A DNA stretch of 64,000 nucleotides from a virus (IMGVR_UViG_3300029288_001928:69444-133443), one strand, 5' to 3'. Shown: positions 1 to 64,000, numbered from the stretch's first letter. Program-made: numbers and translations. The notes: generated from the letters alone by a model not told the origin.

Positions 1-39
1 AGAACGATAAAAGTGGGGGTTCGAATCCCTCCGCACCTA
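1..39 (+). tRNA. Partial tRNA (3' half), probably tRNA-Leu (NAG anticodon), truncated by the window edge
   Basis: AG-AA end of an anticodon loop, short variable loop and T-arm GGGGG-TTCGAAT-CCCTC; same style as the two Leu tRNAs at 2534-2687. Confidence 0.6.
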
Positions 40-42
40 TAT

Positions 43-120
43 GTCGGATGACATTATCCAAGTGGACTTGGAGGCTGTCTGCAAAATAGTCCGTTATTGG
101 TTCGATTCCAACATCCGACT
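43..120 (+). tRNA. tRNA-Cys(GCA), atypical: about 5 extra nt between acceptor stem and D-arm
   Basis: Acceptor GTCGGAT/ATCCGAC, discriminator T, anticodon arm GCTGT-CT-GCA-AA-ATAGT, T-loop TTCGATT; no encoded CCA. Confidence 0.8.
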
Positions 121-132
121 TTATATTGACTA

Positions 133-160
133 TTGACAACCATTAAAACTATGTTATAAT
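133..160 (+). promoter_or_regulatory. Sigma70-like early promoter of rpsU (TTGACA-N16-TATAAT, extended TG)
   Basis: TTGACA 133-138, TATAAT 155-160, SD AGGAG upstream of ATG 190. Confidence 0.8.
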
Positions 161-189
161 ATTATCATTGCAAAAAGGAGCAATTATTT

Positions 190-414
190 ATGATTCGTGT
201 AGATAGAAAGCCTAATGAACCAATTGATAAACTTCTTCGTCGCTTCAAAAAGCGGTGCGAAAAAGAAGATCTTATCAAAGATATGAAAAAAATAGAATAC
301 TATGAATCCGATAGCGTTCGTAGACGTAGAGCAAAAAGAAAATTAGAAAAACGTCTAGAAAAAGAAAAAACAGAAGGAACAAGTCCAAAAGAAGACTTCA
401 CTTTTTGGGAATGA
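190..414 (+). CDS. rpsU: Ribosomal protein bS21
   Basis: EPIDKLLRRFKKRCEKE...YYE...RRR is the S21 signature; 74 aa; strong SD. Confidence 0.93.
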   Translation: MIRVDRKPNEPIDKLLRRFKKRCEKEDLIKDMKKIEYYESDSVRRRRAKRKLEKRLEKEKTEGTSPKEDFTFWE

Positions 415-430
415 AAATTCCCAAACATAT

Positions 431-712
431 TCCCAAGTAGCTCAATGGTCGAGCAATCGGCTGTCGGTGGCAGCTTTTACTGGAAACAGTAATCGAAAAT
501 TCTCCAAATTAGGGGGACTCTTAACAGGTTATGCTGATGATTATCCCTAGCCAAGCATGAGTGTAAAAACTCAAGGCGTGTGTAGAGACTAGAAGGAGAA
601 CACCTTTAAACTGGTGATGGTATAGTCCAGACCACAAACTTACATTAGGTAGCGAAAGCTATAGTGGTATGTAACCGATAGGTTGTAGGTTCGAATCCTA
701 CCTTGGGAGCCA
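431..712 (+). tRNA. tRNA-Asn(GTT) interrupted by a group I intron (exons 431-464 and 672-712)
   Basis: Spliced product TCCCAAG...ATCGG-CT-GT^T-AA-CCGAT...GGTTCGAATCC...CTTGGGA-G-CCA is a canonical tRNA-Asn. Confidence 0.93.
465..671 (+). ncRNA. Self-splicing group I intron, 207 nt, no ORF, inserted between anticodon positions 35 and 36
   Basis: 5' exon ends in U, which pairs with G in P1 (GCTGT/GCAGC); R element GTAGAGACTA and S element GGTATAGTCC form P7; terminal omega-G at 671. Confidence 0.9.
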
Positions 713-758
713 ACGAGAAGTTTGATGGTTTTACTCAAAAACAAAAATCATCATTTAT

Positions 759-831
759 GCGAGATAGGTGTTTAAAGATACATATCTGGTTTCCACCCAG
801 AAGTAGTTGGGGGCGTTACCCACATCTCGCT
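759..831 (+). tRNA. tRNA-Gly(TCC), atypical D- and T-loops
   Basis: Acceptor GCGAGAT/ATCTCGC, discriminator T, anticodon arm TCTGG-TT-TCC-AC-CCAGA; T-loop GGCGTTA instead of TTCRANY; no GG in the D-loop. Confidence 0.75.
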
Positions 832-904
832 TTTAGCACAAATGCTATTGAGTTTACACCTGTTAAATGTAAAAACTCAGTTATTTTTGTTGTGCTATTT
901 TCAT

Positions 905-977
905 GCCGCTATAGCTCAATTGGCAGAGCAATTATTTTGTAAATAATAGGTTCCAGATTCGAATTCTGGTGGTGGCA
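905..977 (+). tRNA. tRNA-Thr(TGT)
   Basis: GCCGCTA/TGGTGGC acceptor, AGCTCAATTGGCAGAGC D-arm, ATTAT-TT-TGT-AA-ATAAT anticodon arm. Confidence 0.9.
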
Positions 978-984
978 TACTTAC

Positions 985-1058
985 TGGCCTGTAGTTTAAC
1001 TGGTTAAAACGTCAGACTTTGAATCTGAATAGTGGGTGTTCGACTCGCCCCAGGCCAA
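985..1058 (+). tRNA. tRNA-Gln(TTG)
   Basis: TGGCCTG/CAGGCCA acceptor, TCAGA-CT-TTG-AA-TCTGA anticodon arm. Confidence 0.9.
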
Positions 1059-1086
1059 TATAAATATAATCTTTACAAGGGATTAT

Positions 1087-1266
1087 ATGTTTACAAAATA
1101 TATTTTATACTTATTAAGGTGGCAATTATCGACGCCGATATTAGCGATAGTTTTAGTTTTGTTGAGTTCGATATCTCCTATAATATCCACAATAATAGCC
1201 AATTTAATTGGTGGATTGATATTTTTTTGGATAGACCGGAAGATATTTTCAGTTAAGAAGGTATAA
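1087..1266 (+). CDS. Small two-helix membrane protein (YLLRWQLSTPILA motif)
   Basis: Hydrophobic 59-aa ORF; start moved to ATG 1087 because the longer ORF overlaps tRNA-Gln; SD AAGGGA. Confidence 0.65.
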   Translation: MFTKYILYLLRWQLSTPILAIVLVLLSSISPIISTIIANLIGGLIFFWIDRKIFSVKKV

Positions 1267-1269
1267 ATA
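1262..1269 (+). promoter_or_regulatory. T4 gp55-type late promoter TATAAATA (one of about 10 in the window)
   Basis: Exact TATAAATA 5 nt upstream of ATG 1275. Confidence 0.7.
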
Positions 1270-1274
1270 TTAGT

Positions 1275-2360
1275 ATGAATTTTAAAACATTTTACACTGA
1301 GTCAATAGAGAAGAAGATTAGTAATAAGGGTGATTTCCAAGTTAAGGGGAATCGCATGTTATTTCAGAGAGTTGGTCCAGTTAGTTCTCAATATCAGAGC
1401 AATACGAAAGCACCGGAGAGAAGGGGTATATGGGCTTTTCCATGGCCGGTGTTTGATTATTTTTTTGTATCTGGTAGTTTTTCTGATCCATCCAGGCGTA
1501 TGCCTAAAAATACGTGGAATGTAAGAATTTCGTCTGAAATGGTAGAAAAACTAAAAGCAATTTTATTTGAAAAGGAAAAGCAATTAGGTATAATTCGGGG
1601 AAAGTTTATAAATTTTAAAGATCGTTATAAAGATTCAAGAGACAAGGAATTAAGTAAAGAGTATGATAATATTGAGTATGTTATAGAGACATTAAAGGAT
1701 ATTATAAAAGAACGGCATTCAAATGCGTATGATTTAGAGAGTTTTGGGATAGAAGTAGAAGAAAAAGAAGCACCTACTATTAAATTATCTAAAGAACAAA
1801 TACGTGAATTAGAGCAGACCAAGAAAAAGCTTGATAGAAATTTAAAATCATTAAAAGACAAGATGGTAGATACTGATAGGATTCGGGTTGAGTTATTTAA
1901 CAAGATGAATATGTCAAAAAATACAGACAATGAAGAGAAGGACAAGAATACATATCATAATTTTTTACGTTCATCTGGATATCACAAGATTTCAACTGAT
2001 ATACAGAATCTTGGGGATAAGATATCTGATATAGAAGATTTATTATCAGACAAGGAATCTGCTAATAAGAGAAATGTTCACACATTTTTTCATGGAGAAA
2101 AATTTAATAAGACTTCTCAATTTTGGTATAGTGGGGTTATATATGCTCATTTTGCACCAAAAGGAAGAGAAAATGAAATGATCAATAGTTGGTTTAAATA
2201 TGATACCGTATCGGAATATTTAGAACAATTAAAGAAAAATTTATTTGTACACGAAAAGTTGGATGGTAAATTTTATAAATATGCTGTAAAGAATATTGGG
2301 CATGGTGATTATGGATTAGCATCAGATCATTTAGAAGTATTTTTACCAAATATAAAATAA
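1275..2360 (+). CDS. Hypothetical late protein, possible internal virion protein
   Basis: 361 aa; N-terminus MNFKTFYTES resembles the T4 capsid-targeting sequence; late promoter. Confidence 0.7.
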   Translation: MNFKTFYTESIEKKISNKGDFQVKGNRMLFQRVGPVSSQYQSNTKAPERRGIWAFPWPVFDYFFVSGSFSDPSRRMPKNTWNVRISSEMVEKLKAILFEKEKQLGIIRGKFINFKDRYKDSRDKELSKEYDNIEYVIETLKDIIKERHSNAYDLESFGIEVEEKEAPTIKLSKEQIRELEQTKKKLDRNLKSLKDKMVDTDRIRVELFNKMNMSKNTDNEEKDKNTYHNFLRSSGYHKISTDIQNLGDKISDIEDLLSDKESANKRNVHTFFHGEKFNKTSQFWYSGVIYAHFAPKGRENEMINSWFKYDTVSEYLEQLKKNLFVHEKLDGKFYKYAVKNIGHGDYGLASDHLEVFLPNIK

Positions 2361-2533
2361 TTAAATATGGTACAATACAAAGATGAAAGACATATTTTCT
2401 CTTGTATGGATATGTTATATAGAAAATAATTTTGCTGGTATACAATTATATAGTGCATTATATTCATCATTTAAATTTGATGAAATGAGTTTAAATTTAC
2501 CAAAGAACATATTAGAAAAGTGTTATAGTTTAA

Positions 2534-2607
2534 CGGCATGTAGCCCAACAGGTAGAGGCAACTAGTTCAAACCTAGTAATGTGTGGGTTCGATTCCCTCC
2601 ATGTCGA
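2534..2607 (+). tRNA. tRNA-Leu(CAA), short variable loop
   Basis: CGGCATG/CATGTCG acceptor, ACTAG-TT-CAA-AC-CTAGT anticodon arm, GGTTCGATTCC T-arm. Confidence 0.85.
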
Positions 2608-2612
2608 TATAT

Positions 2613-2687
2613 GCGGCTGTAGCGCAACAGGTAGGAGGCGTTTGCCTTAAGAGCAAAACAGTGTGGGTTCGAATCCCTCCAGCCGCA
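2613..2687 (+). tRNA. tRNA-Leu(TAA), short variable loop
   Basis: GCGGCTG/CAGCCGC acceptor, TTTGC-CT-TAA-GA-GCAAA anticodon arm. Confidence 0.88.
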
Positions 2688-2694
2688 TAATTAC

Positions 2695-2765
2695 GGGGCC
2701 GTGGTGTAATGGGAACATATCTGATTTGCATTCAGGCGATAAGGGTTCGACTCCCTTCTGCTCCA
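2695..2765 (+). tRNA. tRNA-Ala(TGC)
   Basis: G3:U70 identity pair, TCTGA-TT-TGC-AT-TCAGG anticodon arm. Confidence 0.88.
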
Positions 2766-2859
2766 GAGTTAATGTTTTATTACATTAACGATGTTCAACG
2801 TCTGATGACGTTGATTTGGCTTCTGGTCCCGTGAGCCGGTGAATCACGGGGCATTTTAC

Positions 2860-2932
2860 GGGCGATTGACGCAATGGCTAGCGTGCTTTCCTTACAAGAA
2901 AGAAGTTACAGGTCCGAATCCTGTATCGCCTA
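2860..2932 (+). tRNA. tRNA-Val(TAC)
   Basis: GGGCGAT/ATCGCCT acceptor, CTTTC-CT-TAC-AA-GAAAG anticodon arm; T-loop TCCGAAT. Confidence 0.88.
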
Positions 2933-2938
2933 TTTTAT

Positions 2939-3015
2939 GGTGGCTAAGGTGTTAATGGATTGCACGTTTGTATGTGAAACAAAAAGATCGGGTTCGATCC
3001 CCGATAGCCACCCCA
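2939..3015 (+). tRNA. tRNA-His(GTG)
   Basis: Encoded G-1, GTGGCTA/TAGCCAC acceptor, C73 plus CCA, TTTGT-AT-GTG-AA-ACAAA anticodon arm. Confidence 0.9.
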
Positions 3016-3020
3016 CTCAA

Positions 3021-3093
3021 AGCCATGTAGCATAATCGGTAATGCAAATCCCTCTGAAGGATTCTATTAGAGGTCCGAGTCCTCTCATGGCTA
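3021..3093 (+). tRNA. tRNA-Gln(CTG)
   Basis: AGCCATG/CATGGCT acceptor, AATCC-CT-CTG-AA-GGATT anticodon arm; T-loop TCCGAGT. Confidence 0.85.
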
Positions 3094-3110
3094 TTTTAGA
3101 AAGGAACCAC

Positions 3111-3653
3111 TTGCTATTAGAAACGGATCATAATCCAGAGTTTGATTTATTGAATCAAATTTCTCAACCATTATTATATTCCACATATATGTCATGGAGT
3201 GATGAGTTTGTAAATGCATATCAATGGTTATTTTCTGTATTAGGTACGTCTAATATTATTTGGTGTAATAGTCATTTATCTAAATCATGGGAAGTTCATA
3301 AGCAAGTATTTAAACGCTGGATATTAGATGTTCCAGAAGATTGTATATTAGCCAAAGTAGATACAAATATATGGCATTATATTTTAAATAATTGGCATTA
3401 TTCAGAAGATTGTGATAAATGGTGGGATGACGCAGAAGAATTATATCCAACTGATGATAATTCTCAATATATGCACTATCAAAATAAAATAAAAGAATTT
3501 GAAAAAACTATTTCAAGAGAAATTGGATGGTTAAAAGTATTTGATCCGCCAAATGATCTTAAAAATGGTAGAATAGAATATATAATTCCTTCTCCAATTA
3601 AAAAAGAATGGTTAGTTGAAGTTGTGGATTTATGTGGGGTTAATCCTAATTAA
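3111..3653 (+). CDS. DUF3841-like protein
   Basis: AYQW...LDVP...WHYILNNW...W..VFD pattern; TTG start after SD AAAGGA avoids overlap with the tRNA. Confidence 0.55.
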   Translation: MLLETDHNPEFDLLNQISQPLLYSTYMSWSDEFVNAYQWLFSVLGTSNIIWCNSHLSKSWEVHKQVFKRWILDVPEDCILAKVDTNIWHYILNNWHYSEDCDKWWDDAEELYPTDDNSQYMHYQNKIKEFEKTISREIGWLKVFDPPNDLKNGRIEYIIPSPIKKEWLVEVVDLCGVNPN

Positions 3654-5322
3654 GCAGTAATTTTATTTTTCTTTTAAAGGATTCTGTTACTGCTTCAGAC
3701 TCTACATTGTCTTTAATATCTAACGCCAATTTATATAATAAGTGCAAATTTTCATCTGTAGAATCTTCTGTTAGTATAGAAAGATAATAACATATTTTTT
3801 CCCATTCGTGTTTTATATCAAAATATGAATGTTTTTTATCTTCTTGATAATCATATCTTTTGAATAATTCAATTAAAATATTAATAGCTTGTTGATTTTT
3901 ATCAGATTCTATGAAACGTTTCAAAAATATTAATATTGATCTAGAATTATAAAACACTTCTTCTGGATCATCTTTATTATATTCTATTATTTTTTCATAT
4001 ATTCCTAGTGTCACCGAATCACTAGAAATTCCATAAGATAATGAACTTAGTGGTATATAATGATTGTGTTTCATCAATGTATATATTATTTTTAAAAAAG
4101 AATCTTTATACTTTTTATTTGGTACGCGGAATAAATCGACAAGATCTATAATTTCTATTTCTAATTCTGGGATTTTATCTAATAACACATCTATTGTTTT
4201 CCATAAATAATTTTGCAATGAATATTTTAATATTGTTGTAATATTTTGTTCTGACAAATAATCTTTTTGTAAACTATCTGAAGTCCATATATACAATTCG
4301 TCAGGTGTTAGAGATTCTATTAAATCTCCTACATAATTTTTATTTTTTTCTACTTGTTCAGATTTTATTTCTATTCTTTGTCTTATTTTGTCGTAGTATC
4401 TATTTTTAAATTTAGACTTATCTATAATATCCGATGGAATATCGAACATACCAGTTTCGATATATTTTTTAATTATTTCATCGTTATTTTTATACTCATT
4501 CCATTCATAATCTAAAATTTGGTGTCCTGTTTCTATATACAATAGTTTATCATCTAATGTTTTTAGTCTAGATATTGATGATGCATTTAATACATTTTTA
4601 TAAAGGTTTTGTTCTTTTTCGTTGAAAGGTTTATATACAAATACGTCATCAAATATATTTTCTAATACAGGAAACTTATTAATAATTTCTTCTTTTGTTA
4701 TTGGATGATCTTGGTTTGGTGTAGCATAATTTATTTGGTATTGGTTATTAGGATAAGCATGAATCACAATGATATTTTCTGGTGCATCAGATTGTGCTTC
4801 TTTTGTTTTAAAATAAACAAAATAAAATGTTGCTCCCCTACTACGATATCCATGATATAAGTTACTTTGGTCTATTCTAGATATACAGAATCCATATTTT
4901 CTTCCTTGTCCATAATTAATACATTTTTGTTTATTATCACCTAGAAATACTTTTATATTATTATCTTCGTATATTGGTTTATCATCAATATCTTTATCGT
5001 CAACATTTACTTTTGTTGCAGTACTATCTACTATATTTTCAAATTCTTGAAAGTTCATATTATCAATAGGTTTAGAAGATAATTTGCTATTTTTCATAAA
5101 CTTATCATAATATGATTTAATAATATCTAATGAATTTCCTTCTAATGCGAATTCTACTAATTTAGGTAAATGTTTATTGTTTTTACCATGTGGATTGGTT
5201 TTATATGGTTCTGTTATTGATAAAAATTTATTAAATATTTCATCTGAAAATTTATTAGACTTAACTAATAAGGATTTTGCTCTATCTTCATTCTGACCTT
5301 CAAATAAGAAATCTTTAAACAT
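3646..5322 (-). CDS. Hypothetical late protein, possible virion protein
   Basis: 558 aa; MFKDFLFEG N-terminus; TATAAATA on the minus strand at 5338-5345. Confidence 0.7.
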   Translation of the reverse strand: MFKDFLFEGQNEDRAKSLLVKSNKFSDEIFNKFLSITEPYKTNPHGKNNKHLPKLVEFALEGNSLDIIKSYYDKFMKNSKLSSKPIDNMNFQEFENIVDSTATKVNVDDKDIDDKPIYEDNNIKVFLGDNKQKCINYGQGRKYGFCISRIDQSNLYHGYRSRGATFYFVYFKTKEAQSDAPENIIVIHAYPNNQYQINYATPNQDHPITKEEIINKFPVLENIFDDVFVYKPFNEKEQNLYKNVLNASSISRLKTLDDKLLYIETGHQILDYEWNEYKNNDEIIKKYIETGMFDIPSDIIDKSKFKNRYYDKIRQRIEIKSEQVEKNKNYVGDLIESLTPDELYIWTSDSLQKDYLSEQNITTILKYSLQNYLWKTIDVLLDKIPELEIEIIDLVDLFRVPNKKYKDSFLKIIYTLMKHNHYIPLSSLSYGISSDSVTLGIYEKIIEYNKDDPEEVFYNSRSILIFLKRFIESDKNQQAINILIELFKRYDYQEDKKHSYFDIKHEWEKICYYLSILTEDSTDENLHLLYKLALDIKDNVESEAVTESFKRKIKLLLN

Positions 5323-5409
5323 ATTTAACTCTGTACGTATTTATATTTTATTTGAAACGAATTTTCTTTTTGTTATAATAGTTGTATCGTTATTGGTTGA
5401 GGGAAATAG

Positions 5410-5886
5410 TTGAGATATCCAAAATTAGAGATAACAGAAGATTTAGTAAAACTTATTATTCAGGAACGAATTAAGAAGTTTTTAAAAAGTTCTGTTGATA
5501 TCAAATACAAAAATTTTATATCCAAAATAGATATACTTCCGTGTATTAACAATAGACAGAAGACCTATTATGGGTTTGCATTTATTTTACCAGATAAGGT
5601 TCATTTTAGAAGAAAGTATAAATGTGTAAGTAAGAGAATAAAGACTTTTAAATTTGAGAATAAAAAATGTTTTGCAGTATTGGAGATTTGTTCTAAGACA
5701 ATTAATAATGGTCCAATGTCTCCTATAAATGAATTAAGAGAAACAATATCACATGAATTAGCGCATATATTAGAAATGAAAGTAAATGGAGAAGATACCA
5801 GATCATCAGAAAACAATTATCATGGTATAGTTTGGCAGAGATTTGCTAAACAATTTGGGTGTAAGTATTTGCATTATAATGGATAA
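5410..5886 (+). CDS. SprT-like zinc metalloprotease
   Basis: TISHELAH...HG..WQ motif; promoter TTGAAA-N16-TATAAT at 5352-5379. Confidence 0.75.
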   Translation: MRYPKLEITEDLVKLIIQERIKKFLKSSVDIKYKNFISKIDILPCINNRQKTYYGFAFILPDKVHFRRKYKCVSKRIKTFKFENKKCFAVLEICSKTINNGPMSPINELRETISHELAHILEMKVNGEDTRSSENNYHGIVWQRFAKQFGCKYLHYNG

Positions 5887-5887
5887 C

Positions 5888-5921
5888 AAAAAAAGACTGG
5901 TGAGAAAACTCACCAGTCTTT
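5888..5921 (-). terminator. Intrinsic terminator between convergent genes, possibly bidirectional
   Basis: Perfect 13-bp stem AAAGACTGGTGAG/CTCACCAGTCTTT with a U-tract on the minus strand. Confidence 0.85.
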
Positions 5922-5945
5922 AGCGATTAAGCTAATTAATTAGAT

Positions 5946-6167
5946 TCAGGATGCTGAAACTAGTTTAGCCCAGAAATCGCGTTGTGGGATACGAATCTTA
6001 GCACCAGTTACAACTGATGTTGCTTCGATATAGTTACGTTCAACTGCTAAGGAATCTTCCTTTACAGTGATTGTAAATGTACCCCAATCTACACGTTGGC
6101 GCATATCAATTATAATATTACCAACTGTTGCGTCTGCGAATGCTAAGTCCGCTACGTTATAAGCCAT
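5946..6167 (-). CDS. Small hypothetical late protein, probably highly expressed
   Basis: Perfect SD AAGGAGG, own late promoter (6221-6228) and own terminator. Confidence 0.75.
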   Translation of the reverse strand: MAYNVADLAFADATVGNIIIDMRQRVDWGTFTITVKEDSLAVERNYIEATSVVTGAKIRIPQRDFWAKLVSAS

Positions 6168-6298
6168 AATGACCTCCTTGGCGCAATGCCGATGAAAAGC
6201 TTGAACCGCCTTTCATAATTTATTTATATTAATATTTTATATTTTTTATTTGAAAGTTTAAAAACATAGTGATATAATATAGAAAAGGAGACAATAAA

Positions 6299-6595
6299 AT
6301 GCCTTATATTAAAGAAGAAGATCGTGAAAAGTTTTCTAGCTTAGAAAATACAGATGGTCCTTTAGTTAAAATAGGATCGCTATGTCAATCTGCAGGAGAA
6401 TTGAATTATTGTTTTACAATTATTGCCCAAGCATATTTGAAGTCTAAAGGGTTAAACTATCAGCACATTAATGATATAGTTGGTGCATTAGAAGGAGCGA
6501 AGATGGAATTCTATAGACGTATAGCGGCAAAGTATGAAGATGAAAAAATAGAACTTAATGGTGACGTTTGTTTATTCAATGCTTATAGATTTTGA
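6299..6595 (+). CDS. Conserved phage protein (DUF6899-like)
   Basis: MPYI...GELNY...GALEGAKMEFYRR...YED.KI..NGDV pattern. Confidence 0.7.
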   Translation: MPYIKEEDREKFSSLENTDGPLVKIGSLCQSAGELNYCFTIIAQAYLKSKGLNYQHINDIVGALEGAKMEFYRRIAAKYEDEKIELNGDVCLFNAYRF

Positions 6596-6601
6596 GGCAT
6601 T

Positions 6602-6976
6602 ATGGACATTATAAAAGAGATTTGGTCTAGTTTAGACAAATATGCAGACAAATATATTCCTATCGGATCTGAATCTGTTAGGTTAAATTCTCATACTCAT
6701 AAGTTAGGATCTGAGGCAAAACCTCCGCAAGAAATAATAGAAAAATGTATTAGGACATTTGTAAAGTTTTGTCAGCAAGACGAAACATTTTGGAAAGGAC
6801 AAACTACAATTGTACAAATACTAGATACATTACTTGGTTTTGCACGAACGTTTCCTCGTCAACAAGAGGGAACTAAAGCAATTATAGTTGACTTCATTAA
6901 TTACATTGGTACAATGAATGGAGTAAATTATTCTTTACAAACGAGTGACATATATGACCGGATATCTAAAAAATAA
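6602..6976 (+). CDS. Hypothetical protein
   Basis: 124-aa ORF in operon, SD GAGG. Confidence 0.65.
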   Translation: MDIIKEIWSSLDKYADKYIPIGSESVRLNSHTHKLGSEAKPPQEIIEKCIRTFVKFCQQDETFWKGQTTIVQILDTLLGFARTFPRQQEGTKAIIVDFINYIGTMNGVNYSLQTSDIYDRISKK

Positions 6977-7478
6977 AGTTGTTTATCTTTGTGGCCCATT
7001 AGGTGCCGTCGATGATGATGGTATAGGTTGGCGCAGAGAGATTACACCACATTTAGAATCGTTAGGTATAATTGTAGATGATCCTACGAAGAGTACTGCT
7101 AGCGGTATTGGAGAGGTTGCAGATGATAAGAAGAGATTTAGGAAATTGATTTTAAATGAAGATTTTGCCACATTAAAAGAACAATTTTGGCCAATAGTTA
7201 GAAAAGATTTACGAAGTGTTGATAAGAGTGATTTTTTGATTGTAAATTATGATGCGAAAGTTCCGACTGTTGGTACATATGATGAATGTACTAGAGCAAG
7301 TATTCAAAAGAAACCTATTTTATTAAAATATGATAAAACCCAACTAGACATGTTTAATCCATGGGTAGTTACATGGGTTAAGAAAAATGAATTTTTTTCT
7401 AGTTGGGAAGATCTGATAGACTATTTGAAGAATAAGATAGATAATGGCATATTCAGTTCATCGACCTGGACACTTTGA
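6954..7478 (+). CDS. Nucleoside 2-deoxyribosyltransferase-like protein (N-glycosidase fold)
   Basis: VYLCGP...WR...DP...DL..VDKSD...GTYDE motifs. Confidence 0.75.
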   Translation: MTGYLKNKVVYLCGPLGAVDDDGIGWRREITPHLESLGIIVDDPTKSTASGIGEVADDKKRFRKLILNEDFATLKEQFWPIVRKDLRSVDKSDFLIVNYDAKVPTVGTYDECTRASIQKKPILLKYDKTQLDMFNPWVVTWVKKNEFFSSWEDLIDYLKNKIDNGIFSSSTWTL

Positions 7479-7489
7479 AAGGAATAGCA

Positions 7490-7936
7490 ATGGAAACAAC
7501 AACTAATAAAGTTTATTGTACATCAACAGAAATACATGAAATGTTAGATGTGTTATATCGTAAAATTAGGGATAAAGGAACACAATTTACAAAAGTTGTT
7601 GGCATTGCAAATGGTGGATTGAATATAAGTATTCCATTGGCTAAGATGTTAAATTTGCCACATGAGCAATTAAGAATTAGTTATTATGAAGGTGATTTTA
7701 TATTTGAGATGCAGGATTATAATCACAATAAAGATGATACTATTTTATTAGTTGATGATTTAATAGATTCTGGTAAAACAGTAAATTATTTTAATAATAA
7801 GTTTAATATGTGTCAAGGAAAGAATTTATTTGTAGCATGTTTATTTTATAATGCATATAATGACAATTTTCAATATGCAAACTTTTATGCTTGTGAAAAA
7901 CCAGATGCTTGGATTATATTTCCTTGGGAAATTTGA
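7490..7936 (+). CDS. Type I phosphoribosyltransferase (xanthine/hypoxanthine PRT-like)
   Basis: VGIANGG, PRPP-binding loop LLVDDLIDSGKT, C-terminal WIIFPWE. Confidence 0.88.
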   Translation: METTTNKVYCTSTEIHEMLDVLYRKIRDKGTQFTKVVGIANGGLNISIPLAKMLNLPHEQLRISYYEGDFIFEMQDYNHNKDDTILLVDDLIDSGKTVNYFNNKFNMCQGKNLFVACLFYNAYNDNFQYANFYACEKPDAWIIFPWEI

Positions 7937-7971
7937 GTTGACAAATCATTTAGATCTGTTATAGTTCGTTC

Positions 7972-8898
7972 ATGTTAAACCTTGGTTATTGTTGTATAAA
8001 TCAGACTTTACGGAATAAAAAGATTCCTGTATATGGGTCTAGGTCTTTAAATAGAAAAAATTTTACACTCATGAAGGCTAGTCAACTGGCATTACAGAAT
8101 GTTAAAGACATTTTAACTATTTTACATTGGAATGAGTCTAATAACATTCGCGTTTTTCGTATTGGATCTGAACCATTACCTAGATCAAATGATCCATTGG
8201 TAGGATATTCTATTGACCAATTGCCGGATAGTGTAGAGATTATAAAAATATTAAAATCTATTGGAAAATTTGCATACGATCATAAACATTTACTTTCTTT
8301 TCATCCTGGCCAATTCGTATGTATTGGTTCTTCTAACGAGTCGGTTAGACAAATGGGTATACTGGCATTAGAGAGAGAAAATGAAGTAGCAGACATAATA
8401 TGTTCAGAGTATAAGTCTCATTTACCTATCAATATACATGTTGGCAGTTCATATGGTTTAGATTTTTTAAACACATCTAATAGATTTATTAATTCTTTCA
8501 ATTCATTATCACCAACTTTAAAGTATCGCTTGACAGTTGAGAATGACGACAAAGTTAATGGTTGGTCTGTGCATAACTTATTTTACTATCTAAGTTTACG
8601 TATTGATATTCCTATTGTATTTGATGTTCATCATTGGAAGTTTTGTAATGATTATAAGTCTATTGATGACAATAAGATGTATAATGACTTTTTATTAGCA
8701 TATTCTACATGGCATACAAATATGCAAGTGCATTATAGTGAATCTTCAAATATCAATAAGTTAATACCAAAACATTCAGAGTATTGTACATCATTAATGC
8801 CAAAGTGGTTAAATGAGTTTAACGATATTCATATTCATATTGAGGCTAAACAGAAAGAATTGGCTGTTTTACAATATAAAAAACTAATTGACTTTTGA
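7972..8898 (+). CDS. uvsE: UV damage endonuclease UvsE/UvdE
   Basis: LGYCC, SFHPGQF, NIHVG, RLTVENDD, VFDVHH, VHYSES and EAKQKE motifs. Confidence 0.93.
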   Translation: MLNLGYCCINQTLRNKKIPVYGSRSLNRKNFTLMKASQLALQNVKDILTILHWNESNNIRVFRIGSEPLPRSNDPLVGYSIDQLPDSVEIIKILKSIGKFAYDHKHLLSFHPGQFVCIGSSNESVRQMGILALERENEVADIICSEYKSHLPINIHVGSSYGLDFLNTSNRFINSFNSLSPTLKYRLTVENDDKVNGWSVHNLFYYLSLRIDIPIVFDVHHWKFCNDYKSIDDNKMYNDFLLAYSTWHTNMQVHYSESSNINKLIPKHSEYCTSLMPKWLNEFNDIHIHIEAKQKELAVLQYKKLIDF

Positions 8899-8959
8899 TT
8901 TTTAGAAGATATAATATTAAAACATTTGCTGGCATAAGCCAGATGAAAGGGGGCCTATC

Positions 8960-10672
8960 ATGGCTAACAAGTCTATTTTCAAGTCGAACAAGACTCGTAA
9001 TTCAGTAGTTGTAGAGGCAGCGGATTGTGTAAACAATGCTGGTGGTGTTGCTTACAAGCAAACTGACAAGCATGCTCTTGCACAATACTGTCTAACAGGT
9101 ACTATTTCAAATACTTTCTATTCAAATGCTGAAGCACAATTGGATGAAATTTTAAAATTATCCAAGAAAGTACCAACAGAGTTTATTGCTAAATTAGCAG
9201 TTTATGCCCGTGAACATGGGTATATGAAGGATACTCCTGCTGTCCTTTGTGCAATTCTTGCAGTACGTGATGTAGAATTGTTAAAGAAAGTGTTTCCTCT
9301 TGTAATGGATAACGGTAAGATGGTACGCAACTTTGTTCAGATAATCCGTTCTGGCAAGGTTGGTCGTAAGTCTTTTGGTTCTTCATTGAAGAAAATGATT
9401 CAGAAGTGGATCACATCTCGTCATGAAAATCAATTATTCCGTGATAGTGTTGGCAATGATCCATCATTGTGTGACGTTATAAAGATGGTACGTCCTCGTC
9501 CAGCAGACAAGGTTCGTGAAAATCTTTACGCTTATATTACTGGACACCTATCATTTAGTATGAAGAACGATAAGTTAACCATTGCAAAGACTATTCCTTG
9601 TAAGGGTGAAGTAAAGACCGTAAAGGTTTCATCTAAGGATATTCCAAAGATAATTTGTGAATATGAGACATATAAGCTAACAAAGAATGGGGAAGTACCA
9701 GATGTTCCATTCCAAATGCTAACTGCATTGGATCTTGGAAAGAAAGAATGGACTTCTATTGCAGATAACGCAAAATGGACTATGACCCGAATGAATCTAA
9801 ACACATTCAATCGTCATGGTGTATTTGAAGATCGAAAGATGATTGCGAAGATAGCGTCTCGCCTATCTTCTAAGGAAGAAATTCAAAAGGCAAAAATCTT
9901 TCCATATCAGTTATTTGCGGCATATATGAATACCGAAGATGTTCCACATGAAATAAAGGAAGCATTACAGGATGCAATGGAAATTGCTATTGATAATATT
10001 CCTTCTATTGACTGTCAGGTTTATATTGCTTGTGATACCAGTGGTAGCATGAGTAGTAACATTACTGGAAATCGCGGAAGTGCATCATCTAAGATTCGTT
10101 GTATTGATGTTGCTGCACTAATCAGTTCAGCAATATTGAGAAAGAATCCAAGTGCAAAGATATTACCATTCGATACAACCGTTCATAAGTGTAACTTTAA
10201 TCCAAGAGATAGTGTAATGACAAATGCACGTACTCTTGCTAAGTTTGGTGGTGGAGGAACATCATGTGCAGCACCTATTGCTACTCTAAATGCATCAAAT
10301 GCTAAGGGTGATCTAGTTATAATGATTTCTGACAACGAATCATGGGCATCTTTCAACAAACAGAATTATTATGGTGATTCGGGAACAGAAATGTCTAGTG
10401 CATGGAAGCAATTTAAACTTCGCAATCCAAATGCTAAGTTGATTTGTTTAGATCTTGTTCCAAATAACCATTCACAAGCGAAGAATTCAGAAGATGTCTT
10501 GAATATTGGTGGATTCTCTGATATTATATTTGATATATTTGCTTCCTTCATTAAGGGAGACCTATTTAATGAAGCATTTACAGCAGTCATCGAATCTGTA
10601 TCTTTAGACTCCAAAAATGTTAGAAAGGCATTATCATCTGAAAAGATTGAAGTGGAAAAAGCAAAGAAGTGA
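8960..10672 (+). CDS. rsr: Ro60/Rsr RNA-binding protein (TROVE plus vWA domains)
   Basis: NNAGG.AY, LAQY...TFY, MKDTPA, TRMNLNTF.RHG, FPYQL; MIDAS motif DTSGSM, GGGT, SDNESW. Confidence 0.93.
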   Translation: MANKSIFKSNKTRNSVVVEAADCVNNAGGVAYKQTDKHALAQYCLTGTISNTFYSNAEAQLDEILKLSKKVPTEFIAKLAVYAREHGYMKDTPAVLCAILAVRDVELLKKVFPLVMDNGKMVRNFVQIIRSGKVGRKSFGSSLKKMIQKWITSRHENQLFRDSVGNDPSLCDVIKMVRPRPADKVRENLYAYITGHLSFSMKNDKLTIAKTIPCKGEVKTVKVSSKDIPKIICEYETYKLTKNGEVPDVPFQMLTALDLGKKEWTSIADNAKWTMTRMNLNTFNRHGVFEDRKMIAKIASRLSSKEEIQKAKIFPYQLFAAYMNTEDVPHEIKEALQDAMEIAIDNIPSIDCQVYIACDTSGSMSSNITGNRGSASSKIRCIDVAALISSAILRKNPSAKILPFDTTVHKCNFNPRDSVMTNARTLAKFGGGGTSCAAPIATLNASNAKGDLVIMISDNESWASFNKQNYYGDSGTEMSSAWKQFKLRNPNAKLICLDLVPNNHSQAKNSEDVLNIGGFSDIIFDIFASFIKGDLFNEAFTAVIESVSLDSKNVRKALSSEKIEVEKAKK

Positions 10673-10680
10673 TGATAAAT

Positions 10681-10717
10681 ATACTCTCCATAATATAATG
10701 TTATGGAGAGTATTTTT
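10681..10717 (+). terminator. Hairpin with U-tract after rsr
   Basis: ATACTCTCCATAA/TTATGGAGAGTAT inverted repeat followed by TTTT. Confidence 0.65.
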
Positions 10718-10727
10718 AAGGGATAAA

Positions 10728-11381
10728 ATGGATTTTAAATCTTATATTAGTAAACTACCAGAAATAAAATTGACAATTGCATTGGACATGGATGGTGTTC
10801 TTTGTGATTTTGCTGGAGCATTTCAAAAAATAGCAAAAACAAAATTAATGCCAAATGAATATGAAGACAAATATGGATCTGATGAATTTTGGGATATTGT
10901 TACAAAAGGAGAAAAAGAATTTTGGTCTAATATGGACTGGATGCCTGACGGTAAAGTGTTATGGAATTATGTTAAAAGATATAATCCAATAATAATTTCA
11001 GCACCATCAAAAATAAATGCTGAAAATTGTGTTGGTGGAAAAGTTCAATGGTTAAAAAAGAATATTCCACAACTAGATCCTTTAAACTATTCTTTAAGTT
11101 TTAAAGATACCAATGTAAGAGTCTATTTTAGTTCCGATAAATATCAATTTATAATGCAAAATAAAGATTTAAAATATTTGCGTGGCGAATATAAGACCAG
11201 ATTGCGTAGAAAAGAGAATGTTGATGATTTATTTAATGCTATATCAAAACTTGAAAGATCATTTATTTTAATTGATGATACTGATAAAAAAATAGATATG
11301 TGGAATAAAGCTGGTGGTGTTGGTATTCTACATACATCAGCAAACGAAACCATCTCTCAATTACAATCATTAGGAATTTAA
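10728..11381 (+). CDS. HAD-family 5'(3')-deoxyribonucleotidase-like phosphatase
   Basis: LDMDGVLCDF (DxD motif), K..W, ILIDD, W..AGG.GILH. Confidence 0.85.
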   Translation: MDFKSYISKLPEIKLTIALDMDGVLCDFAGAFQKIAKTKLMPNEYEDKYGSDEFWDIVTKGEKEFWSNMDWMPDGKVLWNYVKRYNPIIISAPSKINAENCVGGKVQWLKKNIPQLDPLNYSLSFKDTNVRVYFSSDKYQFIMQNKDLKYLRGEYKTRLRRKENVDDLFNAISKLERSFILIDDTDKKIDMWNKAGGVGILHTSANETISQLQSLGI

Positions 11382-11383
11382 AT

Positions 11384-12031
11384 TTGAATAAAGAAGAAGC
11401 AATAAAGACTTTATATAAGTCCATCGAAACATATACATTAAATCTTCAATATTTGTATTCTTCTGTTTTGGAAAAGAAATTAGAAGATGCAGATTTTAAT
11501 ATATTTAAAGATGATAATCATAAAATATCATCTGAAATATTCCTTTTTATTGTAAAACGTGTATATTTAGGATTATCACAGGAAGAACAGAAAGAATTAA
11601 TTTTATTATCAATGAAGCATTCATCTGATATGAAAGATAGCGCAGAATCAACATTTAATATAATAGATGATTCTGTATTAAATATTATTGATATGTTACA
11701 TAATACTCCATCGGAAGAATATATTTCTGATATGACAACGTTTGTAAATACTTTGGTAAATGGTTTAATAGATAGCGTATATAAAAGAATAGAAAATATA
11801 CCTGATAGATTATTTAAAAAGATAGTTTTAAACTTTTTCAGACCAGATGTAAATGTTATTAATATTATAAGATCCATATTTACGATTGATGTATCAGATG
11901 CAGAATTAGATACATACAATAATATGGAAGAAAGCAAATTACTAGCAGAATTAATTAATGCTTATGCTACAGGAAATATTAAAACCGTTAAAATAATAAG
12001 CAAAATTTTGGATGATAGAAGGAATAAATAA
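11384..12031 (+). CDS. Hypothetical protein
   Basis: 215-aa ORF in operon. Confidence 0.6.
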   Translation: MNKEEAIKTLYKSIETYTLNLQYLYSSVLEKKLEDADFNIFKDDNHKISSEIFLFIVKRVYLGLSQEEQKELILLSMKHSSDMKDSAESTFNIIDDSVLNIIDMLHNTPSEEYISDMTTFVNTLVNGLIDSVYKRIENIPDRLFKKIVLNFFRPDVNVINIIRSIFTIDVSDAELDTYNNMEESKLLAELINAYATGNIKTVKIISKILDDRRNK

Positions 12032-12036
12032 TATAC

Positions 12037-13383
12037 ATGTTGAATTTAAATGATTTAAAACAAAAATTAAATGAAGTATTTGAGACGGATATTCCGTCTT
12101 TACATAAAAAATTAGTCGAAATGGTTAAAAAATGGAATGGTAAAATCTATCTTGTTGGTGGTGCAGTAAGAGACGAAATTATGGGATATGAATCCAAAGA
12201 TATGGATTATGTTGTAACTGGAATTGAAAGAAATAAATTAAAGGAAGAATTATTAAAAACTCTACCAGGATCAAAAGTTAATGAGGCTGGTGCTAATTTT
12301 GGTATAGTGATTGTAAATATTGGTGATGATCAATTTGAATTTGCTTTACCAAGATCCGATATAGATCGTGATACTGTAAAAACAAATCCTAATTTATCAA
12401 TTGAAGAAGATTTATTAAGAAGAGATTTTACAATAAATGCAATTGCAAAAGATCTTGAAACCGGAAAATTAATTACTGCACCCAATTACAATGGAATTGA
12501 TGATATAAAAAATAAAATATTACGAACTGTAGGAGATGCAAATAAAAGATTTAAAGAAGATGGATTACGAATTTTGAGATTAATTCAATTTTCTGCCAGA
12601 TTTGGGTTTAAAATAGACCCATATACATTAAATGCAGTCAAAACAAATATTGATTTGTTATCATCCGTTTCCAAAGAAAGATTTAAAGAGGAATTCAAAA
12701 AAGGATGGGTAAAAGGGTGTCGAGATACAAATACATTTTTTTATTTATTAAAAGAAACTGGAATAGGAAATATGATTTTTGGAAAAGATTTTAATCCAAT
12801 TCCATTAAATATTAAAGAATTTTCAGAAAATGATGCGTTTATTATTCAAAATATTGGCGCTTTTATTAACGGAGGAAATTTTGAAGTTGTTAATATTTCA
12901 AAAAAAGACAAACATCCAATAATTTTATCAATAATATTAAAAGATGTTTTAGAAAATAAATTTGATTTAGAAAAATCAAAACAAATTTATAAAATATTTA
13001 ATGAAAATATTAATTATGTATTAAATGCGTTTAATATAATTGATAAAAAATTATTTAAAGAATTAAAAAAATATTTAAAAACTCCTTGTATGCCTTTTAT
13101 TGGAGACACATATAAATCTTGGATGTTACCAGTTAAAGGCGAAGAAATACTTAAATTTTCTGAAGAAAATGGAATTGTATTAACTGGTAGTTCTATAGGT
13201 AAAATTATAGACGAATTAATTTTATCATATCAAAACAAAAAAATAAAAATAAACAATGATTTATCAAAATCAAAAGAAATAGTAAAAAATTATTTATTAA
13301 CAAATATATTTCAGACTAAAAATATAAAAGATTCTATAAATTTAGAAATTCTTAAAGAAAGAATGAGAAATATTTTAAGATAA
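12037..13383 (+). CDS. cca: tRNA nucleotidyltransferase (class II CCA-adding enzyme family)
   Basis: YLVGGAVRD, KDMD, RRDFTINA, F.ED.LR.LR and SKER motifs. Confidence 0.92.
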   Translation: MLNLNDLKQKLNEVFETDIPSLHKKLVEMVKKWNGKIYLVGGAVRDEIMGYESKDMDYVVTGIERNKLKEELLKTLPGSKVNEAGANFGIVIVNIGDDQFEFALPRSDIDRDTVKTNPNLSIEEDLLRRDFTINAIAKDLETGKLITAPNYNGIDDIKNKILRTVGDANKRFKEDGLRILRLIQFSARFGFKIDPYTLNAVKTNIDLLSSVSKERFKEEFKKGWVKGCRDTNTFFYLLKETGIGNMIFGKDFNPIPLNIKEFSENDAFIIQNIGAFINGGNFEVVNISKKDKHPIILSIILKDVLENKFDLEKSKQIYKIFNENINYVLNAFNIIDKKLFKELKKYLKTPCMPFIGDTYKSWMLPVKGEEILKFSEENGIVLTGSSIGKIIDELILSYQNKKIKINNDLSKSKEIVKNYLLTNIFQTKNIKDSINLEILKERMRNILR

Positions 13384-13409
13384 AAATATTAATTTTATAT
13401 TTGACCGAT

Positions 13410-14300
13410 TTAATTCATATTTAATATATTTTTTATTTGTTCTTTAATGTTTTTAAAATTATTATTGATATCATATTCCCAAAAAAACATAAAATTTATT
13501 TTATTTTCCTCTAAAAATTGTTTTTTTCTATTGTCTCGTATAATATTATTTAATTGCATTTTGTTTAATATTTTATTTTCATATTTTAAAGGATTTGCAT
13601 GATAATAATCCCCAAAACATTCTAATACTAAATTATGGGCTGGGAAATAAAAATCATAAATAAATTTTCCGTGTGGATATTGAAAGAAAAAATCTTTTTC
13701 TAATACAAGATGTAAATCGTTTAATAAATAATTTTTTATTTTAATTTCAATTGAAGTATTTTTTTTATTAATATTCATTAAATGGATATTTTTTATTAAC
13801 ATAGTTATTTGTCTATTTTTTTCTTCTTCTGGTAAATTTTTCCAATATAATTTTTTTCGTACTTTAGCTTTTTCTGATATATTCATTAATATTTCATTAT
13901 CGTCTTTTGTTTTTCCTTTACACCAAGAATCTTTGCCGTACATTGGATTATTAGATCCAGAGAGATTTGGTAAGGTTCCGTCTTTAAACATTTGTATTCT
14001 TATTTTTGATATTTTTTCTGATGAATTTTTTAAAATACTATTATTTTCTTTTGTTTGTCCGTTAGACCATGATTTTTTTCCATACATTCCATTTTTTTCT
14101 CCAGATAATGCAAACCTTTTAGATTTAAATATTTGTTCCTTTGTACATTTTAAATTTAAAAATTTTAATTTCTTTTTTATTGAATTATATCCTCTATTTA
14201 AAATTATGCAAATTTCATTTTTTGTTTTACCCTCTATAACAAATAATTTAATTAATTCTTCCTCTTCTTCTTTAGTCCATTTTTTATATTCTTTTCTCAT
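13410..14300 (-). CDS. Free-standing putative homing endonuclease (NUMOD3-like repeats plus Vsr/DUF559-like nuclease)
   Basis: Repeated G..N.MYGK.SW; C-terminal TSIE...YDFY...ECFGDYYH...D..K...FWE.DI; antisense to its neighbours. Confidence 0.75.
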   Translation of the reverse strand: MRKEYKKWTKEEEEELIKLFVIEGKTKNEICIILNRGYNSIKKKLKFLNLKCTKEQIFKSKRFALSGEKNGMYGKKSWSNGQTKENNSILKNSSEKISKIRIQMFKDGTLPNLSGSNNPMYGKDSWCKGKTKDDNEILMNISEKAKVRKKLYWKNLPEEEKNRQITMLIKNIHLMNINKKNTSIEIKIKNYLLNDLHLVLEKDFFFQYPHGKFIYDFYFPAHNLVLECFGDYYHANPLKYENKILNKMQLNNIIRDNRKKQFLEENKINFMFFWEYDINNNFKNIKEQIKNILNMN

Positions 14301-14422
14301 TAATTGCTCCTTATTGTTCTTAGTATTCTATATGGTACTTTTATTTATATACAAAATTAATTTTTTATTAAAATATGTTAATATATAAGTTATAAATAAT
14401 ATTAGTTATTATGGAGATAAAT

Positions 14423-15577
14423 ATGTCAAATTTTCAAGATCGCATCAGAAAATTCATGCGTGGAGACTATGAAAAGTTTGAACAGGTCGAAACGGAAGAA
14501 AAATTAAAGAATGTAAGTGCTTGTATTAAAGCATTTAAGACAAAATTATCAGATGCTATTGATGCAATGAAAGTTGCTAAAGAAAATGCTATTGTTCCGT
14601 TAACAGAAAGTCTTGAAAAGTTTAATTCTATTATAAATGATGTTAAAAAGACAAAGAAAATAGAAGTAATTTCAGAAACAATTAATAAAATTAATGTAAT
14701 GCTGCAAGTTGAATGTGATAAAGACCAAATTGCCGAAATAAATAGAACTTTAAATATTATTAAAGAAAATTTTGATCTTGCTCTAAAAGAGGCTGGATTA
14801 GATGATACGGTTTTAAATCCTGTAAAGAAAATTAGAATATCATATGAAACCTGGACAGACAAAGATGTAGAATCAGGCGACACCGATGATAAAGGGTGGG
14901 AAAATGAAGAAGGTGTTGATATTAAAGATGTTGATGATGCTATACAGTTTTTAAAATCAGAAGGTGTTGTACATTCATCAAGTTCACAATTCCATCCTGG
15001 CGTTTGGTATAGTTCAGAAACTGATATGCAGACTCATGAACGTACTATAAGAAGTTTCCATTTAGATGGATTTACCGACGAAGAACAAAAACAGATTTAT
15101 GATAGTATTAATAAAATGAGTGAAGACGTTGATACATCTGCAATAGATCCTGCATCTGTTGATTTAAAAGCATCTATTCCTACAGAAGAAGATCCACTAG
15201 CAGTAGTAGAAGAATCTAATCATGACGCTATTCCTGGTGTAGAATTGGGTGATGTTGGTAAAGAATTAAATGCAACAGAAGATAAAGAAAAACTACCAAC
15301 CCCAGAAGATCCAGTAAGCCAACACGAAAAAGATGTAAAACTTAGTGCATATGAAGAAGGATTTAATAAAGCTAAAGTCTTGTGGGAAAAGGGAATTTCT
15401 TCTAAGAAAATAGCACAGCAATTAGCAGAGACAGAATTATCAAATAGACCATATAATTATGTTATGAGATTCCAAGAAGGATTTTTAGCAGGATGTACAT
15501 TCCAAGAGGAATATATGCGCGACACAAATCCTACATTATTTGAAGAAGATGATATAGTTGATACCGAAGAAAAATAA
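14423..15577 (+). CDS. Hypothetical acidic late protein
   Basis: TATAAATA at 14391-14398, SD GGAG; coiled-coil N-terminal half, acidic C-terminal half. Confidence 0.7.
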   Translation: MSNFQDRIRKFMRGDYEKFEQVETEEKLKNVSACIKAFKTKLSDAIDAMKVAKENAIVPLTESLEKFNSIINDVKKTKKIEVISETINKINVMLQVECDKDQIAEINRTLNIIKENFDLALKEAGLDDTVLNPVKKIRISYETWTDKDVESGDTDDKGWENEEGVDIKDVDDAIQFLKSEGVVHSSSSQFHPGVWYSSETDMQTHERTIRSFHLDGFTDEEQKQIYDSINKMSEDVDTSAIDPASVDLKASIPTEEDPLAVVEESNHDAIPGVELGDVGKELNATEDKEKLPTPEDPVSQHEKDVKLSAYEEGFNKAKVLWEKGISSKKIAQQLAETELSNRPYNYVMRFQEGFLAGCTFQEEYMRDTNPTLFEEDDIVDTEEK

Positions 15578-15608
15578 TTTGACTTTCAAAAACAACCAAT
15601 TATAATAT

Positions 15609-15645
15609 TAACTATAAAGTCATGCCGACTTTATAGTTATTTTTT
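15609..15645 (+). terminator. Intrinsic terminator overlapping the infC promoter start region
   Basis: TAACTATAAAGTC/GACTTTATAGTTA 13-bp stem plus T6. Confidence 0.75.
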
Positions 15646-15664
15646 ACCCATTTAGGAGAAATGA

Positions 15665-16192
15665 ATTTTGGCCATCAATAAGTATTTTAATGATCGTCCT
15701 GTAAAGAAAAAGGACACAAATCCTATTAATAATGCAATTAAAGCATCACAAGTTCGATTAATAGATGAAACAGGTAATAATGTAGGTATCGTATCTACAA
15801 AAGATGCGTTAAATAGAGCAAGAAACTGCGAATTAGACCTAGTTGAAGTATCTCCAGGAAATCCACCTGTTTGTAAGATAATGAATTATGGTAAATATCT
15901 ATATGAGCAAGCAAAAAGCAAAAAGAATGCATCTAAAGCAGCAAAACATGATGATAAAGAAATCCAATTAAGACCAAGTATTGGATTTCATGATCTTGAA
16001 ATAAAAGCAAGAAAAGCAAAAGAATTCCTTGAAGATGGTCGCAAAGTAAATATTGTATTTAAATTCCAAGGAAGAGAAAATCAACATAAAGATATTGCTG
16101 TTGATGTAATGAATAAGTTTTATGATATTATTAAAGATGTCGCTAAATTAGAAAGACGTGGAGATAATTTCATACTTCTTCCGAATATTTGA
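15665..16192 (+). CDS. infC: Translation initiation factor IF-3 (start ATT 15665 or TTG 15668)
   Basis: IN..I...VRLID..G, A....LDLVEVSP..PPVCKIMNYGKY.YE, KEIQLRP.I..HD and GRE motifs. Confidence 0.95.
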   Translation: MLAINKYFNDRPVKKKDTNPINNAIKASQVRLIDETGNNVGIVSTKDALNRARNCELDLVEVSPGNPPVCKIMNYGKYLYEQAKSKKNASKAAKHDDKEIQLRPSIGFHDLEIKARKAKEFLEDGRKVNIVFKFQGRENQHKDIAVDVMNKFYDIIKDVAKLERRGDNFILLPNI

Positions 16193-16217
16193 ATTAATAT
16201 TTAGAATTGTTTTAAAG

Positions 16218-16247
16218 AAATCCTCCTGATAAACAGGGGGATTTTTT
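16218..16247 (+). terminator. Intrinsic terminator after infC
   Basis: AAATCCTCCTG/CAGGGGGATTT stem plus T-tract. Confidence 0.8.
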
Positions 16248-16273
16248 GTATAAATATGTTTGAGGTATAAGAT

Positions 16274-17209
16274 ATGGAAAATGGATTTAGAAACAATTTA
16301 CAAAAGATTTTTGAATCTTTTAGCCTTAGAAATGGTTATGGTACAAAACAAATGCCTGTTATAGGTGCAGATTACAAAGAAGAACCTATTAAAGATGTTT
16401 ATAAAAATGAAGATGAACAAAATACAGAAAAGGTTTTAAATATTTTAAACGATTTATTAGTTAAAGTCCAAGGAAATATAGAAGCACAAAATCTTATAAG
16501 TCAAGCAAAAAATATATTAACTGGTAATGTTTCGCCAGTAGTAGGACAACCACAAGAACCAGAAAATCCAGAAGAAATTAATGAACAAGCATGTCCAAAC
16601 CAATTGCCAATAGAACAACCTACTATACCCATATCAGTTGATAATGAACCACAAGAATATAATGAAAGAAACGATACGCAATCTGAAATTGCAAGTTTAT
16701 TAGTAACTATTGGTCATATTTTACATTCTGATAGATTAATTCCAAATAAATTTGATATTCCTTTTATTTTAAAATATTTAAACCAGACATTTGCAAATCA
16801 ATCTCCTGAAAATATACAATCATTATATGAATCTTTGCAAGAAGGAAAATTTGGTAAAGCATTGTCTGGATTGGGAATTGCTGCCGCATCATTGGCATCT
16901 TCTCAATCAGCACCAGCCGCAGAAAAACATATGCCAACAACTGAACCAATTAGACAAGAAACTGTTGTAGATGCGAATTTAGACACACAAACATCAATTC
17001 AAATTAGAGTTGGTGCTAATAAATTAAGCAAAACATTAGTACAAGGTTCTAGAGAACAATCAATGCTAGCAAATAGATTATCTGTATTGGGGGCTGGTGT
17101 GGCTTCTAAAAAAATATCAGTAGAAGATGCAACAAATAATATTTTAAAAGCAGTTCCATCTCTAGAATCACAAAGAAATAATATTATAAAATACTTTAGA
17201 TCTATTTGA
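16274..17209 (+). CDS. Hypothetical late protein, possible virion protein
   Basis: TATAAATA at 16249-16256; LQEG followed by an Ala-rich hydrophobic stretch. Confidence 0.65.
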   Translation: MENGFRNNLQKIFESFSLRNGYGTKQMPVIGADYKEEPIKDVYKNEDEQNTEKVLNILNDLLVKVQGNIEAQNLISQAKNILTGNVSPVVGQPQEPENPEEINEQACPNQLPIEQPTIPISVDNEPQEYNERNDTQSEIASLLVTIGHILHSDRLIPNKFDIPFILKYLNQTFANQSPENIQSLYESLQEGKFGKALSGLGIAAASLASSQSAPAAEKHMPTTEPIRQETVVDANLDTQTSIQIRVGANKLSKTLVQGSREQSMLANRLSVLGAGVASKKISVEDATNNILKAVPSLESQRNNIIKYFRSI

Positions 17210-17258
17210 AATTGATAGGATCTGTGATATAATAGTGTACTTTAATAAGAGGTACACT

Positions 17259-18068
17259 ATGCGAGGAATCATATTATCTGGTGGAAAAGGTACTAGAATT
17301 GCCCCTTTTACACTATCAACAAATAAACATTTAGCACCAATTTACACTTATCATCAAGGTGCAGTACCTTGTATATATTACCCAATAAATACGCTTGTAA
17401 ATAGTGGTATTCATGATATTTTAATTATTACATCTACAGAACATTCAGGTCATATAATTGAAACATTAAAAGATGGAGAAAAGTTTAATGCGGATTTCAC
17501 ATATAAGATTCAAGTAACAGACAATCCAACAAAACCTCTTGGAATTGCTTCTGCTTTAAAATTAGCACAAAATTATACAAATGATGATAAGTTTGCAGTT
17601 ATCCTTGGAGATAACTTTTTTGAAGACAATTTTACTGCCCCAATAAACGATTTTAAAAATCGTACAGATATATCTGCATCTGTATTCATCAAACAAGTAC
17701 CAGATCCAGAAAGATTTGGCGTAGCGACTATAAATGGTTTATATGAACATAACGAATTCATAACGGCATCTGTTAAAGACATTATAGAGAAACCAAAAGA
17801 ACCAAAATCAAATTATGCAGTAACAGGATTATATCTTTATACTCCTGATGTTTATAATCAATTACCTAATTTAATAGTAAGTAATAGAAATGAATTAGAA
17901 ATATCTCATATAAATGATTTTTATGCTAAAAACAATCAATTAATATGTTATTTATTAAATGGTTATTGGTCAGATATGGGATTATCAGAAAGTATGATTA
18001 AAACTACAGAATTTATAAATAGTAGAAAATATAAATATAATTTTGAGAAAAATAATGCCATATTATAA
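17259..18068 (+). CDS. Sugar-1-phosphate nucleotidyltransferase (RmlA/SpsI-like)
   Basis: GIILSGGKGTR, NKHL.P, LGDN, DPERFGVA, IEKP, VTGLYLY, R.ELEI, WSDMG. Confidence 0.9.
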   Translation: MRGIILSGGKGTRIAPFTLSTNKHLAPIYTYHQGAVPCIYYPINTLVNSGIHDILIITSTEHSGHIIETLKDGEKFNADFTYKIQVTDNPTKPLGIASALKLAQNYTNDDKFAVILGDNFFEDNFTAPINDFKNRTDISASVFIKQVPDPERFGVATINGLYEHNEFITASVKDIIEKPKEPKSNYAVTGLYLYTPDVYNQLPNLIVSNRNELEISHINDFYAKNNQLICYLLNGYWSDMGLSESMIKTTEFINSRKYKYNFEKNNAIL

Positions 18069-18633
18069 AAATAAAGAAGATTTTGTACAACCTATAACTA
18101 TATCTGGTAAACGTTATATTGTAAAACCAGGAGAAGTTATATTTTCTGAAAGAGATTTAGATACTAAAATATATTCATTTCTTGAAAAAACAACAGAAAA
18201 AACTCAAACAAAATTAATAGCTTTAAAATCAAATTCACAACAACCAAATAAAGAAATAGAAACATTAAAAAATATTTTTAATAATTCAATAAAAGATATA
18301 ACAGATAAACTAGAAAAAACAGTAACAAGAGAACAACTTATTGGTGCAATAAATGAAGTTTTAAAAGAAACTCCTAAAATTGAACAAGAAGAATTAGAAT
18401 CCCTTGCAGCAGATGTAATAAAATTAAAAGAAACTCTTGAACATATATCAGATGATAGTATAATAGTACAGTTGACAAATTCTGTTGATGATATTAAAAA
18501 TAATCAGGAAATCATATTTAAAAGATTGGATATTTTAAAACAAGTTTTACAAAATATTGAATCTGTTATATATGAATCAGAAGAATATGTTATAACCGAC
18601 GATGAAAAAGGAGATGAAAATGCCACTGTATGA
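18055..18633 (+). CDS. Hypothetical coiled-coil protein
   Basis: ORF in operon. Confidence 0.65.
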   Translation: MPYYKNKEDFVQPITISGKRYIVKPGEVIFSERDLDTKIYSFLEKTTEKTQTKLIALKSNSQQPNKEIETLKNIFNNSIKDITDKLEKTVTREQLIGAINEVLKETPKIEQEELESLAADVIKLKETLEHISDDSIIVQLTNSVDDIKNNQEIIFKRLDILKQVLQNIESVIYESEEYVITDDEKGDENATV

Positions 18634-18811
18634 TTATGAGTGTGAAAAGTGTAAAAATGTACAAGAAGAATTGCATAGTATGAATGGTCCTAGTTATGAA
18701 ATTGTCTGTAAAAAGTGTAAAAGTAATAAAATGAAAAAATGTTTATCAAGACCTGGAATGTTTTTATTTGCTCATAAAGTTCCAAAACCACCTACTGGAG
18801 AACAAGAGTGA
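18620..18811 (+). CDS. FmdB-family zinc-ribbon protein
   Basis: MPLYDYECEKC...CKKCKS. Confidence 0.85.
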   Translation: MPLYDYECEKCKNVQEELHSMNGPSYEIVCKKCKSNKMKKCLSRPGMFLFAHKVPKPPTGEQE

Positions 18812-19113
18812 CAATTGCTATTACTGGAAGGTTTATTGCCCGATTGGGGGATAAATCTGATCATGGTGGTGTTATTATAACAGCAGATCCAGTAACATTA
18901 ATTAACGGTATTCCTGCTGCACGTATTGGAGATTTGCATGCATGTCCGCAATATTGGGGTGACACTCCTCATGGAACAAGACCAATAATTCCTATTGGAT
19001 GTTTAAGCAATCGTGGTATAATGTATGGTCGAATAATGGCATTAGAAGATGATATGACGACATGTGGTGCTAAAATAAAACCAACGCAGGATATAGGTGC
19101 ATCTAATTGCTAA
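18808..19113 (+). CDS. PAAR-domain tail spike tip protein
   Basis: ARLGD.SDHGG.I...INGIPAARIGD.H.CP...HG...CGA. Confidence 0.92.
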   Translation: MTIAITGRFIARLGDKSDHGGVIITADPVTLINGIPAARIGDLHACPQYWGDTPHGTRPIIPIGCLSNRGIMYGRIMALEDDMTTCGAKIKPTQDIGASNC

Positions 19114-19114
19114 T

Positions 19115-20119
19115 TCATAATAATTTTTCTAAAGGAAGATATATAAAATATTTTTTATATGCATCATCAAATTCGTTATATATTTCTTCCAAAATCAATT
19201 TATATTCATTATAAAATTTTTGTTTAAGAAGTATTCTTATTTGTTTAAGTTCTTTATAATTTTCTGATCTGTCTTTCATATTTAATGCATGAGAACCTAT
19301 AATAATATTATTATATGAATTATCTGATTTTATGTCATTTATATGTAATATACATGTATTTTTATCATATTTATATTCATTATATTTTGTAAGTGCCATA
19401 AAATAATGAACGTTATACGATTTTCCATGATATACACAACGAGGATATCTTTTACATACTAATGATTTATGTATTGTAATATTTAAATATTTTTTATTAA
19501 AATCATCATATATTTTATTTCCATCAATAGATATATATAGTTTATAAAATCCAGAAATTTTCAAAAATTGTTCATTATTGAATAAAAAAATTTTATTTTT
19601 TGGAATCTTCTGGTTATTCTTCAAATAATATTTTTCTGGTATTTTTAATTCATTAATTAAAAATTTAAATTTTTCACAAATTTTTAAAACTATTAATTTA
19701 TTTAATTCTGTATTAATTCCAAAAATTTTTGTATTATAATTTTGTGAACTCCATGACAAATTATTAATTTCATTATTTAATTGATTATCATCATAATGAA
19801 TACATACATCTTTTTTATTAGATTTTAATCCATTAAAAGTTTCTAATATCAAACTAGAAACAGTTTTTACTATTCTATGTTCTGACGTAGTAACTGTTAT
19901 AATTTCTTTTTTCTCTATTTTATTTAAATTGATATTTAAAGATATAAAAAATGAATCATATTTTTTTATAATAATTTTTATATTATTTTTATTAAAAAAG
20001 TATCCTTTATAAATTGGATGTTCTTTAAAATATATTGAGTTATACATAATATTAGTTTGATCTATTATTACTATATCTTTTGTTATAATAGGCATATTTC
20101 TAAATATTTTCTTTTCCAT
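19115..20119 (-). CDS. Putative HNH homing endonuclease with two HNH-like units
   Basis: CIHYDDNQLNNEINNL.W...YN and VH......CILHINDIKSDNSYNNI...N; very AT-rich; antisense insertion. Confidence 0.7.
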   Translation of the reverse strand: MEKKIFRNMPIITKDIVIIDQTNIMYNSIYFKEHPIYKGYFFNKNNIKIIIKKYDSFFISLNINLNKIEKKEIITVTTSEHRIVKTVSSLILETFNGLKSNKKDVCIHYDDNQLNNEINNLSWSSQNYNTKIFGINTELNKLIVLKICEKFKFLINELKIPEKYYLKNNQKIPKNKIFLFNNEQFLKISGFYKLYISIDGNKIYDDFNKKYLNITIHKSLVCKRYPRCVYHGKSYNVHYFMALTKYNEYKYDKNTCILHINDIKSDNSYNNIIIGSHALNMKDRSENYKELKQIRILLKQKFYNEYKLILEEIYNEFDDAYKKYFIYLPLEKLL

Positions 20120-20288
20120 TTAAAAAATCCTTTATATTTTTTTCTGATATTATAATTTTTCGGTTGCTAATTCTGTTACATTTTAATTGATTATGGTTTA
20201 TCCAATTATGTATTGTTTGTACACTTTTATTAAATATAATAGAAATTTCTTTTATATTATAATATTTTTCATTATCAATAATAATCAT
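20100..20288 (-). CDS. MerR/excisionase-like HTH protein
   Basis: YYNIKEIS.IF.KS.QTI.NWI winged-HTH pattern. Confidence 0.75.
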   Translation of the reverse strand: MIIIDNEKYYNIKEISIIFNKSVQTIHNWINHNQLKCNRISNRKIIISEKNIKDFLNGKENI

Positions 20289-20399
20289 TTTTATCTCCTG
20301 TATGTGTATATTTATAAAATTATATCAAAATATATAAAATTATTTGAAAGTTGTTAAAAAAATAGTATAATAGTATATTACAATATGAAAGGGTAATAC

Positions 20400-21371
20400 A
20401 TGAATAAAAAATTTTGGATTATAACACATTGTGATTTAGATGGAGGATCATCAGCGATTTGTATAATAAATTATATAAAACAAAAATATGGTAGAAATTC
20501 TGAAATAAAACTAGCATTTAAAACATATAAAAATATAAATGAATTTGTTGAACGGATATTAGAAACTGCAGATCAATATGAAAAAATTTTTATATCTGAT
20601 ATTTCTGTATCAGAATACATTGCAGATGGATTTCCGGATAACATAATTTTATTAGATCATCATGATACCGCAAAAAATCTTATAAAGTATAAAAATTGTA
20701 TAGTAGATGTGTCAGGAAAAGAATGTGGTGCATCTTTATGTTACTATCATCTTCTTAAAAAAGAAGGATTTAAATATGATCATTTAACACAGTTAGTTGC
20801 AATAACAAGAACTTATGATTTATGGATTAATAATTCTCTGACTCATGTATCAAAAAATTTAAATTTCATATTTTATGATTATTGGGGTGATAAATTTTGC
20901 GAAAGATTTGAAAATGGATTTGATGGGTTTAATGATTATGAAAAGAAATTTTTAAAAGAAAGATGGGATGGTGTATTAAGACAACAAAAAGAGGCAGTTT
21001 TAATAGATTTATTGGACAATGAAGTAAATAAAAAATTAAAAAATAAATTATGTCTATATATAACGGAAGAAAAACATCTTAAATCTGGTGATAATAATGA
21101 GTTATGTGATTATGTTTTAAACACATTAAATTATGAAGCAATTATTTGTGTTATACCTAGAAGAAACCAATTAAGTATAAGAATAAAACCAACATTAGCA
21201 GAAAAAGGAATTCATGTAGGCAAATTATGTGAAGAATTCCATAAAGTTTATGAATATACATCAAATGGTGGTGGGCATGCTGCTGCAGGTGGGGCACATT
21301 ATGAGGATGAAAATAAACTTGAATTATTATGTGATAAATTTGCGGAGAAAATTTGTCCATTTATAATATAA
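20400..21371 (+). CDS. DHH/DHHA1 phosphoesterase (NrnB-like nanoRNase)
   Basis: THCDLDG, ISDI, LDHH, CGA.L, YDLW and GGGHAAAGG motifs. Confidence 0.9.
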   Translation: MNKKFWIITHCDLDGGSSAICIINYIKQKYGRNSEIKLAFKTYKNINEFVERILETADQYEKIFISDISVSEYIADGFPDNIILLDHHDTAKNLIKYKNCIVDVSGKECGASLCYYHLLKKEGFKYDHLTQLVAITRTYDLWINNSLTHVSKNLNFIFYDYWGDKFCERFENGFDGFNDYEKKFLKERWDGVLRQQKEAVLIDLLDNEVNKKLKNKLCLYITEEKHLKSGDNNELCDYVLNTLNYEAIICVIPRRNQLSIRIKPTLAEKGIHVGKLCEEFHKVYEYTSNGGGHAAAGGAHYEDENKLELLCDKFAEKICPFII

Positions 21372-21378
21372 TATAAAT

Positions 21379-22342
21379 ATGAAAAAATTATTAAGAGAAG
21401 ATTTTTTTGGTCATGAAAAAGTTATTAAAGTAGCTTCACTTATTAATAAAAAGACCAAACAACATATTAATTATTTAAATATACATGATAAAGAAATAAT
21501 TAAAATATTAGTAGCTAATGAAGATTGGTTAGATTTTGTTGGTATATCTTTGAAAATAAAAGATAAAAAAACAATAATACTTAGATGGGAAATAATATGA
21601 AACAATTAATACCACCATTTATTTCTAAAAAATACAAAATAATTGATAATGGATTTTTTATGCATGGCAAAGTCCATGTTAATTCAGTAAATGATCTTTC
21701 TGAACAAGAAATAGAAGAAATAGAATCAATTATAAATAACAAAATAAAACTTGCACCAAAAATAACAGAAGAAACTTTTAAAAAGAGATTTTCTGAAAAA
21801 TATAATGAGGTATCTATGGAAGAAATTACCCCTAGTAAATTTACACCAAACGAAAAGTTTGTCGATTTTTCAACAGAAGAATTATATAATGAAATTAAAA
21901 TTAGATCATTGAGACAAAAATCAGAAGCAATTATAAATATTACACAAGACGGAAAAGTGTCATTTACAAATTTAAAAATAAACTGGCCGGTTGGGCAATT
22001 TAAAGTCGAAATCACTGCAGTTGATGAAATTCGTTCAGAAACAAAGGAAACAAAATAATGGAATCCGATATTAGACTACCATTAGATCTTCTTTTGTGTA
22101 ATGATGTAGATTCATTAGAGGAAGCATTAATATCTAAATATGCAGTTGAATTTGAATGTGAAATATTCTTTTGTAAGAATAAATCAGATTTAAAAGCTAT
22201 GTTAGAAGAATATGGAGATAACGCAAATTGGTATCCGATTGATGAGATTGAGAATGATAGAATTAAAGCTATTATTGATTTACTTAATCTTTCAGAAGAA
22301 AATGGTGTTTTAGGTCATATTTTAGATAGAATTGTTCGGTAA
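21379..22342 (+). CDS. Three small hypothetical proteins (21379-21600, 21585-22058, 22058-22342)
   Basis: Abutting ORFs on the same strand. Confidence 0.55.
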
Positions 22343-22409
22343 ATTTATAATATTCTTAAAAGTTGGAATAAATATAAATACTGATGTATTTATATTCTGA
22401 GGAAATAAT

Positions 22410-25400
22410 ATGCCAGGATTTGTAAAAACAGCAGCAGATGAAAAAGTTTGGTCAAAAGCTAAAAATATAGCAAAAGATCGTGGATTGTCTGGCGATTCAA
22501 TGTATGCTTATGCAAATGCTGTTTTTCACAAAATGAAAGAATCAATAGAATTAACAGAAAATGATTTAAATTTATTACAAGAAAAAATAGATGTATATTC
22601 ACAAATAGATTATCCTATAAAATCATTAAATGAAGAAGAAATATGGCATATAATGAATGCTATAATGACAGAATGTGAACATTTTAATAAAAAATTAGAA
22701 GAAGAAAATAGATATCTTGTATTAGAATACTTATTTAATAATTATAAGACTACTATAAATGAAAATGATTATTCTAGAATAAAAGAATATGTAGAAGGAA
22801 TGGTAATTCCTAATGCAAAATGTTCATATAATGATAAAGAAATACAATATGGTGTAATTTCAGAAGACTATATTAGTGGTGGATATGGTGGTGTTGCATC
22901 TAATGATTATGGTATTGGTGGAACTGGATACTATGGGGCAAATAATAGACGTAGTGGTTTTGGTGGACCCCGTGGTGGTGGTCAAATGTCTCGTAGAGCA
23001 ACAGGAAATCCTGATAGAGTAATTACTGCCGCAATAGGTGATGAACCAGTAGAAGTAAATATAGAACCAAAACAAAGTAATTATAAGCCATGGGAAGTAC
23101 AATTAACACCAAATGGCGAAAAAGTTAATAATATAGAAAGAAATAAAGTTCAAAATGATATAGATGATGAATGGAATAGTGAATTGGGTGCAATGATACA
23201 AGGATTGGAATATATTGGGTTAAATTTAAATGAATTGGAAGATATGAGTCAAGAGCAAATAGAAGATTTGATGATTAAAAAATTGAAAAAGGTTGGACAA
23301 GATTTTCAAAAAGAAATGGGTACACAATTAACGGAAGATATGAATATTCCAGATAAAATTACTGCTCTATTTGAAGATGATATAGAAACATTAGAAGAAA
23401 AACTACAAAAACATTCTAGAATACAAGATGCAAGAGAAGTATTATCTACAAAACATCAAGTACATAAGGCAATAGAAAAAAATAAAGATAGAGCATATGT
23501 TATAGATCAATATGGTGTTGAAAAATTAATGAAACAATATGGCTATGTATATGATGATAATAATCTAAAATGGTTAAAGAAAGCACATTCTCCATCACCA
23601 GAAGATGTAAAACCAAAATCATCTACTGATACAAAACCTACTGATATTAAAGCACCAAAAAATTTACCAGACGAAGATAAAGAAAAAATATCAAAACCAG
23701 AAGATTTTAATGTTGTTGGTGATGTTCCAGAAAAACAATCATCTGAAACAACAGATGGTTTAGAAAAATTAGAACCAACAGAAAAAGATTATAATAAATT
23801 TAAAACAATTAAAGATCCTGTAACATTAGAATCTAAATTAAAGCCGTTAATGGCCAGATTTATTATTTCTTTAAGCCAAGAGTCTAAGGAACCTTCTGAA
23901 TTTGAATTGAAAGACAATGGTTTACTAGTTCCAAAGATTGAAGATAAAGAAGTATTATTAAAAATGCATGATAGAAAATTGGAATGGAATGGAGAAAAAG
24001 ATATTTGGGTTGATGATACAAACACGTTACCAGAAATAATTTTTAATTCTGGTGATTCAAGACAATCTTTATTGGCTAGATCGTATCTTGCATCTATGGG
24101 AGAAATTGCTGCAATTCAATTTGATATGGAACACAATCCATTATTTTCAGCAGAAGAATCAAATAATAGAATGGAATCACATGGATATGTCTGGAATGGA
24201 GAAGTTAATAAGTGGTTGTATAATCAAAAAGATTTAGCAGAATCTTTAAATGAAAGTGTATTATATGAACAAGAACCTAAAAAACCAGAAATAAAATTAG
24301 CAATTCCTGATAATAAAGCAGAAGAATTACAAGCAAGATTTTTATATAGAGCAATACAATTAAAAGCATTAGAAAATGTTCCAGATTGGCAAAAACCAAA
24401 AATTGATGCAATAAAAGATCAAATTATTGATCCTACATTAGATTTAAAATCATTAAATATTAATATTATTGAAAAACTTCTTACTGGAAAAGGTTCTGCT
24501 GTAAATGATAATACATCAGATAAAAATAATAATGAAACTAAAAAAGTTGAAGAAACATTAATATCTCGTATGAAACAATTGTTTTCGGAACAAGATGATG
24601 AATTAACTCTTTCTGGGGATGAAGAGAATGATCCTGCTGATGAACTTTCTATTCAAGGAGATCCAGAAGAGGATAAAAATGAACCAGCCGGAAATACTAC
24701 ATGGGATATGGAAAACGATGATTCTGATCTAAGTAAAGTATTATTGGATAATAAGAATAATATAGTTCCTAATGAAATATATGAATGGAATGATAATTTA
24801 CATTTCTGGGTTGAAGGAAGAGGATCAAAAGCATTTCCCTCTGTATTAGAAGATAAAGGCGAAAATATACAATCATTTACTGGTCGAGCAATAATAGCAC
24901 AAAAAGATTTACGGGCAATCCAGTTTGAAGAAAGTGGTATGCCATTAATGGATAAAGATAGAGTTTTAAGAATATTAAAACAAAATGATATTAAATGGTC
25001 GGATAAAAGAAATATTTGGTTTACTGGAACAGAAATTGATGAGGAAGATATTCAAGAAGAATTAAATGAATTGGAAAATCTACTTAAAAAGAATGATGAT
25101 AAAATATTAAAAAGATATAATAATGGTACAGCATTTAATGGTGATATAATACCCATTACAGAATATACTGGATTGGTGAATGCTATTATTGCTAAAAAAA
25201 TAATAGCTGGTGGAAAATTATCTGAAAAAGAATGGTACTATGCACCAGAAGGTAATGAGTTGGAAATTAAAAAGGGTGAAGATAGAAGAGAAAAAGAAAG
25301 AAATATATTTAAAGAAAAATATGATATAAGAAAAGAGAAAATAGAAGATGAAAATGTTGAACCAGAATTAACACACAAAATAACTATTAAACCAAAAGTT

Positions 25401-25691
25401 AAATTGGGTAATATTTTAAAGAAGAAATTAATGGCAGGATTGAAAAATGTTACAAAAGGACTATTAAAAGCATCTCTTGGTACGGCAGGAAACTTAATAA
25501 AAACTGGTGCAATGATTTTAGCAGCATCACAAGGATATCAAGGTCCATTTATGTTTATGCCATTTGGAAAAGATTCATATAAAAAGATATGGAACTTTAT
25601 GTATGCTAATAAACAAGCAACATCATTAGATAAAGAATTGAGAAGAAAAGGGTCGTCTAATATGTCGTCACAAAAAAATAAGACAAATTAA
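22410..25691 (+). CDS. Large acidic late protein with internal repeats, probable virion/ejected protein
   Basis: 1093 aa; TATAAATA at 22373-22380; Gly-rich patch; repeated QS..AR..A...AIQF...PL...W...W units. Confidence 0.7.
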   Translation: MPGFVKTAADEKVWSKAKNIAKDRGLSGDSMYAYANAVFHKMKESIELTENDLNLLQEKIDVYSQIDYPIKSLNEEEIWHIMNAIMTECEHFNKKLEEENRYLVLEYLFNNYKTTINENDYSRIKEYVEGMVIPNAKCSYNDKEIQYGVISEDYISGGYGGVASNDYGIGGTGYYGANNRRSGFGGPRGGGQMSRRATGNPDRVITAAIGDEPVEVNIEPKQSNYKPWEVQLTPNGEKVNNIERNKVQNDIDDEWNSELGAMIQGLEYIGLNLNELEDMSQEQIEDLMIKKLKKVGQDFQKEMGTQLTEDMNIPDKITALFEDDIETLEEKLQKHSRIQDAREVLSTKHQVHKAIEKNKDRAYVIDQYGVEKLMKQYGYVYDDNNLKWLKKAHSPSPEDVKPKSSTDTKPTDIKAPKNLPDEDKEKISKPEDFNVVGDVPEKQSSETTDGLEKLEPTEKDYNKFKTIKDPVTLESKLKPLMARFIISLSQESKEPSEFELKDNGLLVPKIEDKEVLLKMHDRKLEWNGEKDIWVDDTNTLPEIIFNSGDSRQSLLARSYLASMGEIAAIQFDMEHNPLFSAEESNNRMESHGYVWNGEVNKWLYNQKDLAESLNESVLYEQEPKKPEIKLAIPDNKAEELQARFLYRAIQLKALENVPDWQKPKIDAIKDQIIDPTLDLKSLNINIIEKLLTGKGSAVNDNTSDKNNNETKKVEETLISRMKQLFSEQDDELTLSGDEENDPADELSIQGDPEEDKNEPAGNTTWDMENDDSDLSKVLLDNKNNIVPNEIYEWNDNLHFWVEGRGSKAFPSVLEDKGENIQSFTGRAIIAQKDLRAIQFEESGMPLMDKDRVLRILKQNDIKWSDKRNIWFTGTEIDEEDIQEELNELENLLKKNDDKILKRYNNGTAFNGDIIPITEYTGLVNAIIAKKIIAGGKLSEKEWYYAPEGNELEIKKGEDRREKERNIFKEKYDIRKEKIEDENVEPELTHKITIKPKVKLGNILKKKLMAGLKNVTKGLLKASLGTAGNLIKTGAMILAASQGYQGPFMFMPFGKDSYKKIWNFMYANKQATSLDKELRRKGSSNMSSQKNKTN

Positions 25692-26740
25692 ACTATCCAC
25701 CCACCACCTAAACAATGTCTTGACCCATCAGTTAATTCATCAGAATATATTACAGCAGTTTGACCCTTATTGGCCTTTACGATTTTATCATTCACTAGCG
25801 TAATTATATTGCCGTTTATGGTACATTTATGCAAAGTACCACCATGCCGAACTCGTACCCATCCGGCTGTAGGAATAATTGGTGAAATCCAATTTGGTCG
25901 TTCAATGTTAATGGTGTCTGTTAATAATGATTCTCGTGGCCCCACCACAAGCACATTATTAATAACATCTATTTTAATAACAAACATTTTTACAGGTTTA
26001 AAAATTTCTAGTCTCTGACTTTGGCCAATTGTATATAAAACTGCCCCCTTGTGGCGACCGATTATATTACCATCTAAATCTAATACATTTCCTGGGTTAC
26101 AATAATCAGGTAAATGTCTCTTTAAAAAATTACTATTTCCATCGGATATAAAACATACATCCATTGATTCTTTTTTATTCCAATTTGGAAGATTTGAATC
26201 TTTACCAATATTTCGAACATATGGTTTAGTCATACCACCAATAGGAAATATGGTGTTAGATAATTGTTCCTGTGTCATTTGCCATAAAAAGAATGTCTGA
26301 TCTTTTTTAAGATCATATGAAGTTTTCAACATGTAAAAATCATTTACCTGTTCAATTCTTGCATAATGACCAGTTGCAATCTTTTCACATCCTAACTTTT
26401 TTGCAAACTCCCACATATAATGCCACTTACAATGTGAGTTACAAATTGTACATGGACTCGGAGTTTCACCATTTTTAAAAGAATTAATATAATATTTTAC
26501 AACATCATTGTAAAATTGATCTGTTAAAGTATATAGATAATGAGGAAATCCCTTATCATTAGCAATTAACTTTAGGTTTAAATGGTCTTGTGGACCGCAA
26601 CACGAACCTTCCCGTGAAGTGATACACTCACTCCAAAGTCTCATTGTTACACCAATAACATCATATCCTTGCTCTTGTAAAACAATAGCAGATGTTGAAC
26701 TGTCTATACCACCAGATAAACCGACTGCGACCTTAACCAT
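25688..26740 (-). CDS. mnmA: tRNA U34 2-thiouridylase MnmA
   Basis: SGGIDS PP-loop, TPSPC..CN, IATGHY, KDQTFFL, ESMDVCF, YTIGQ and GQ.AV.Y motifs. Confidence 0.95.
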   Translation of the reverse strand: MVKVAVGLSGGIDSSTSAIVLQEQGYDVIGVTMRLWSECITSREGSCCGPQDHLNLKLIANDKGFPHYLYTLTDQFYNDVVKYYINSFKNGETPSPCTICNSHCKWHYMWEFAKKLGCEKIATGHYARIEQVNDFYMLKTSYDLKKDQTFFLWQMTQEQLSNTIFPIGGMTKPYVRNIGKDSNLPNWNKKESMDVCFISDGNSNFLKRHLPDYCNPGNVLDLDGNIIGRHKGAVLYTIGQSQRLEIFKPVKMFVIKIDVINNVLVVGPRESLLTDTINIERPNWISPIIPTAGWVRVRHGGTLHKCTINGNIITLVNDKIVKANKGQTAVIYSDELTDGSRHCLGGGWIV

Positions 26741-26783
26741 TTTTGTTTCCTTTGGTCGCATTATAACAGTATGAGTTTAAAAG

Positions 26784-27098
26784 TCAATTATTTAATAATT
26801 CCACGTCGGTTTCTGCTGATCTTATAATTTCATAAATTATATCGTCTAATTCACTTGGGCCATATTTAAAATCGTAATACATTCGTAATCCGCCAAATTT
26901 TTCTTTTATTTGACAAAATTCTATTTGTCCAACAAGACTATCACATGCATTCTGTATTCTTTCACATGCGTTTTCAATAATATCATACCAAGTATTTGGA
27001 CATTCTATTCCAAAATACATACAAGATTGTGACATTGGAAGATTTACTTGTTTAAATAAAAGAGGATATTTTTTATACAAATTTTCTTGATTTAGCAT
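26784..27098 (-). CDS. Conserved phage hypothetical protein
   Basis: GIEC..W...QIKEKFGGLRMYY motif. Confidence 0.7.
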   Translation of the reverse strand: MLNQENLYKKYPLLFKQVNLPMSQSCMYFGIECPNTWYDIIENACERIQNACDSLVGQIEFCQIKEKFGGLRMYYDFKYGPSELDDIIYEIIRSAETDVELLNN

Positions 27099-27101
27099 TG
27101 T

Positions 27102-27788
27102 TTATTCCTTTTTAAATAATCTAGGTCTATCGTGTATTCCACAAAATGATTTAAAATTATTATTTAATATTGATGAATCAATTTCGTATTTTTCTGTTAT
27201 ACTGAAAAAATCATCATTTGCAGTACATCCCCCACATCCTTCTCCTATATATAGCAAAATTTGCCCAGGTTTCATTTTATTCCATATTTTAAATGCGACA
27301 TTATCCATATATGGCCATGACAAAATGAATAAATCGGTATCTTGATTATCTTTAACATATTGAATAGAGTCTTTGTCATCAACCCATTGACAATAAGAAA
27401 AATCATGACCCCATGACAAATTATCAACACATGAATGTATATTATAACCGTATTTTCTAATCCAATGAGTTAACCATCCTGCACCGCATGACAGTTCTAT
27501 AACTTTTTTAAATTGTTTTAGATAATTTACTAAATCAGTTATCCATTCATGTGATAATATTGCAAAATTAAATCTACAATAAACTTGACGAATTTCAAAT
27601 GTATTAACCATAGAGACTGATGAGTTTTTAATATCTTTTGTCCATTCAAAATCATCAAACAAAATTACTTTAGAATAATCTTTTATAGTAGGCAATTTTT
27701 CTGAATTGAATTTAAAAGTTTTTTCGACAATATTAGTTTTTTGATTTTTGATAGATTTCATCGTAAACCTTTTTAAAATAACTGTCAT
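27102..27788 (-). CDS. SAM-dependent methyltransferase-fold protein
   Basis: VIELSCGAGW glycine loop, LSWP, YIGE..GGC.A.D.F. Confidence 0.65.
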   Translation of the reverse strand: MTVILKRFTMKSIKNQKTNIVEKTFKFNSEKLPTIKDYSKVILFDDFEWTKDIKNSSVSMVNTFEIRQVYCRFNFAILSHEWITDLVNYLKQFKKVIELSCGAGWLTHWIRKYGYNIHSCVDNLSWGHDFSYCQWVDDKDSIQYVKDNQDTDLFILSWPYMDNVAFKIWNKMKPGQILLYIGEGCGGCTANDDFFSITEKYEIDSSILNNNFKSFCGIHDRPRLFKKE

Positions 27789-28087
27789 ATAAACAAACCC
27801 AATATTTATTATAACATTTAATTATTTTTAATTCATCAACAGTCATATTATTTTCTTGCCAATATGCAATGATATTTTCTTTTAATTTCATTGCAGATTT
27901 ATATGTTCTTGATGCATAACATGCATCAATTTCCTCTTGTGGAGGAAATTGATTTTTATATTTATTTTTTATATGTCTAAATGATTTAAAACAAAAAGTT
28001 TCATAGAAAAATCTAATCATTTCCATTATTTCATCAGTAGATGGAAATGTTAGACAATATAATTTTTCGTGTTTTTTCCATTCCATT

Positions 28088-28594
28088 TCAATCTTTTGTT
28101 CCTGGAACAGACATATAATGTTGCTCTTTTTTATTATATACTGTTACTGCATCACATACTTTCTTTATTGGCCATGCCCCATTCACTTCTGCAGTGAAGG
28201 ATTCATTATTAAAATCATAGTTAACATCTAAATTCACTTTATGTTTTTGTGCAACTTCAAGTAAATCTTTTACAAAAGATTCATGTTTTATTTTATTTAT
28301 CATGTCTTTTCCTTCTTTATATTGTGAGTATGGAATCATTTTAAACTGTTTTCCGTCTTTATCAGTTATTGTATGGACAGTCTCATTATGTTCTATATCT
28401 TCAAGGACCATTTCTATATTATCTTGCATATCTTCGATTGTCCATTCTAATTTCTTTTTTAATTCAATCTTTCCATTATCTAATAGATTTATAGAAAGTA
28501 TAGTATGTTCGTTCCATCCAAGATCTTCTAATAGAAGAGGATCAAGAACAATAAATTGTCCATTTGCATCCTCTTGTATGATTGTTTTATACAT
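28088..28594 (-). CDS. AbrB-like plus Phd/YefM-like antitoxin-fold protein
   Basis: N-terminal I.L...LL..LGW.E...L AbrB pattern, then TIEDMQDNIE.VLE.IE....I......MIPY Phd-like pattern. Confidence 0.45.
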   Translation of the reverse strand: MYKTIIQEDANGQFIVLDPLLLEDLGWNEHTILSINLLDNGKIELKKKLEWTIEDMQDNIEMVLEDIEHNETVHTITDKDGKQFKMIPYSQYKEGKDMINKIKHESFVKDLLEVAQKHKVNLDVNYDFNNESFTAEVNGAWPIKKVCDAVTVYNKKEQHYMSVPGTKD

Positions 28595-29029
28595 TATATC
28601 CTCACTTTATTTTGTTAGATTTTTCTTCCCACTCGCCACCCATTGCTCTACATAGATCTTTTAATAGTTCTTTTAATGCTGTATTTCCACGGGTATCTAG
28701 ATACGAATTTGATTCACCCATTCTAGGAGAAAATGCCTTAACTAATATTGCTTCAATTCTACAACTACGATCAATATGCTCATCTTTTGTTAAAGGCGTA
28801 TGACGCTCTAAAACCTCTGTGGTAGTAGGTTTCCAATCACATGGTATTGTTTCTGTGTCTTGAAATGAACTTTCTTCGCTTTTAACAGGAACATATTCTT
28901 TTGTTCCATCAGTATGTTCTATTGCCTTGCATAGTTTTCCATTAATGAAAACTATATCTACAAGGGTTGCATCTAGTTTATCCATAAGATATTTCCTTTG
29001 TAAGAAGTATAACTAGTTTAAATAGAAAG

Positions 29030-29814
29030 TCAATTTAAATCTTTTGGTAAATTGTTCACTAAATCTAATAATGCTTCTTTTATTGTATTTCCTTGACCAT
29101 GAACAAAACCAGTTTTCCAGAAAAATGAATATTTTGGTCTTGTATCCATTGTAACTGTTAAAAATGGTTCTTTTAAGTTTGATGACCAGTGTAACATATA
29201 TAGGTTTTCGTCTATTTCTATAGTGAATGGAACCTTTATGGTTATAAACTCATTTATTATGTGTTGCATATAGGTTTTCTTTTAAAACTAGTATAATTAT
29301 ATAAGTTTAAATGTCAAATATATTTTAAGTTTCTAAAAAATGTTTAAGATCATAATATGCTTTTGCTAAATCAAATATAGCATCCTCTAATGTTGATCCT
29401 ATTCCAAAAACTTCATATTTTGAATATTCTGTTTTTATAGAAACATCAAACATTATTATTGTATTATATTTCAATAAATATTCTTTTTCATCTAATATTA
29501 TTGTTGATGGTGGTGATTCGCAGTGTTTCATTTTTAAATTAAATTTAAAGTCAACTTAAATTTTTTGGTAAATTGTTCACCAAATCTAATATTGATTCTT
29601 CTACTGTATTTCCTGTTCCTTGTATATTATTACGAAATATATACATTTTAGCACTACTATCATAGTATTTTTCTGCATTTATGTATATTACAGCAGTTAA
29701 GTATGATCCTATTAATCCATTATATGATGTAGTTGAATAACCCCACGATAAATTATATATTTTACCATTTATTTCAATTATGTCAGGACATTTTTCGACT
29801 AAATTATCTAGCAT
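29030..29814 (-). CDS. Three paralogous small proteins with HicB-like G.G.T..EA/SI.DL motif (29030-29269, 29325-29531, 29551-29814)
   Basis: GQGNTIKEALLDLVNNLPK, GIGSTLEDAIFDL, GTGNTVEESILDLVNNLPK. Confidence 0.6.
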
Positions 29815-29830
29815 ACATTTATTCTAACAG

Positions 29831-30331
29831 TCAAGTTTTCTTTGTCAAATTTAAAATAATTGATTTTGGTTGAAATGTTGATTCTGAAAATTTTATATTA
29901 TAATCATTCCAAAATGAATCATTTTTAATAAATCTTTCAATTAATCTAACGTATAATTTTCCTCGTTTAGATTCAAACGGAGAAGATGGTTTATCCTCAT
30001 CTTCTGTCAACTGTGGAGCTAAAATTATATTTAAAACTGAATCATATTTTATTACTTCATGTACAAACGATTTTAAAATATCTCCAAATATTGTATTAAG
30101 TATTGGGATTACTTCATCTGGTTGATTTGTTAATGTTCTGGTATCTATATCAGATGATGTTCCTGTTCCGAAAGACATTTCATATCCATATTTGGGATCT
30201 AATTCAAATGCCACAATATAATGATTATTTTTTGAATCAAACTGATATTCTATAGTTCTATCAGTATTTTGTGTTTCTTTAAATGAAAAATTTTCCATTA
30301 ACGATTGTGTGTAAAATTCTTTAAATAACAT
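29831..30331 (-). CDS. Hypothetical late protein with capsid-targeting-like N-terminus
   Basis: MLFKEFYTQSLME; TATAAATA 5 nt upstream (30337-30344, minus strand). Confidence 0.65.
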   Translation of the reverse strand: MLFKEFYTQSLMENFSFKETQNTDRTIEYQFDSKNNHYIVAFELDPKYGYEMSFGTGTSSDIDTRTLTNQPDEVIPILNTIFGDILKSFVHEVIKYDSVLNIILAPQLTEDEDKPSSPFESKRGKLYVRLIERFIKNDSFWNDYNIKFSESTFQPKSIILNLTKKT

Positions 30332-31071
30332 GAATATATTTATATTAATTTTTCGTTATATAGATACCAATACAAAGAAAATCTATTTTTTATATATAGA
30401 AAATTTGTAGGAGTATCCTTAAAAGAATCTGACGAAAACCTAATAGATTTTCCTAAATTAAGATCATTATATTTAGATGACGAAAATAATGTCTTATCTG
30501 ATTGCCACCAAACAAAATCATTTATATTTATTTTTATATCTATATGATTTAATAATTTTATAAAAACACTATCATTTTTATCTTTTATATGTAAAAGATA
30601 ATTTCCATATATAGTTTTAGTATAAAATTTTATTTTCCCACCAATCAAATTCGTTCCAAATTTTCGTCGTCTGGTCTAATTGTAGATACTGTTAATAAAG
30701 CTTTTGATGCATCACCAAGAGGAAAATTGCATTTATATTTTGGCATTGAAGAAATTAAATCTGACATTCCGCCAAAAAGATTTCCTATTACAACAGTTTC
30801 GTTTCCACAATCTTCAATTGTATTTTCCGTTATTAGCACACCAACAACAACATATTTATTTAACTTTTTCCCCTGTATATCAACGGTTCCTTTGTTCCAT
30901 ACTACGGCTTTTAGACCTTCCTGGCGCATAAAAACTCCTTTTGTTGATGATAAATTATATCTAGAACTAAAAGGAAGTCAAATATTTTCAACCAGCATAC
31001 ACAGGCATTTCGTTATCTGATACTGTATCAACAAATATTGGTCTAATGTATACATTATTAAATTCATTTAC

Positions 31072-32486
31072 AATTCTGTCGCAAGAAAGCCCTCTCCATT
31101 TAGGGAAGGGATGAATTGCGACTCTGAATAAACTTTCTTATTGAAAATAATTTAAGATTTGGTATAATTGGGATATAAATAAAAATAGGAAGTTACTATA
31201 GTATGAATTGTATTAATCAAAGAATAAAGACAAAGAAAGAAACATCTGCCCGAAGGGCAGATATGTCTGTCTGTTGTTATGAATTGAAAATACAAGAAAA
31301 TAAACTTTCAACTAAACAATACCAAAAATTAATAGATTATTTCAAACAAGCAAAATATTTAACTAACTCAATTATCGGAAGTAAAGATGTTTTTAATTAT
31401 GATTATAAAACAAAACAAGTGGAAATAAAATGGAAAGAAAATAATATAGAAAAAACAGAAACCAAAAATATTTCTCTTCCTTCTCAAATTAAACAAGATA
31501 TAAAAACAAAAATAATAACAAATATATTAAATTTGAATAAAGCAAAAAAGAAAGGTATGAAAGTTGGTAAATTAAAATTCAGAAAAGAAATTAATTCCAT
31601 TGGTCTTAAACAATTTGGATGTACTTGGAAATTTGGACCAAAAAATAAAGTTCATATTGCTGGTGTTGGATTTGTTAAAGTCAATGGTATTGATCAAATA
31701 CCAAAAGATATATCAGAATTTGGTTGTGCTAAATTAATTAGAAAATCAACTGGTTATTTTGTTCAAATAACTGGATTCAAACCAAAAGACCAAATACAAA
31801 ATATGGAAATTGATAAATCTGATATAGTTGGATTAGATTTTGGTATTAAAGATGATATAACTTTATCTACTGGCGAAAAAATAAACTTTGATTTCAATAC
31901 AAATAATATTATTAGAGAACAAAAACGTCTAAGTAAAAAGAAAAAAGGAAGTAAAAATAGATTCAAACAAATACTAAAATTGAAAAAACAACACCAAAAA
32001 TTAGTAAATAAAAAGAATGATACTTCTAATAAATTCGTCTCAACATTAAAAAATAAATACAAATTGATTTGTATTCAGGACGAAAATATTAAAGGATGGC
32101 ATTCTGGATTTTTCGGAAAACAAGTTCAACATTCAATACTAGGTAGGATAAAAAGCAAGTTGATGAAACTTAATACTACATTAGTTGTTGATCGTTTCCA
32201 ACCAAGTACAAAACTATGTCCTATGTGTGGATCATTAAATAAATTAAAACTAAATGATCGTATATATAAATGTAGTTGTGGATTTTGCGAAGATCGTGAT
32301 ATTAAATCTGCAAAATTAATCACTGTACTTGCTCTAAATCAATATATAGGTACGGAACATACCAATTTTAAGCCTGTGGAGATACTAACCTCTGGTTTAT
32401 CTGAAAAGTATAATATACTTTTTAATAATATTAAGTTAGAATCGTTGAATCAGGAAGCCCCTATCCTTTAGGATGGGGTAGTTCAC
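31072..32486 (+). mobile_element. IS200/IS605-superfamily tnpB-only element; left boundary approximate
   Basis: Related subterminal hairpins AAGCCCTCTCCATTTAGGGAAGGG (left) and GAAGCCCCTATCCTTTAGGATGGGGTAGTTCAC (right); no tnpA; opposite strand to its neighbours. Confidence 0.8.
31203..32471 (+). CDS. tnpB: TnpB RNA-guided nuclease family protein
   Basis: RuvC-I GLDFG, RuvC-II-like IQDE, zinc finger CPMCG...CSCG, RuvC-III DRDIKSA. Confidence 0.9.
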   Translation: MNCINQRIKTKKETSARRADMSVCCYELKIQENKLSTKQYQKLIDYFKQAKYLTNSIIGSKDVFNYDYKTKQVEIKWKENNIEKTETKNISLPSQIKQDIKTKIITNILNLNKAKKKGMKVGKLKFRKEINSIGLKQFGCTWKFGPKNKVHIAGVGFVKVNGIDQIPKDISEFGCAKLIRKSTGYFVQITGFKPKDQIQNMEIDKSDIVGLDFGIKDDITLSTGEKINFDFNTNNIIREQKRLSKKKKGSKNRFKQILKLKKQHQKLVNKKNDTSNKFVSTLKNKYKLICIQDENIKGWHSGFFGKQVQHSILGRIKSKLMKLNTTLVVDRFQPSTKLCPMCGSLNKLKLNDRIYKCSCGFCEDRDIKSAKLITVLALNQYIGTEHTNFKPVEILTSGLSEKYNILFNNIKLESLNQEAPIL

Positions 32487-32491
32487 AATAT

Positions 32492-32692
32492 TTATGCTCT
32501 TTTATCTACTAATTCGATATTATTTTCTTCTAAAAGATCTATTAAATAATCAATTTGATTTTCATCTTTTGTTATATCTGGTAATATATGATTTATTTCA
32601 TCATATGTTATTTGTTTTGTGTGTTTCACAATAGTTGCTTCTATGATAGATATAACAGATGCATCAATTAATATTTCATCGGTTTTTGTCAT
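32492..32692 (-). CDS. Stand-alone sigma70 region 1.1-like protein
   Basis: QITYDEINHILP....NQIDYLIDLLEENNIELV matches the RpoD region 1.1 pattern LTY.EIN..LP...DQI..I...L...GI.V. Confidence 0.7.
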   Translation of the reverse strand: MTKTDEILIDASVISIIEATIVKHTKQITYDEINHILPDITKDENQIDYLIDLLEENNIELVDKRA

Positions 32693-32709
32693 TTTAAATC
32701 CTAAATAGA

Positions 32710-32743
32710 AAAATCCCACAGGAGTCATAAATTCCTGTGGGAC
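32710..32743 (-). terminator. Intrinsic terminator
   Basis: TCCCACAGGA/TCCTGTGGGA stem with an A-run on its left (U-tract on the minus strand). Confidence 0.7.
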
Positions 32744-33553
32744 CGTTGTTTATATTAAATCAATCGTCGTCAGAACGTTTTGCTTTATCCAACTCCTTCA
32801 ATTGATCAAGAGTATATTTGAATAATCGTCCTTCTGTATTTCGTACATGAATAATATCAGAAAGTTTATACCGATATGATTCATTGAATTCTTTAGCCGC
32901 CCGACTAGGGCATTCAGAATCCATCTTCCAAGCGGTGCTTTCCGGTTGGCAGTCATAGAATACGAAAAATGGCCTACGCTCGCTCATGGTAATCTCCTTA
33001 TAGGCGAGGGTTATTGTGATGTGCTCATTATATGAGGATCATTTTAAAAGTCAAATACTTTCTATTTCTGAAATATGAACAAGATACCCAAATGGACCAA
33101 TCTTTCCATACAATACTTCATCATCTTCTGGTAGATTGCTTGAGGTTGCTCTAAGTTTATAATTAAAGCATGCTGGATTGGTATCGCACTTTGTCCATGA
33201 TTTTTTGGCAATACGATCCCACCAATCTTCTACTAAAAATTCTTTATCAGAAATCATAGAATTACTATGTTTGATTTTTACGGTATGTCCTGCCAAATGT
33301 GAAGATGTTTTGTGTGCCATATTACACCTTTAACATGGTATTTATGTTATTTCGGATTTTTAATATGCCTTCTTCTATTCCTTGCATTTTTCCAGTTTCA
33401 AATATTTTTATAATAACTGATTCTAAAGTCATTTTATTAATATTTGAAAAATCTATGATTCCAATTTCTTTGTGCGAAAAAACATTATATACACCAAATA
33501 CTTCTTCAAATCCCATAGGGATTAATATGGTTATTAATGTTTCGTGTAAATTT

Positions 33554-34370
33554 TTAATTTTTTGGTTCATTTTCATCTTTCCAGACATATTTAAAATCAT
33601 TTTCTTTTTCGTCCCAACACAATTTACAGAATCCTATTTTTTCTAAGTTTGAACTTATTTTATACAGTATATATGAACGTACATTTGTAAATAATGTACC
33701 AATATCTGAGTTAAAAATATACATAGTATTTGTTATTGGGTCTACTTTTATAAATGGAGTTGCTTCTAATTCAATTTCTTTTAACGTAATAAAATTATCA
33801 TAATCTGGAGGGGTAAGCATAGATATAGAATTTTCAAGTTCATTCATTATTATATTTGTTTTTTCGTCCTCAGACATGCTTTCTGAAAAACCAGATAATG
33901 CGTTTAATGTATGTAAAAAAAATACACGGAAAGACTTATAAAATTCATTTTTATCTTCTATTGTTGTTTTAGTATTATTTTTCATTTTTATTCTCCTTTT
34001 TTCTATATATAAAATCTTCTTTATTTGCATCCCAACACAATTCTAAGTATCCTGCTTTTTCTAGATTATTTGATAACTTATATATCATTTTAACTGATAC
34101 ATCTGGTATCATTTTTGATATTATTTCATCTGTGATATAAAATTCATGTGTTATTTGATCTTTACGAATATATTCATCTACTGCCAATTTTATTTCATCT
34201 AATGTCATAAGGTCGTCTAATTCATTAGATTGTATTAAATATTGTGAATTTTCGAAGTTTTCATCAAGTAAATCTGTTTTATCTTCAATATCTGGATTAC
34301 TTAAAGATATTTCTACATTACAAAATGCATATGTTCTAACAAATCTCAAAAAAATATTCCATGTCATCAA
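33554..34370 (-). CDS. Tandem paralogous hypothetical proteins (33554-33985, 33975-34370)
   Basis: Shared D...TL.EI.L...D.IT...YI...YK.S.NLEK.G...LCWD....DF.Y. Confidence 0.7.
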
Positions 34371-35218
34371 TATGAATTGGATCTTCCATTTAAGTTCCTT
34401 ATAAAAATAAAATTATATCGTACTAAAATTGGATGTCAAATTATTTTTTAATTATTTTTGTAGTTTCAATTTTTTTAATTTGACTATTTGAAAAAACTTT
34501 TAAATAATAAATATTTATTTTACGAATTGCTTCTTTTTTTCGTTCTGTATAATTCAACCACAAAAACCAATTTTTTCTAAGACTTGATATTGAATATGCA
34601 AATACGTTTGCTGCAAGTACGGGATAATCTGCATGTTTAATCCATTCTGGGTTTCTCTTGCATTCTCTTCTAGTTTTGCAAGGAAACTTAGGACGATAAC
34701 AATAATTATTGAGGCGACGGCCACCCATTTGTCATATCTCATTTCTTGGCCTTTTTTGGACTTCTACGGTTTGCAATAATTGATTCTGCCTGTGCCATCA
34801 ATTCAAGAATATGCCAAATTTCTTTCCCTGCAAGTGTTTCTAATAAATCTTCATAATACTTTACTAATGATTCAAGAGTTTCCGTATCTTTCTTTTTGAT
34901 TTCTTTTTCCTCAAACACCAAAACTGGTTCACTTAAAAGTGCTGATCTAACTTTATAATTTAATTTTAGATGCATGTTATGTTCCTTTTAAAAGGAGTGT
35001 GTTCTTGAGTTTAAGATAATCTTTTCTTTAGTCATAACTTCTTGTTCTGCTAATGTAATGTCCCAAAATAAGTTACATACATTATTAGCTGGTGTCATAC
35101 TTTTTCCATTTTTGTCTCTTTTACATTTTTCCGAATAACATGCTCCATTCTCTTCCCACCAGCATTGTTTACAACTCTTTTTATCTTCTGCCATATTATA
35201 ATCCCTTTCATACTGAAG

Positions 35219-35599
35219 TCAAGAGATATGTATTTCTTCTAATGCATTTCCTCCAATGGATTTATGTATAAATTGCCAACGATCACCATGCGAACTATAC
35301 TTGTACAAAATGAATTCAATCGCATGTGCTATTTCATGTGACATTGTTTCATATCGAACATTGTCAGATGTGTTAATTAATGTCTTTAGGTTACAATAAA
35401 TAGTACACTTATTTGTATCTTTATTAAATCTACATTTTGCTATTGATCTTTTTAAATTAAAATTTTCTTTTATCTCAATTTCATGAGATTCTAATAACTT
35501 AGTTGTCTCTTCATTTGAAATAGTATAAAATCTTCCCAAAGCAATAGATGCATGGTCTTGAAGATTATCCAATAATGCTTCTTTTAATTCTTTTAACAT
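35219..35599 (-). CDS. SprT-like metalloprotease domain protein
   Basis: TMSHEIAH...HGDRWQ....GG. Confidence 0.75.
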   Translation of the reverse strand: MLKELKEALLDNLQDHASIALGRFYTISNEETTKLLESHEIEIKENFNLKRSIAKCRFNKDTNKCTIYCNLKTLINTSDNVRYETMSHEIAHAIEFILYKYSSHGDRWQFIHKSIGGNALEEIHIS

Positions 35600-36631
35600 A
35601 AATGTGATTCTTCTAAAATTTTGTTTGTAGATTTTTGTAGATCTTCAAAAAGTTTAGATAGATCCTTTTCTGATATATGTTTAGATGTTATTACTACATC
35701 ATTAATTAACTCTATTAGTTTTGATAAAGTTTTTTTATTTTTATTTAATTCTGGTCGTAATGCATTTCCACAACAACATATATATCCACATAAAGGACAA
35801 GGAGGCATTTCCCACATGATTTTCTCCTATGATCGAATTATATTCAACTTTTTTAAAAAGTCAATATCAAATCATAGGAAAGTATAAATCACCTAATCTG
35901 TGAAACTGTAGCATCCACAATGAACTTAGATCAAAACGAAAAAGAGGATATTCCCATTTGTTTCCTCCATCTACATAAACAATCTTATCTCTTACAAATA
36001 TGTCCATTATTGTATATAAAGATGCTCTAATCCTATGATAATCTGTACCTAAAGATTTTTCAACTTCATATTTTGATTTTAAAATATTTAATATTTCTTT
36101 TTCCCATACATTAGGTTTACACCAAGTAAATAATTCTTTCTTAGATGTAAATGCTTTTATTGTAGCATGTAAGACATCAATTGTTAATATGTCATCAAAT
36201 AAATTATTCACTTGTTTATATCTTGCATAAGGAAAATATATTCGATGTGAGATGTTTGGACTCCAGTTAAATAAGAACTATTCTTATTTATCCGGATTTA
36301 GTATATATTTAGTAACCCAATTTTTCCATACTTTTACAAAATGATCAGGAATTATTATTTTTGCATCAATTTGTTTTTTTAATAAATTATCAATTGAATA
36401 TTGAGTTGAAAGATATTTAAATTCGTTTTCAAATATATTAGGAATAAAAGAAATATCACCACTTATATATGTAACATATAAGTAGCGATACAATTCATAA
36501 ATATCTAATAATGGTCCTTGATCGGAATAACAAAATTCTCTTGTCAAATCAGACAAAGAACACGGCTGATTTAAAGTAATATACCTTGTTATATATTTTT
36601 TATGATCAAATGATAATCCCATTAAACATAT

Positions 36632-37249
36632 TTAGATTCCAAAATACGTGAATTTTATTCTTTTACTTATCATTTCTGTTATTGAGGTTTCCATATTTCC
36701 CATAGGAACATCAACCTCTTTGCATGCATCTAAAATAACAGTAGTTGTATATCCTAAATCTACTGCATCTAATGCAGTAAATTTAACACAATAATCAGTA
36801 GCGAGTCCACAAATAAACAATTCTGAAATATTATGATCTTTTAGATATTGGTTTAAACCTGTATCATTTTTCTTATTGTTATCGAAAAATGCACTATAGC
36901 TATCAACTGTAGGATCTGTACCTTTTTGGAAAATTTTATTTATTTTATGTTTATTTAAGTCTGAATGCAACTGTGCGCCATATGTATTTTGTACACAATG
37001 GATTGGCCACAACATTTGAGGACTTCCACTTAATGTTCCCATAGTGTATGGATCTTTATTATGATTTACTGCAAAACTTCCATGTGATATAGGATGCCAA
37101 TCTTGGGTTGCAATAATAAGATCATTATTATTACTAAATTGTTCTATAATCGCGTTTGCAGGATATACAACAGTATTTCCTAATGGTACTGCTAATTGTC
37201 CGTCTGGACAAAAATCATTTTGAATATCTACTAGTATTAATGCTTTCAT
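36632..37249 (-). CDS. pncA: Nicotinamidase/pyrazinamidase
   Basis: VDIQNDF, TQDWHP..H.SF, WP.HCVQ, KG...DSYSAF, GLATDYCV..TA.DA; catalytic D, K and C intact. Confidence 0.96.
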   Translation of the reverse strand: MKALILVDIQNDFCPDGQLAVPLGNTVVYPANAIIEQFSNNNDLIIATQDWHPISHGSFAVNHNKDPYTMGTLSGSPQMLWPIHCVQNTYGAQLHSDLNKHKINKIFQKGTDPTVDSYSAFFDNNKKNDTGLNQYLKDHNISELFICGLATDYCVKFTALDAVDLGYTTTVILDACKEVDVPMGNMETSITEMISKRIKFTYFGI

Positions 37250-37262
37250 GTCTAGTTCCTTT

Positions 37263-38120
37263 CTAAAGTAAAATGCTTCCCTTTAAACTCCAATCAGTGT
37301 AAAGATTTCCAGTTGGATAAAATATTAATTGTCTAATTGTTTCTTCTGATGGGTCTATCGTTAAACAGTTTGTTAAACAGAAATTTTGACCGAATAAATC
37401 ATATACTGCCGCACCATGTAAAAGATTGTAAAGTAATTTACCATTCTTAATAACAAAATCTTTTATAGACTCTATTTGTGACGGGTCCAAACTATTTTTT
37501 AAGATCCATTCCATAGTCGTATTTTCTGGATGAGAAACTGGTCTCCATGTTAATTGTTTAACTCCTAGTTTATCTGCCCATGACAATAACATTTTAATTT
37601 TATTTGGAGAATCAATACCTCCTTTTATACCCATTGTAGTTAGTCGTGCATTTATTCCATAAGATTTACATTTATTTACTATTTTTTCTATATCAATCCA
37701 TCGTGGATCATTTGGAAAATAAATTTGTCTATTTAATTCTGCATCGTATCCAACATTACTAATAAGAATAGTTGTTAATCCTAGTTGTGCCCATTCGCTC
37801 AAAAATTGGTTAATCGAATCATCTTCAAGTATTTTTCCATTTGTTTGCAATTCTATGAAAGGGAAATTAAATTTATTTAACTCTTCTAAATATGTGGTAA
37901 TTTGAGTTGGAAATAATAACGTTTCCCCTTTTCCTGTGAGTATAACAGTAGTAACATTACCTATTTCTGCTAATCTAAGAGATTTTTTTAGATTTCTTAT
38001 ATTAATAGAATCACATATTAACTTTTCATTTGGAAGAAATGTCATTTTAGAAATACAAAATGGGCATGATGCGTTGCATGCTTTAGTACCAACTACTAAT
38101 GATAAAGTTTGAAATTTCAT
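37263..38120 (-). CDS. Radical SAM enzyme of unknown function within the NAD cluster
   Basis: CNASCPFC (CxxxCxxC), LTGKGE, ELQTNG. Confidence 0.88.
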   Translation of the reverse strand: MKFQTLSLVVGTKACNASCPFCISKMTFLPNEKLICDSINIRNLKKSLRLAEIGNVTTVILTGKGETLLFPTQITTYLEELNKFNFPFIELQTNGKILEDDSINQFLSEWAQLGLTTILISNVGYDAELNRQIYFPNDPRWIDIEKIVNKCKSYGINARLTTMGIKGGIDSPNKIKMLLSWADKLGVKQLTWRPVSHPENTTMEWILKNSLDPSQIESIKDFVIKNGKLLYNLLHGAAVYDLFGQNFCLTNCLTIDPSEETIRQLIFYPTGNLYTDWSLKGSILL

Positions 38121-38167
38121 TCTGTTTCCTTAGCTACATTATAATAATAAGTTTAAAATAGTCAATA

Positions 38168-39838
38168 TCATTTTTTTACAATTGGTAATCTACGTCCGGT
38201 CCCAAATGCTACTTTACTTAGTTTTATAGTTGGGCAGGCTTGTCTACGTTTAAACTCACTATTGTATATTAATCTTGTAATCCTATTATAATCATTTTTA
38301 GTAACGGATGATTTTGTAATTTCATAATATGTTTCGTAATCTGTTACATAATCTTCAATATAAAGACGGCAAATTTCATCCAACAATGGATATGGCAATA
38401 GACTTTGTTCATCTGTTTGACCGGGACGCAATTCTGCACTTGGAGCCTTGTTAATAATATTAGTTGGTATCAGATCAGAATATAACATATTTATTATGCG
38501 TGCCATTTCATATACTTCGCATTTATACAAATCTCCAATAGGATTAAATGTTCCTGCCATATCTCCAAACAAGGTGCTGTAACTCACGGATAGCTCCGTT
38601 TTATTTCCTGTAGTTAATGATAATGCTCCTGTAGCATTACTAAAATGCATAACTATTTGTCCACGCATCCTTGCTTGTAAATTTTCATCAGCAACAGTAT
38701 TATAATTTTCTAAGTGTAAATTGGAATTTATTGTATGTAATAAATCTTCATGCTTTATAGGTACTAAATATTCATTACATTTTAAATTCGTATGTAATTG
38801 TTTCGCATCTAATAAACTACCTTCACTACTGTAAATAGATGGCATCATTATACAATTTACATTAGTTGGACCAAATGCTAATGTAGAAAGAGTAGCGACC
38901 AATGCACTATCAATACCTCCGCTACTACCTATTACAATTTTTGAAAATCCACTTTTAGTTACATAATCATATAATCCCAATAAAACCATTTTTAGATGAT
39001 CAAATTCTAAAATAGGAGTAAAATATGAACAATTCACTCCCTTTGCAGGAATATCCATAGTTTTAAATATATCAATTTCTTTTTTGGGTAATATATCAGT
39101 TTGAATTAATTTATATATATCACCATTTGAAATAACACAACTATGTCCATCAAATATTAATTCGTCGTTCCCACCAATTTGATTAACATAAATCAAATTT
39201 ATAGGATTATTCCAGTTTTTTGTAACAGACTTCAACAAATTAATTCTTGCAATTGGTTTATTTTTTGAATATGGAGAACTGTTGATGCTAAAAATATAAT
39301 TAACACCAATATCTTTTAATTGTGTTATAGGATCATCTTTATATCTAATATTTCCTGTTTCTCCTTTGTCACTTCTCCATAAATCTTCACAAATTAATAC
39401 AGAACATAAATTATTATTTACTTTAAATATGCATGGTTCGGTTCCTGGTTCAAAATATAAAAATTCTTCGAAAACGTTATATGCTGGCAAAAGTCTTTTT
39501 TGATATGTAGCAGAAATTACCCCATTTTGTATAATTGCGGCCATGTTTCTAAATGGCTTTCCATATCCTTTATAATTCCTATCAATATAACCAACAATAA
39601 CTGTCAATTTAGCGTTTTTGGTTAATTCTGCTATTTTCTGTAAATAAAGTAGGTTCTTCTCAATAAACCCATGAGTGTAAACTAAATCCCTTACTAAGTA
39701 ACCAGGAATTGATAATTCTGGAAATACAACAACATCAGAATCATCAGATATTGCAGAGTTAATACCATTTAAAATCTTTGAAAAGTTGCCTTCAAAGTCA
39801 TTTGGTGTAGTGTTAATTTGTGCTATAGTTATTTTCAT
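38168..39838 (-). CDS. nadE: Glutamine-dependent NAD+ synthetase
   Basis: Nitrilase-like domain (FPEL..PGY, K..LP.Y.VF.E, ICEDLW) plus synthetase domain (SGGIDS, ENLQARMRG, TGNK.E, KAPSAELRP.Q.D, EFKRRQ). Confidence 0.96.
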   Translation of the reverse strand: MKITIAQINTTPNDFEGNFSKILNGINSAISDDSDVVVFPELSIPGYLVRDLVYTHGFIEKNLLYLQKIAELTKNAKLTVIVGYIDRNYKGYGKPFRNMAAIIQNGVISATYQKRLLPAYNVFEEFLYFEPGTEPCIFKVNNNLCSVLICEDLWRSDKGETGNIRYKDDPITQLKDIGVNYIFSINSSPYSKNKPIARINLLKSVTKNWNNPINLIYVNQIGGNDELIFDGHSCVISNGDIYKLIQTDILPKKEIDIFKTMDIPAKGVNCSYFTPILEFDHLKMVLLGLYDYVTKSGFSKIVIGSSGGIDSALVATLSTLAFGPTNVNCIMMPSIYSSEGSLLDAKQLHTNLKCNEYLVPIKHEDLLHTINSNLHLENYNTVADENLQARMRGQIVMHFSNATGALSLTTGNKTELSVSYSTLFGDMAGTFNPIGDLYKCEVYEMARIINMLYSDLIPTNIINKAPSAELRPGQTDEQSLLPYPLLDEICRLYIEDYVTDYETYYEITKSSVTKNDYNRITRLIYNSEFKRRQACPTIKLSKVAFGTGRRLPIVKK

Positions 39839-39847
39839 TTTATTTCC

Positions 39848-41014
39848 TCAATCTAATGGTTTATTAAAAAATGTCCACATTGCAACTCGTAGAGCATCTT
39901 TATCACCAATTGCTTTACTTGGACTATCGCTTAATTTTACAACTGGTATCCCATTAACACTATTTAATTTGATAACAATATTTAATGGTTTACTATCGAA
40001 ATTATTTGTTAAGTGAGTACCAATCCCGAAACTACAACGGATTCTCCCTTTACAATAATTTGATATTGCAAGTGCCTTTTCACAATCTAGACCATCACTA
40101 AAGATAATCAATTTAGTTATCGGATCAATGCTCATTGTTTTATAATGTTCTATTGCTTTATCTGTAAATGAAAATGGGCATCCACTATCATGTCGTATTC
40201 CATCATATTCTCTTGATAGACTACCATCAAAATCTCGAAAAAACGCATCTGTTCCAAAAGTATCAGTCAATGCATATCCAAGCGATCCATTATATATTTC
40301 TTGCCATTTATGTAATGCAAATTTATTTGCATAACGAAGTCCTTCAAGCGCCGATATTCCTTGGACAAATTCATGTGCAACCGTTCCGATTGCTCTTAAA
40401 TTATGTTTCATTGCCAAAAACATATTACTTGTTCCAAAGAAATTATCAAAGTTCTTCAATTCCTTTACAACAATATTTTGTACTTCGAAACTCCTTCTGC
40501 GTCGTGTTCCAAAATCTGTAAATTTATCTTTCATTCGTGAAAGATATTTTCCTTTTTCTTTTGCTAAATATTCTTGATCTGCTTCCCAATCTTCACGTTT
40601 CCAATTAGTGTCAACATTGTTAAAGTATGATTCTGAAATAATTGCCATCAATGGAACTTCCCATAAAACAGTTTCATGCCACAAACCACTAATACTAATA
40701 TCTAAATCTCCATCAATGAGTTTTACACTCACTTGAGAAGCCTTAAACCTATAATTCTTCAAATAGTGTAAATAATATATTGGTAGGAACTTATAATCTT
40801 GTAAAAAATTAAGTTCTTCGTCCGTTAATACAAGATTTTCCATTTCTTTTATATTAGTCACAATATCATTATAGGAAGATCCATTAAACTTCATATTTGT
40901 ATTTCTATTAATGAATTTATATGTAACATGTGTAGTAGGATATAATTGCAAAATTGCATTTTGCATAGTTATTTTATATAAATCTGTGTCTAATATGGAT
41001 TTGATATATCCCAT
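39848..41014 (-). CDS. pncB: Nicotinate phosphoribosyltransferase
   Basis: SILDTDLYK.TMQ, LWEVPL, DFGTRRR, GTSN, GTVAHE (phospho-His), LTDTFG, RHDSG, FSDGL, FGIGT.L, K.SD...K. Confidence 0.95.
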   Translation of the reverse strand: MGYIKSILDTDLYKITMQNAILQLYPTTHVTYKFINRNTNMKFNGSSYNDIVTNIKEMENLVLTDEELNFLQDYKFLPIYYLHYLKNYRFKASQVSVKLIDGDLDISISGLWHETVLWEVPLMAIISESYFNNVDTNWKREDWEADQEYLAKEKGKYLSRMKDKFTDFGTRRRRSFEVQNIVVKELKNFDNFFGTSNMFLAMKHNLRAIGTVAHEFVQGISALEGLRYANKFALHKWQEIYNGSLGYALTDTFGTDAFFRDFDGSLSREYDGIRHDSGCPFSFTDKAIEHYKTMSIDPITKLIIFSDGLDCEKALAISNYCKGRIRCSFGIGTHLTNNFDSKPLNIVIKLNSVNGIPVVKLSDSPSKAIGDKDALRVAMWTFFNKPLD

Positions 41015-41034
41015 GGTGTATTCCTTATGGCACG

Positions 41035-41062
41035 ATTATAAAAGACTATTTTTGAAAGTCAA
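41035..41062 (-). promoter_or_regulatory. Early promoter of pncB-nadE (TTGACT-N16-TATAAT)
   Basis: Consensus elements just downstream of the 41066-41102 terminator; a second N16 promoter at 38138-38165 precedes rSAM-pncA. Confidence 0.75.
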
Positions 41063-41065
41063 ATA

Positions 41066-41102
41066 AAAATAGCCACCTACTATGATAATAGGTGGCTATT
41101 TT
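41066..41102. terminator. Intrinsic terminator separating the rSAM/SPASM operon from the NAD cluster
   Basis: AAAATAGCCACCTA/TAGGTGGCTATTTT inverted repeat. Confidence 0.85.
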
Positions 41103-41119
41103 AACTAATATTTTAAGAA

Positions 41120-41482
41120 TCAATTTTCAATATCTATACACATTCCACCCAAAGACTTAATTAGTTTTTCATATTCATATATTGCTTCACCTGCTAAATC
41201 TGATATATCATCATCGGGTGAAATATCTTCTTCTTTCATTCCACCTTGAATGACTGCCTCTTTATAAGAGGTATATTCAAATGGAGAATTATTTCCAGAT
41301 GCACCAGAAACAGTTATAATAGTTTCTGAACCTAATTGTTTTTGGTTGATACCAAAAAACCGTACAATAGCTTTTTGTACATCGTGCAATTTTTTCATTG
41401 CTTGTTCATGTTGTTCTTTTGTTGAAATTATAACGAAAGAACTAGAACTTGAGTTAGTTACAAAGTCGGCACGAATTTTCAT
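41120..41482 (-). CDS. MKIRxDFVTNSSSSSF-motif protein (paralog 2)
   Basis: N-terminus MKIRADFVTNSSSSSFVI. Confidence 0.85.
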   Translation of the reverse strand: MKIRADFVTNSSSSSFVIISTKEQHEQAMKKLHDVQKAIVRFFGINQKQLGSETIITVSGASGNNSPFEYTSYKEAVIQGGMKEEDISPDDDISDLAGEAIYEYEKLIKSLGGMCIDIEN

Positions 41483-41724
41483 GTTTTCTCCTTTTGGTTA
41501 AAGATTTCGTTCATTTCTTCGTCGGTTGCGTATCGTATTTTAGAATCGTTCTTTTCCATATGTTTTAATGCACGATTTATAGCGTTTTCTAATGTTATTC
41601 CTACGCCAGATCCATATGCAAAGAATCTCCAAACTCTTACTTCGTATTGGAATCCATGCCGAGGCCAATCTCGTTTATAAATTGAGTAATCAGTACATTC
41701 TTCAAGTTTTTTAAATACATCCAT
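41479..41724 (-). CDS. Small hypothetical protein with G.G.TLE.AI motif
   Basis: 81-aa ORF translationally coupled to the next gene. Confidence 0.65.
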   Translation of the reverse strand: MDVFKKLEECTDYSIYKRDWPRHGFQYEVRVWRFFAYGSGVGITLENAINRALKHMEKNDSKIRYATDEEMNEIFNQKEKT

Positions 41725-41735
41725 ATTATTTTCCT

Positions 41736-42371
41736 TTAATGATGACTTATTCTAAGATTAGGCAAAGTATCAAATATTCCTCCATGTTCTAAAAGTCCTT
41801 CTCCACTATTATCTGAATATGTTAATACTGCAACATATTTGTCTTTATATTTTTCTTTAAATAATTCTATAACTTTATTAGAAATTTTATTTATTTTATT
41901 GTTATATTCATCGGATAATATTTCATATAATTTCTTTTCTTCCGCATTTTCTGATGATGGATAAGATTGACCAGTCAATCTTTCAAATTCATCACTATAA
42001 TTTTCTGGTATTTCATTTATATCTAAGAATTCTGAAATTATATCTTTATATTTATCGTTTGATCTATGTATTGGCGCATTATGTAAATATGATTCGATTT
42101 CATCTTTAACTATTTGCCATACATCACATGTTACAGATTTATTTTTTTCATATGAATAATGTGTATATGAAATATTGTTTAAATCTGAAAATACACGATT
42201 GATTATATCATCTACCGTTAGAGTATAATCATATTCTCTAATTATGGAATTTCCTGATACACCAGGATACATCATTTTCTTTAATTCTTCTTTTGTTTCT
42301 GGATTTTTATCAAATAAAACTATAAAAGAACTTGAACTTGAGTTAGTTACAAAATCTGTTCTAATTTTCAT
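41736..42371 (-). CDS. MKIRxDFVTNSSSSSF-motif protein (paralog 1)
   Basis: N-terminus MKIRTDFVTNSSSSSFIV; C-terminal YSDN.G..LEHG.IF..LP..RISHH; ATGA overlap with the rSAM gene. Confidence 0.85.
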   Translation of the reverse strand: MKIRTDFVTNSSSSSFIVLFDKNPETKEELKKMMYPGVSGNSIIREYDYTLTVDDIINRVFSDLNNISYTHYSYEKNKSVTCDVWQIVKDEIESYLHNAPIHRSNDKYKDIISEFLDINEIPENYSDEFERLTGQSYPSSENAEEKKLYEILSDEYNNKINKISNKVIELFKEKYKDKYVAVLTYSDNSGEGLLEHGGIFDTLPNLRISHH

Positions 42372-43501
42372 TTTAAATCCTTTTCTTTTAAATCACATAA
42401 TACTATTTCTCGTTTAATTGGGCATCCACCCATACATAAATCTCTTTTTGTACATGATGGACAAGAATTTTTCATATGCAATCTAAATTCATTAAATTGT
42501 TCACTGTTCCATGCTTCCTCTAGTGTAAATTGTTTTAAATCTACACCCCACTTAAAATCTTGGTCAAATGAGCAAGGTATTGCAATCATATCGGAAGAAA
42601 TATAGTGGCTGTACCTACCCCCCTCACAACTATCTATAGAATAAGAACTTACATTGTTTGTATAGTTTAAAATCCCAGGAACAGTACAACTATCAAATCC
42701 TATTTTGAATGATGGTTTACAAGTGTCAATGAGTGAGAAGAAATGTTTTAATTTAGGATCATTCGGTTTAATTACGTTATTTTGACAACCTAAACCAACT
42801 GGTTTGTGTAGAAGGAATATTACTGCGTTTATTCCTTTTGGAAAGGAATCATTTATAATCCTTTCAATAGCTTCATCTATAGTATTATTTCCTAATACAT
42901 AGTGGATATTTGTTTTACATCCATAATCAATAAATCTTTTTATTGCTGATATAGTATGGTCATTACGATACCAAGAAATTGCTACCGCACCACAACAAGA
43001 TTTAGTTAATTCAATTTCTGTATCCGTTAAATCTAATCCACTTGTAGTGTAATTAGGAACAATATAATTATCACGACAATATGATAATATTTCCCCAAAA
43101 TGTTCATGTTTATTTGGGTCTCCCCTACCACCCAATGCAAATTGTTGGATTTTACCTTTACACTGATCTACAATTGTTTTAAAATCATTTAGTGTCATAT
43201 TAGGTTTACTAATATTTTTACCATTTTGATAGCATTGAACACCAGCATTTAAGCATAAGCCTTTTTCACCATTTAAACATCTTCCCATAATACCAACGTC
43301 TATGAGGGATGGGTATGATCCCATAAACGGATCAACACCAGTATCCTTGCCATTTTCATCTAGGATTCCAGTACGCATATAGAATCCTGTTTTCATATTA
43401 AAAACAGAATAGAATTTAAATTGTTTATCGAATTGATGGATTTCGTCACCATGTTTAAAAGATTTTAATTTATCATTATCTATTAAAGTAACTTGGTGCA
43501 T
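42368..43501 (-). CDS. Radical SAM/SPASM-domain enzyme with atypical CX7CX6C cluster motif
   Basis: CLNGEKGLCLNAGVQCYQ, ALGGRGDP, NYTTSG; SPASM cysteines CEGG, PCSF, CPSC...CMGGCP. Confidence 0.85.
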   Translation of the reverse strand: MHQVTLIDNDKLKSFKHGDEIHQFDKQFKFYSVFNMKTGFYMRTGILDENGKDTGVDPFMGSYPSLIDVGIMGRCLNGEKGLCLNAGVQCYQNGKNISKPNMTLNDFKTIVDQCKGKIQQFALGGRGDPNKHEHFGEILSYCRDNYIVPNYTTSGLDLTDTEIELTKSCCGAVAISWYRNDHTISAIKRFIDYGCKTNIHYVLGNNTIDEAIERIINDSFPKGINAVIFLLHKPVGLGCQNNVIKPNDPKLKHFFSLIDTCKPSFKIGFDSCTVPGILNYTNNVSSYSIDSCEGGRYSHYISSDMIAIPCSFDQDFKWGVDLKQFTLEEAWNSEQFNEFRLHMKNSCPSCTKRDLCMGGCPIKREIVLCDLKEKDLK

Positions 43502-43684
43502 TTTAATGCCTTTCTTATATACAAGTTTATCTTCATTTTAGTGAAAGTCAATAACTGTTTTAAATATAAAAATAATGTTTTAATTATTCCAAAACATGCC
43601 AATGCATTATAGCTTGTTTCTGTTTTACAATATGGGCATTTATTTTTAATAAATATTTTGTTGCAGTAAATGCTAGCACATAAT

Positions 43685-44242
43685 TTAAACTTCATGCAAA
43701 TAATTTTTCCTATAATTTTTTAGATATGTTAATACACTTAAATGTAATTCTGCTTTATGATAAAAATTTTGCATGTCTTCGCTGGATGAATCGTATATAG
43801 GTTTTTCGTTTTCTACTATTTCTATTGCGTCTTTACATGTATTAGTATTAGTATTAGCAAATACTCTATGGATATATGATCCAACGTATTTAGAAAATCC
43901 TGGTCCTGTTGTATCAATATCTAACATTTCTTCTGCAAGACATTTTAAACAAGTACATGGTATACATACACAGTCTCCTGTATGCGATCCGTTCAATGCG
44001 GAAACATATTCATCAAATAATGTATTTAAATATTGCTCTCTTTCTTCTGTATATAAATTACAATCTTCTGCTTCTGATAGAGCACGTTGTAAGTTATAAT
44101 TTTCTTTTGTTAAATAAAATTTTATAGAAAATACTACATCTTCCAAATTTTCTTTTTCTACTTTTAATCTTAGATATTTTTTATCAAAAGTATCTAAGTC
44201 AACAATAGAATTTAATGGGTTTTGAGTGTAAATTATTTTCAC
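43685..44242 (-). CDS. Hypothetical protein with Cys cluster
   Basis: H.GDC.C.PC.C.KC motif. Confidence 0.65.
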   Translation of the reverse strand: MKIIYTQNPLNSIVDLDTFDKKYLRLKVEKENLEDVVFSIKFYLTKENYNLQRALSEAEDCNLYTEEREQYLNTLFDEYVSALNGSHTGDCVCIPCTCLKCLAEEMLDIDTTGPGFSKYVGSYIHRVFANTNTNTCKDAIEIVENEKPIYDSSSEDMQNFYHKAELHLSVLTYLKNYRKNYLHEV

Positions 44243-45276
44243 AGCCCGACACCTTTATTTAATTGTTCCATAAACCACAATCTTGCTTTATTTGATACTG
44301 GTTTAGCAACTTGTTTTATTTCAAGATTATTATTTACAATAACATCCAATTCTTCTTTGGCAATGTCTCCCATAATCCACTTTAGGAATTCTCCCATTTT
44401 AGTAATATCTAGATTACCATCTGGGAAAACCTTTTGTAATCCTTGGGTTAGTCGATTTTCAGTTAACGCATAATCAACAAACTTTTGTATTGATTCTAAT
44501 ACTTCCGTATCGACTGGTGCTAAAGTCTTTACTTTGGAAATACTATGTTTCTCCCCTTTTACTTTGAAAATATGACGTTGATCATTATGCCAGCCTTCCC
44601 ATACAACACCTTCTCCGACACCAGATACGCCAAATGCCTTGCCTACAGGGCATTCCTTTTCAACTTGTTCTGTAATTTCAACAAGTTTATTCTGTGCTAA
44701 TTGTGGTAAAGAAAAATCAATGTCGATTGTAAATGTAGGATAATCTTTTATGTTAAAGATTCTATTTTCTGTTGAACGAATATTATCACATGGATAATAT
44801 GATCCATCATAATTACCTTCTTCATTCTTTTTTGAAATTTTAACTGCAAAGATTATAAAAAGTTTATCAACTTCTGCAATAGCAACGGATTTCTGAATAC
44901 CCTTACCAGCCCATTCACCGAAAATGGTTATAATATCTTCTATAGATGCATTATACTTGTTTCGTATATCAACAAGCATCGTCTTGAAAATATCTTGATT
45001 TTTGTAAACGAATTGTGCAAATCCGTTATTATCTGATGTTGGAGTAATAACACGCTCACGGGATTGTACCCAAATTTCATCATTTTGTAAGCAAATACCG
45101 GAGTTCGTGCCATGGATTTTGGTCGTTCCAGTAAAAGTAATTACTGGAAGTGCAATAGTAGGATCAAAAATAGGATCCCCCTTTTCATCTTTACCTTTAT
45201 AACGAGCATGGTCCGTAACTGCTTTAATAACGTTACGAAACTGCCCAATATCTGTAAAACTAATGTGTGTAGACAT
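44239..45276 (-). CDS. ATP-dependent RNA ligase, Rnl2-like
   Basis: Motif I KIHGTN, QSR, FGEWAG.GIQ, motif IV EGVV, motif V FKVK. Confidence 0.85.
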   Translation of the reverse strand: MSTHISFTDIGQFRNVIKAVTDHARYKGKDEKGDPIFDPTIALPVITFTGTTKIHGTNSGICLQNDEIWVQSRERVITPTSDNNGFAQFVYKNQDIFKTMLVDIRNKYNASIEDIITIFGEWAGKGIQKSVAIAEVDKLFIIFAVKISKKNEEGNYDGSYYPCDNIRSTENRIFNIKDYPTFTIDIDFSLPQLAQNKLVEITEQVEKECPVGKAFGVSGVGEGVVWEGWHNDQRHIFKVKGEKHSISKVKTLAPVDTEVLESIQKFVDYALTENRLTQGLQKVFPDGNLDITKMGEFLKWIMGDIAKEELDVIVNNNLEIKQVAKPVSNKARLWFMEQLNKGVGL

Positions 45277-45321
45277 AGTATCTTCCTTTATGTTCGTATC
45301 ATATCATTCAAAAAATAAAAG

Positions 45322-46329
45322 TCAAATATTATATTTTTGTTCTTTGAGATATTTTTCTATTGCTTTTCCAAATTTAGACCATTCTTTTGGTCCCATATCT
45401 AATTCTTGTTGTATATTTTCAAGTGTTATTGAATATTCTCTTTCTTTACACTTATTTACTGCTTCATTTACTCTTTCCTGCATAGTTTCATCAAATCTTG
45501 CCCAATGGACTTCTTCAATATCTTTTGGTTTAATTTTGTACATAGTATCGTTTATAACAAATCCGTCTTTGTCTAACAAATATAAAACTTTTCCTTCTGT
45601 TATAAAGTGATTGTATTCATATTTGTGTGTTAATCCTTTTGATTTACGATATCCTTCATTCTTTTTGAAATCATATTCTTGGTCGTATTTACACATTCCG
45701 ACAATATCTGTATCGTTATCTACAACATAAACTGATCCATGAAGTATTGGACGGATTTTTCCATTTTTGTGAATGGTAAATAATGGCTTTAATTGTAGAG
45801 CAAACTCATAAGCTACCAAATGAGGTTCTTTTGTTCCACATAATTCAAAACTTATTGCATGACTGGAAGGATCATACATCCAATTATCAAAATATACTTT
45901 CCAGTTTGTAGTTTTATTCATTGCTTCTTTTACAAGAGTTAAGAAATTTCCATTTTCTCCATCATTTATAAATGGAGTGCCTTTACTCTTTGCTGTCACG
46001 CAAGGATTATTTTTATCATCATAATACTTGTAAAATAATACATTCATTCCGTTCCACTTTTCAATGAGTGTAAATGAATGTACGTTTTTAAACTCAATAT
46101 AGTCTGTTGAATTTTCTTTATATGGATATGCCAATTTTGGAGTTGCCCAAATTATTTGAGTAGTATCTTTTCCATTGACATTAGTTATTACTAATGATCC
46201 GCCATTCTTATTTCTTTTACGACAAATAAATCCTTTTACTTTATTATTGGTAAATGGATCCATTCTATCAAAAGTATCTACATTCTTTGGACTTACACCA
46301 AAAAGTGTTGCAACATCATTAATATCCAT
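45322..46329 (-). CDS. ATP-dependent RNA ligase, Rnl1-like and divergent
   Basis: PKL.Y, motif I EKWNG, SFELCG...H...Y, motif IV EGKV, motif V YKIK. Confidence 0.7.
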   Translation of the reverse strand: MDINDVATLFGVSPKNVDTFDRMDPFTNNKVKGFICRKRNKNGGSLVITNVNGKDTTQIIWATPKLAYPYKENSTDYIEFKNVHSFTLIEKWNGMNVLFYKYYDDKNNPCVTAKSKGTPFINDGENGNFLTLVKEAMNKTTNWKVYFDNWMYDPSSHAISFELCGTKEPHLVAYEFALQLKPLFTIHKNGKIRPILHGSVYVVDNDTDIVGMCKYDQEYDFKKNEGYRKSKGLTHKYEYNHFITEGKVLYLLDKDGFVINDTMYKIKPKDIEEVHWARFDETMQERVNEAVNKCKEREYSITLENIQQELDMGPKEWSKFGKAIEKYLKEQKYNI

Positions 46330-46423
46330 GGTATTTTCCTTTGACCAGATTATATCAAAGAGATTTCAAAAGTCAATAGGCAAAAAATAATCAACTGTTC
46401 TATTTTTGAGCAGTTAAAAATAT

Positions 46424-47299
46424 TTAGTATTTTTTATTATCTACTATATATTTTTTACCATGCCATCCAATATACTTTTTATCTCTTGGTATGTATTCAG
46501 ATAGTTTTCCACTATCAAGATCTATAATTTTCATTAATATATGTAAATTATATCCATTTTCTTTACAAAATGTTTTTAAACATCTGGTTCTTTTTTCTCC
46601 TTCTGGAGTATCAAAAACATATTCATATTTAGCATTTGGAGAATTTTCTCCTCGTCTATTATCATTCAACCATTTTTCAATTTCTTCATCTGTTTTATTT
46701 CTAAAAATTGGATTATTTTTTCCTTTGTATTGTTCTTCTATATATTTTTTTCGTTGTTCCTCGTCCAAACATCTATATAACCAAAAATTATCTCCCCTAT
46801 ATTTGTTTTCTAAAAATTGCTCATATTCATCATCAGATTTATATTTTTTATGAGAATGATTTTTACCACATAGATTTTCTTTTATCCATATTTCTTTTTC
46901 TTCTTTTGAAATTCCCTTTGATAACCAATAAGATTCTCCCCGTTTATATTTTTTAATATAATTTTCTCTTTCTTTTTCTGTCATTTTATTAAGATAATGT
47001 AAATTTCCTGATAATCCACATGCATACCCATATTCTCCTCCAATAGATAAATTATAAACATCCTCTCTTGATATAAATTCTTTTGTTACTATTTTTTGTT
47101 CTGCATTAAATGCAGATGCTTCATCTTCATAAAAAGAAAGTATTTCTCTGATAAAATTATTTTTTCCGTATTTTTTAACATCTTCTAATAATAATTTTCC
47201 ACTTCCTATATATCCATCTTCGATATTTTCAGTAGAATGTTTTCCTATATAAATTTTATTATTTAAAATATTGGTTGTTTTATATATAAAATGAAACAT
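46424..47299 (-). CDS. GIY-YIG homing endonuclease (Seg-like)
   Basis: FIYKTTN..N.KIYIGKH...YIGSG...YG..NF.REIL...E...YN. Confidence 0.9.
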   Translation of the reverse strand: MFHFIYKTTNILNNKIYIGKHSTENIEDGYIGSGKLLLEDVKKYGKNNFIREILSFYEDEASAFNAEQKIVTKEFISREDVYNLSIGGEYGYACGLSGNLHYLNKMTEKERENYIKKYKRGESYWLSKGISKEEKEIWIKENLCGKNHSHKKYKSDDEYEQFLENKYRGDNFWLYRCLDEEQRKKYIEEQYKGKNNPIFRNKTDEEIEKWLNDNRRGENSPNAKYEYVFDTPEGEKRTRCLKTFCKENGYNLHILMKIIDLDSGKLSEYIPRDKKYIGWHGKKYIVDNKKY

Positions 47300-47350
47300 T
47301 ATAAATCTCCATGCGTGTATAATTTATTTATACACGAATGAAAATTTATA
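47300..47350 (-). promoter_or_regulatory. RBS-sequestering hairpin containing a late promoter, upstream of the GIY-YIG gene
   Basis: Minus strand TATAAAT-TTT-CAT-T-CGTGTATA-loop-TATACACG-C-ATG-GAG-ATTTATA-ATG; TATAAATA at 47325-47332. Confidence 0.75.
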
Positions 47351-47377
47351 TAATATATTTTATTAAATATTACCTAT

Positions 47378-47788
47378 TTAATTCTCATACATATTTGCAA
47401 TATCATTTAATGTTAAATTTTTTAATAACTCAAATGCTTCTGATATACTCAATTCTTTTTTATAGCTTTCAAGTGCTTCTTTATGTGCATCCTCATATGC
47501 TTTTTTAATACAATCATTATAAGATTTTTGTACTTTTTCAAATTCTTTAACTCTAGTTGTTATATTCTTACACCAAGCAAGTAAATGCCCTACCAACTTT
47601 TCAATTGAGTCCGTTTCTGCATCTTCTTTAAATCCATATTCTTTAAAAACTGTTTTAAAATAATCTCTTATATCTTTTTCTAGATTAGAATCCATGTGAC
47701 AGTCTCCTTTATCTAGACGCATTATAATCAAATATGTTTGGAAGTCAAATACTTTCTTTAAGTCCGTTCGGGACAATAGGTTGTCCAT
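47378..47788 (-). CDS. Hypothetical protein
   Basis: N-terminus MDNLLSR.D resembles that of the upstream HNH-ligase (MISNLLTRDD). Confidence 0.55.
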   Translation of the reverse strand: MDNLLSRTDLKKVFDFQTYLIIMRLDKGDCHMDSNLEKDIRDYFKTVFKEYGFKEDAETDSIEKLVGHLLAWCKNITTRVKEFEKVQKSYNDCIKKAYEDAHKEALESYKKELSISEAFELLKNLTLNDIANMYEN

Positions 47789-48764
47789 GCATCCAATGTT
47801 TTACAGTTTGTATATGGTTTTTACGGACATATTTACCTACTTTATGTCTAAATTCACCATAACTAAATGATTCTACTATCCTTACAACATAACCTTCTTC
47901 TTTTATAGGATCAATTTTTAAACTCTTGATCAATTTTTGATCAAATATACCTCTATATATTTCTTCTACTGGACATATATTTAATAATTGGAACCATTCA
48001 AGAGTATCGTTCCATGATAAACAAATGTTTTTATCATTCCAAATGGAGAATCCCATAAAATACGAGTTTAAATCATTATAGTGAATAGAATGTTCCGCAT
48101 AAAGATTTTCACCACAAATTCTCCATCCATCTGGTATTTCATGTGCAATAGATGACCAAAAGTTTTTTAACCAATTTCTAGAAGGATGGTTTTTAGAATC
48201 AATACTTCTAGCATGAATATAATCATTATATAATGTCGAATTCTCACCATCCTTTTTAATAGTTACAACAACTTCTTTATCTTTAAACCCATCTAAACTA
48301 TCTAACATCCTATCGTCATCATTCATGTTTTCTGACCAAGGAAGATGATATGTTCTAGGATATTTTACATACTTTGTGAATGTGTGTAAAACGTCTTTTA
48401 GAATCTTTTGTACATTTTCGTCGTAAAATAATTCGCCCTTTAGTCTTTGCCCATTAGGAAGAATTATATTACCCCATTTATCATATTGTTGATCTTCGTA
48501 TAGGTGTGGAGGAAGGATTGGTTTTTTAATTCCTATTAATTCTCTAAGATATTCTACTGTTATTATAGTTTTTTCACACCTAATATGACATTCTTCACAC
48601 ACGGATGCGCCATTATTTAAATAATATCCAAAATCTGGAAATAATCTGCGTTCCATTATATGATGTGCGTCAACTGCCGGATTTTGACATACAACACACT
48701 TATTGTTGTCTCTCTTAAAGACACCATTACGAAAATCATCTCTTGTTAATAAATTGGAAATCAT
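47745..48764 (-). CDS. HNH domain fused to an RNA ligase-like nucleotidyltransferase
   Basis: RD..KCVVC...DAHHI...NG..VC..CH HNH; KYPRT.HLPWS, KKDGEN, GEN.YA.HSI, EGYVVR, KYVR. Confidence 0.85.
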   Translation of the reverse strand: MISNLLTRDDFRNGVFKRDNNKCVVCQNPAVDAHHIMERRLFPDFGYYLNNGASVCEECHIRCEKTIITVEYLRELIGIKKPILPPHLYEDQQYDKWGNIILPNGQRLKGELFYDENVQKILKDVLHTFTKYVKYPRTYHLPWSENMNDDDRMLDSLDGFKDKEVVVTIKKDGENSTLYNDYIHARSIDSKNHPSRNWLKNFWSSIAHEIPDGWRICGENLYAEHSIHYNDLNSYFMGFSIWNDKNICLSWNDTLEWFQLLNICPVEEIYRGIFDQKLIKSLKIDPIKEEGYVVRIVESFSYGEFRHKVGKYVRKNHIQTVKHWMHGQPIVPNGLKESI

Positions 48765-48893
48765 TTTAAATTCCTTACGGCAAATTATAAATCAATATAA
48801 TCCAAAGTCAATAACAAAAAATAATTTGACATTTAAATTAGTTACAATATAATCAAAAACTTGCTACCACTAAACTAAGAAGGGAGTAAAGTC

Positions 48894-49133
48894 GTGGAAA
48901 ATGAACTCGTACCTCCGGATCCGATGCATTGCATTATTGTGCGGGCACCACCAGTAAAGGAGTATGCTCTAGCATTTCTAACTGCAGCGGCTCGTAGCGG
49001 AGATGAAGGAACAATCCGGCTCGCTGCACATCTTACAGGAGCGGAACCGTGCGAGGGGTGCGGATTCATATGGAACCATTGTCGGTGTAAGCCCAAAACT
49101 GCAATGGCACAAATCAAAGAAAAGATATTATAA
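48894..49133 (+). CDS. Small hypothetical protein with C-terminal zinc-finger-like motif, GC-richer than its surroundings
   Basis: SD AAGGGAG, GTG start, CEGC...CRC; N16 promoter upstream. Confidence 0.6.
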   Translation: MENELVPPDPMHCIIVRAPPVKEYALAFLTAAARSGDEGTIRLAAHLTGAEPCEGCGFIWNHCRCKPKTAMAQIKEKIL

Positions 49134-49855
49134 TGCAAGAAGTTTGGTTAGGTGATTGTTTGGATCTTATGCCAAACATTAGTAACAAATCTATTAATAT
49201 GATTTTATGTGACTTACCATATGAAGTTACAGCAAGACAAAATTGGGATGTTATTATTCCATTTGAACCTTTATGGTTAAACTATTTAAGGATTATAAAA
49301 GATAATGGTGCAATAGTATTATTTGCTACAGAACCATTTAGAACAAAATTAATTTATTCTAATTTAAAATATTTTAAATATGATTTAATATGGGTTAAAA
49401 ATAAAACAACTGGATTTTTGAATGCAAAAAAGCAACCATTAAGAAAGCACGAATCAATTTTAGTTTTTTATAAAAAGCCTCCAATATATAATCCACAAAA
49501 GTCAAAAGATCATAAACCAGTGAATTCATATACACATAAGGATGGTGAAAGAAGTTTAGTATATGGAAGAACTACTAAATTTAGTGGTGGTGGATCAACA
49601 GAAAGGTATCCTACTTCTATTTTAGAATTTGATGTAGTAAACAATGATGATCCTACTAGAAAACATAGCGCACAAAAACCAGTTGAGTTATTAGAATATT
49701 TAATTAAAACATATACAAACGAAAATGATATTGTTTTAGATAATTGTGCAGGTTCGGGATCAACATTGATATCAGCAAAAAATTTAAATAGACAATTCAT
49801 TGGAATAGAAAAAGAAAAAGAATATTATGATATTTGTATGGAACGATTAAAATAA
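49133..49855 (+). CDS. Orphan DNA methyltransferase (N6A/N4C, beta class)
   Basis: DLPY catalytic motif, H..QKP..L, VLDNCAGSGST. Confidence 0.92.
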   Translation: MQEVWLGDCLDLMPNISNKSINMILCDLPYEVTARQNWDVIIPFEPLWLNYLRIIKDNGAIVLFATEPFRTKLIYSNLKYFKYDLIWVKNKTTGFLNAKKQPLRKHESILVFYKKPPIYNPQKSKDHKPVNSYTHKDGERSLVYGRTTKFSGGGSTERYPTSILEFDVVNNDDPTRKHSAQKPVELLEYLIKTYTNENDIVLDNCAGSGSTLISAKNLNRQFIGIEKEKEYYDICMERLK

Positions 49856-50421
49856 CCTTGACTTTTTAAAATGTAATGTTATACTTCTGAATAAAGAACC
49901 TAAAGGAAGTAAATATGTACGGTGATATAGTCCACAATTCTAAAAAAGAAGTTAATAAGCAGTATCTTGCTATTAATGATGATTATGTTTTGGATATAAC
50001 TAATTGTGACTGGTGCAAATTTGACTATCCTGCTGTTTGTTCTGCCTGTTATTCAAAATTATTAGAAGCAAGAAAAAAGATAAAGGAATAATTTATGATA
50101 ACACCAGAAAATATTAAAATAGATTTAACGATATATCCGAAGGTTGTAGAAGCATTAGCTAATATAGAAAATATCTTAAATAAATTCCAAATTAAACTTG
50201 AGTATGTTATCATTTCTCCTAGTAGTGAAGATAAGGAAGATGAACCAGATGAAATTCACTTTTGTTTTTTCTTTAATAATACGCTTATTAGTGTTGTAGT
50301 ATATATTCCCGATGGATATTCAATAGTTAGTGGAACATTTCAAGGAAAATTAGATACAAAAGAATTTAATGCTTTCAGTGACGAGTTATCAACAATTTTA
50401 TCTTCTATAAAAGAATAAATT

Positions 50422-50787
50422 ATGTTTCATTCAATATCTATTATTGGTGCATTAAATTGGGCAATATACCATAGGTCGGATGTATTAATGATTGTGCCTA
50501 ATAAATATGCAATATCCGATACTATATATAGAATAGATCAAGAATTTAAAAATATTAGACAAAAACAAATGGAAGAAGAAACTATATTAACATTTATAGA
50601 AATTTCATCTGATAATTATATAAAATTTACAAATGGTGGATCTATAACTATTTTGTCTGAACAATATAAAAATAAATTTAGAGGACTTGGATTTGATATA
50701 ATATATGTCCATCCTTGGACCAAACAATATCATATCCCAGACCAAACAATATCTACATGTTTAAGAAAGGGTGGGGTAATTTTTTGA
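50422..50787 (+). CDS. Short protein resembling part of a terminase ATPase domain
   Basis: IKFTNGGSI.I.......RGLGFDIIYV; no Walker A and no Walker-B DE. Confidence 0.4.
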   Translation: MFHSISIIGALNWAIYHRSDVLMIVPNKYAISDTIYRIDQEFKNIRQKQMEEETILTFIEISSDNYIKFTNGGSITILSEQYKNKFRGLGFDIIYVHPWTKQYHIPDQTISTCLRKGGVIF

Positions 50788-51903
50788 ATAAGTATAAAGT
50801 ATTTTTATGGGATTGGTGCAGCCAATGCAAAGATGCATTTATTGTATGCCCATATTGTAAAAATAATACATGTAATGGATGTTTTGGAAATTCTGACGGA
50901 ACAATAGGCGGCAAAAATCCAGATTACGAATGTCCATATTGTAATCTTGCATATCAATATATGCAATTATGCTATAAACATGGGGATTATCCTAAAACAA
51001 AACGACAAATAAATTCTTTTAATAAAAAAATTAAAAAAGAAAATACATATGAGGAATACAAATGAAAAATGTACCAAATGATTGGATAAATCAGATTTGT
51101 GATAATATAATGAAAAGAGTTGATAATTTTTATGACTTGACAACAGATCAATTAAAAGATGGTATATTAGATGATATTCAAATGTATTTAAATATGCCAT
51201 TTAATCTTGACTATTATATATCAGAAAAAGCATTTGATAAGTTTAAATCATTTTTTATTTCTATCGTCACACATCAATGTATGACAAATTTTCATCCTTT
51301 AACATGTGGAATAGGTGGAGGAAGTCATACTATATTAGTTCCTAGAATACAAGGTGATATTTGTATGTTAGTATGTCCTACATGTGGATGGATTCAGTTT
51401 AATCCTCCTATAATGTTTTGAAAGGTAAAAAAATGACAAACGAATATATATCATTTTTAGAATACCACATATCTATGGTTACTAATGATATTGTTTTTTG
51501 GAATAATTCTTTAAAAGAAAATTTAGACGAAAAATCAAAAATTTTTATTCAAAATAAAATACAAAAAGCACAGGGATATGTTAATGGACTTAAAGATTGT
51601 ATCCAATTTTATAATATATTAAATAAGGAACACAAACAATGGTGCCATATTCCGAAATCAATATAGGTGATATGTTTTCTAATCCTCTATTCAGGAATTA
51701 TGGAAGAATGTCTGGATTGGAATATGTCGTTGTAGACAAAAAAGAAAATCTAATATTAGTACAAGCAGTTTCAAAAGATGGAAAAGAAGTACAAACCCCA
51801 TTTTGGAAACAATATACTGATAGAATGTTTTCTAATCAATGGAAACTTTCTATTTGACTTTTTTAGATTGTACTATATACTTATTCAAAATTAGGAGATT
51901 TTT

Positions 51904-52353
51904 ATGCGATGTGACATGTTTTCGACAGATTTAAAACAAAAATATTTAAATCCAGATGTACAAATAGCATTAAATAGATATTGTGCATATATTACATATA
52001 ATAGACTTTTTGGACGATATGCTATATATAAGAAATCATTTTCTTTTAAGAAAAAAGTAGATTTTATTACATGGTGTAAAACAAAAGTATTTAATAATAA
52101 ACAATCAATATTGTATAATGAATGTTCATATACAAGAAATTATAGTGGATTTCTTAATACTTTACGTTTTTGTTGTGACTCCGCAACTACTGCATCAGCA
52201 ACTATAACTCTTTCCGATGATGATTTAGAAATATTAAGAGAAATAGATTATCTAGTTTATGATTCGGAAATAAAAAAGAAAATAGAACAGACAGAAAATG
52301 GTATTGAAACATCATACAAAACCGTGTATCATTGGTTATTTGAAAACAAATAG
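51904..52353 (+). CDS. Hypothetical protein, paralog of 53673-54110
   Basis: YKKSFSFKKKVDFITWC versus YKKSFTIFKKVDFLTWC. Confidence 0.7.
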   Translation: MRCDMFSTDLKQKYLNPDVQIALNRYCAYITYNRLFGRYAIYKKSFSFKKKVDFITWCKTKVFNNKQSILYNECSYTRNYSGFLNTLRFCCDSATTASATITLSDDDLEILREIDYLVYDSEIKKKIEQTENGIETSYKTVYHWLFENK

Positions 52354-52367
52354 AAAGAAATTATACC

Positions 52368-52898
52368 ATGTCAAATGAACTCTTTAAAGAAACCGACGAT
52401 TCTTACATTCTTAATATAGAAGCAAAATGTGAATTATGTGATGGTACTGGATTATATGTAGGAATGGCAGAACGAAAGGGGGCAGCAGTTATTTGTCATA
52501 CATGTAATGGAACAGGAAAAGTAAATCAAAAGAAAATATTTAAGAAATTTAAATCAAAATCAAAACGAAAAGATGTTAAACGTGTATTTTCTAGTGCATG
52601 TGGATATATTATTTCTGCTGAAGATGTCACAACAAATGAAGGAATTACTATAGAATTTTCTAAATGTGGATGTTCATATGATGAGTGGTTAAAAGGGGAA
52701 ACACCTAAACCAATTGAAGATTTACATTGTCCATATCTACACACAGGGCAATCTTTACAAAATCAAGAACATCCTCAACATTCTGTTTATCTTGAATTGT
52801 GCAGTAAACATCTTAATTGGGGGAATATTTCTGATTGTAAGTGCTATAAAAATAAACATAAATGCTGGAAAAAGTATTATGATGCTGGCGGAAAATAA
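52368..52898 (+). CDS. Cys-rich protein with DnaJ-type CxxCxGxG zinc finger
   Basis: CELCDGTG...CHTCNGTG. Confidence 0.7.
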   Translation: MSNELFKETDDSYILNIEAKCELCDGTGLYVGMAERKGAAVICHTCNGTGKVNQKKIFKKFKSKSKRKDVKRVFSSACGYIISAEDVTTNEGITIEFSKCGCSYDEWLKGETPKPIEDLHCPYLHTGQSLQNQEHPQHSVYLELCSKHLNWGNISDCKCYKNKHKCWKKYYDAGGK

Positions 52899-53672
52899 AT
52901 TATAATAGGGTGTATCAGAAATTATAAACTATAAAAGGAGGCTATTTTCATGGATTCTATTGATAAATCACTGACAATATGTGTTGTGAGTATTATAACG
53001 ATGTTGATCTGTCTTATTATATGTGGTACTATTACAAGTATCATGAGAGAAAAATACAATCAAGAAAACTCTCACACAAATACACAAAAAATTGAAAATA
53101 AGGATGATTTAAAGATTAAAATGGAATTAAAATGAATATATCAATGGATATTGACCACAATTCCGTACCACATGAACCACCAAGATACTACGGTTATTGG
53201 GCACATCGACCTGGAGGATTCTCTAGGATTACGCAATGCATGCAATGTGGAAATGTTGGACTTTCTGAAGACTGCTCCACGCTAAATTGCTGTTATCATT
53301 GTGGCGGGAACGTAGTTGACGCGGGGGTTGCTAAATGGATTAAGCCAACATATAGTGGTTTCCTTTGGTGGAGAAAGATGAAAACGACTGGCTATTGGAG
53401 TCGTGAATGATATATTCATCTCCATCATCCAATATCTGGACTATTGATACACAACCAATAGTATGTTTTAAACATTGGTTCGGTCATAACCTGTCACCAG
53501 ACGCATCATTTGATTTTTCAAATGTTCCAGTTGAATGCCATGAACCGTTGTTAAATCAACTTATAAATCAATATGAAAATAATCGTAGAATAGAATCAAT
53601 CAAACATCAACCAAAACCATTAATAGAAAAGATTTTATTTTACAAACTTTGGTAATTAAAAAGGAAAATATA

Positions 53673-54110
53673 ATGAAATTAGAAACAACAGTTCATAATA
53701 TAATAAACAAATATATTCCATATAATATAATGGAAATATTAGAAGATTATTTTACTATGATGACTATTAAACCACTTATAGAAAAATACGATTTATATAA
53801 AAAATCATTTACAATATTTAAGAAAGTAGATTTTCTTACATGGTGTGATAAAAGACAAGATTATATTTTTACTAATATTTCATTATGTTCGCGCAGACCA
53901 GCATTTCGTGCTCACAAAGAATTTATAAATAAAATTAAAGTTATGCATGAAAAAATAGGACATTATTGTGGTATATATTTAACAGAAGAAGATGTTGAAT
54001 TAATAGATAACCTCGATTTTATTCTAAATGATCCAGAAGTAAAAGAAAAAATTAGTACTGCGAAAAAATTCGAATATTGGGATTTTATTAAAGAATATAT
54101 AAAAAGATAA
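53673..54110 (+). CDS. Hypothetical protein, paralog of 51904-52353
   Basis: Shared motifs, see 51904. Confidence 0.65.
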   Translation: MKLETTVHNIINKYIPYNIMEILEDYFTMMTIKPLIEKYDLYKKSFTIFKKVDFLTWCDKRQDYIFTNISLCSRRPAFRAHKEFINKIKVMHEKIGHYCGIYLTEEDVELIDNLDFILNDPEVKEKISTAKKFEYWDFIKEYIKR

Positions 54111-55032
54111 TAAGGAATTATACATCAATGTATGAATGTAAAAATGGAAATCATTATTTTTATAATGAATTTAAACAGTTCCATAGAGAAGATGGACCAG
54201 CAGTTATTTTAAAAACCGGAGACACTTTTTATTATTTTAACGGAATTCCATACGAGTTTAAAGACTGGATACTAAAAATAAGAAAAAATGTATTTGTCAA
54301 TTTATGGAATATGTTTTTACACACCATAAAAAAGGATTAAAAATGAAAAAACTAACAATAACAGTTTCCGGTCAAGTTGGAACAGGAAAATCTTCTATAT
54401 GTAGAATCATCCATGACACATTAAAGAAAAAAGGCATTGATGTATCAGTAAAATTGGAGATAGAAGACTTCGATACTGTTACTCCAGAATTAGCAAAGAG
54501 ATGTATTAAACGGTTGAAGAATGAAAAAGATTTTTCTGTACAAATTGTTGAAAAACAAGAAAGACGAGAAATTATAGACAACAGGTTATATAAATTAAAA
54601 AATGAATAAAAAAGGACCATGTTATTTTAGATATAATTTTGATACAGAAGAAAATGATATTGATAATGTTTTTGTTCCATTTGATAATTGGAATGGTTTA
54701 AAAAATACTGTAATATCAAAAAATGAAAAAGAGTTTTTAATAAAAAATTTTTTATTCATTAATGATCCAGCCATTTTCTTTGCTGAATCTATTGTTTTAC
54801 TTGAAAAAAATAAGTGTATTAGTACAAAAAGAAAAACATATAAAACATTAATTAATGACATAAAAAAAGATTTTTATTGTTTATACCGTATTACCGAAGT
54901 TTACAATTCGGATTACAATTCGGATAAAAAACCCCGAAAATGGTATAGAGTTAGCGGTATAGAAATAAATGATTTTATTTCAGTAACTTTATATGATGCA
55001 TGGCAATTTTATACTAGAAATATTGAGGAGTC

Positions 55033-55242
55033 ATGAGAATAATACAAAATAAAATAACATTCGATGGGGAATGTTATTTAAATATTACTATTAAATATTA
55101 CATTGGTAAATATGTTGTAAAATGCAAACCATATATAGCAGATGGATATATTATTGGATTTGGATCTACAAAAAATGATGCTATTTTAGATTTATATAAA
55201 AATTATATAAATCTAATTTTATTTGCTACTGATCCATATTAG
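55033..55242 (+). CDS. Small protein with HicB-like GFGSTKNDAILDL motif
   Basis: Paralog of the 29030-29814 family. Confidence 0.55.
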   Translation: MRIIQNKITFDGECYLNITIKYYIGKYVVKCKPYIADGYIIGFGSTKNDAILDLYKNYINLILFATDPY

Positions 55243-55804
55243 TAGATAAGTGCATAGAACAAGATTCTTCTAGTTGACGTTCAATATTTCCAGAAAGATC
55301 ATAACATTCTATTAATTTCTTTTGATTGAATCAGGAAAATATTTTGATTCTAAATCTTCATTGGTTTCTATAGGAAACCTTTCAAATAAATCTTGGCATT
55401 GTTTACAATCTTTTACAGGACCACATTGATAGTTGCACCAGATGTGATGTTGGTTATTATTAATTTCATTTAAATTTTGTGGTTCCATGTTATTCCTCAA
55501 TGATTTATTTTATAATTTAATCTAGTTGTATTAGATCATCAAATTCTTTTGTTAATCTAAAAATTCCTTTTTGTGGATATTTCCTAGCAGAATCTTCTAA
55601 TGACAGCAAACATGCTCTGACAGAATGAAAAACCTTATCCTGCCTATTGTGTCTAAAACATTCTATTGCCATACAATTATATAACAAAGGTGGCGGAACA
55701 CTAGGATTTGATGCAATATCTTGATAATTTAATGCTTCTATTAATTTTATTTCTTTTTCAGAATATTCGTATGGGTACATAAAAACTCCTTTATTAATTT
55801 GAAA

Positions 55805-55834
55805 ATTCCTCCTACTAAAAATAGTAGGAGGAAT
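55805..55834 (-). terminator. Intrinsic terminator
   Basis: ATTCCTCCTACTA/TAGTAGGAGGAAT stem. Confidence 0.75.
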
Positions 55835-55843
55835 AAGTAAAAC

Positions 55844-56293
55844 TCAATCTCTTACACGTTTTTTGGTTAATACATTTAGTTGATAACAAATTAAATATTC
55901 ACCAGCAGGCATTTCAAAATGATCATGTTCTGGATGACGAATATTAAAAGCCTTATTGCTTTTTACTAAACATCCTACAAGGCTACTGTTGTTTGTAGGG
56001 TTTGTAAATACATCAACACCAGATTCTACTATATGTCTACTACCAGATGTAATTCCTGGTACTAATTGATATCCATCAATACCAACCTCTTCTTCCTTTG
56101 TATATGATTTCAAATTAACTTCTACCGTATCTTTGAATACTTTGATTGAAGTTAGATCATTTACATTAATAACATATACGTCACCTTGCCGTACCCATTG
56201 GGTAGGCAATATCTTGTTGATAACACGCTTTTTGTTCTTAATTACGGCTCCAGTTTTGATGCTGGAAACTACTTGAGTAGCATCTTTAATCAT
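55844..56293 (-). CDS. Conserved protein of the type usually paired with DUF6745
   Basis: RQGDV...G...GSRH...HPEH....P.G.Y...Q........VRD. Confidence 0.7.
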   Translation of the reverse strand: MIKDATQVVSSIKTGAVIKNKKRVINKILPTQWVRQGDVYVINVNDLTSIKVFKDTVEVNLKSYTKEEEVGIDGYQLVPGITSGSRHIVESGVDVFTNPTNNSSLVGCLVKSNKAFNIRHPEHDHFEMPAGEYLICYQLNVLTKKRVRD

Positions 56294-56656
56294 GTTTGTC
56301 TCCTATGATTGTTATTATATATTGTGAATATAGAAAGTCAAATTAAATTTTTATAATTTGTTACTATCATATTATTCCTTTATACTTCTCTAAAACTGTG
56401 TTAAAATCTTTTTTTGATATTCTTTTTTTACATAGGTCGTCAATTTCTACGGCTTTAATATTAAAAGTAATAGCAGGTTCAAGTCTATAACCGAAATCAA
56501 GCGCAAACTTAGCACACACACTTTTATCTTTAAATATTTCGCAAAATGTAACCTTTTGTTTGATAATATTTTTTATAGGTTCCCATAACTCATAATCAAC
56601 TTTCGTTTTTTGAAAATTTAAATCCCATGCAGTTTTACAAATGTTTTTTAAATCCA

Positions 56657-56917
56657 TTATAGTATACCCTTATATTTGTTTAATATATTTTCGATTTGTA
56701 TTTTATTATTCCTAACATTATATTCTAAAATATTTTTAACATTATTCATAATATTACTATTAATATTGTTAAAAACATTATTATTAATATTATGAATATT
56801 AATAATAACAGAATTGATAATATTACTAGTAACAGTATTTCTAATACTATTTCCAATATTATTACTAATATTAACGTTATATTTATTAACACCAAATTTT
56901 ATTAATTTAGAAATCAT
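56657..56917 (-). CDS. Asn/Ile-rich 4-residue-repeat protein
   Basis: NISNNIGNSIRNTVTSNIINSV...; ATGA overlap with the DUF6745-like gene. Confidence 0.6.
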   Translation of the reverse strand: MISKLIKFGVNKYNVNISNNIGNSIRNTVTSNIINSVIINIHNINNNVFNNINSNIMNNVKNILEYNVRNNKIQIENILNKYKGIL

Positions 56918-57807
56918 GATGATGCAATACATCCATCTTCGTTTAATGGACTGATAGATTCGTGTGCTTCCTTGCATGTATTTGCTGTATTTTCTACGTT
57001 CATGTAATATACACGATGTGTGCTACCATCTGTACCGACGAGATATTTGAGACCAGTTCTCTTACTTTGAATTAATGCTCTTGGTGCAAAATTTCTTTCG
57101 TATACATGAACCATATCCATATCCAATACTTCGCTCCCATTGTCATTTAAATAGCGTTCTACACCATATAGATCAATTAATACACGTTTCTTTTCTTCAT
57201 CATCCATATTATCAATTAATTCAAGTGTAATTGAACTATGGTCCATAATCCATTTTTTCTCTAATATAACACCTTCATATGCATATAATTCAGTTCCGTC
57301 TTTAAAATGAATAGCAGGACCATCTACACAATGTAGTAGATTTGTATCATTTAGTTTTAGCCTGTCTGCTTTACGACACATAATTACAGTTTCATTATCT
57401 CCCCACCATACTCCTATTTCTTTGCTTAAACCTTTTAATCCATCTAAAATATCTAATCCATCAATATTTAATTCTGTATCAGAAAAATCATATAAACTTA
57501 GCCATCCTGCATCATATTGCCCCCAACCACTATAATCTATTGTGAATCTAGAACTATTGTAGTCTTCTAAGTCTTTTCCAGTAACTTTCTTATAGCAATA
57601 TGCATTAACGAGAACGACAAATTCTGTAGGTCCATCACATAATATAAACTTTTTTGGTTCCTCAAGCCCACCACGTTTATATGTCATCTTCATATATTCA
57701 ATTGCTTTATCGTCGTTTGTAGGACTAATATCCCAACCAATCTGGCTCCACTTGCGTATATAGTCAGGAAATTTTGCAACCTGTTCAACACTTAGTTCGG
57801 TAATCAT
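56914..57807 (-). CDS. DUF6745-like protein
   Basis: Y...GL..P...DGP, GQYDAGWLS.YDF, LHC.DGPA..F.DG..Y..EG, E.KRV.ID.YG.ERYL, DGST.R.Y. Confidence 0.75.
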   Translation of the reverse strand: MITELSVEQVAKFPDYIRKWSQIGWDISPTNDDKAIEYMKMTYKRGGLEEPKKFILCDGPTEFVVLVNAYCYKKVTGKDLEDYNSSRFTIDYSGWGQYDAGWLSLYDFSDTELNIDGLDILDGLKGLSKEIGVWWGDNETVIMCRKADRLKLNDTNLLHCVDGPAIHFKDGTELYAYEGVILEKKWIMDHSSITLELIDNMDDEEKKRVLIDLYGVERYLNDNGSEVLDMDMVHVYERNFAPRALIQSKRTGLKYLVGTDGSTHRVYYMNVENTANTCKEAHESISPLNEDGCIASS

Positions 57808-58679
57808 TGTATTAATCCTTTAAAAGGTTTATTGAATTCTTTCTGTTCTTCCGTTGTGACGTAAAACTTCACCATGTTCATGTATTGATACATGAGTATC
57901 ATAATATTGCTTAAGTGCAATCTTTATTGCTTTCTCTGCATTCTCTCTATATGTGTTAAACTCATTTTCAATATTTTTTAATTTATTTTCGTATTCTCGT
58001 TTAATATCAGATAATCTATCACTATCGGGTGGAGTATAAAATGCCATTCCATAGCATTCATGAGAACCTTTTACAGTTTTTGCAATACATTCTAATTGGT
58101 TTTGTGTTAAAACAACACCACATTCTTCCGCCGATTCGCTAATACTTTCTTTCCAATAATCTAAACTATCCATTATTCCTCCAAATCTATGTTAATTGAT
58201 TCAAAAACAGGAAATGGTGGGTCATAATAGTTTCCACCTTTTAATGGCATGTTAGGAGTTATATTTACAATTTCTCCTTTTATATCTTTACTACTAAAAT
58301 ATTCAGAAAGTATATTTGATAACTCTTTCTTTGAAATTGTTATGGTCTTACTATTTTTAGAAATCTTCATATCAAATCTCCTAATTGTTCAAAGTATAAT
58401 CGTAAATATTTTAAAGTCAAATTAAATTTTTATACTTATCTAATATCTGGTCAACTTGTATCTTATTATTCAACATATTAATTCTTATACTTCTTTCAAT
58501 ATGAAGTCCATTATTCCACCAAATATTATGTTCTATAATATTTTCTAAATGAGAAAAAATCATATTTTTAACATATCTATCAATAGAATTTTTGTCTATA
58601 TTTTCAGCAAAATCTTTAATATTATAAGAAACGATAACATTGTTTCTAATATAATGGTCTATTTTTGTATTAAACAATT

Positions 58680-59093
58680 TCAAATTCCGATTTGTTTTGG
58701 TAGTTTTCCGCCGGGAATAAATATCACTAATTCTCCCCAACTCCTTAAATCAGATCCGTCTTCTTTATACTTATTTCCAATAGCAGGATCAATAACACTT
58801 ATTCCACTATCCCAATCAAAATGAATTAATATCTGATGATTTAAACCAGGAAAGTTTAAACTAGGAACACATGCAAAATGCCAACCATTGAAAATCAATT
58901 GACCAAATACTAATTGATTCCAAACTATTTTACAGTCTGTTAATATCTTAACAAGGTCTAATCCACCTAAAGGGGATTCTCCCAACCAATTAATCACTTT
59001 TTCTACAGGCTCACCAAGCGCCATAGCTATACATGTATGTACACATGTAGTATTATTTGGCTGAGTCTGTGGTTCTATTCCATGTATCTTCAT
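58680..59093 (-). CDS. Papain-fold (C39-like) peptidase domain protein
   Basis: QP..TTC..TC.AM...VPSLN....H......DP. Confidence 0.55.
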   Translation of the reverse strand: MKIHGIEPQTQPNNTTCVHTCIAMALGEPVEKVINWLGESPLGGLDLVKILTDCKIVWNQLVFGQLIFNGWHFACVPSLNFPGLNHQILIHFDWDSGISVIDPAIGNKYKEDGSDLRSWGELVIFIPGGKLPKQIGI

Positions 59094-60024
59094 TCCTGCC
59101 GACCCTTTATAACAATCCCACTCTTGTAAATTTCTTCCTTATCTTTCTCAAATCCTTCAATCATTTCTTTGTATAATTCAGTTTTACTATTAAATAATTC
59201 CAATAATCCATCCCGTACCTTTACAGAAAAAACATAATTCCACCAACGCAAACTACACTGAAACACATTATCCTTTACACAATCAATTAATGAGTCCATA
59301 AAATATGGCAAATGGGTCACAGGTAAAGAAAACTTACAATTAAATAATTCTTCTTCTATGTTAGGAGTACTAACATGCATCATTCCACCAAAATCAAACC
59401 CAACTTCATTCGTTTCCTCTACCTTAAACTCATCCCATCTATCAAAACCTTTGTAATTCTGATACTTCATTTTAACTAATTCTAATCCAATATCATCAAC
59501 AAACCACCGTCTAGATGGAGACATTTCATCAATCGGGGTAATAGTGTAAAATTTCATTGTGATTCCTTTAGTATTTTCTTAGTATCAATCATATTTAGTA
59601 AATCATTTGTTTTCATGTTTATATAACATATTCTTCCTGTACTCATACTTATAAAACTTTGATTTTCTCCAAAAGAAGAAATATATATAATATGGTCTAT
59701 ATTAAAATATTCATCTAAATAATTTTCGTTGTTAGGTATATCATCTGACGTTGGTAACTTAATAAATGGTGATTTTTGTTTACATTGATTTTCAATAATA
59801 TTTATCAATGTAGATATTTCAATTTCTAACCTATAGCAATGACATCTACTTTGGGTTACTATAACCGACCGTTTATTGTCTGAATAAATATACCCGATCT
59901 GATCTAAATTAAAATATTCTATTTGATTTAATTTAGTATTAGGTATTTGAATAAATTGAGAAGACATAATGTGCCCTTTATCAATTGAAACGATTATAAC
60001 TATCCAATTTCAAAAGTCAAATGA

Positions 60025-60381
60025 TTAATTTTCTATGATTTGAATAATATCTCTTAGCTTTTTAAGTGAAAGAGATTTTGTATTCTTTCCATACTCAAAT
60101 ATTTTTGAAATCTTTTGACATATTACTCTAGTTTCGCATTCTGTTTCATATTCTTCTTTTGTTTCGTAAAGTAATGAGTCTGCTATATATCCATCATTTT
60201 CCTGATACCAACTATCTATTAAATACTTTCTGTCTGCATAAGATGTGTCAGCAATGCCAGCAATGAAATACTTACGACCAACTTTTTTAACTATTACTTC
60301 CGTTAACACTTGTTCACAATGTCTAGCAGCATTACCTATATTTAAACTATATAGTTTATCACCAACATTTGGCTTTCTCAT
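60025..60381 (-). CDS. Conserved phage hypothetical protein
   Basis: V.KVGRKY motif; own N16 promoter. Confidence 0.65.
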   Translation of the reverse strand: MRKPNVGDKLYSLNIGNAARHCEQVLTEVIVKKVGRKYFIAGIADTSYADRKYLIDSWYQENDGYIADSLLYETKEEYETECETRVICQKISKIFEYGKNTKSLSLKKLRDIIQIIEN

Positions 60382-62503
60382 ACAATACTCCTTTTAAATC
60401 CAATTATAACTATCATATTTCAAATGTCAAATAAAAGTTTTCTATTGACTTCTAAATCCCCCATCATATAATAATCGCAATCAAATAAGGAGCATATTAT
60501 GCATTTCTATGAAAATAACACTATTCATAATCATGAATTTATCATTGGAGCATATTTTCAATGTGTTGTAGGCTCATCCGATCCTGAATGGACTTTAACT
60601 TCAATCCAATTAGTAAGAAATCTTTCTCCATATCAAGTTAATAAGTTTATTCAATGTTTTGATTATATTTTTCCAAAAAAAGCACATACTGGACGTAACT
60701 ATAAGCCAGAATGCTGGTATAAATTTAATATACAATTTATGAGTCATGAACCACACGATTTTGTAATTCGTTCTGTTGAAAATGTTTCTGATTCAGACAA
60801 TGAATATGATAGAATTCATTGATATAATCGCAACCAAATAAGGAATTTAAAATGACTAATATTAAAGCTAATGACGTAGTTGCGGGTATTCATTATTATT
60901 CGGGTTATAATTTTAACAATTGTACAGATATTAAATTAACTAAAAATGGTTTAGTTGATAAAAGATATAAAGAAGAAAGTATACCTCCTACAGCATATAA
61001 AGTAATTGAAGTAGATAAAAATGTCGCAACTGTCCAATGTGCATTTTTCCATGGGTTTAAAAAAACATATGAGTTGGCATGCAAATATACCCCATATTCC
61101 AAATCATTCAAAATGCATATTACTTATCTTCGTCCTATTTCATATTTCACAAAAAACTGTATTATTAAAATGATGGAAACCGTAATTGGTATTAATGACA
61201 TTACACAAGAAACTATTAATGATTTCCAAGAGTATAACCATAAAAAATTAGTAATATTCTTTACAGATGCATATAACGAAATGTATAGGATAGCAAAAGA
61301 AAATATTGAAACAACAGAATCTAAACTTAAAAAATACCTAGAAGAACAAACTCCATTCGAAAAATTAAAGAAAGAAATAATACAAAAAATTATGGAAATA
61401 GAATATTCAAAAGATAATGAAATATATCTTGAAATGGCTAATTATAGCCTTGATATTAAAAAACAATACGATAATTTTAATTCATAAAAAGGAATAAAAA
61501 ATGAATAAAACAACAATAAAATCAATAAAAAACCAAATAGCAAACATTGAAGGCGATACACTTGATGCCTCTAATACATTACTTGAAATTGAATATCTTA
61601 TTAGTTGTAAAAAACTAAGTAAAGAAGTAACACCCCGTATACTAGAAGGTGAAGAAACTCACCTTATTAACACACTATGTCATATCTCTCAATCTTGCCT
61701 TAAAATTATTAAAAAAATAGATAAAGAATCCCTCCAAGAATTACAAACAAAAAATATATAAGTTATGTTTAATCAAAATGATCTACTATGGGACGAATCT
61801 AGGAAAATGGCAATAAATCCAAAAACTGGAGAAGTTTTATTTTCGCAAAATGAATTTATGCTTGTCGGAATAAAAGAACAAAAATATGCATGCCACTATG
61901 ATGGTGGAATAACTGCTGATTTCAGTAACAAACATAAAAGGAATATATCATAATGCAAAATCTACTAAAATCCCTCCAAATAGAATATAATAAATATAAA
62001 GAAAAAGAGCAAGTACTATTAAATATCCTTAAAATATATTTCGGTAATTCTATAGATAATATCGAAATTCAAAACGATTCAGTTAAAATATTTTCAACTG
62101 ACATCACGTTTGGGCAACCTTGCCACGAAACTTATATTATTCCATTTAACGAGTTTAAAGATTTAAATACTCTTATAAACCCTATAAAATATAGAGAAAC
62201 AAAGGAACTTTATTATGTGCTATCCCACTCCACCCCTACCACCATTTAGACCATCAGAAAATTATGATGAAAACAAAATCGTAAAAATTAAGATTTCTGC
62301 CGGTAGTTTAATTCTACCACCCCCACCACCTATGTATTCTAAAACTCGTTATGAATATGAATTGGAAAATACCAGAAAAGAAGATTCCTGTTCATTATTA
62401 AGTTTTTTGTTGGGTGGACTGTTTTTTAGCTAAAATACCTCTAAAATATAGAGAATGAAAATAAACTTTGACAAGTTTAAAACTATTATAAAAGGAATTT
62501 AAA

Positions 62504-62872
62504 ATGAATTTACTAATTGAAATGAATTTATGTAAAACTAGAATAGTACTAATATTAATAATGCTTTGTGTTATTTTATCGGTTCCTATCATAACATATA
62601 CACGCGCCAATTATAATACACATACAGAAGAAATAATTGTTAAAAAAGCCGAACGTGTAAATACATCAAGAGATGGTAAATATCTAGTATTTTCTACAGA
62701 TAATAATGTCTACGAAATAACAGATAGTTATTGGTGGTGGTCATTCGACGCATCAGATAGATATGCCATCATAGAACCAAATACAAAATATAAATGTGTT
62801 ATTACTGGATGGAGATGTAGATTCCTTAGTGATTACCCAAATTTAATAAAAATAGAAAAAATAGAAGAGTAA
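62504..62872 (+). CDS. Membrane-anchored hypothetical protein
   Basis: N-terminal TM helix; KYLVF...E.TDS....F..SD.Y...GWR..FLS.YPN.I. Confidence 0.65.
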   Translation: MNLLIEMNLCKTRIVLILIMLCVILSVPIITYTRANYNTHTEEIIVKKAERVNTSRDGKYLVFSTDNNVYEITDSYWWWSFDASDRYAIIEPNTKYKCVITGWRCRFLSDYPNLIKIEKIEE

Positions 62873-62874
62873 CT

Positions 62875-63501
62875 ATGGCAAATCTATCCAAACAAATTCA
62901 AAATAGAATCTCTAAATATAATCCAAAAGGAGAACTAGCCCATACTGCTAAAATGTTCCTAGCCCTTTGCGAAATAAATCATGTATCAACTAAAGAACAT
63001 GTCCAACGTGTAGCATTACTCGCAGAAAAAACAGCCATTAAATTGAGAAAAGATCCTAAAGCAACATTCTTCGCAGGTTTATTACATGATATAGGTAAAA
63101 TAATACTTCCACATAATCTGTTTGATGGACATGATATATCACAAGATGAATATGCACATGTAAAACAACACGCTATCGCAGGATTTAAAGCATTACATAA
63201 ATTACATATGTTTACTGCATTCTGTGCAGGATTACACCATAACCTTTATTCCGCCGGATATGGTGTATCAATAAACGAATTCCCTAAATCATGGTCCCCC
63301 GCTACTATTAAAAAAGTTCTTGAAATATCTGCTATTATATCAATATGCGACTTCGTTGATGCTTATACTACTCGTAAAACAACTCTTAAAGATCCTATCT
63401 CACAACCTCTATCACTTAAAGAATTATTATATAATAAATACCCAAATGATCATCTCGTAGTCGATACTGTTTTAAACATATCTAAAAAGGAAATAAAATG
63501 A
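62875..63501 (+). CDS. HD-domain phosphohydrolase (HD-GYP-like)
   Basis: EH..RVA, AGLLHDIGK, HH...GY, II.ICD..DA.T..R. Confidence 0.85.
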   Translation: MANLSKQIQNRISKYNPKGELAHTAKMFLALCEINHVSTKEHVQRVALLAEKTAIKLRKDPKATFFAGLLHDIGKIILPHNLFDGHDISQDEYAHVKQHAIAGFKALHKLHMFTAFCAGLHHNLYSAGYGVSINEFPKSWSPATIKKVLEISAIISICDFVDAYTTRKTTLKDPISQPLSLKELLYNKYPNDHLVVDTVLNISKKEIK

Positions 63502-63731
63502 CCAAATATACGGAAAATGACTACCCAATTCTTTTGTATCGGGGAAATGACGATGGGGATGAAGACCCACATGGAAATATTTGCTGGGCAACATGTGAAC
63601 AGTTAGGATGTACTGCCGAAGGCAAAACATTCGAAAAAGCAGAAAGAAACTGTAAATTCTGTATAAAAGCTATGCTGGATGTTAAAGACGAAATGGGATT
63701 CGAACATCCAAAACCAATACTTGAAAAATAA
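63498..63731 (+). CDS. HicB-like antitoxin domain protein with no adjacent HicA
   Basis: YPI.....W...L.GC.AEG.TFE.A..N....I........G...P.P. Confidence 0.7.
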   Translation: MTKYTENDYPILLYRGNDDGDEDPHGNICWATCEQLGCTAEGKTFEKAERNCKFCIKAMLDVKDEMGFEHPKPILEK

Positions 63732-64000
63732 ACTATATTTTTTATAGTTAGAAGGGTAGTATAATGTACGCAAAACCAGGATGTTATTTTCTTCGGTCTG
63801 TAGTAAATGGCAGAACTTATATACTAGGTGGTGAAAGTGATGGCCAATGTCTGTTATGTATATGGACGGCCACAGGAGGCATATCTAGATATATAAATTG
63901 TACATAATAATGTATATAAGTATAAAAATAAGTATTTGACAAATCAAAATTATATGATATAATATTATATATTCATTGACAAGTAATATTGGGTTGGTAG

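Follow-up and report, generated by a model that had tools for sequence, protein, structure and literature searches.

Four contiguous, co-oriented genes of a large uncultured phage, its probable source a landfill metagenome, encode PncB, NadE, a radical SAM (rSAM) protein, and PncA, and they likely form a nicotinamide salvage module of the Preiss−Handler type that lacks an adenylyltransferase of its own. We favor this explanation because the genes are tightly spaced, the promoters are those used phage-wide, the enzymes are intact, and the design recurs in viral loci. Preiss−Handler gene sets are already known from phages; the less ordinary element is the uncharacterized rSAM protein embedded in this one. 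The window analyzed here is a stretch of 64,000 nucleotides from a 133-kb contig.

Organization of the Cluster

All four genes lie on the minus strand, with spacings of 9−47 nt (Table 1). The arrangement agrees with a preliminary description of this DNA, as do the two promoters and the strong terminator that insulates the cluster from the unit upstream. Both promoters match TTGACT-N16-TATAAT, and the rSAM gene and pncA have P2 in common. The window holds 15 exact copies of the motif, where chance would give 0.08, and the contig as a whole holds 21, none of them in the interval 7−53 kb, which contains the portal gene followed by the terminase and sheath genes. The same description called the promoters early; we infer their earliness from the sigma-70 form and the distribution of the motif. 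Downstream, orf112 is possibly cotranscribed with pncA; a search of related loci returned no homologue of it. An AT-rich, terminator-like hairpin inside orf112 (36491−36453) was set aside as a chance structure.

Table 1. Features of the NAD cluster and its borders, in window coordinates
Feature	Position	Strand	Remarks
Intrinsic terminator, ends upstream unit	41066..41102	-	17-bp stem, 3-nt loop, T tract
Promoter P1, TTGACT-N16-TATAAT	41035..41062	-	20 nt upstream of pncB start
pncB, nicotinate phosphoribosyltransferase, E. coli type	39848..41014	-	388 aa; H214
nadE, glutamine-dependent NAD+ synthetase	38168..39838	-	556 aa; nitrilase-type glutaminase and synthetase domains
Promoter P2, internal, consensus as P1	38138..38165	-	17 nt upstream of rSAM start
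Radical SAM enzyme, uncharacterized family	37263..38120	-	285 aa; CxxxCxxC
pncA, nicotinamidase	36632..37249	-	205 aa; starts 13 nt past rSAM stop
orf112, no family match	36284..36622	-	starts 9 nt past pncA stop
orf114, no family match	35867..36211	-	last ORF ahead of next promoter
Next promoter-motif copy	35837..35864	-	downstream limit of unit

Identity of PncB, NadE, and PncA

The catalytic motifs are intact in all four proteins, as had been claimed, and those of PncB, NadE, and PncA could be aligned to solved enzymes; each of these three belongs to the family for which it is named. PncB is of the TIGR01514/PRK05321 type, scoring 447 bits with TIGR01514 (cutoff 270) and 469 in a second match (cutoff 379), and its phosphorylatable H214 (GTVAHEF) lies opposite the GTQAHEW segment of 3OS4. 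NadE reaches 512 bits with NF010588 (cutoff 479), and both the glutaminase triad E41/K114/C150 and the synthetase motif SGGIDS align with 3N05 across the two domains. For PncA, the score with NF008623 is 280 bits (cutoff 174), and 2WT9, the Acinetobacter nicotinamidase, has counterparts of D8, K109, and C148 as well as of the metal ligands D50, H52, and H84.

Proposed Route and the Missing Adenylyltransferase

We propose that the host RNA polymerase would transcribe the module from the sigma-70-like promoters, probably ahead of the structural genes. PncA would deamidate nicotinamide to nicotinate, which PncB would convert to NaMN with the use of PRPP and ATP. A NadD/NadM-type enzyme, supplied either by the host or by the missing ∼38% of the phage genome, would carry NaMN to NaAD, and the glutamine-dependent NadE of the phage would complete the synthesis of NAD+. 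The net effect would be that nicotinamide freed by NAD-consuming or NAD-destroying enzymes serves to maintain or restore NAD+ in the infected cell, and such rebuilding would blunt NADase-type defenses too. We infer this direction of flux, its timing, and a benefit to the phage.

The enzymology of the route and its need for an external NadD, both put forward in the preliminary description, are well supported. No NadD/NadM had been seen in the window, and the same is true across the 133 kb of this ∼62% complete genome when searched with PF01467 and with a NadD profile from phage relatives; with the genes of these 133 kb alone, the phage could not finish the route. The PncB, NadE, and PncA trio is also present, with no HIGH-nucleotidyltransferase (NadD-type) domain, in three genomes that have terminal repeats and are 100% complete, and reliance on host NadD is therefore a normal state.

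Searches of the contig also returned no Pribosyltran_N match for Prs, no PF04973 match for PnuC, no NrtR/Nudix gene, and no Nampt, the sole NAPRTase-family gene being pncB. Neither an NAD-dependent DNA ligase nor Tpt1 was found in the 133 kb, and no NAD consumer of the phage can be named. The cluster is accordingly none of the three described NARP pathways: NARP1 (Adps + Namat) would bring a Prs-like ADPR pyrophosphokinase and a nicotinamide ADPR-transferase, whereas the contig has no Prs-like match and no NAPRTase-family gene other than pncB; NARP2 (Nampt + Nmnat) does not fit a phosphoribosyltransferase that scores as PncB and a contig free of HIGH-nucleotidyltransferase domains; and for NARP3 (the NR transporter PnuC + the bifunctional NadR) the contig has neither PF04973 nor PF01467.

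Relation to Known NAD+ Pathways

The claim that the pathway is new was overstated, since publications of 2024 and 2025 already describe pncB/nadD/nadE clusters and pncA/pncB/nadE genes in phages. Li et al. (Microbiome 2024, PMC11662467) describe jumbo phages with Preiss−Handler clusters such as pncB-nadD-nadE of Kuafu_71, a 2025 study (PMC12647753) lists pncA, pncB, nadM, and nadE among the genes of CPR/DPANN viruses, and PncB and NAD synthetase genes have been annotated in Atu_ph07 since 2018. The jumbo phages of PMC11662467 resemble ours in being large, in clustering pncB with nadE, and in being interpreted as making NAD+ by the nicotinate route; pncA is mentioned there, and the work is likewise bioinformatic only. 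Those clusters were counted only if complete with nadD, whereas the present one has pncA and no nadD in 133 kb, and it has a radical SAM gene, which occurs nowhere in that paper.

The co-occurrence survey proposed in the preliminary description was run on IMG/VR viral contigs, in which 177 PncB-encoding stretches were found. The scan used a five-sequence PncB alignment, a nine-sequence one being too divergent. Among the best 80 of the 177 PncB loci, NadE lies within 10 kb in 53, PncA in 34, and both in 28.

Cellular operons share the enzymes and their clustering: bacteria carry pncA-pncB-nadE and nrtR-pncA-pncB-nadD-nadE operons (Rodionov et al. 2008, PMC2330246), and Pseudomonas aeruginosa has pncA-pncB-nadE with nadD elsewhere (PMC2330246). 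The operons of that study are cellular and NrtR-repressed, with no occurrence of a radical SAM gene, whereas our cluster lies on a phage under phage-wide, constitutive-looking promoters. The jumbo phage PA5oct upregulates the pncA-pncB-nadE operon of its host during infection.

A Possible Role in Counter-Defense

Like NARP1 and NARP2, the cluster would restore NAD+ starting from nicotinamide, and NARP3 is a further case of phage-encoded NAD+ restoration. NARP1−3 and the KVP40 salvage pathway (Nampt/NadV + Nmnat) proceed through amidated intermediates, encode the adenylyl-transfer or ligation step themselves, and do not need NadE; in contrast, the present route would begin with deamidation, requires NadE, and has no adenylyltransferase. 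PncA, PncB, and NadE go unmentioned in the Osterman preprint.

The cluster could thus be a dedicated counter-defense, in effect a fourth NARP, that rebuilds NAD+ by the deamidated route after Thoeris, DSR, SIR2-HerA, or a similar system has acted. By analogy with NARP1−3, we regard this role as plausible while rating it somewhat short of probable. The analogy is helped by the fact that those NADases release nicotinamide, on which PncA acts, by the existence of several phage restoration routes, and by host-type promoters outside the structural module, which would fit early action. No sequence feature links the genes to a defense system, however, and bacteria and CPR/DPANN genomes have closely similar clusters that serve as ordinary housekeeping operons. 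The route would also cost PRPP, two to three ATP, and glutamine in addition to host NadD, and would be slower than NARP1, and the surveys that report these genes interpret them as metabolic. An ordinary role in NAD supply fits equally well.

A Radical SAM Protein of an Uncharacterized Family

The rSAM protein belongs to the radical SAM superfamily (PF04055, 34.1 bits, cutoff 29.5) and carries the motif C15-x3-C19-x2-C22, whose three cysteines are invariant in 26 homologues. Outside this motif only C248 is an invariant cysteine, and auxiliary-cluster cysteines are absent. Its closest homologues share 60−65% identity, and we found no description of the family in the literature searched. A search for fused forms of 500−2000 aa returned none, which is weak evidence.

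The predicted model (pLDDT 86.9) has a radical SAM fold, which in this superfamily is a partial TIM barrel. Its nearest fold matches are viperin (Z 20.4−21.0), MoaA (Z 19.8), BlsE (17.9), and DesII (16.7), and the matches to viperin and MoaA extend over the full length (for viperin, 235−237 residues aligned, rmsd ∼3 Å). The protein thus has a viperin/MoaA-like fold but is a member of neither family. NF038283 (viperin_w_prok) gives 27.9 bits against a required 180 and covers residues 12−116 only, the PADLOC pVip models give only 33 bits, and TIGR02666 (MoaA) gives 25.9 against 284, with the second-cluster cysteines missing. It resembles viperin in having one cluster only and in lacking an auxiliary-cluster domain; unlike viperin and MoaA, the protein is surrounded by NAD metabolism rather than by defense or molybdopterin synthesis genes. 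QueE and NrdG activase identities were ruled out on score. Replacement of NadD by the rSAM protein was also rejected, because many loci have both.

Genomic Company of the Radical SAM Gene

The preliminary description treated the rSAM gene as a passenger, whereas it is the most consistently NAD-linked and the least understood part of the cluster. Across 125 viral loci, its top three co-directional neighbors are NadE (32), PncB (31), and PncA (30), and NAD genes are likewise its dominant neighbors in 80 MAG loci. CPR/DPANN genomes place it inside NrtR-linked NAD operons, often with an adjacent PLP enzyme. The order of genes around it varies from locus to locus, and the link to NAD genes is kept with both non-orthologous PncB types. 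In a tree of 169 rSAM sequences, the well-supported branches alone require at least 13 changes of NAD-linked state. Five rSAM-carrying MAGs searched with the terminase of this phage gave no match, and two of the five are true chromosomes, with ribosomal protein L14 on the rSAM contig.

The rSAM protein is not obligatorily tied to the NAD pathway. Eleven rSAM-carrying phage records are ≥90% complete and show no PncB in the 10 kb around the rSAM gene; in 8 of them PncB is missing from the entire record. About three quarters of the viral rSAM lineages lie in non-NAD contexts, some of them adjoining RNA-repair genes.

The family travels with NAD genes, and the most likely substrate of the protein is a nucleotide or a pyridine compound linked to the NAD pathway. 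We suggest, tentatively and with some doubt, that it catalyzes an undescribed reaction of NAD metabolism common to jumbo phages and CPR/DPANN organisms, either the making of nicotinate or a usable pyridine out of another precursor or a tailoring of pyridine nucleotides, which would make the module a Preiss−Handler variant with an extra radical step. Bearing on the first of these options, 11 of the 15 NadA-carrying genomes checked show no NadC and 11 of the 15 no NadB.

That the rSAM gene is nevertheless a passenger, drawn from an RNA/tRNA-repair or other toolkit and set among NAD genes by accessory-gene clustering, we consider unlikely. Its other recurrent neighbors are RtcB, CCA-adding enzyme, TROVE/Ro60, PTH2, RNA ligase, and Macro, genes for Ro60, a CCA-adding enzyme, and RNA ligases are present in this very window, and PncB is missing altogether from 8 of the 11 near-complete rSAM phages mentioned above. 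Yet NAD genes exceed any other class of neighbor in two independent collections, the cellular gene sits within NAD operons such as PncB-PncA-rSAM-NadE-NadD (L297), and RNA-repair genes are rare in the 80 cellular loci (CCA 3, RtcB 1).

Less likely still is a pathway in which PncA and PncB, with NadE, feed radical chemistry by the rSAM protein on the ribose or the ring, the product being a modified pyridine nucleotide and not plain NAD+. This would suit the nearest folds (viperin, MoaA, BlsE, DesII), which belong to enzymes whose target is the ribose of a nucleoside triphosphate or nucleotide sugar, as well as the position of the gene within the cluster and the promoter it shares with pncA. The cellular rSAM gene is usually followed by one for a PLP enzyme (39 of 80 loci), and pairs of an aminotransferase with an rSAM enzyme, such as DesI/DesII, resemble this arrangement. 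Against it, neither this phage nor any of the ∼200 viral loci examined has the PLP partner, the sequence yields no substrate, and likeness of fold is no proof of function.

The Contig Is That of a Phage

The concern that the contig might prove cellular, raised in the preliminary description, was checked. The contig is that of a real myovirus-type phage, ∼62% complete with 133 kb in hand, and portal, large terminase, and tail sheath genes accompany the cluster on it. No GenBank phage matched the locus in a megablast search. The idea that the cluster is cellular DNA, misjoined to a phage contig or taken for phage, can be dismissed as wholly improbable: the nearest rSAM relative on the tree is on a contig binned as Woesearchaeota, and true chromosomes do carry NAD operons with this rSAM family, but the phage hallmarks share the contig, one promoter motif recurs inside the cluster and on either side, the GC content is uniform between cluster and flanks, and the PLP partner typical of cellular rSAM loci is missing.

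Implications

NAD+ lies at the heart of the conflict between phages and bacteria, and three phage routes that rebuild it are proven so far, all of them through amidated intermediates. Our results highlight that many uncultured large phages have genes of the nicotinate route; PncB is frequently joined by PncA and NadE, whereas NadD is frequently missing. If rescue from NADases proves true, a chemically distinct route would be added to the three, one dependent on host NadD. NAD biosynthesis is regarded as fully mapped. The presence of this rSAM protein in NAD clusters of phages, of DPANN archaea, and of candidate-phyla bacteria therefore suggests that a reaction has been overlooked or that a cofactor is modified, and if the extra radical step is real, the protein would matter for NAD availability during infection. 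The phage cluster, which is compact and has no PLP partner, offers a simple system in which to seek the reaction of the rSAM protein.

The NAD Gene Cluster and Its Phage Setting

The NAD cluster consists of four minus-strand genes separated by gaps of 9–47 nt, and open reading frames, curated-model scores and residue alignments bear out the preliminary description of four contiguous, co-oriented genes with intact motifs. PncA retains D8/K109/C148 and the metal ligands D50/H52/H84 when aligned to the solved structure 2WT9, PncB retains H214 (3OS4), and NadE retains E41/K114/C150 and the SGGIDS loop (3N05). Judged by sequence, the three salvage enzymes are thus shown to be intact members of their own families, and their genes lie together under common phage promoters. 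The fourth gene encodes a radical SAM protein (rSAM) that matches only a generic model and carries the cluster motif C15-x3-C19-x2-C22. Two small ORFs that match no family lie 3′ of pncA and may belong to the same transcript.

Features of the NAD cluster and related loci (window coordinates)
Feature	Position	Strand	Remarks
Ro60/TROVE-like RNA-binding protein	8960-10672		
CCA-adding enzyme	12037-13383		
QueC-like gene	25688-26761	-	phrog_1741, 3e-71
Transposase-like gene	31203-32471	+	phrog_506, 2e-41
Third promoter copy	35864-35837	-	begins next unit
Small ORF, no family	35867-36211		3′ of pncA, before next promoter
Small ORF, no family	36284-36622		3′ of pncA
pncA, nicotinamidase	36632-37249	-	205 aa; NF008623, 280 vs cut-off 174
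rSAM	37263-38120	-	285 aa; PF04055, 34 vs 29.5
Promoter TTGACT-N16-TATAAT	38165-38138	-	17 nt before rSAM gene
nadE, glutamine-dependent NAD+ synthetase	38168-39838	-	556 aa; NF010588, 512 vs 479
pncB, nicotinate phosphoribosyltransferase	39848-41014	-	388 aa; TIGR01514, 447 bits vs cut-off 270
Promoter TTGACT-N16-TATAAT	41062-41035	-	20 nt before pncB
Terminator, 17-bp stem	41102-41066	-	just upstream of first promoter
Second radical SAM/SPASM gene	42368-43501	-	unrelated to rSAM; just upstream of terminator
RNA ligase	44239-45276		

IMG/VR lists the source as a viral contig 133,443 bp long (window offset 69443), drawn from a landfill metagenome and estimated to be 62% complete. Portal, large terminase and tail-sheath genes lie on the same contig and the GC content is uniform (about 0.28–0.30) over the cluster and its flanks; the contig is phage rather than cellular, and contamination with cellular DNA is very unlikely. 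The cluster is preceded by a block of small ORFs, upstream of which lie the QueC-like and transposase-like genes.

Both N16 promoters and the upstream terminator of the preliminary description were located (see table). The window holds 15 exact copies of the promoter motif, where 0.08 would be expected. The whole contig has 21, of which 20 fall between 53 and 133 kb, among tRNA, RNA-repair and metabolic genes. There are no copies at 7–53 kb, the stretch that holds the portal gene, then the terminase and tail-sheath genes. Because of these counts and this distribution, we regard TTGACT-N16-TATAAT as a true class of promoter in this phage, which is probably read by the host polymerase and would act early. 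The one copy at about 6 kb of the contig precedes an HNH endonuclease gene.

The Missing Adenylyltransferase

The absence of NadD/NadM, noted at first for the window, extends to the whole 133 kb: neither PF01467 nor a NadD profile derived from relatives in phages gave a match, while the same search method recovered PncB in the contig. Prs, which had been proposed as a further target, was likewise absent from this 62% of the genome, as were Nudix, PnuC, NAD-dependent ligase and Tpt1 genes. This leaves two sources for the adenylyltransferase: the host, or the portion of the phage genome that the contig does not cover. We surveyed six virus records at least 90% complete that carry the PncB-NadE-PncA trio or a Preiss-Handler cluster together with rSAM. 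Half of them lack any PF01467/NadD-type domain, and these three have terminal repeats and are 100% complete (341, 208 and 405 kb), so that reliance on host NadD is a recurrent design and not an assembly gap.

Spread and Prior Knowledge of Phage PncB Clusters

A PncB relative is encoded by 177 viral stretches in an IMG/VR scan. Within 10 kb of PncB in the best 80 of these loci we found NadE in 53, PncA in 34, both in 28, NadD in 17 and rSAM in 17; this answers the proposed survey of pncA, pncB and nadE co-occurrence. PncB is also present in 13 GenBank phage records, including the huge phages of Al-Shayeb et al., Atu_ph07 and Phosso. "NAD-jumbo phages" have been named and a pncB-nadD-nadE cluster shown by Li et al. 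2024 (PMC11662467), and bacterial pncA-pncB-nadE and nrtR-pncA-pncB-nadD-nadE operons were listed by Rodionov et al. 2008 (PMC2330246). A host pncA-pncB1-nadE operon is upregulated by jumbo phage PA5oct during infection. The deamidated route is not treated in the NARP1/2 work, the NARP3 work or the surveys of Iyer et al. Given these publications, the pathway idea is already catalogued. The interpretation in the preliminary description is supported in part: its pathway reading holds, and its claim of novelty was overstated.

A Separate Radical SAM Family

Homologues of the rSAM number 548; they are about 290 aa long and nearly all metagenomic and unnamed. Its protein-atlas clusters are mostly viral, and PHROGs holds no family for it. 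A confident structure model (pLDDT 86.9) lies nearest to viperins (Z 20.4–21.0, rmsd about 3 Å, 235–237 residues aligned), followed by GDGT-MAS (Z 20.2), MoaA (19.8) and then BlsE, anSME and DesII. Assignment as a viperin or MoaA was rejected, the sequence scores falling far under both cut-offs; given these scores and a single invariant cysteine outside the SAM-cluster motif, rSAM constitutes a separate family. The modeled fold is characteristic of enzymes acting on nucleotides or nucleotide sugars, and fold alone gives no function; that rSAM makes a modified nucleotide we consider improbable. In a 316-kb viral contig (L001:8001-8870, also L008) the rSAM match spans 8001–8867 and the table-11 ORF begins only at 8337, which suggests an in-frame stop; this huge phage would then either recode a stop codon or carry a broken copy of the gene.

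Gene Neighborhoods of rSAM

Across 125 viral loci that encode rSAM or a member of a sister subfamily (about 300 aa), the co-directional neighbors seen most often within 5 kb are NadE (32), PncB (31) and PncA (30); PTH2, RtcB, a deaminase, NadD, CCA-adding enzyme, TROVE and Macro come next. When the loci are de-replicated to 96 groups, PncB (16), PncA (12) and NadE (10) lie within three genes of rSAM. Gene order varies by locus: pncB-nadE-rSAM-pncA here, pncA-rSAM-pncB-nadD-nadE in L007, rSAM-pncB-nadE-nadD-pncA in L038 and nadD-rSAM-pncB-nadE-pncA in L119. The RNA-repair families of the window (Ro60/TROVE, CCA-adding enzyme and RNA ligase) recur near rSAM in other phages. One viral string (L002:3222-12576, the contig of L019) holds PncB, an NrtR-like Nudix/winged-helix protein, NAD-dependent DNA ligase, rSAM, aldehyde dehydrogenase, an HD protein and a CoaE-like kinase, placing NAD makers beside NAD users.

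With each species represented by a single genome, a scan recovered 160 rSAM relatives, all in MAGs, mainly of DPANN archaea and CPR bacteria. Around rSAM in 80 of them (loci L246–L325) are Nudix/NrtR (43), NadE (29–31), PncB (28–32), PncA (27–29), NAD kinase (27), NadD (15), NadA (15), ADP-ribosylglycohydrolase (10) and PnuC (10), in orders such as PncB-PncA-rSAM-NadE-NadD-Nudix-ARH-NadK (L297) and PncB-PncA-rSAM-PLP-NadK-NadE-NadD-NrtR-PnuC (L260). At least two cellular loci are real chromosomes, with ribosomal protein L14 on the same contig. A PLP fold-type-I protein of about 320–360 aa, weakly HisC/CobD-like and without a curated family (e.g., L271:8843-9898, L249:4546-5640), lies directly downstream of rSAM in 38–39 of the 80 loci; it was not found in this phage or any viral locus examined. 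In the 15 MAGs with NadA near rSAM (G039, G043–G056), NadB is present in 4 and NadC in 3–4, counts limited by incomplete bins; the NadA may be an "orphan" quinolinate synthase, or the low counts may reflect that incompleteness.

The rSAM-NAD link is seen with both non-orthologous PncB types. On a 169-sequence tree the NAD-linked state takes 29 changes, at least 13 forced by well-supported branches, versus 53 on average with shuffled labels. The link is not obligatory: of 11 rSAM-carrying records with a completeness of 90% or more and no PncB inside 10 kb, 8 lack PncB altogether. That rSAM is an unrelated passenger is unlikely, though less so than the modified-nucleotide reading; some NAD-related role seems somewhat probable, and an NAD-related substrate is the most likely assignment. 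Our literature search found no published link between a radical SAM enzyme and these NAD genes.

Proposed Route and Its Significance

Active early in infection, PncA would convert nicotinamide to nicotinate, PncB nicotinate to NaMN, host NadD NaMN to NaAD and phage NadE NaAD to NAD+, so that NAD+ would be sustained or rebuilt. Selection on the cluster may act through NADase defenses, a counter-defense purpose that we hold only tentatively, or through general NAD supply, and the sequence cannot decide between the two. The noteworthy element of the NAD cluster is its conserved, uncharacterized rSAM.
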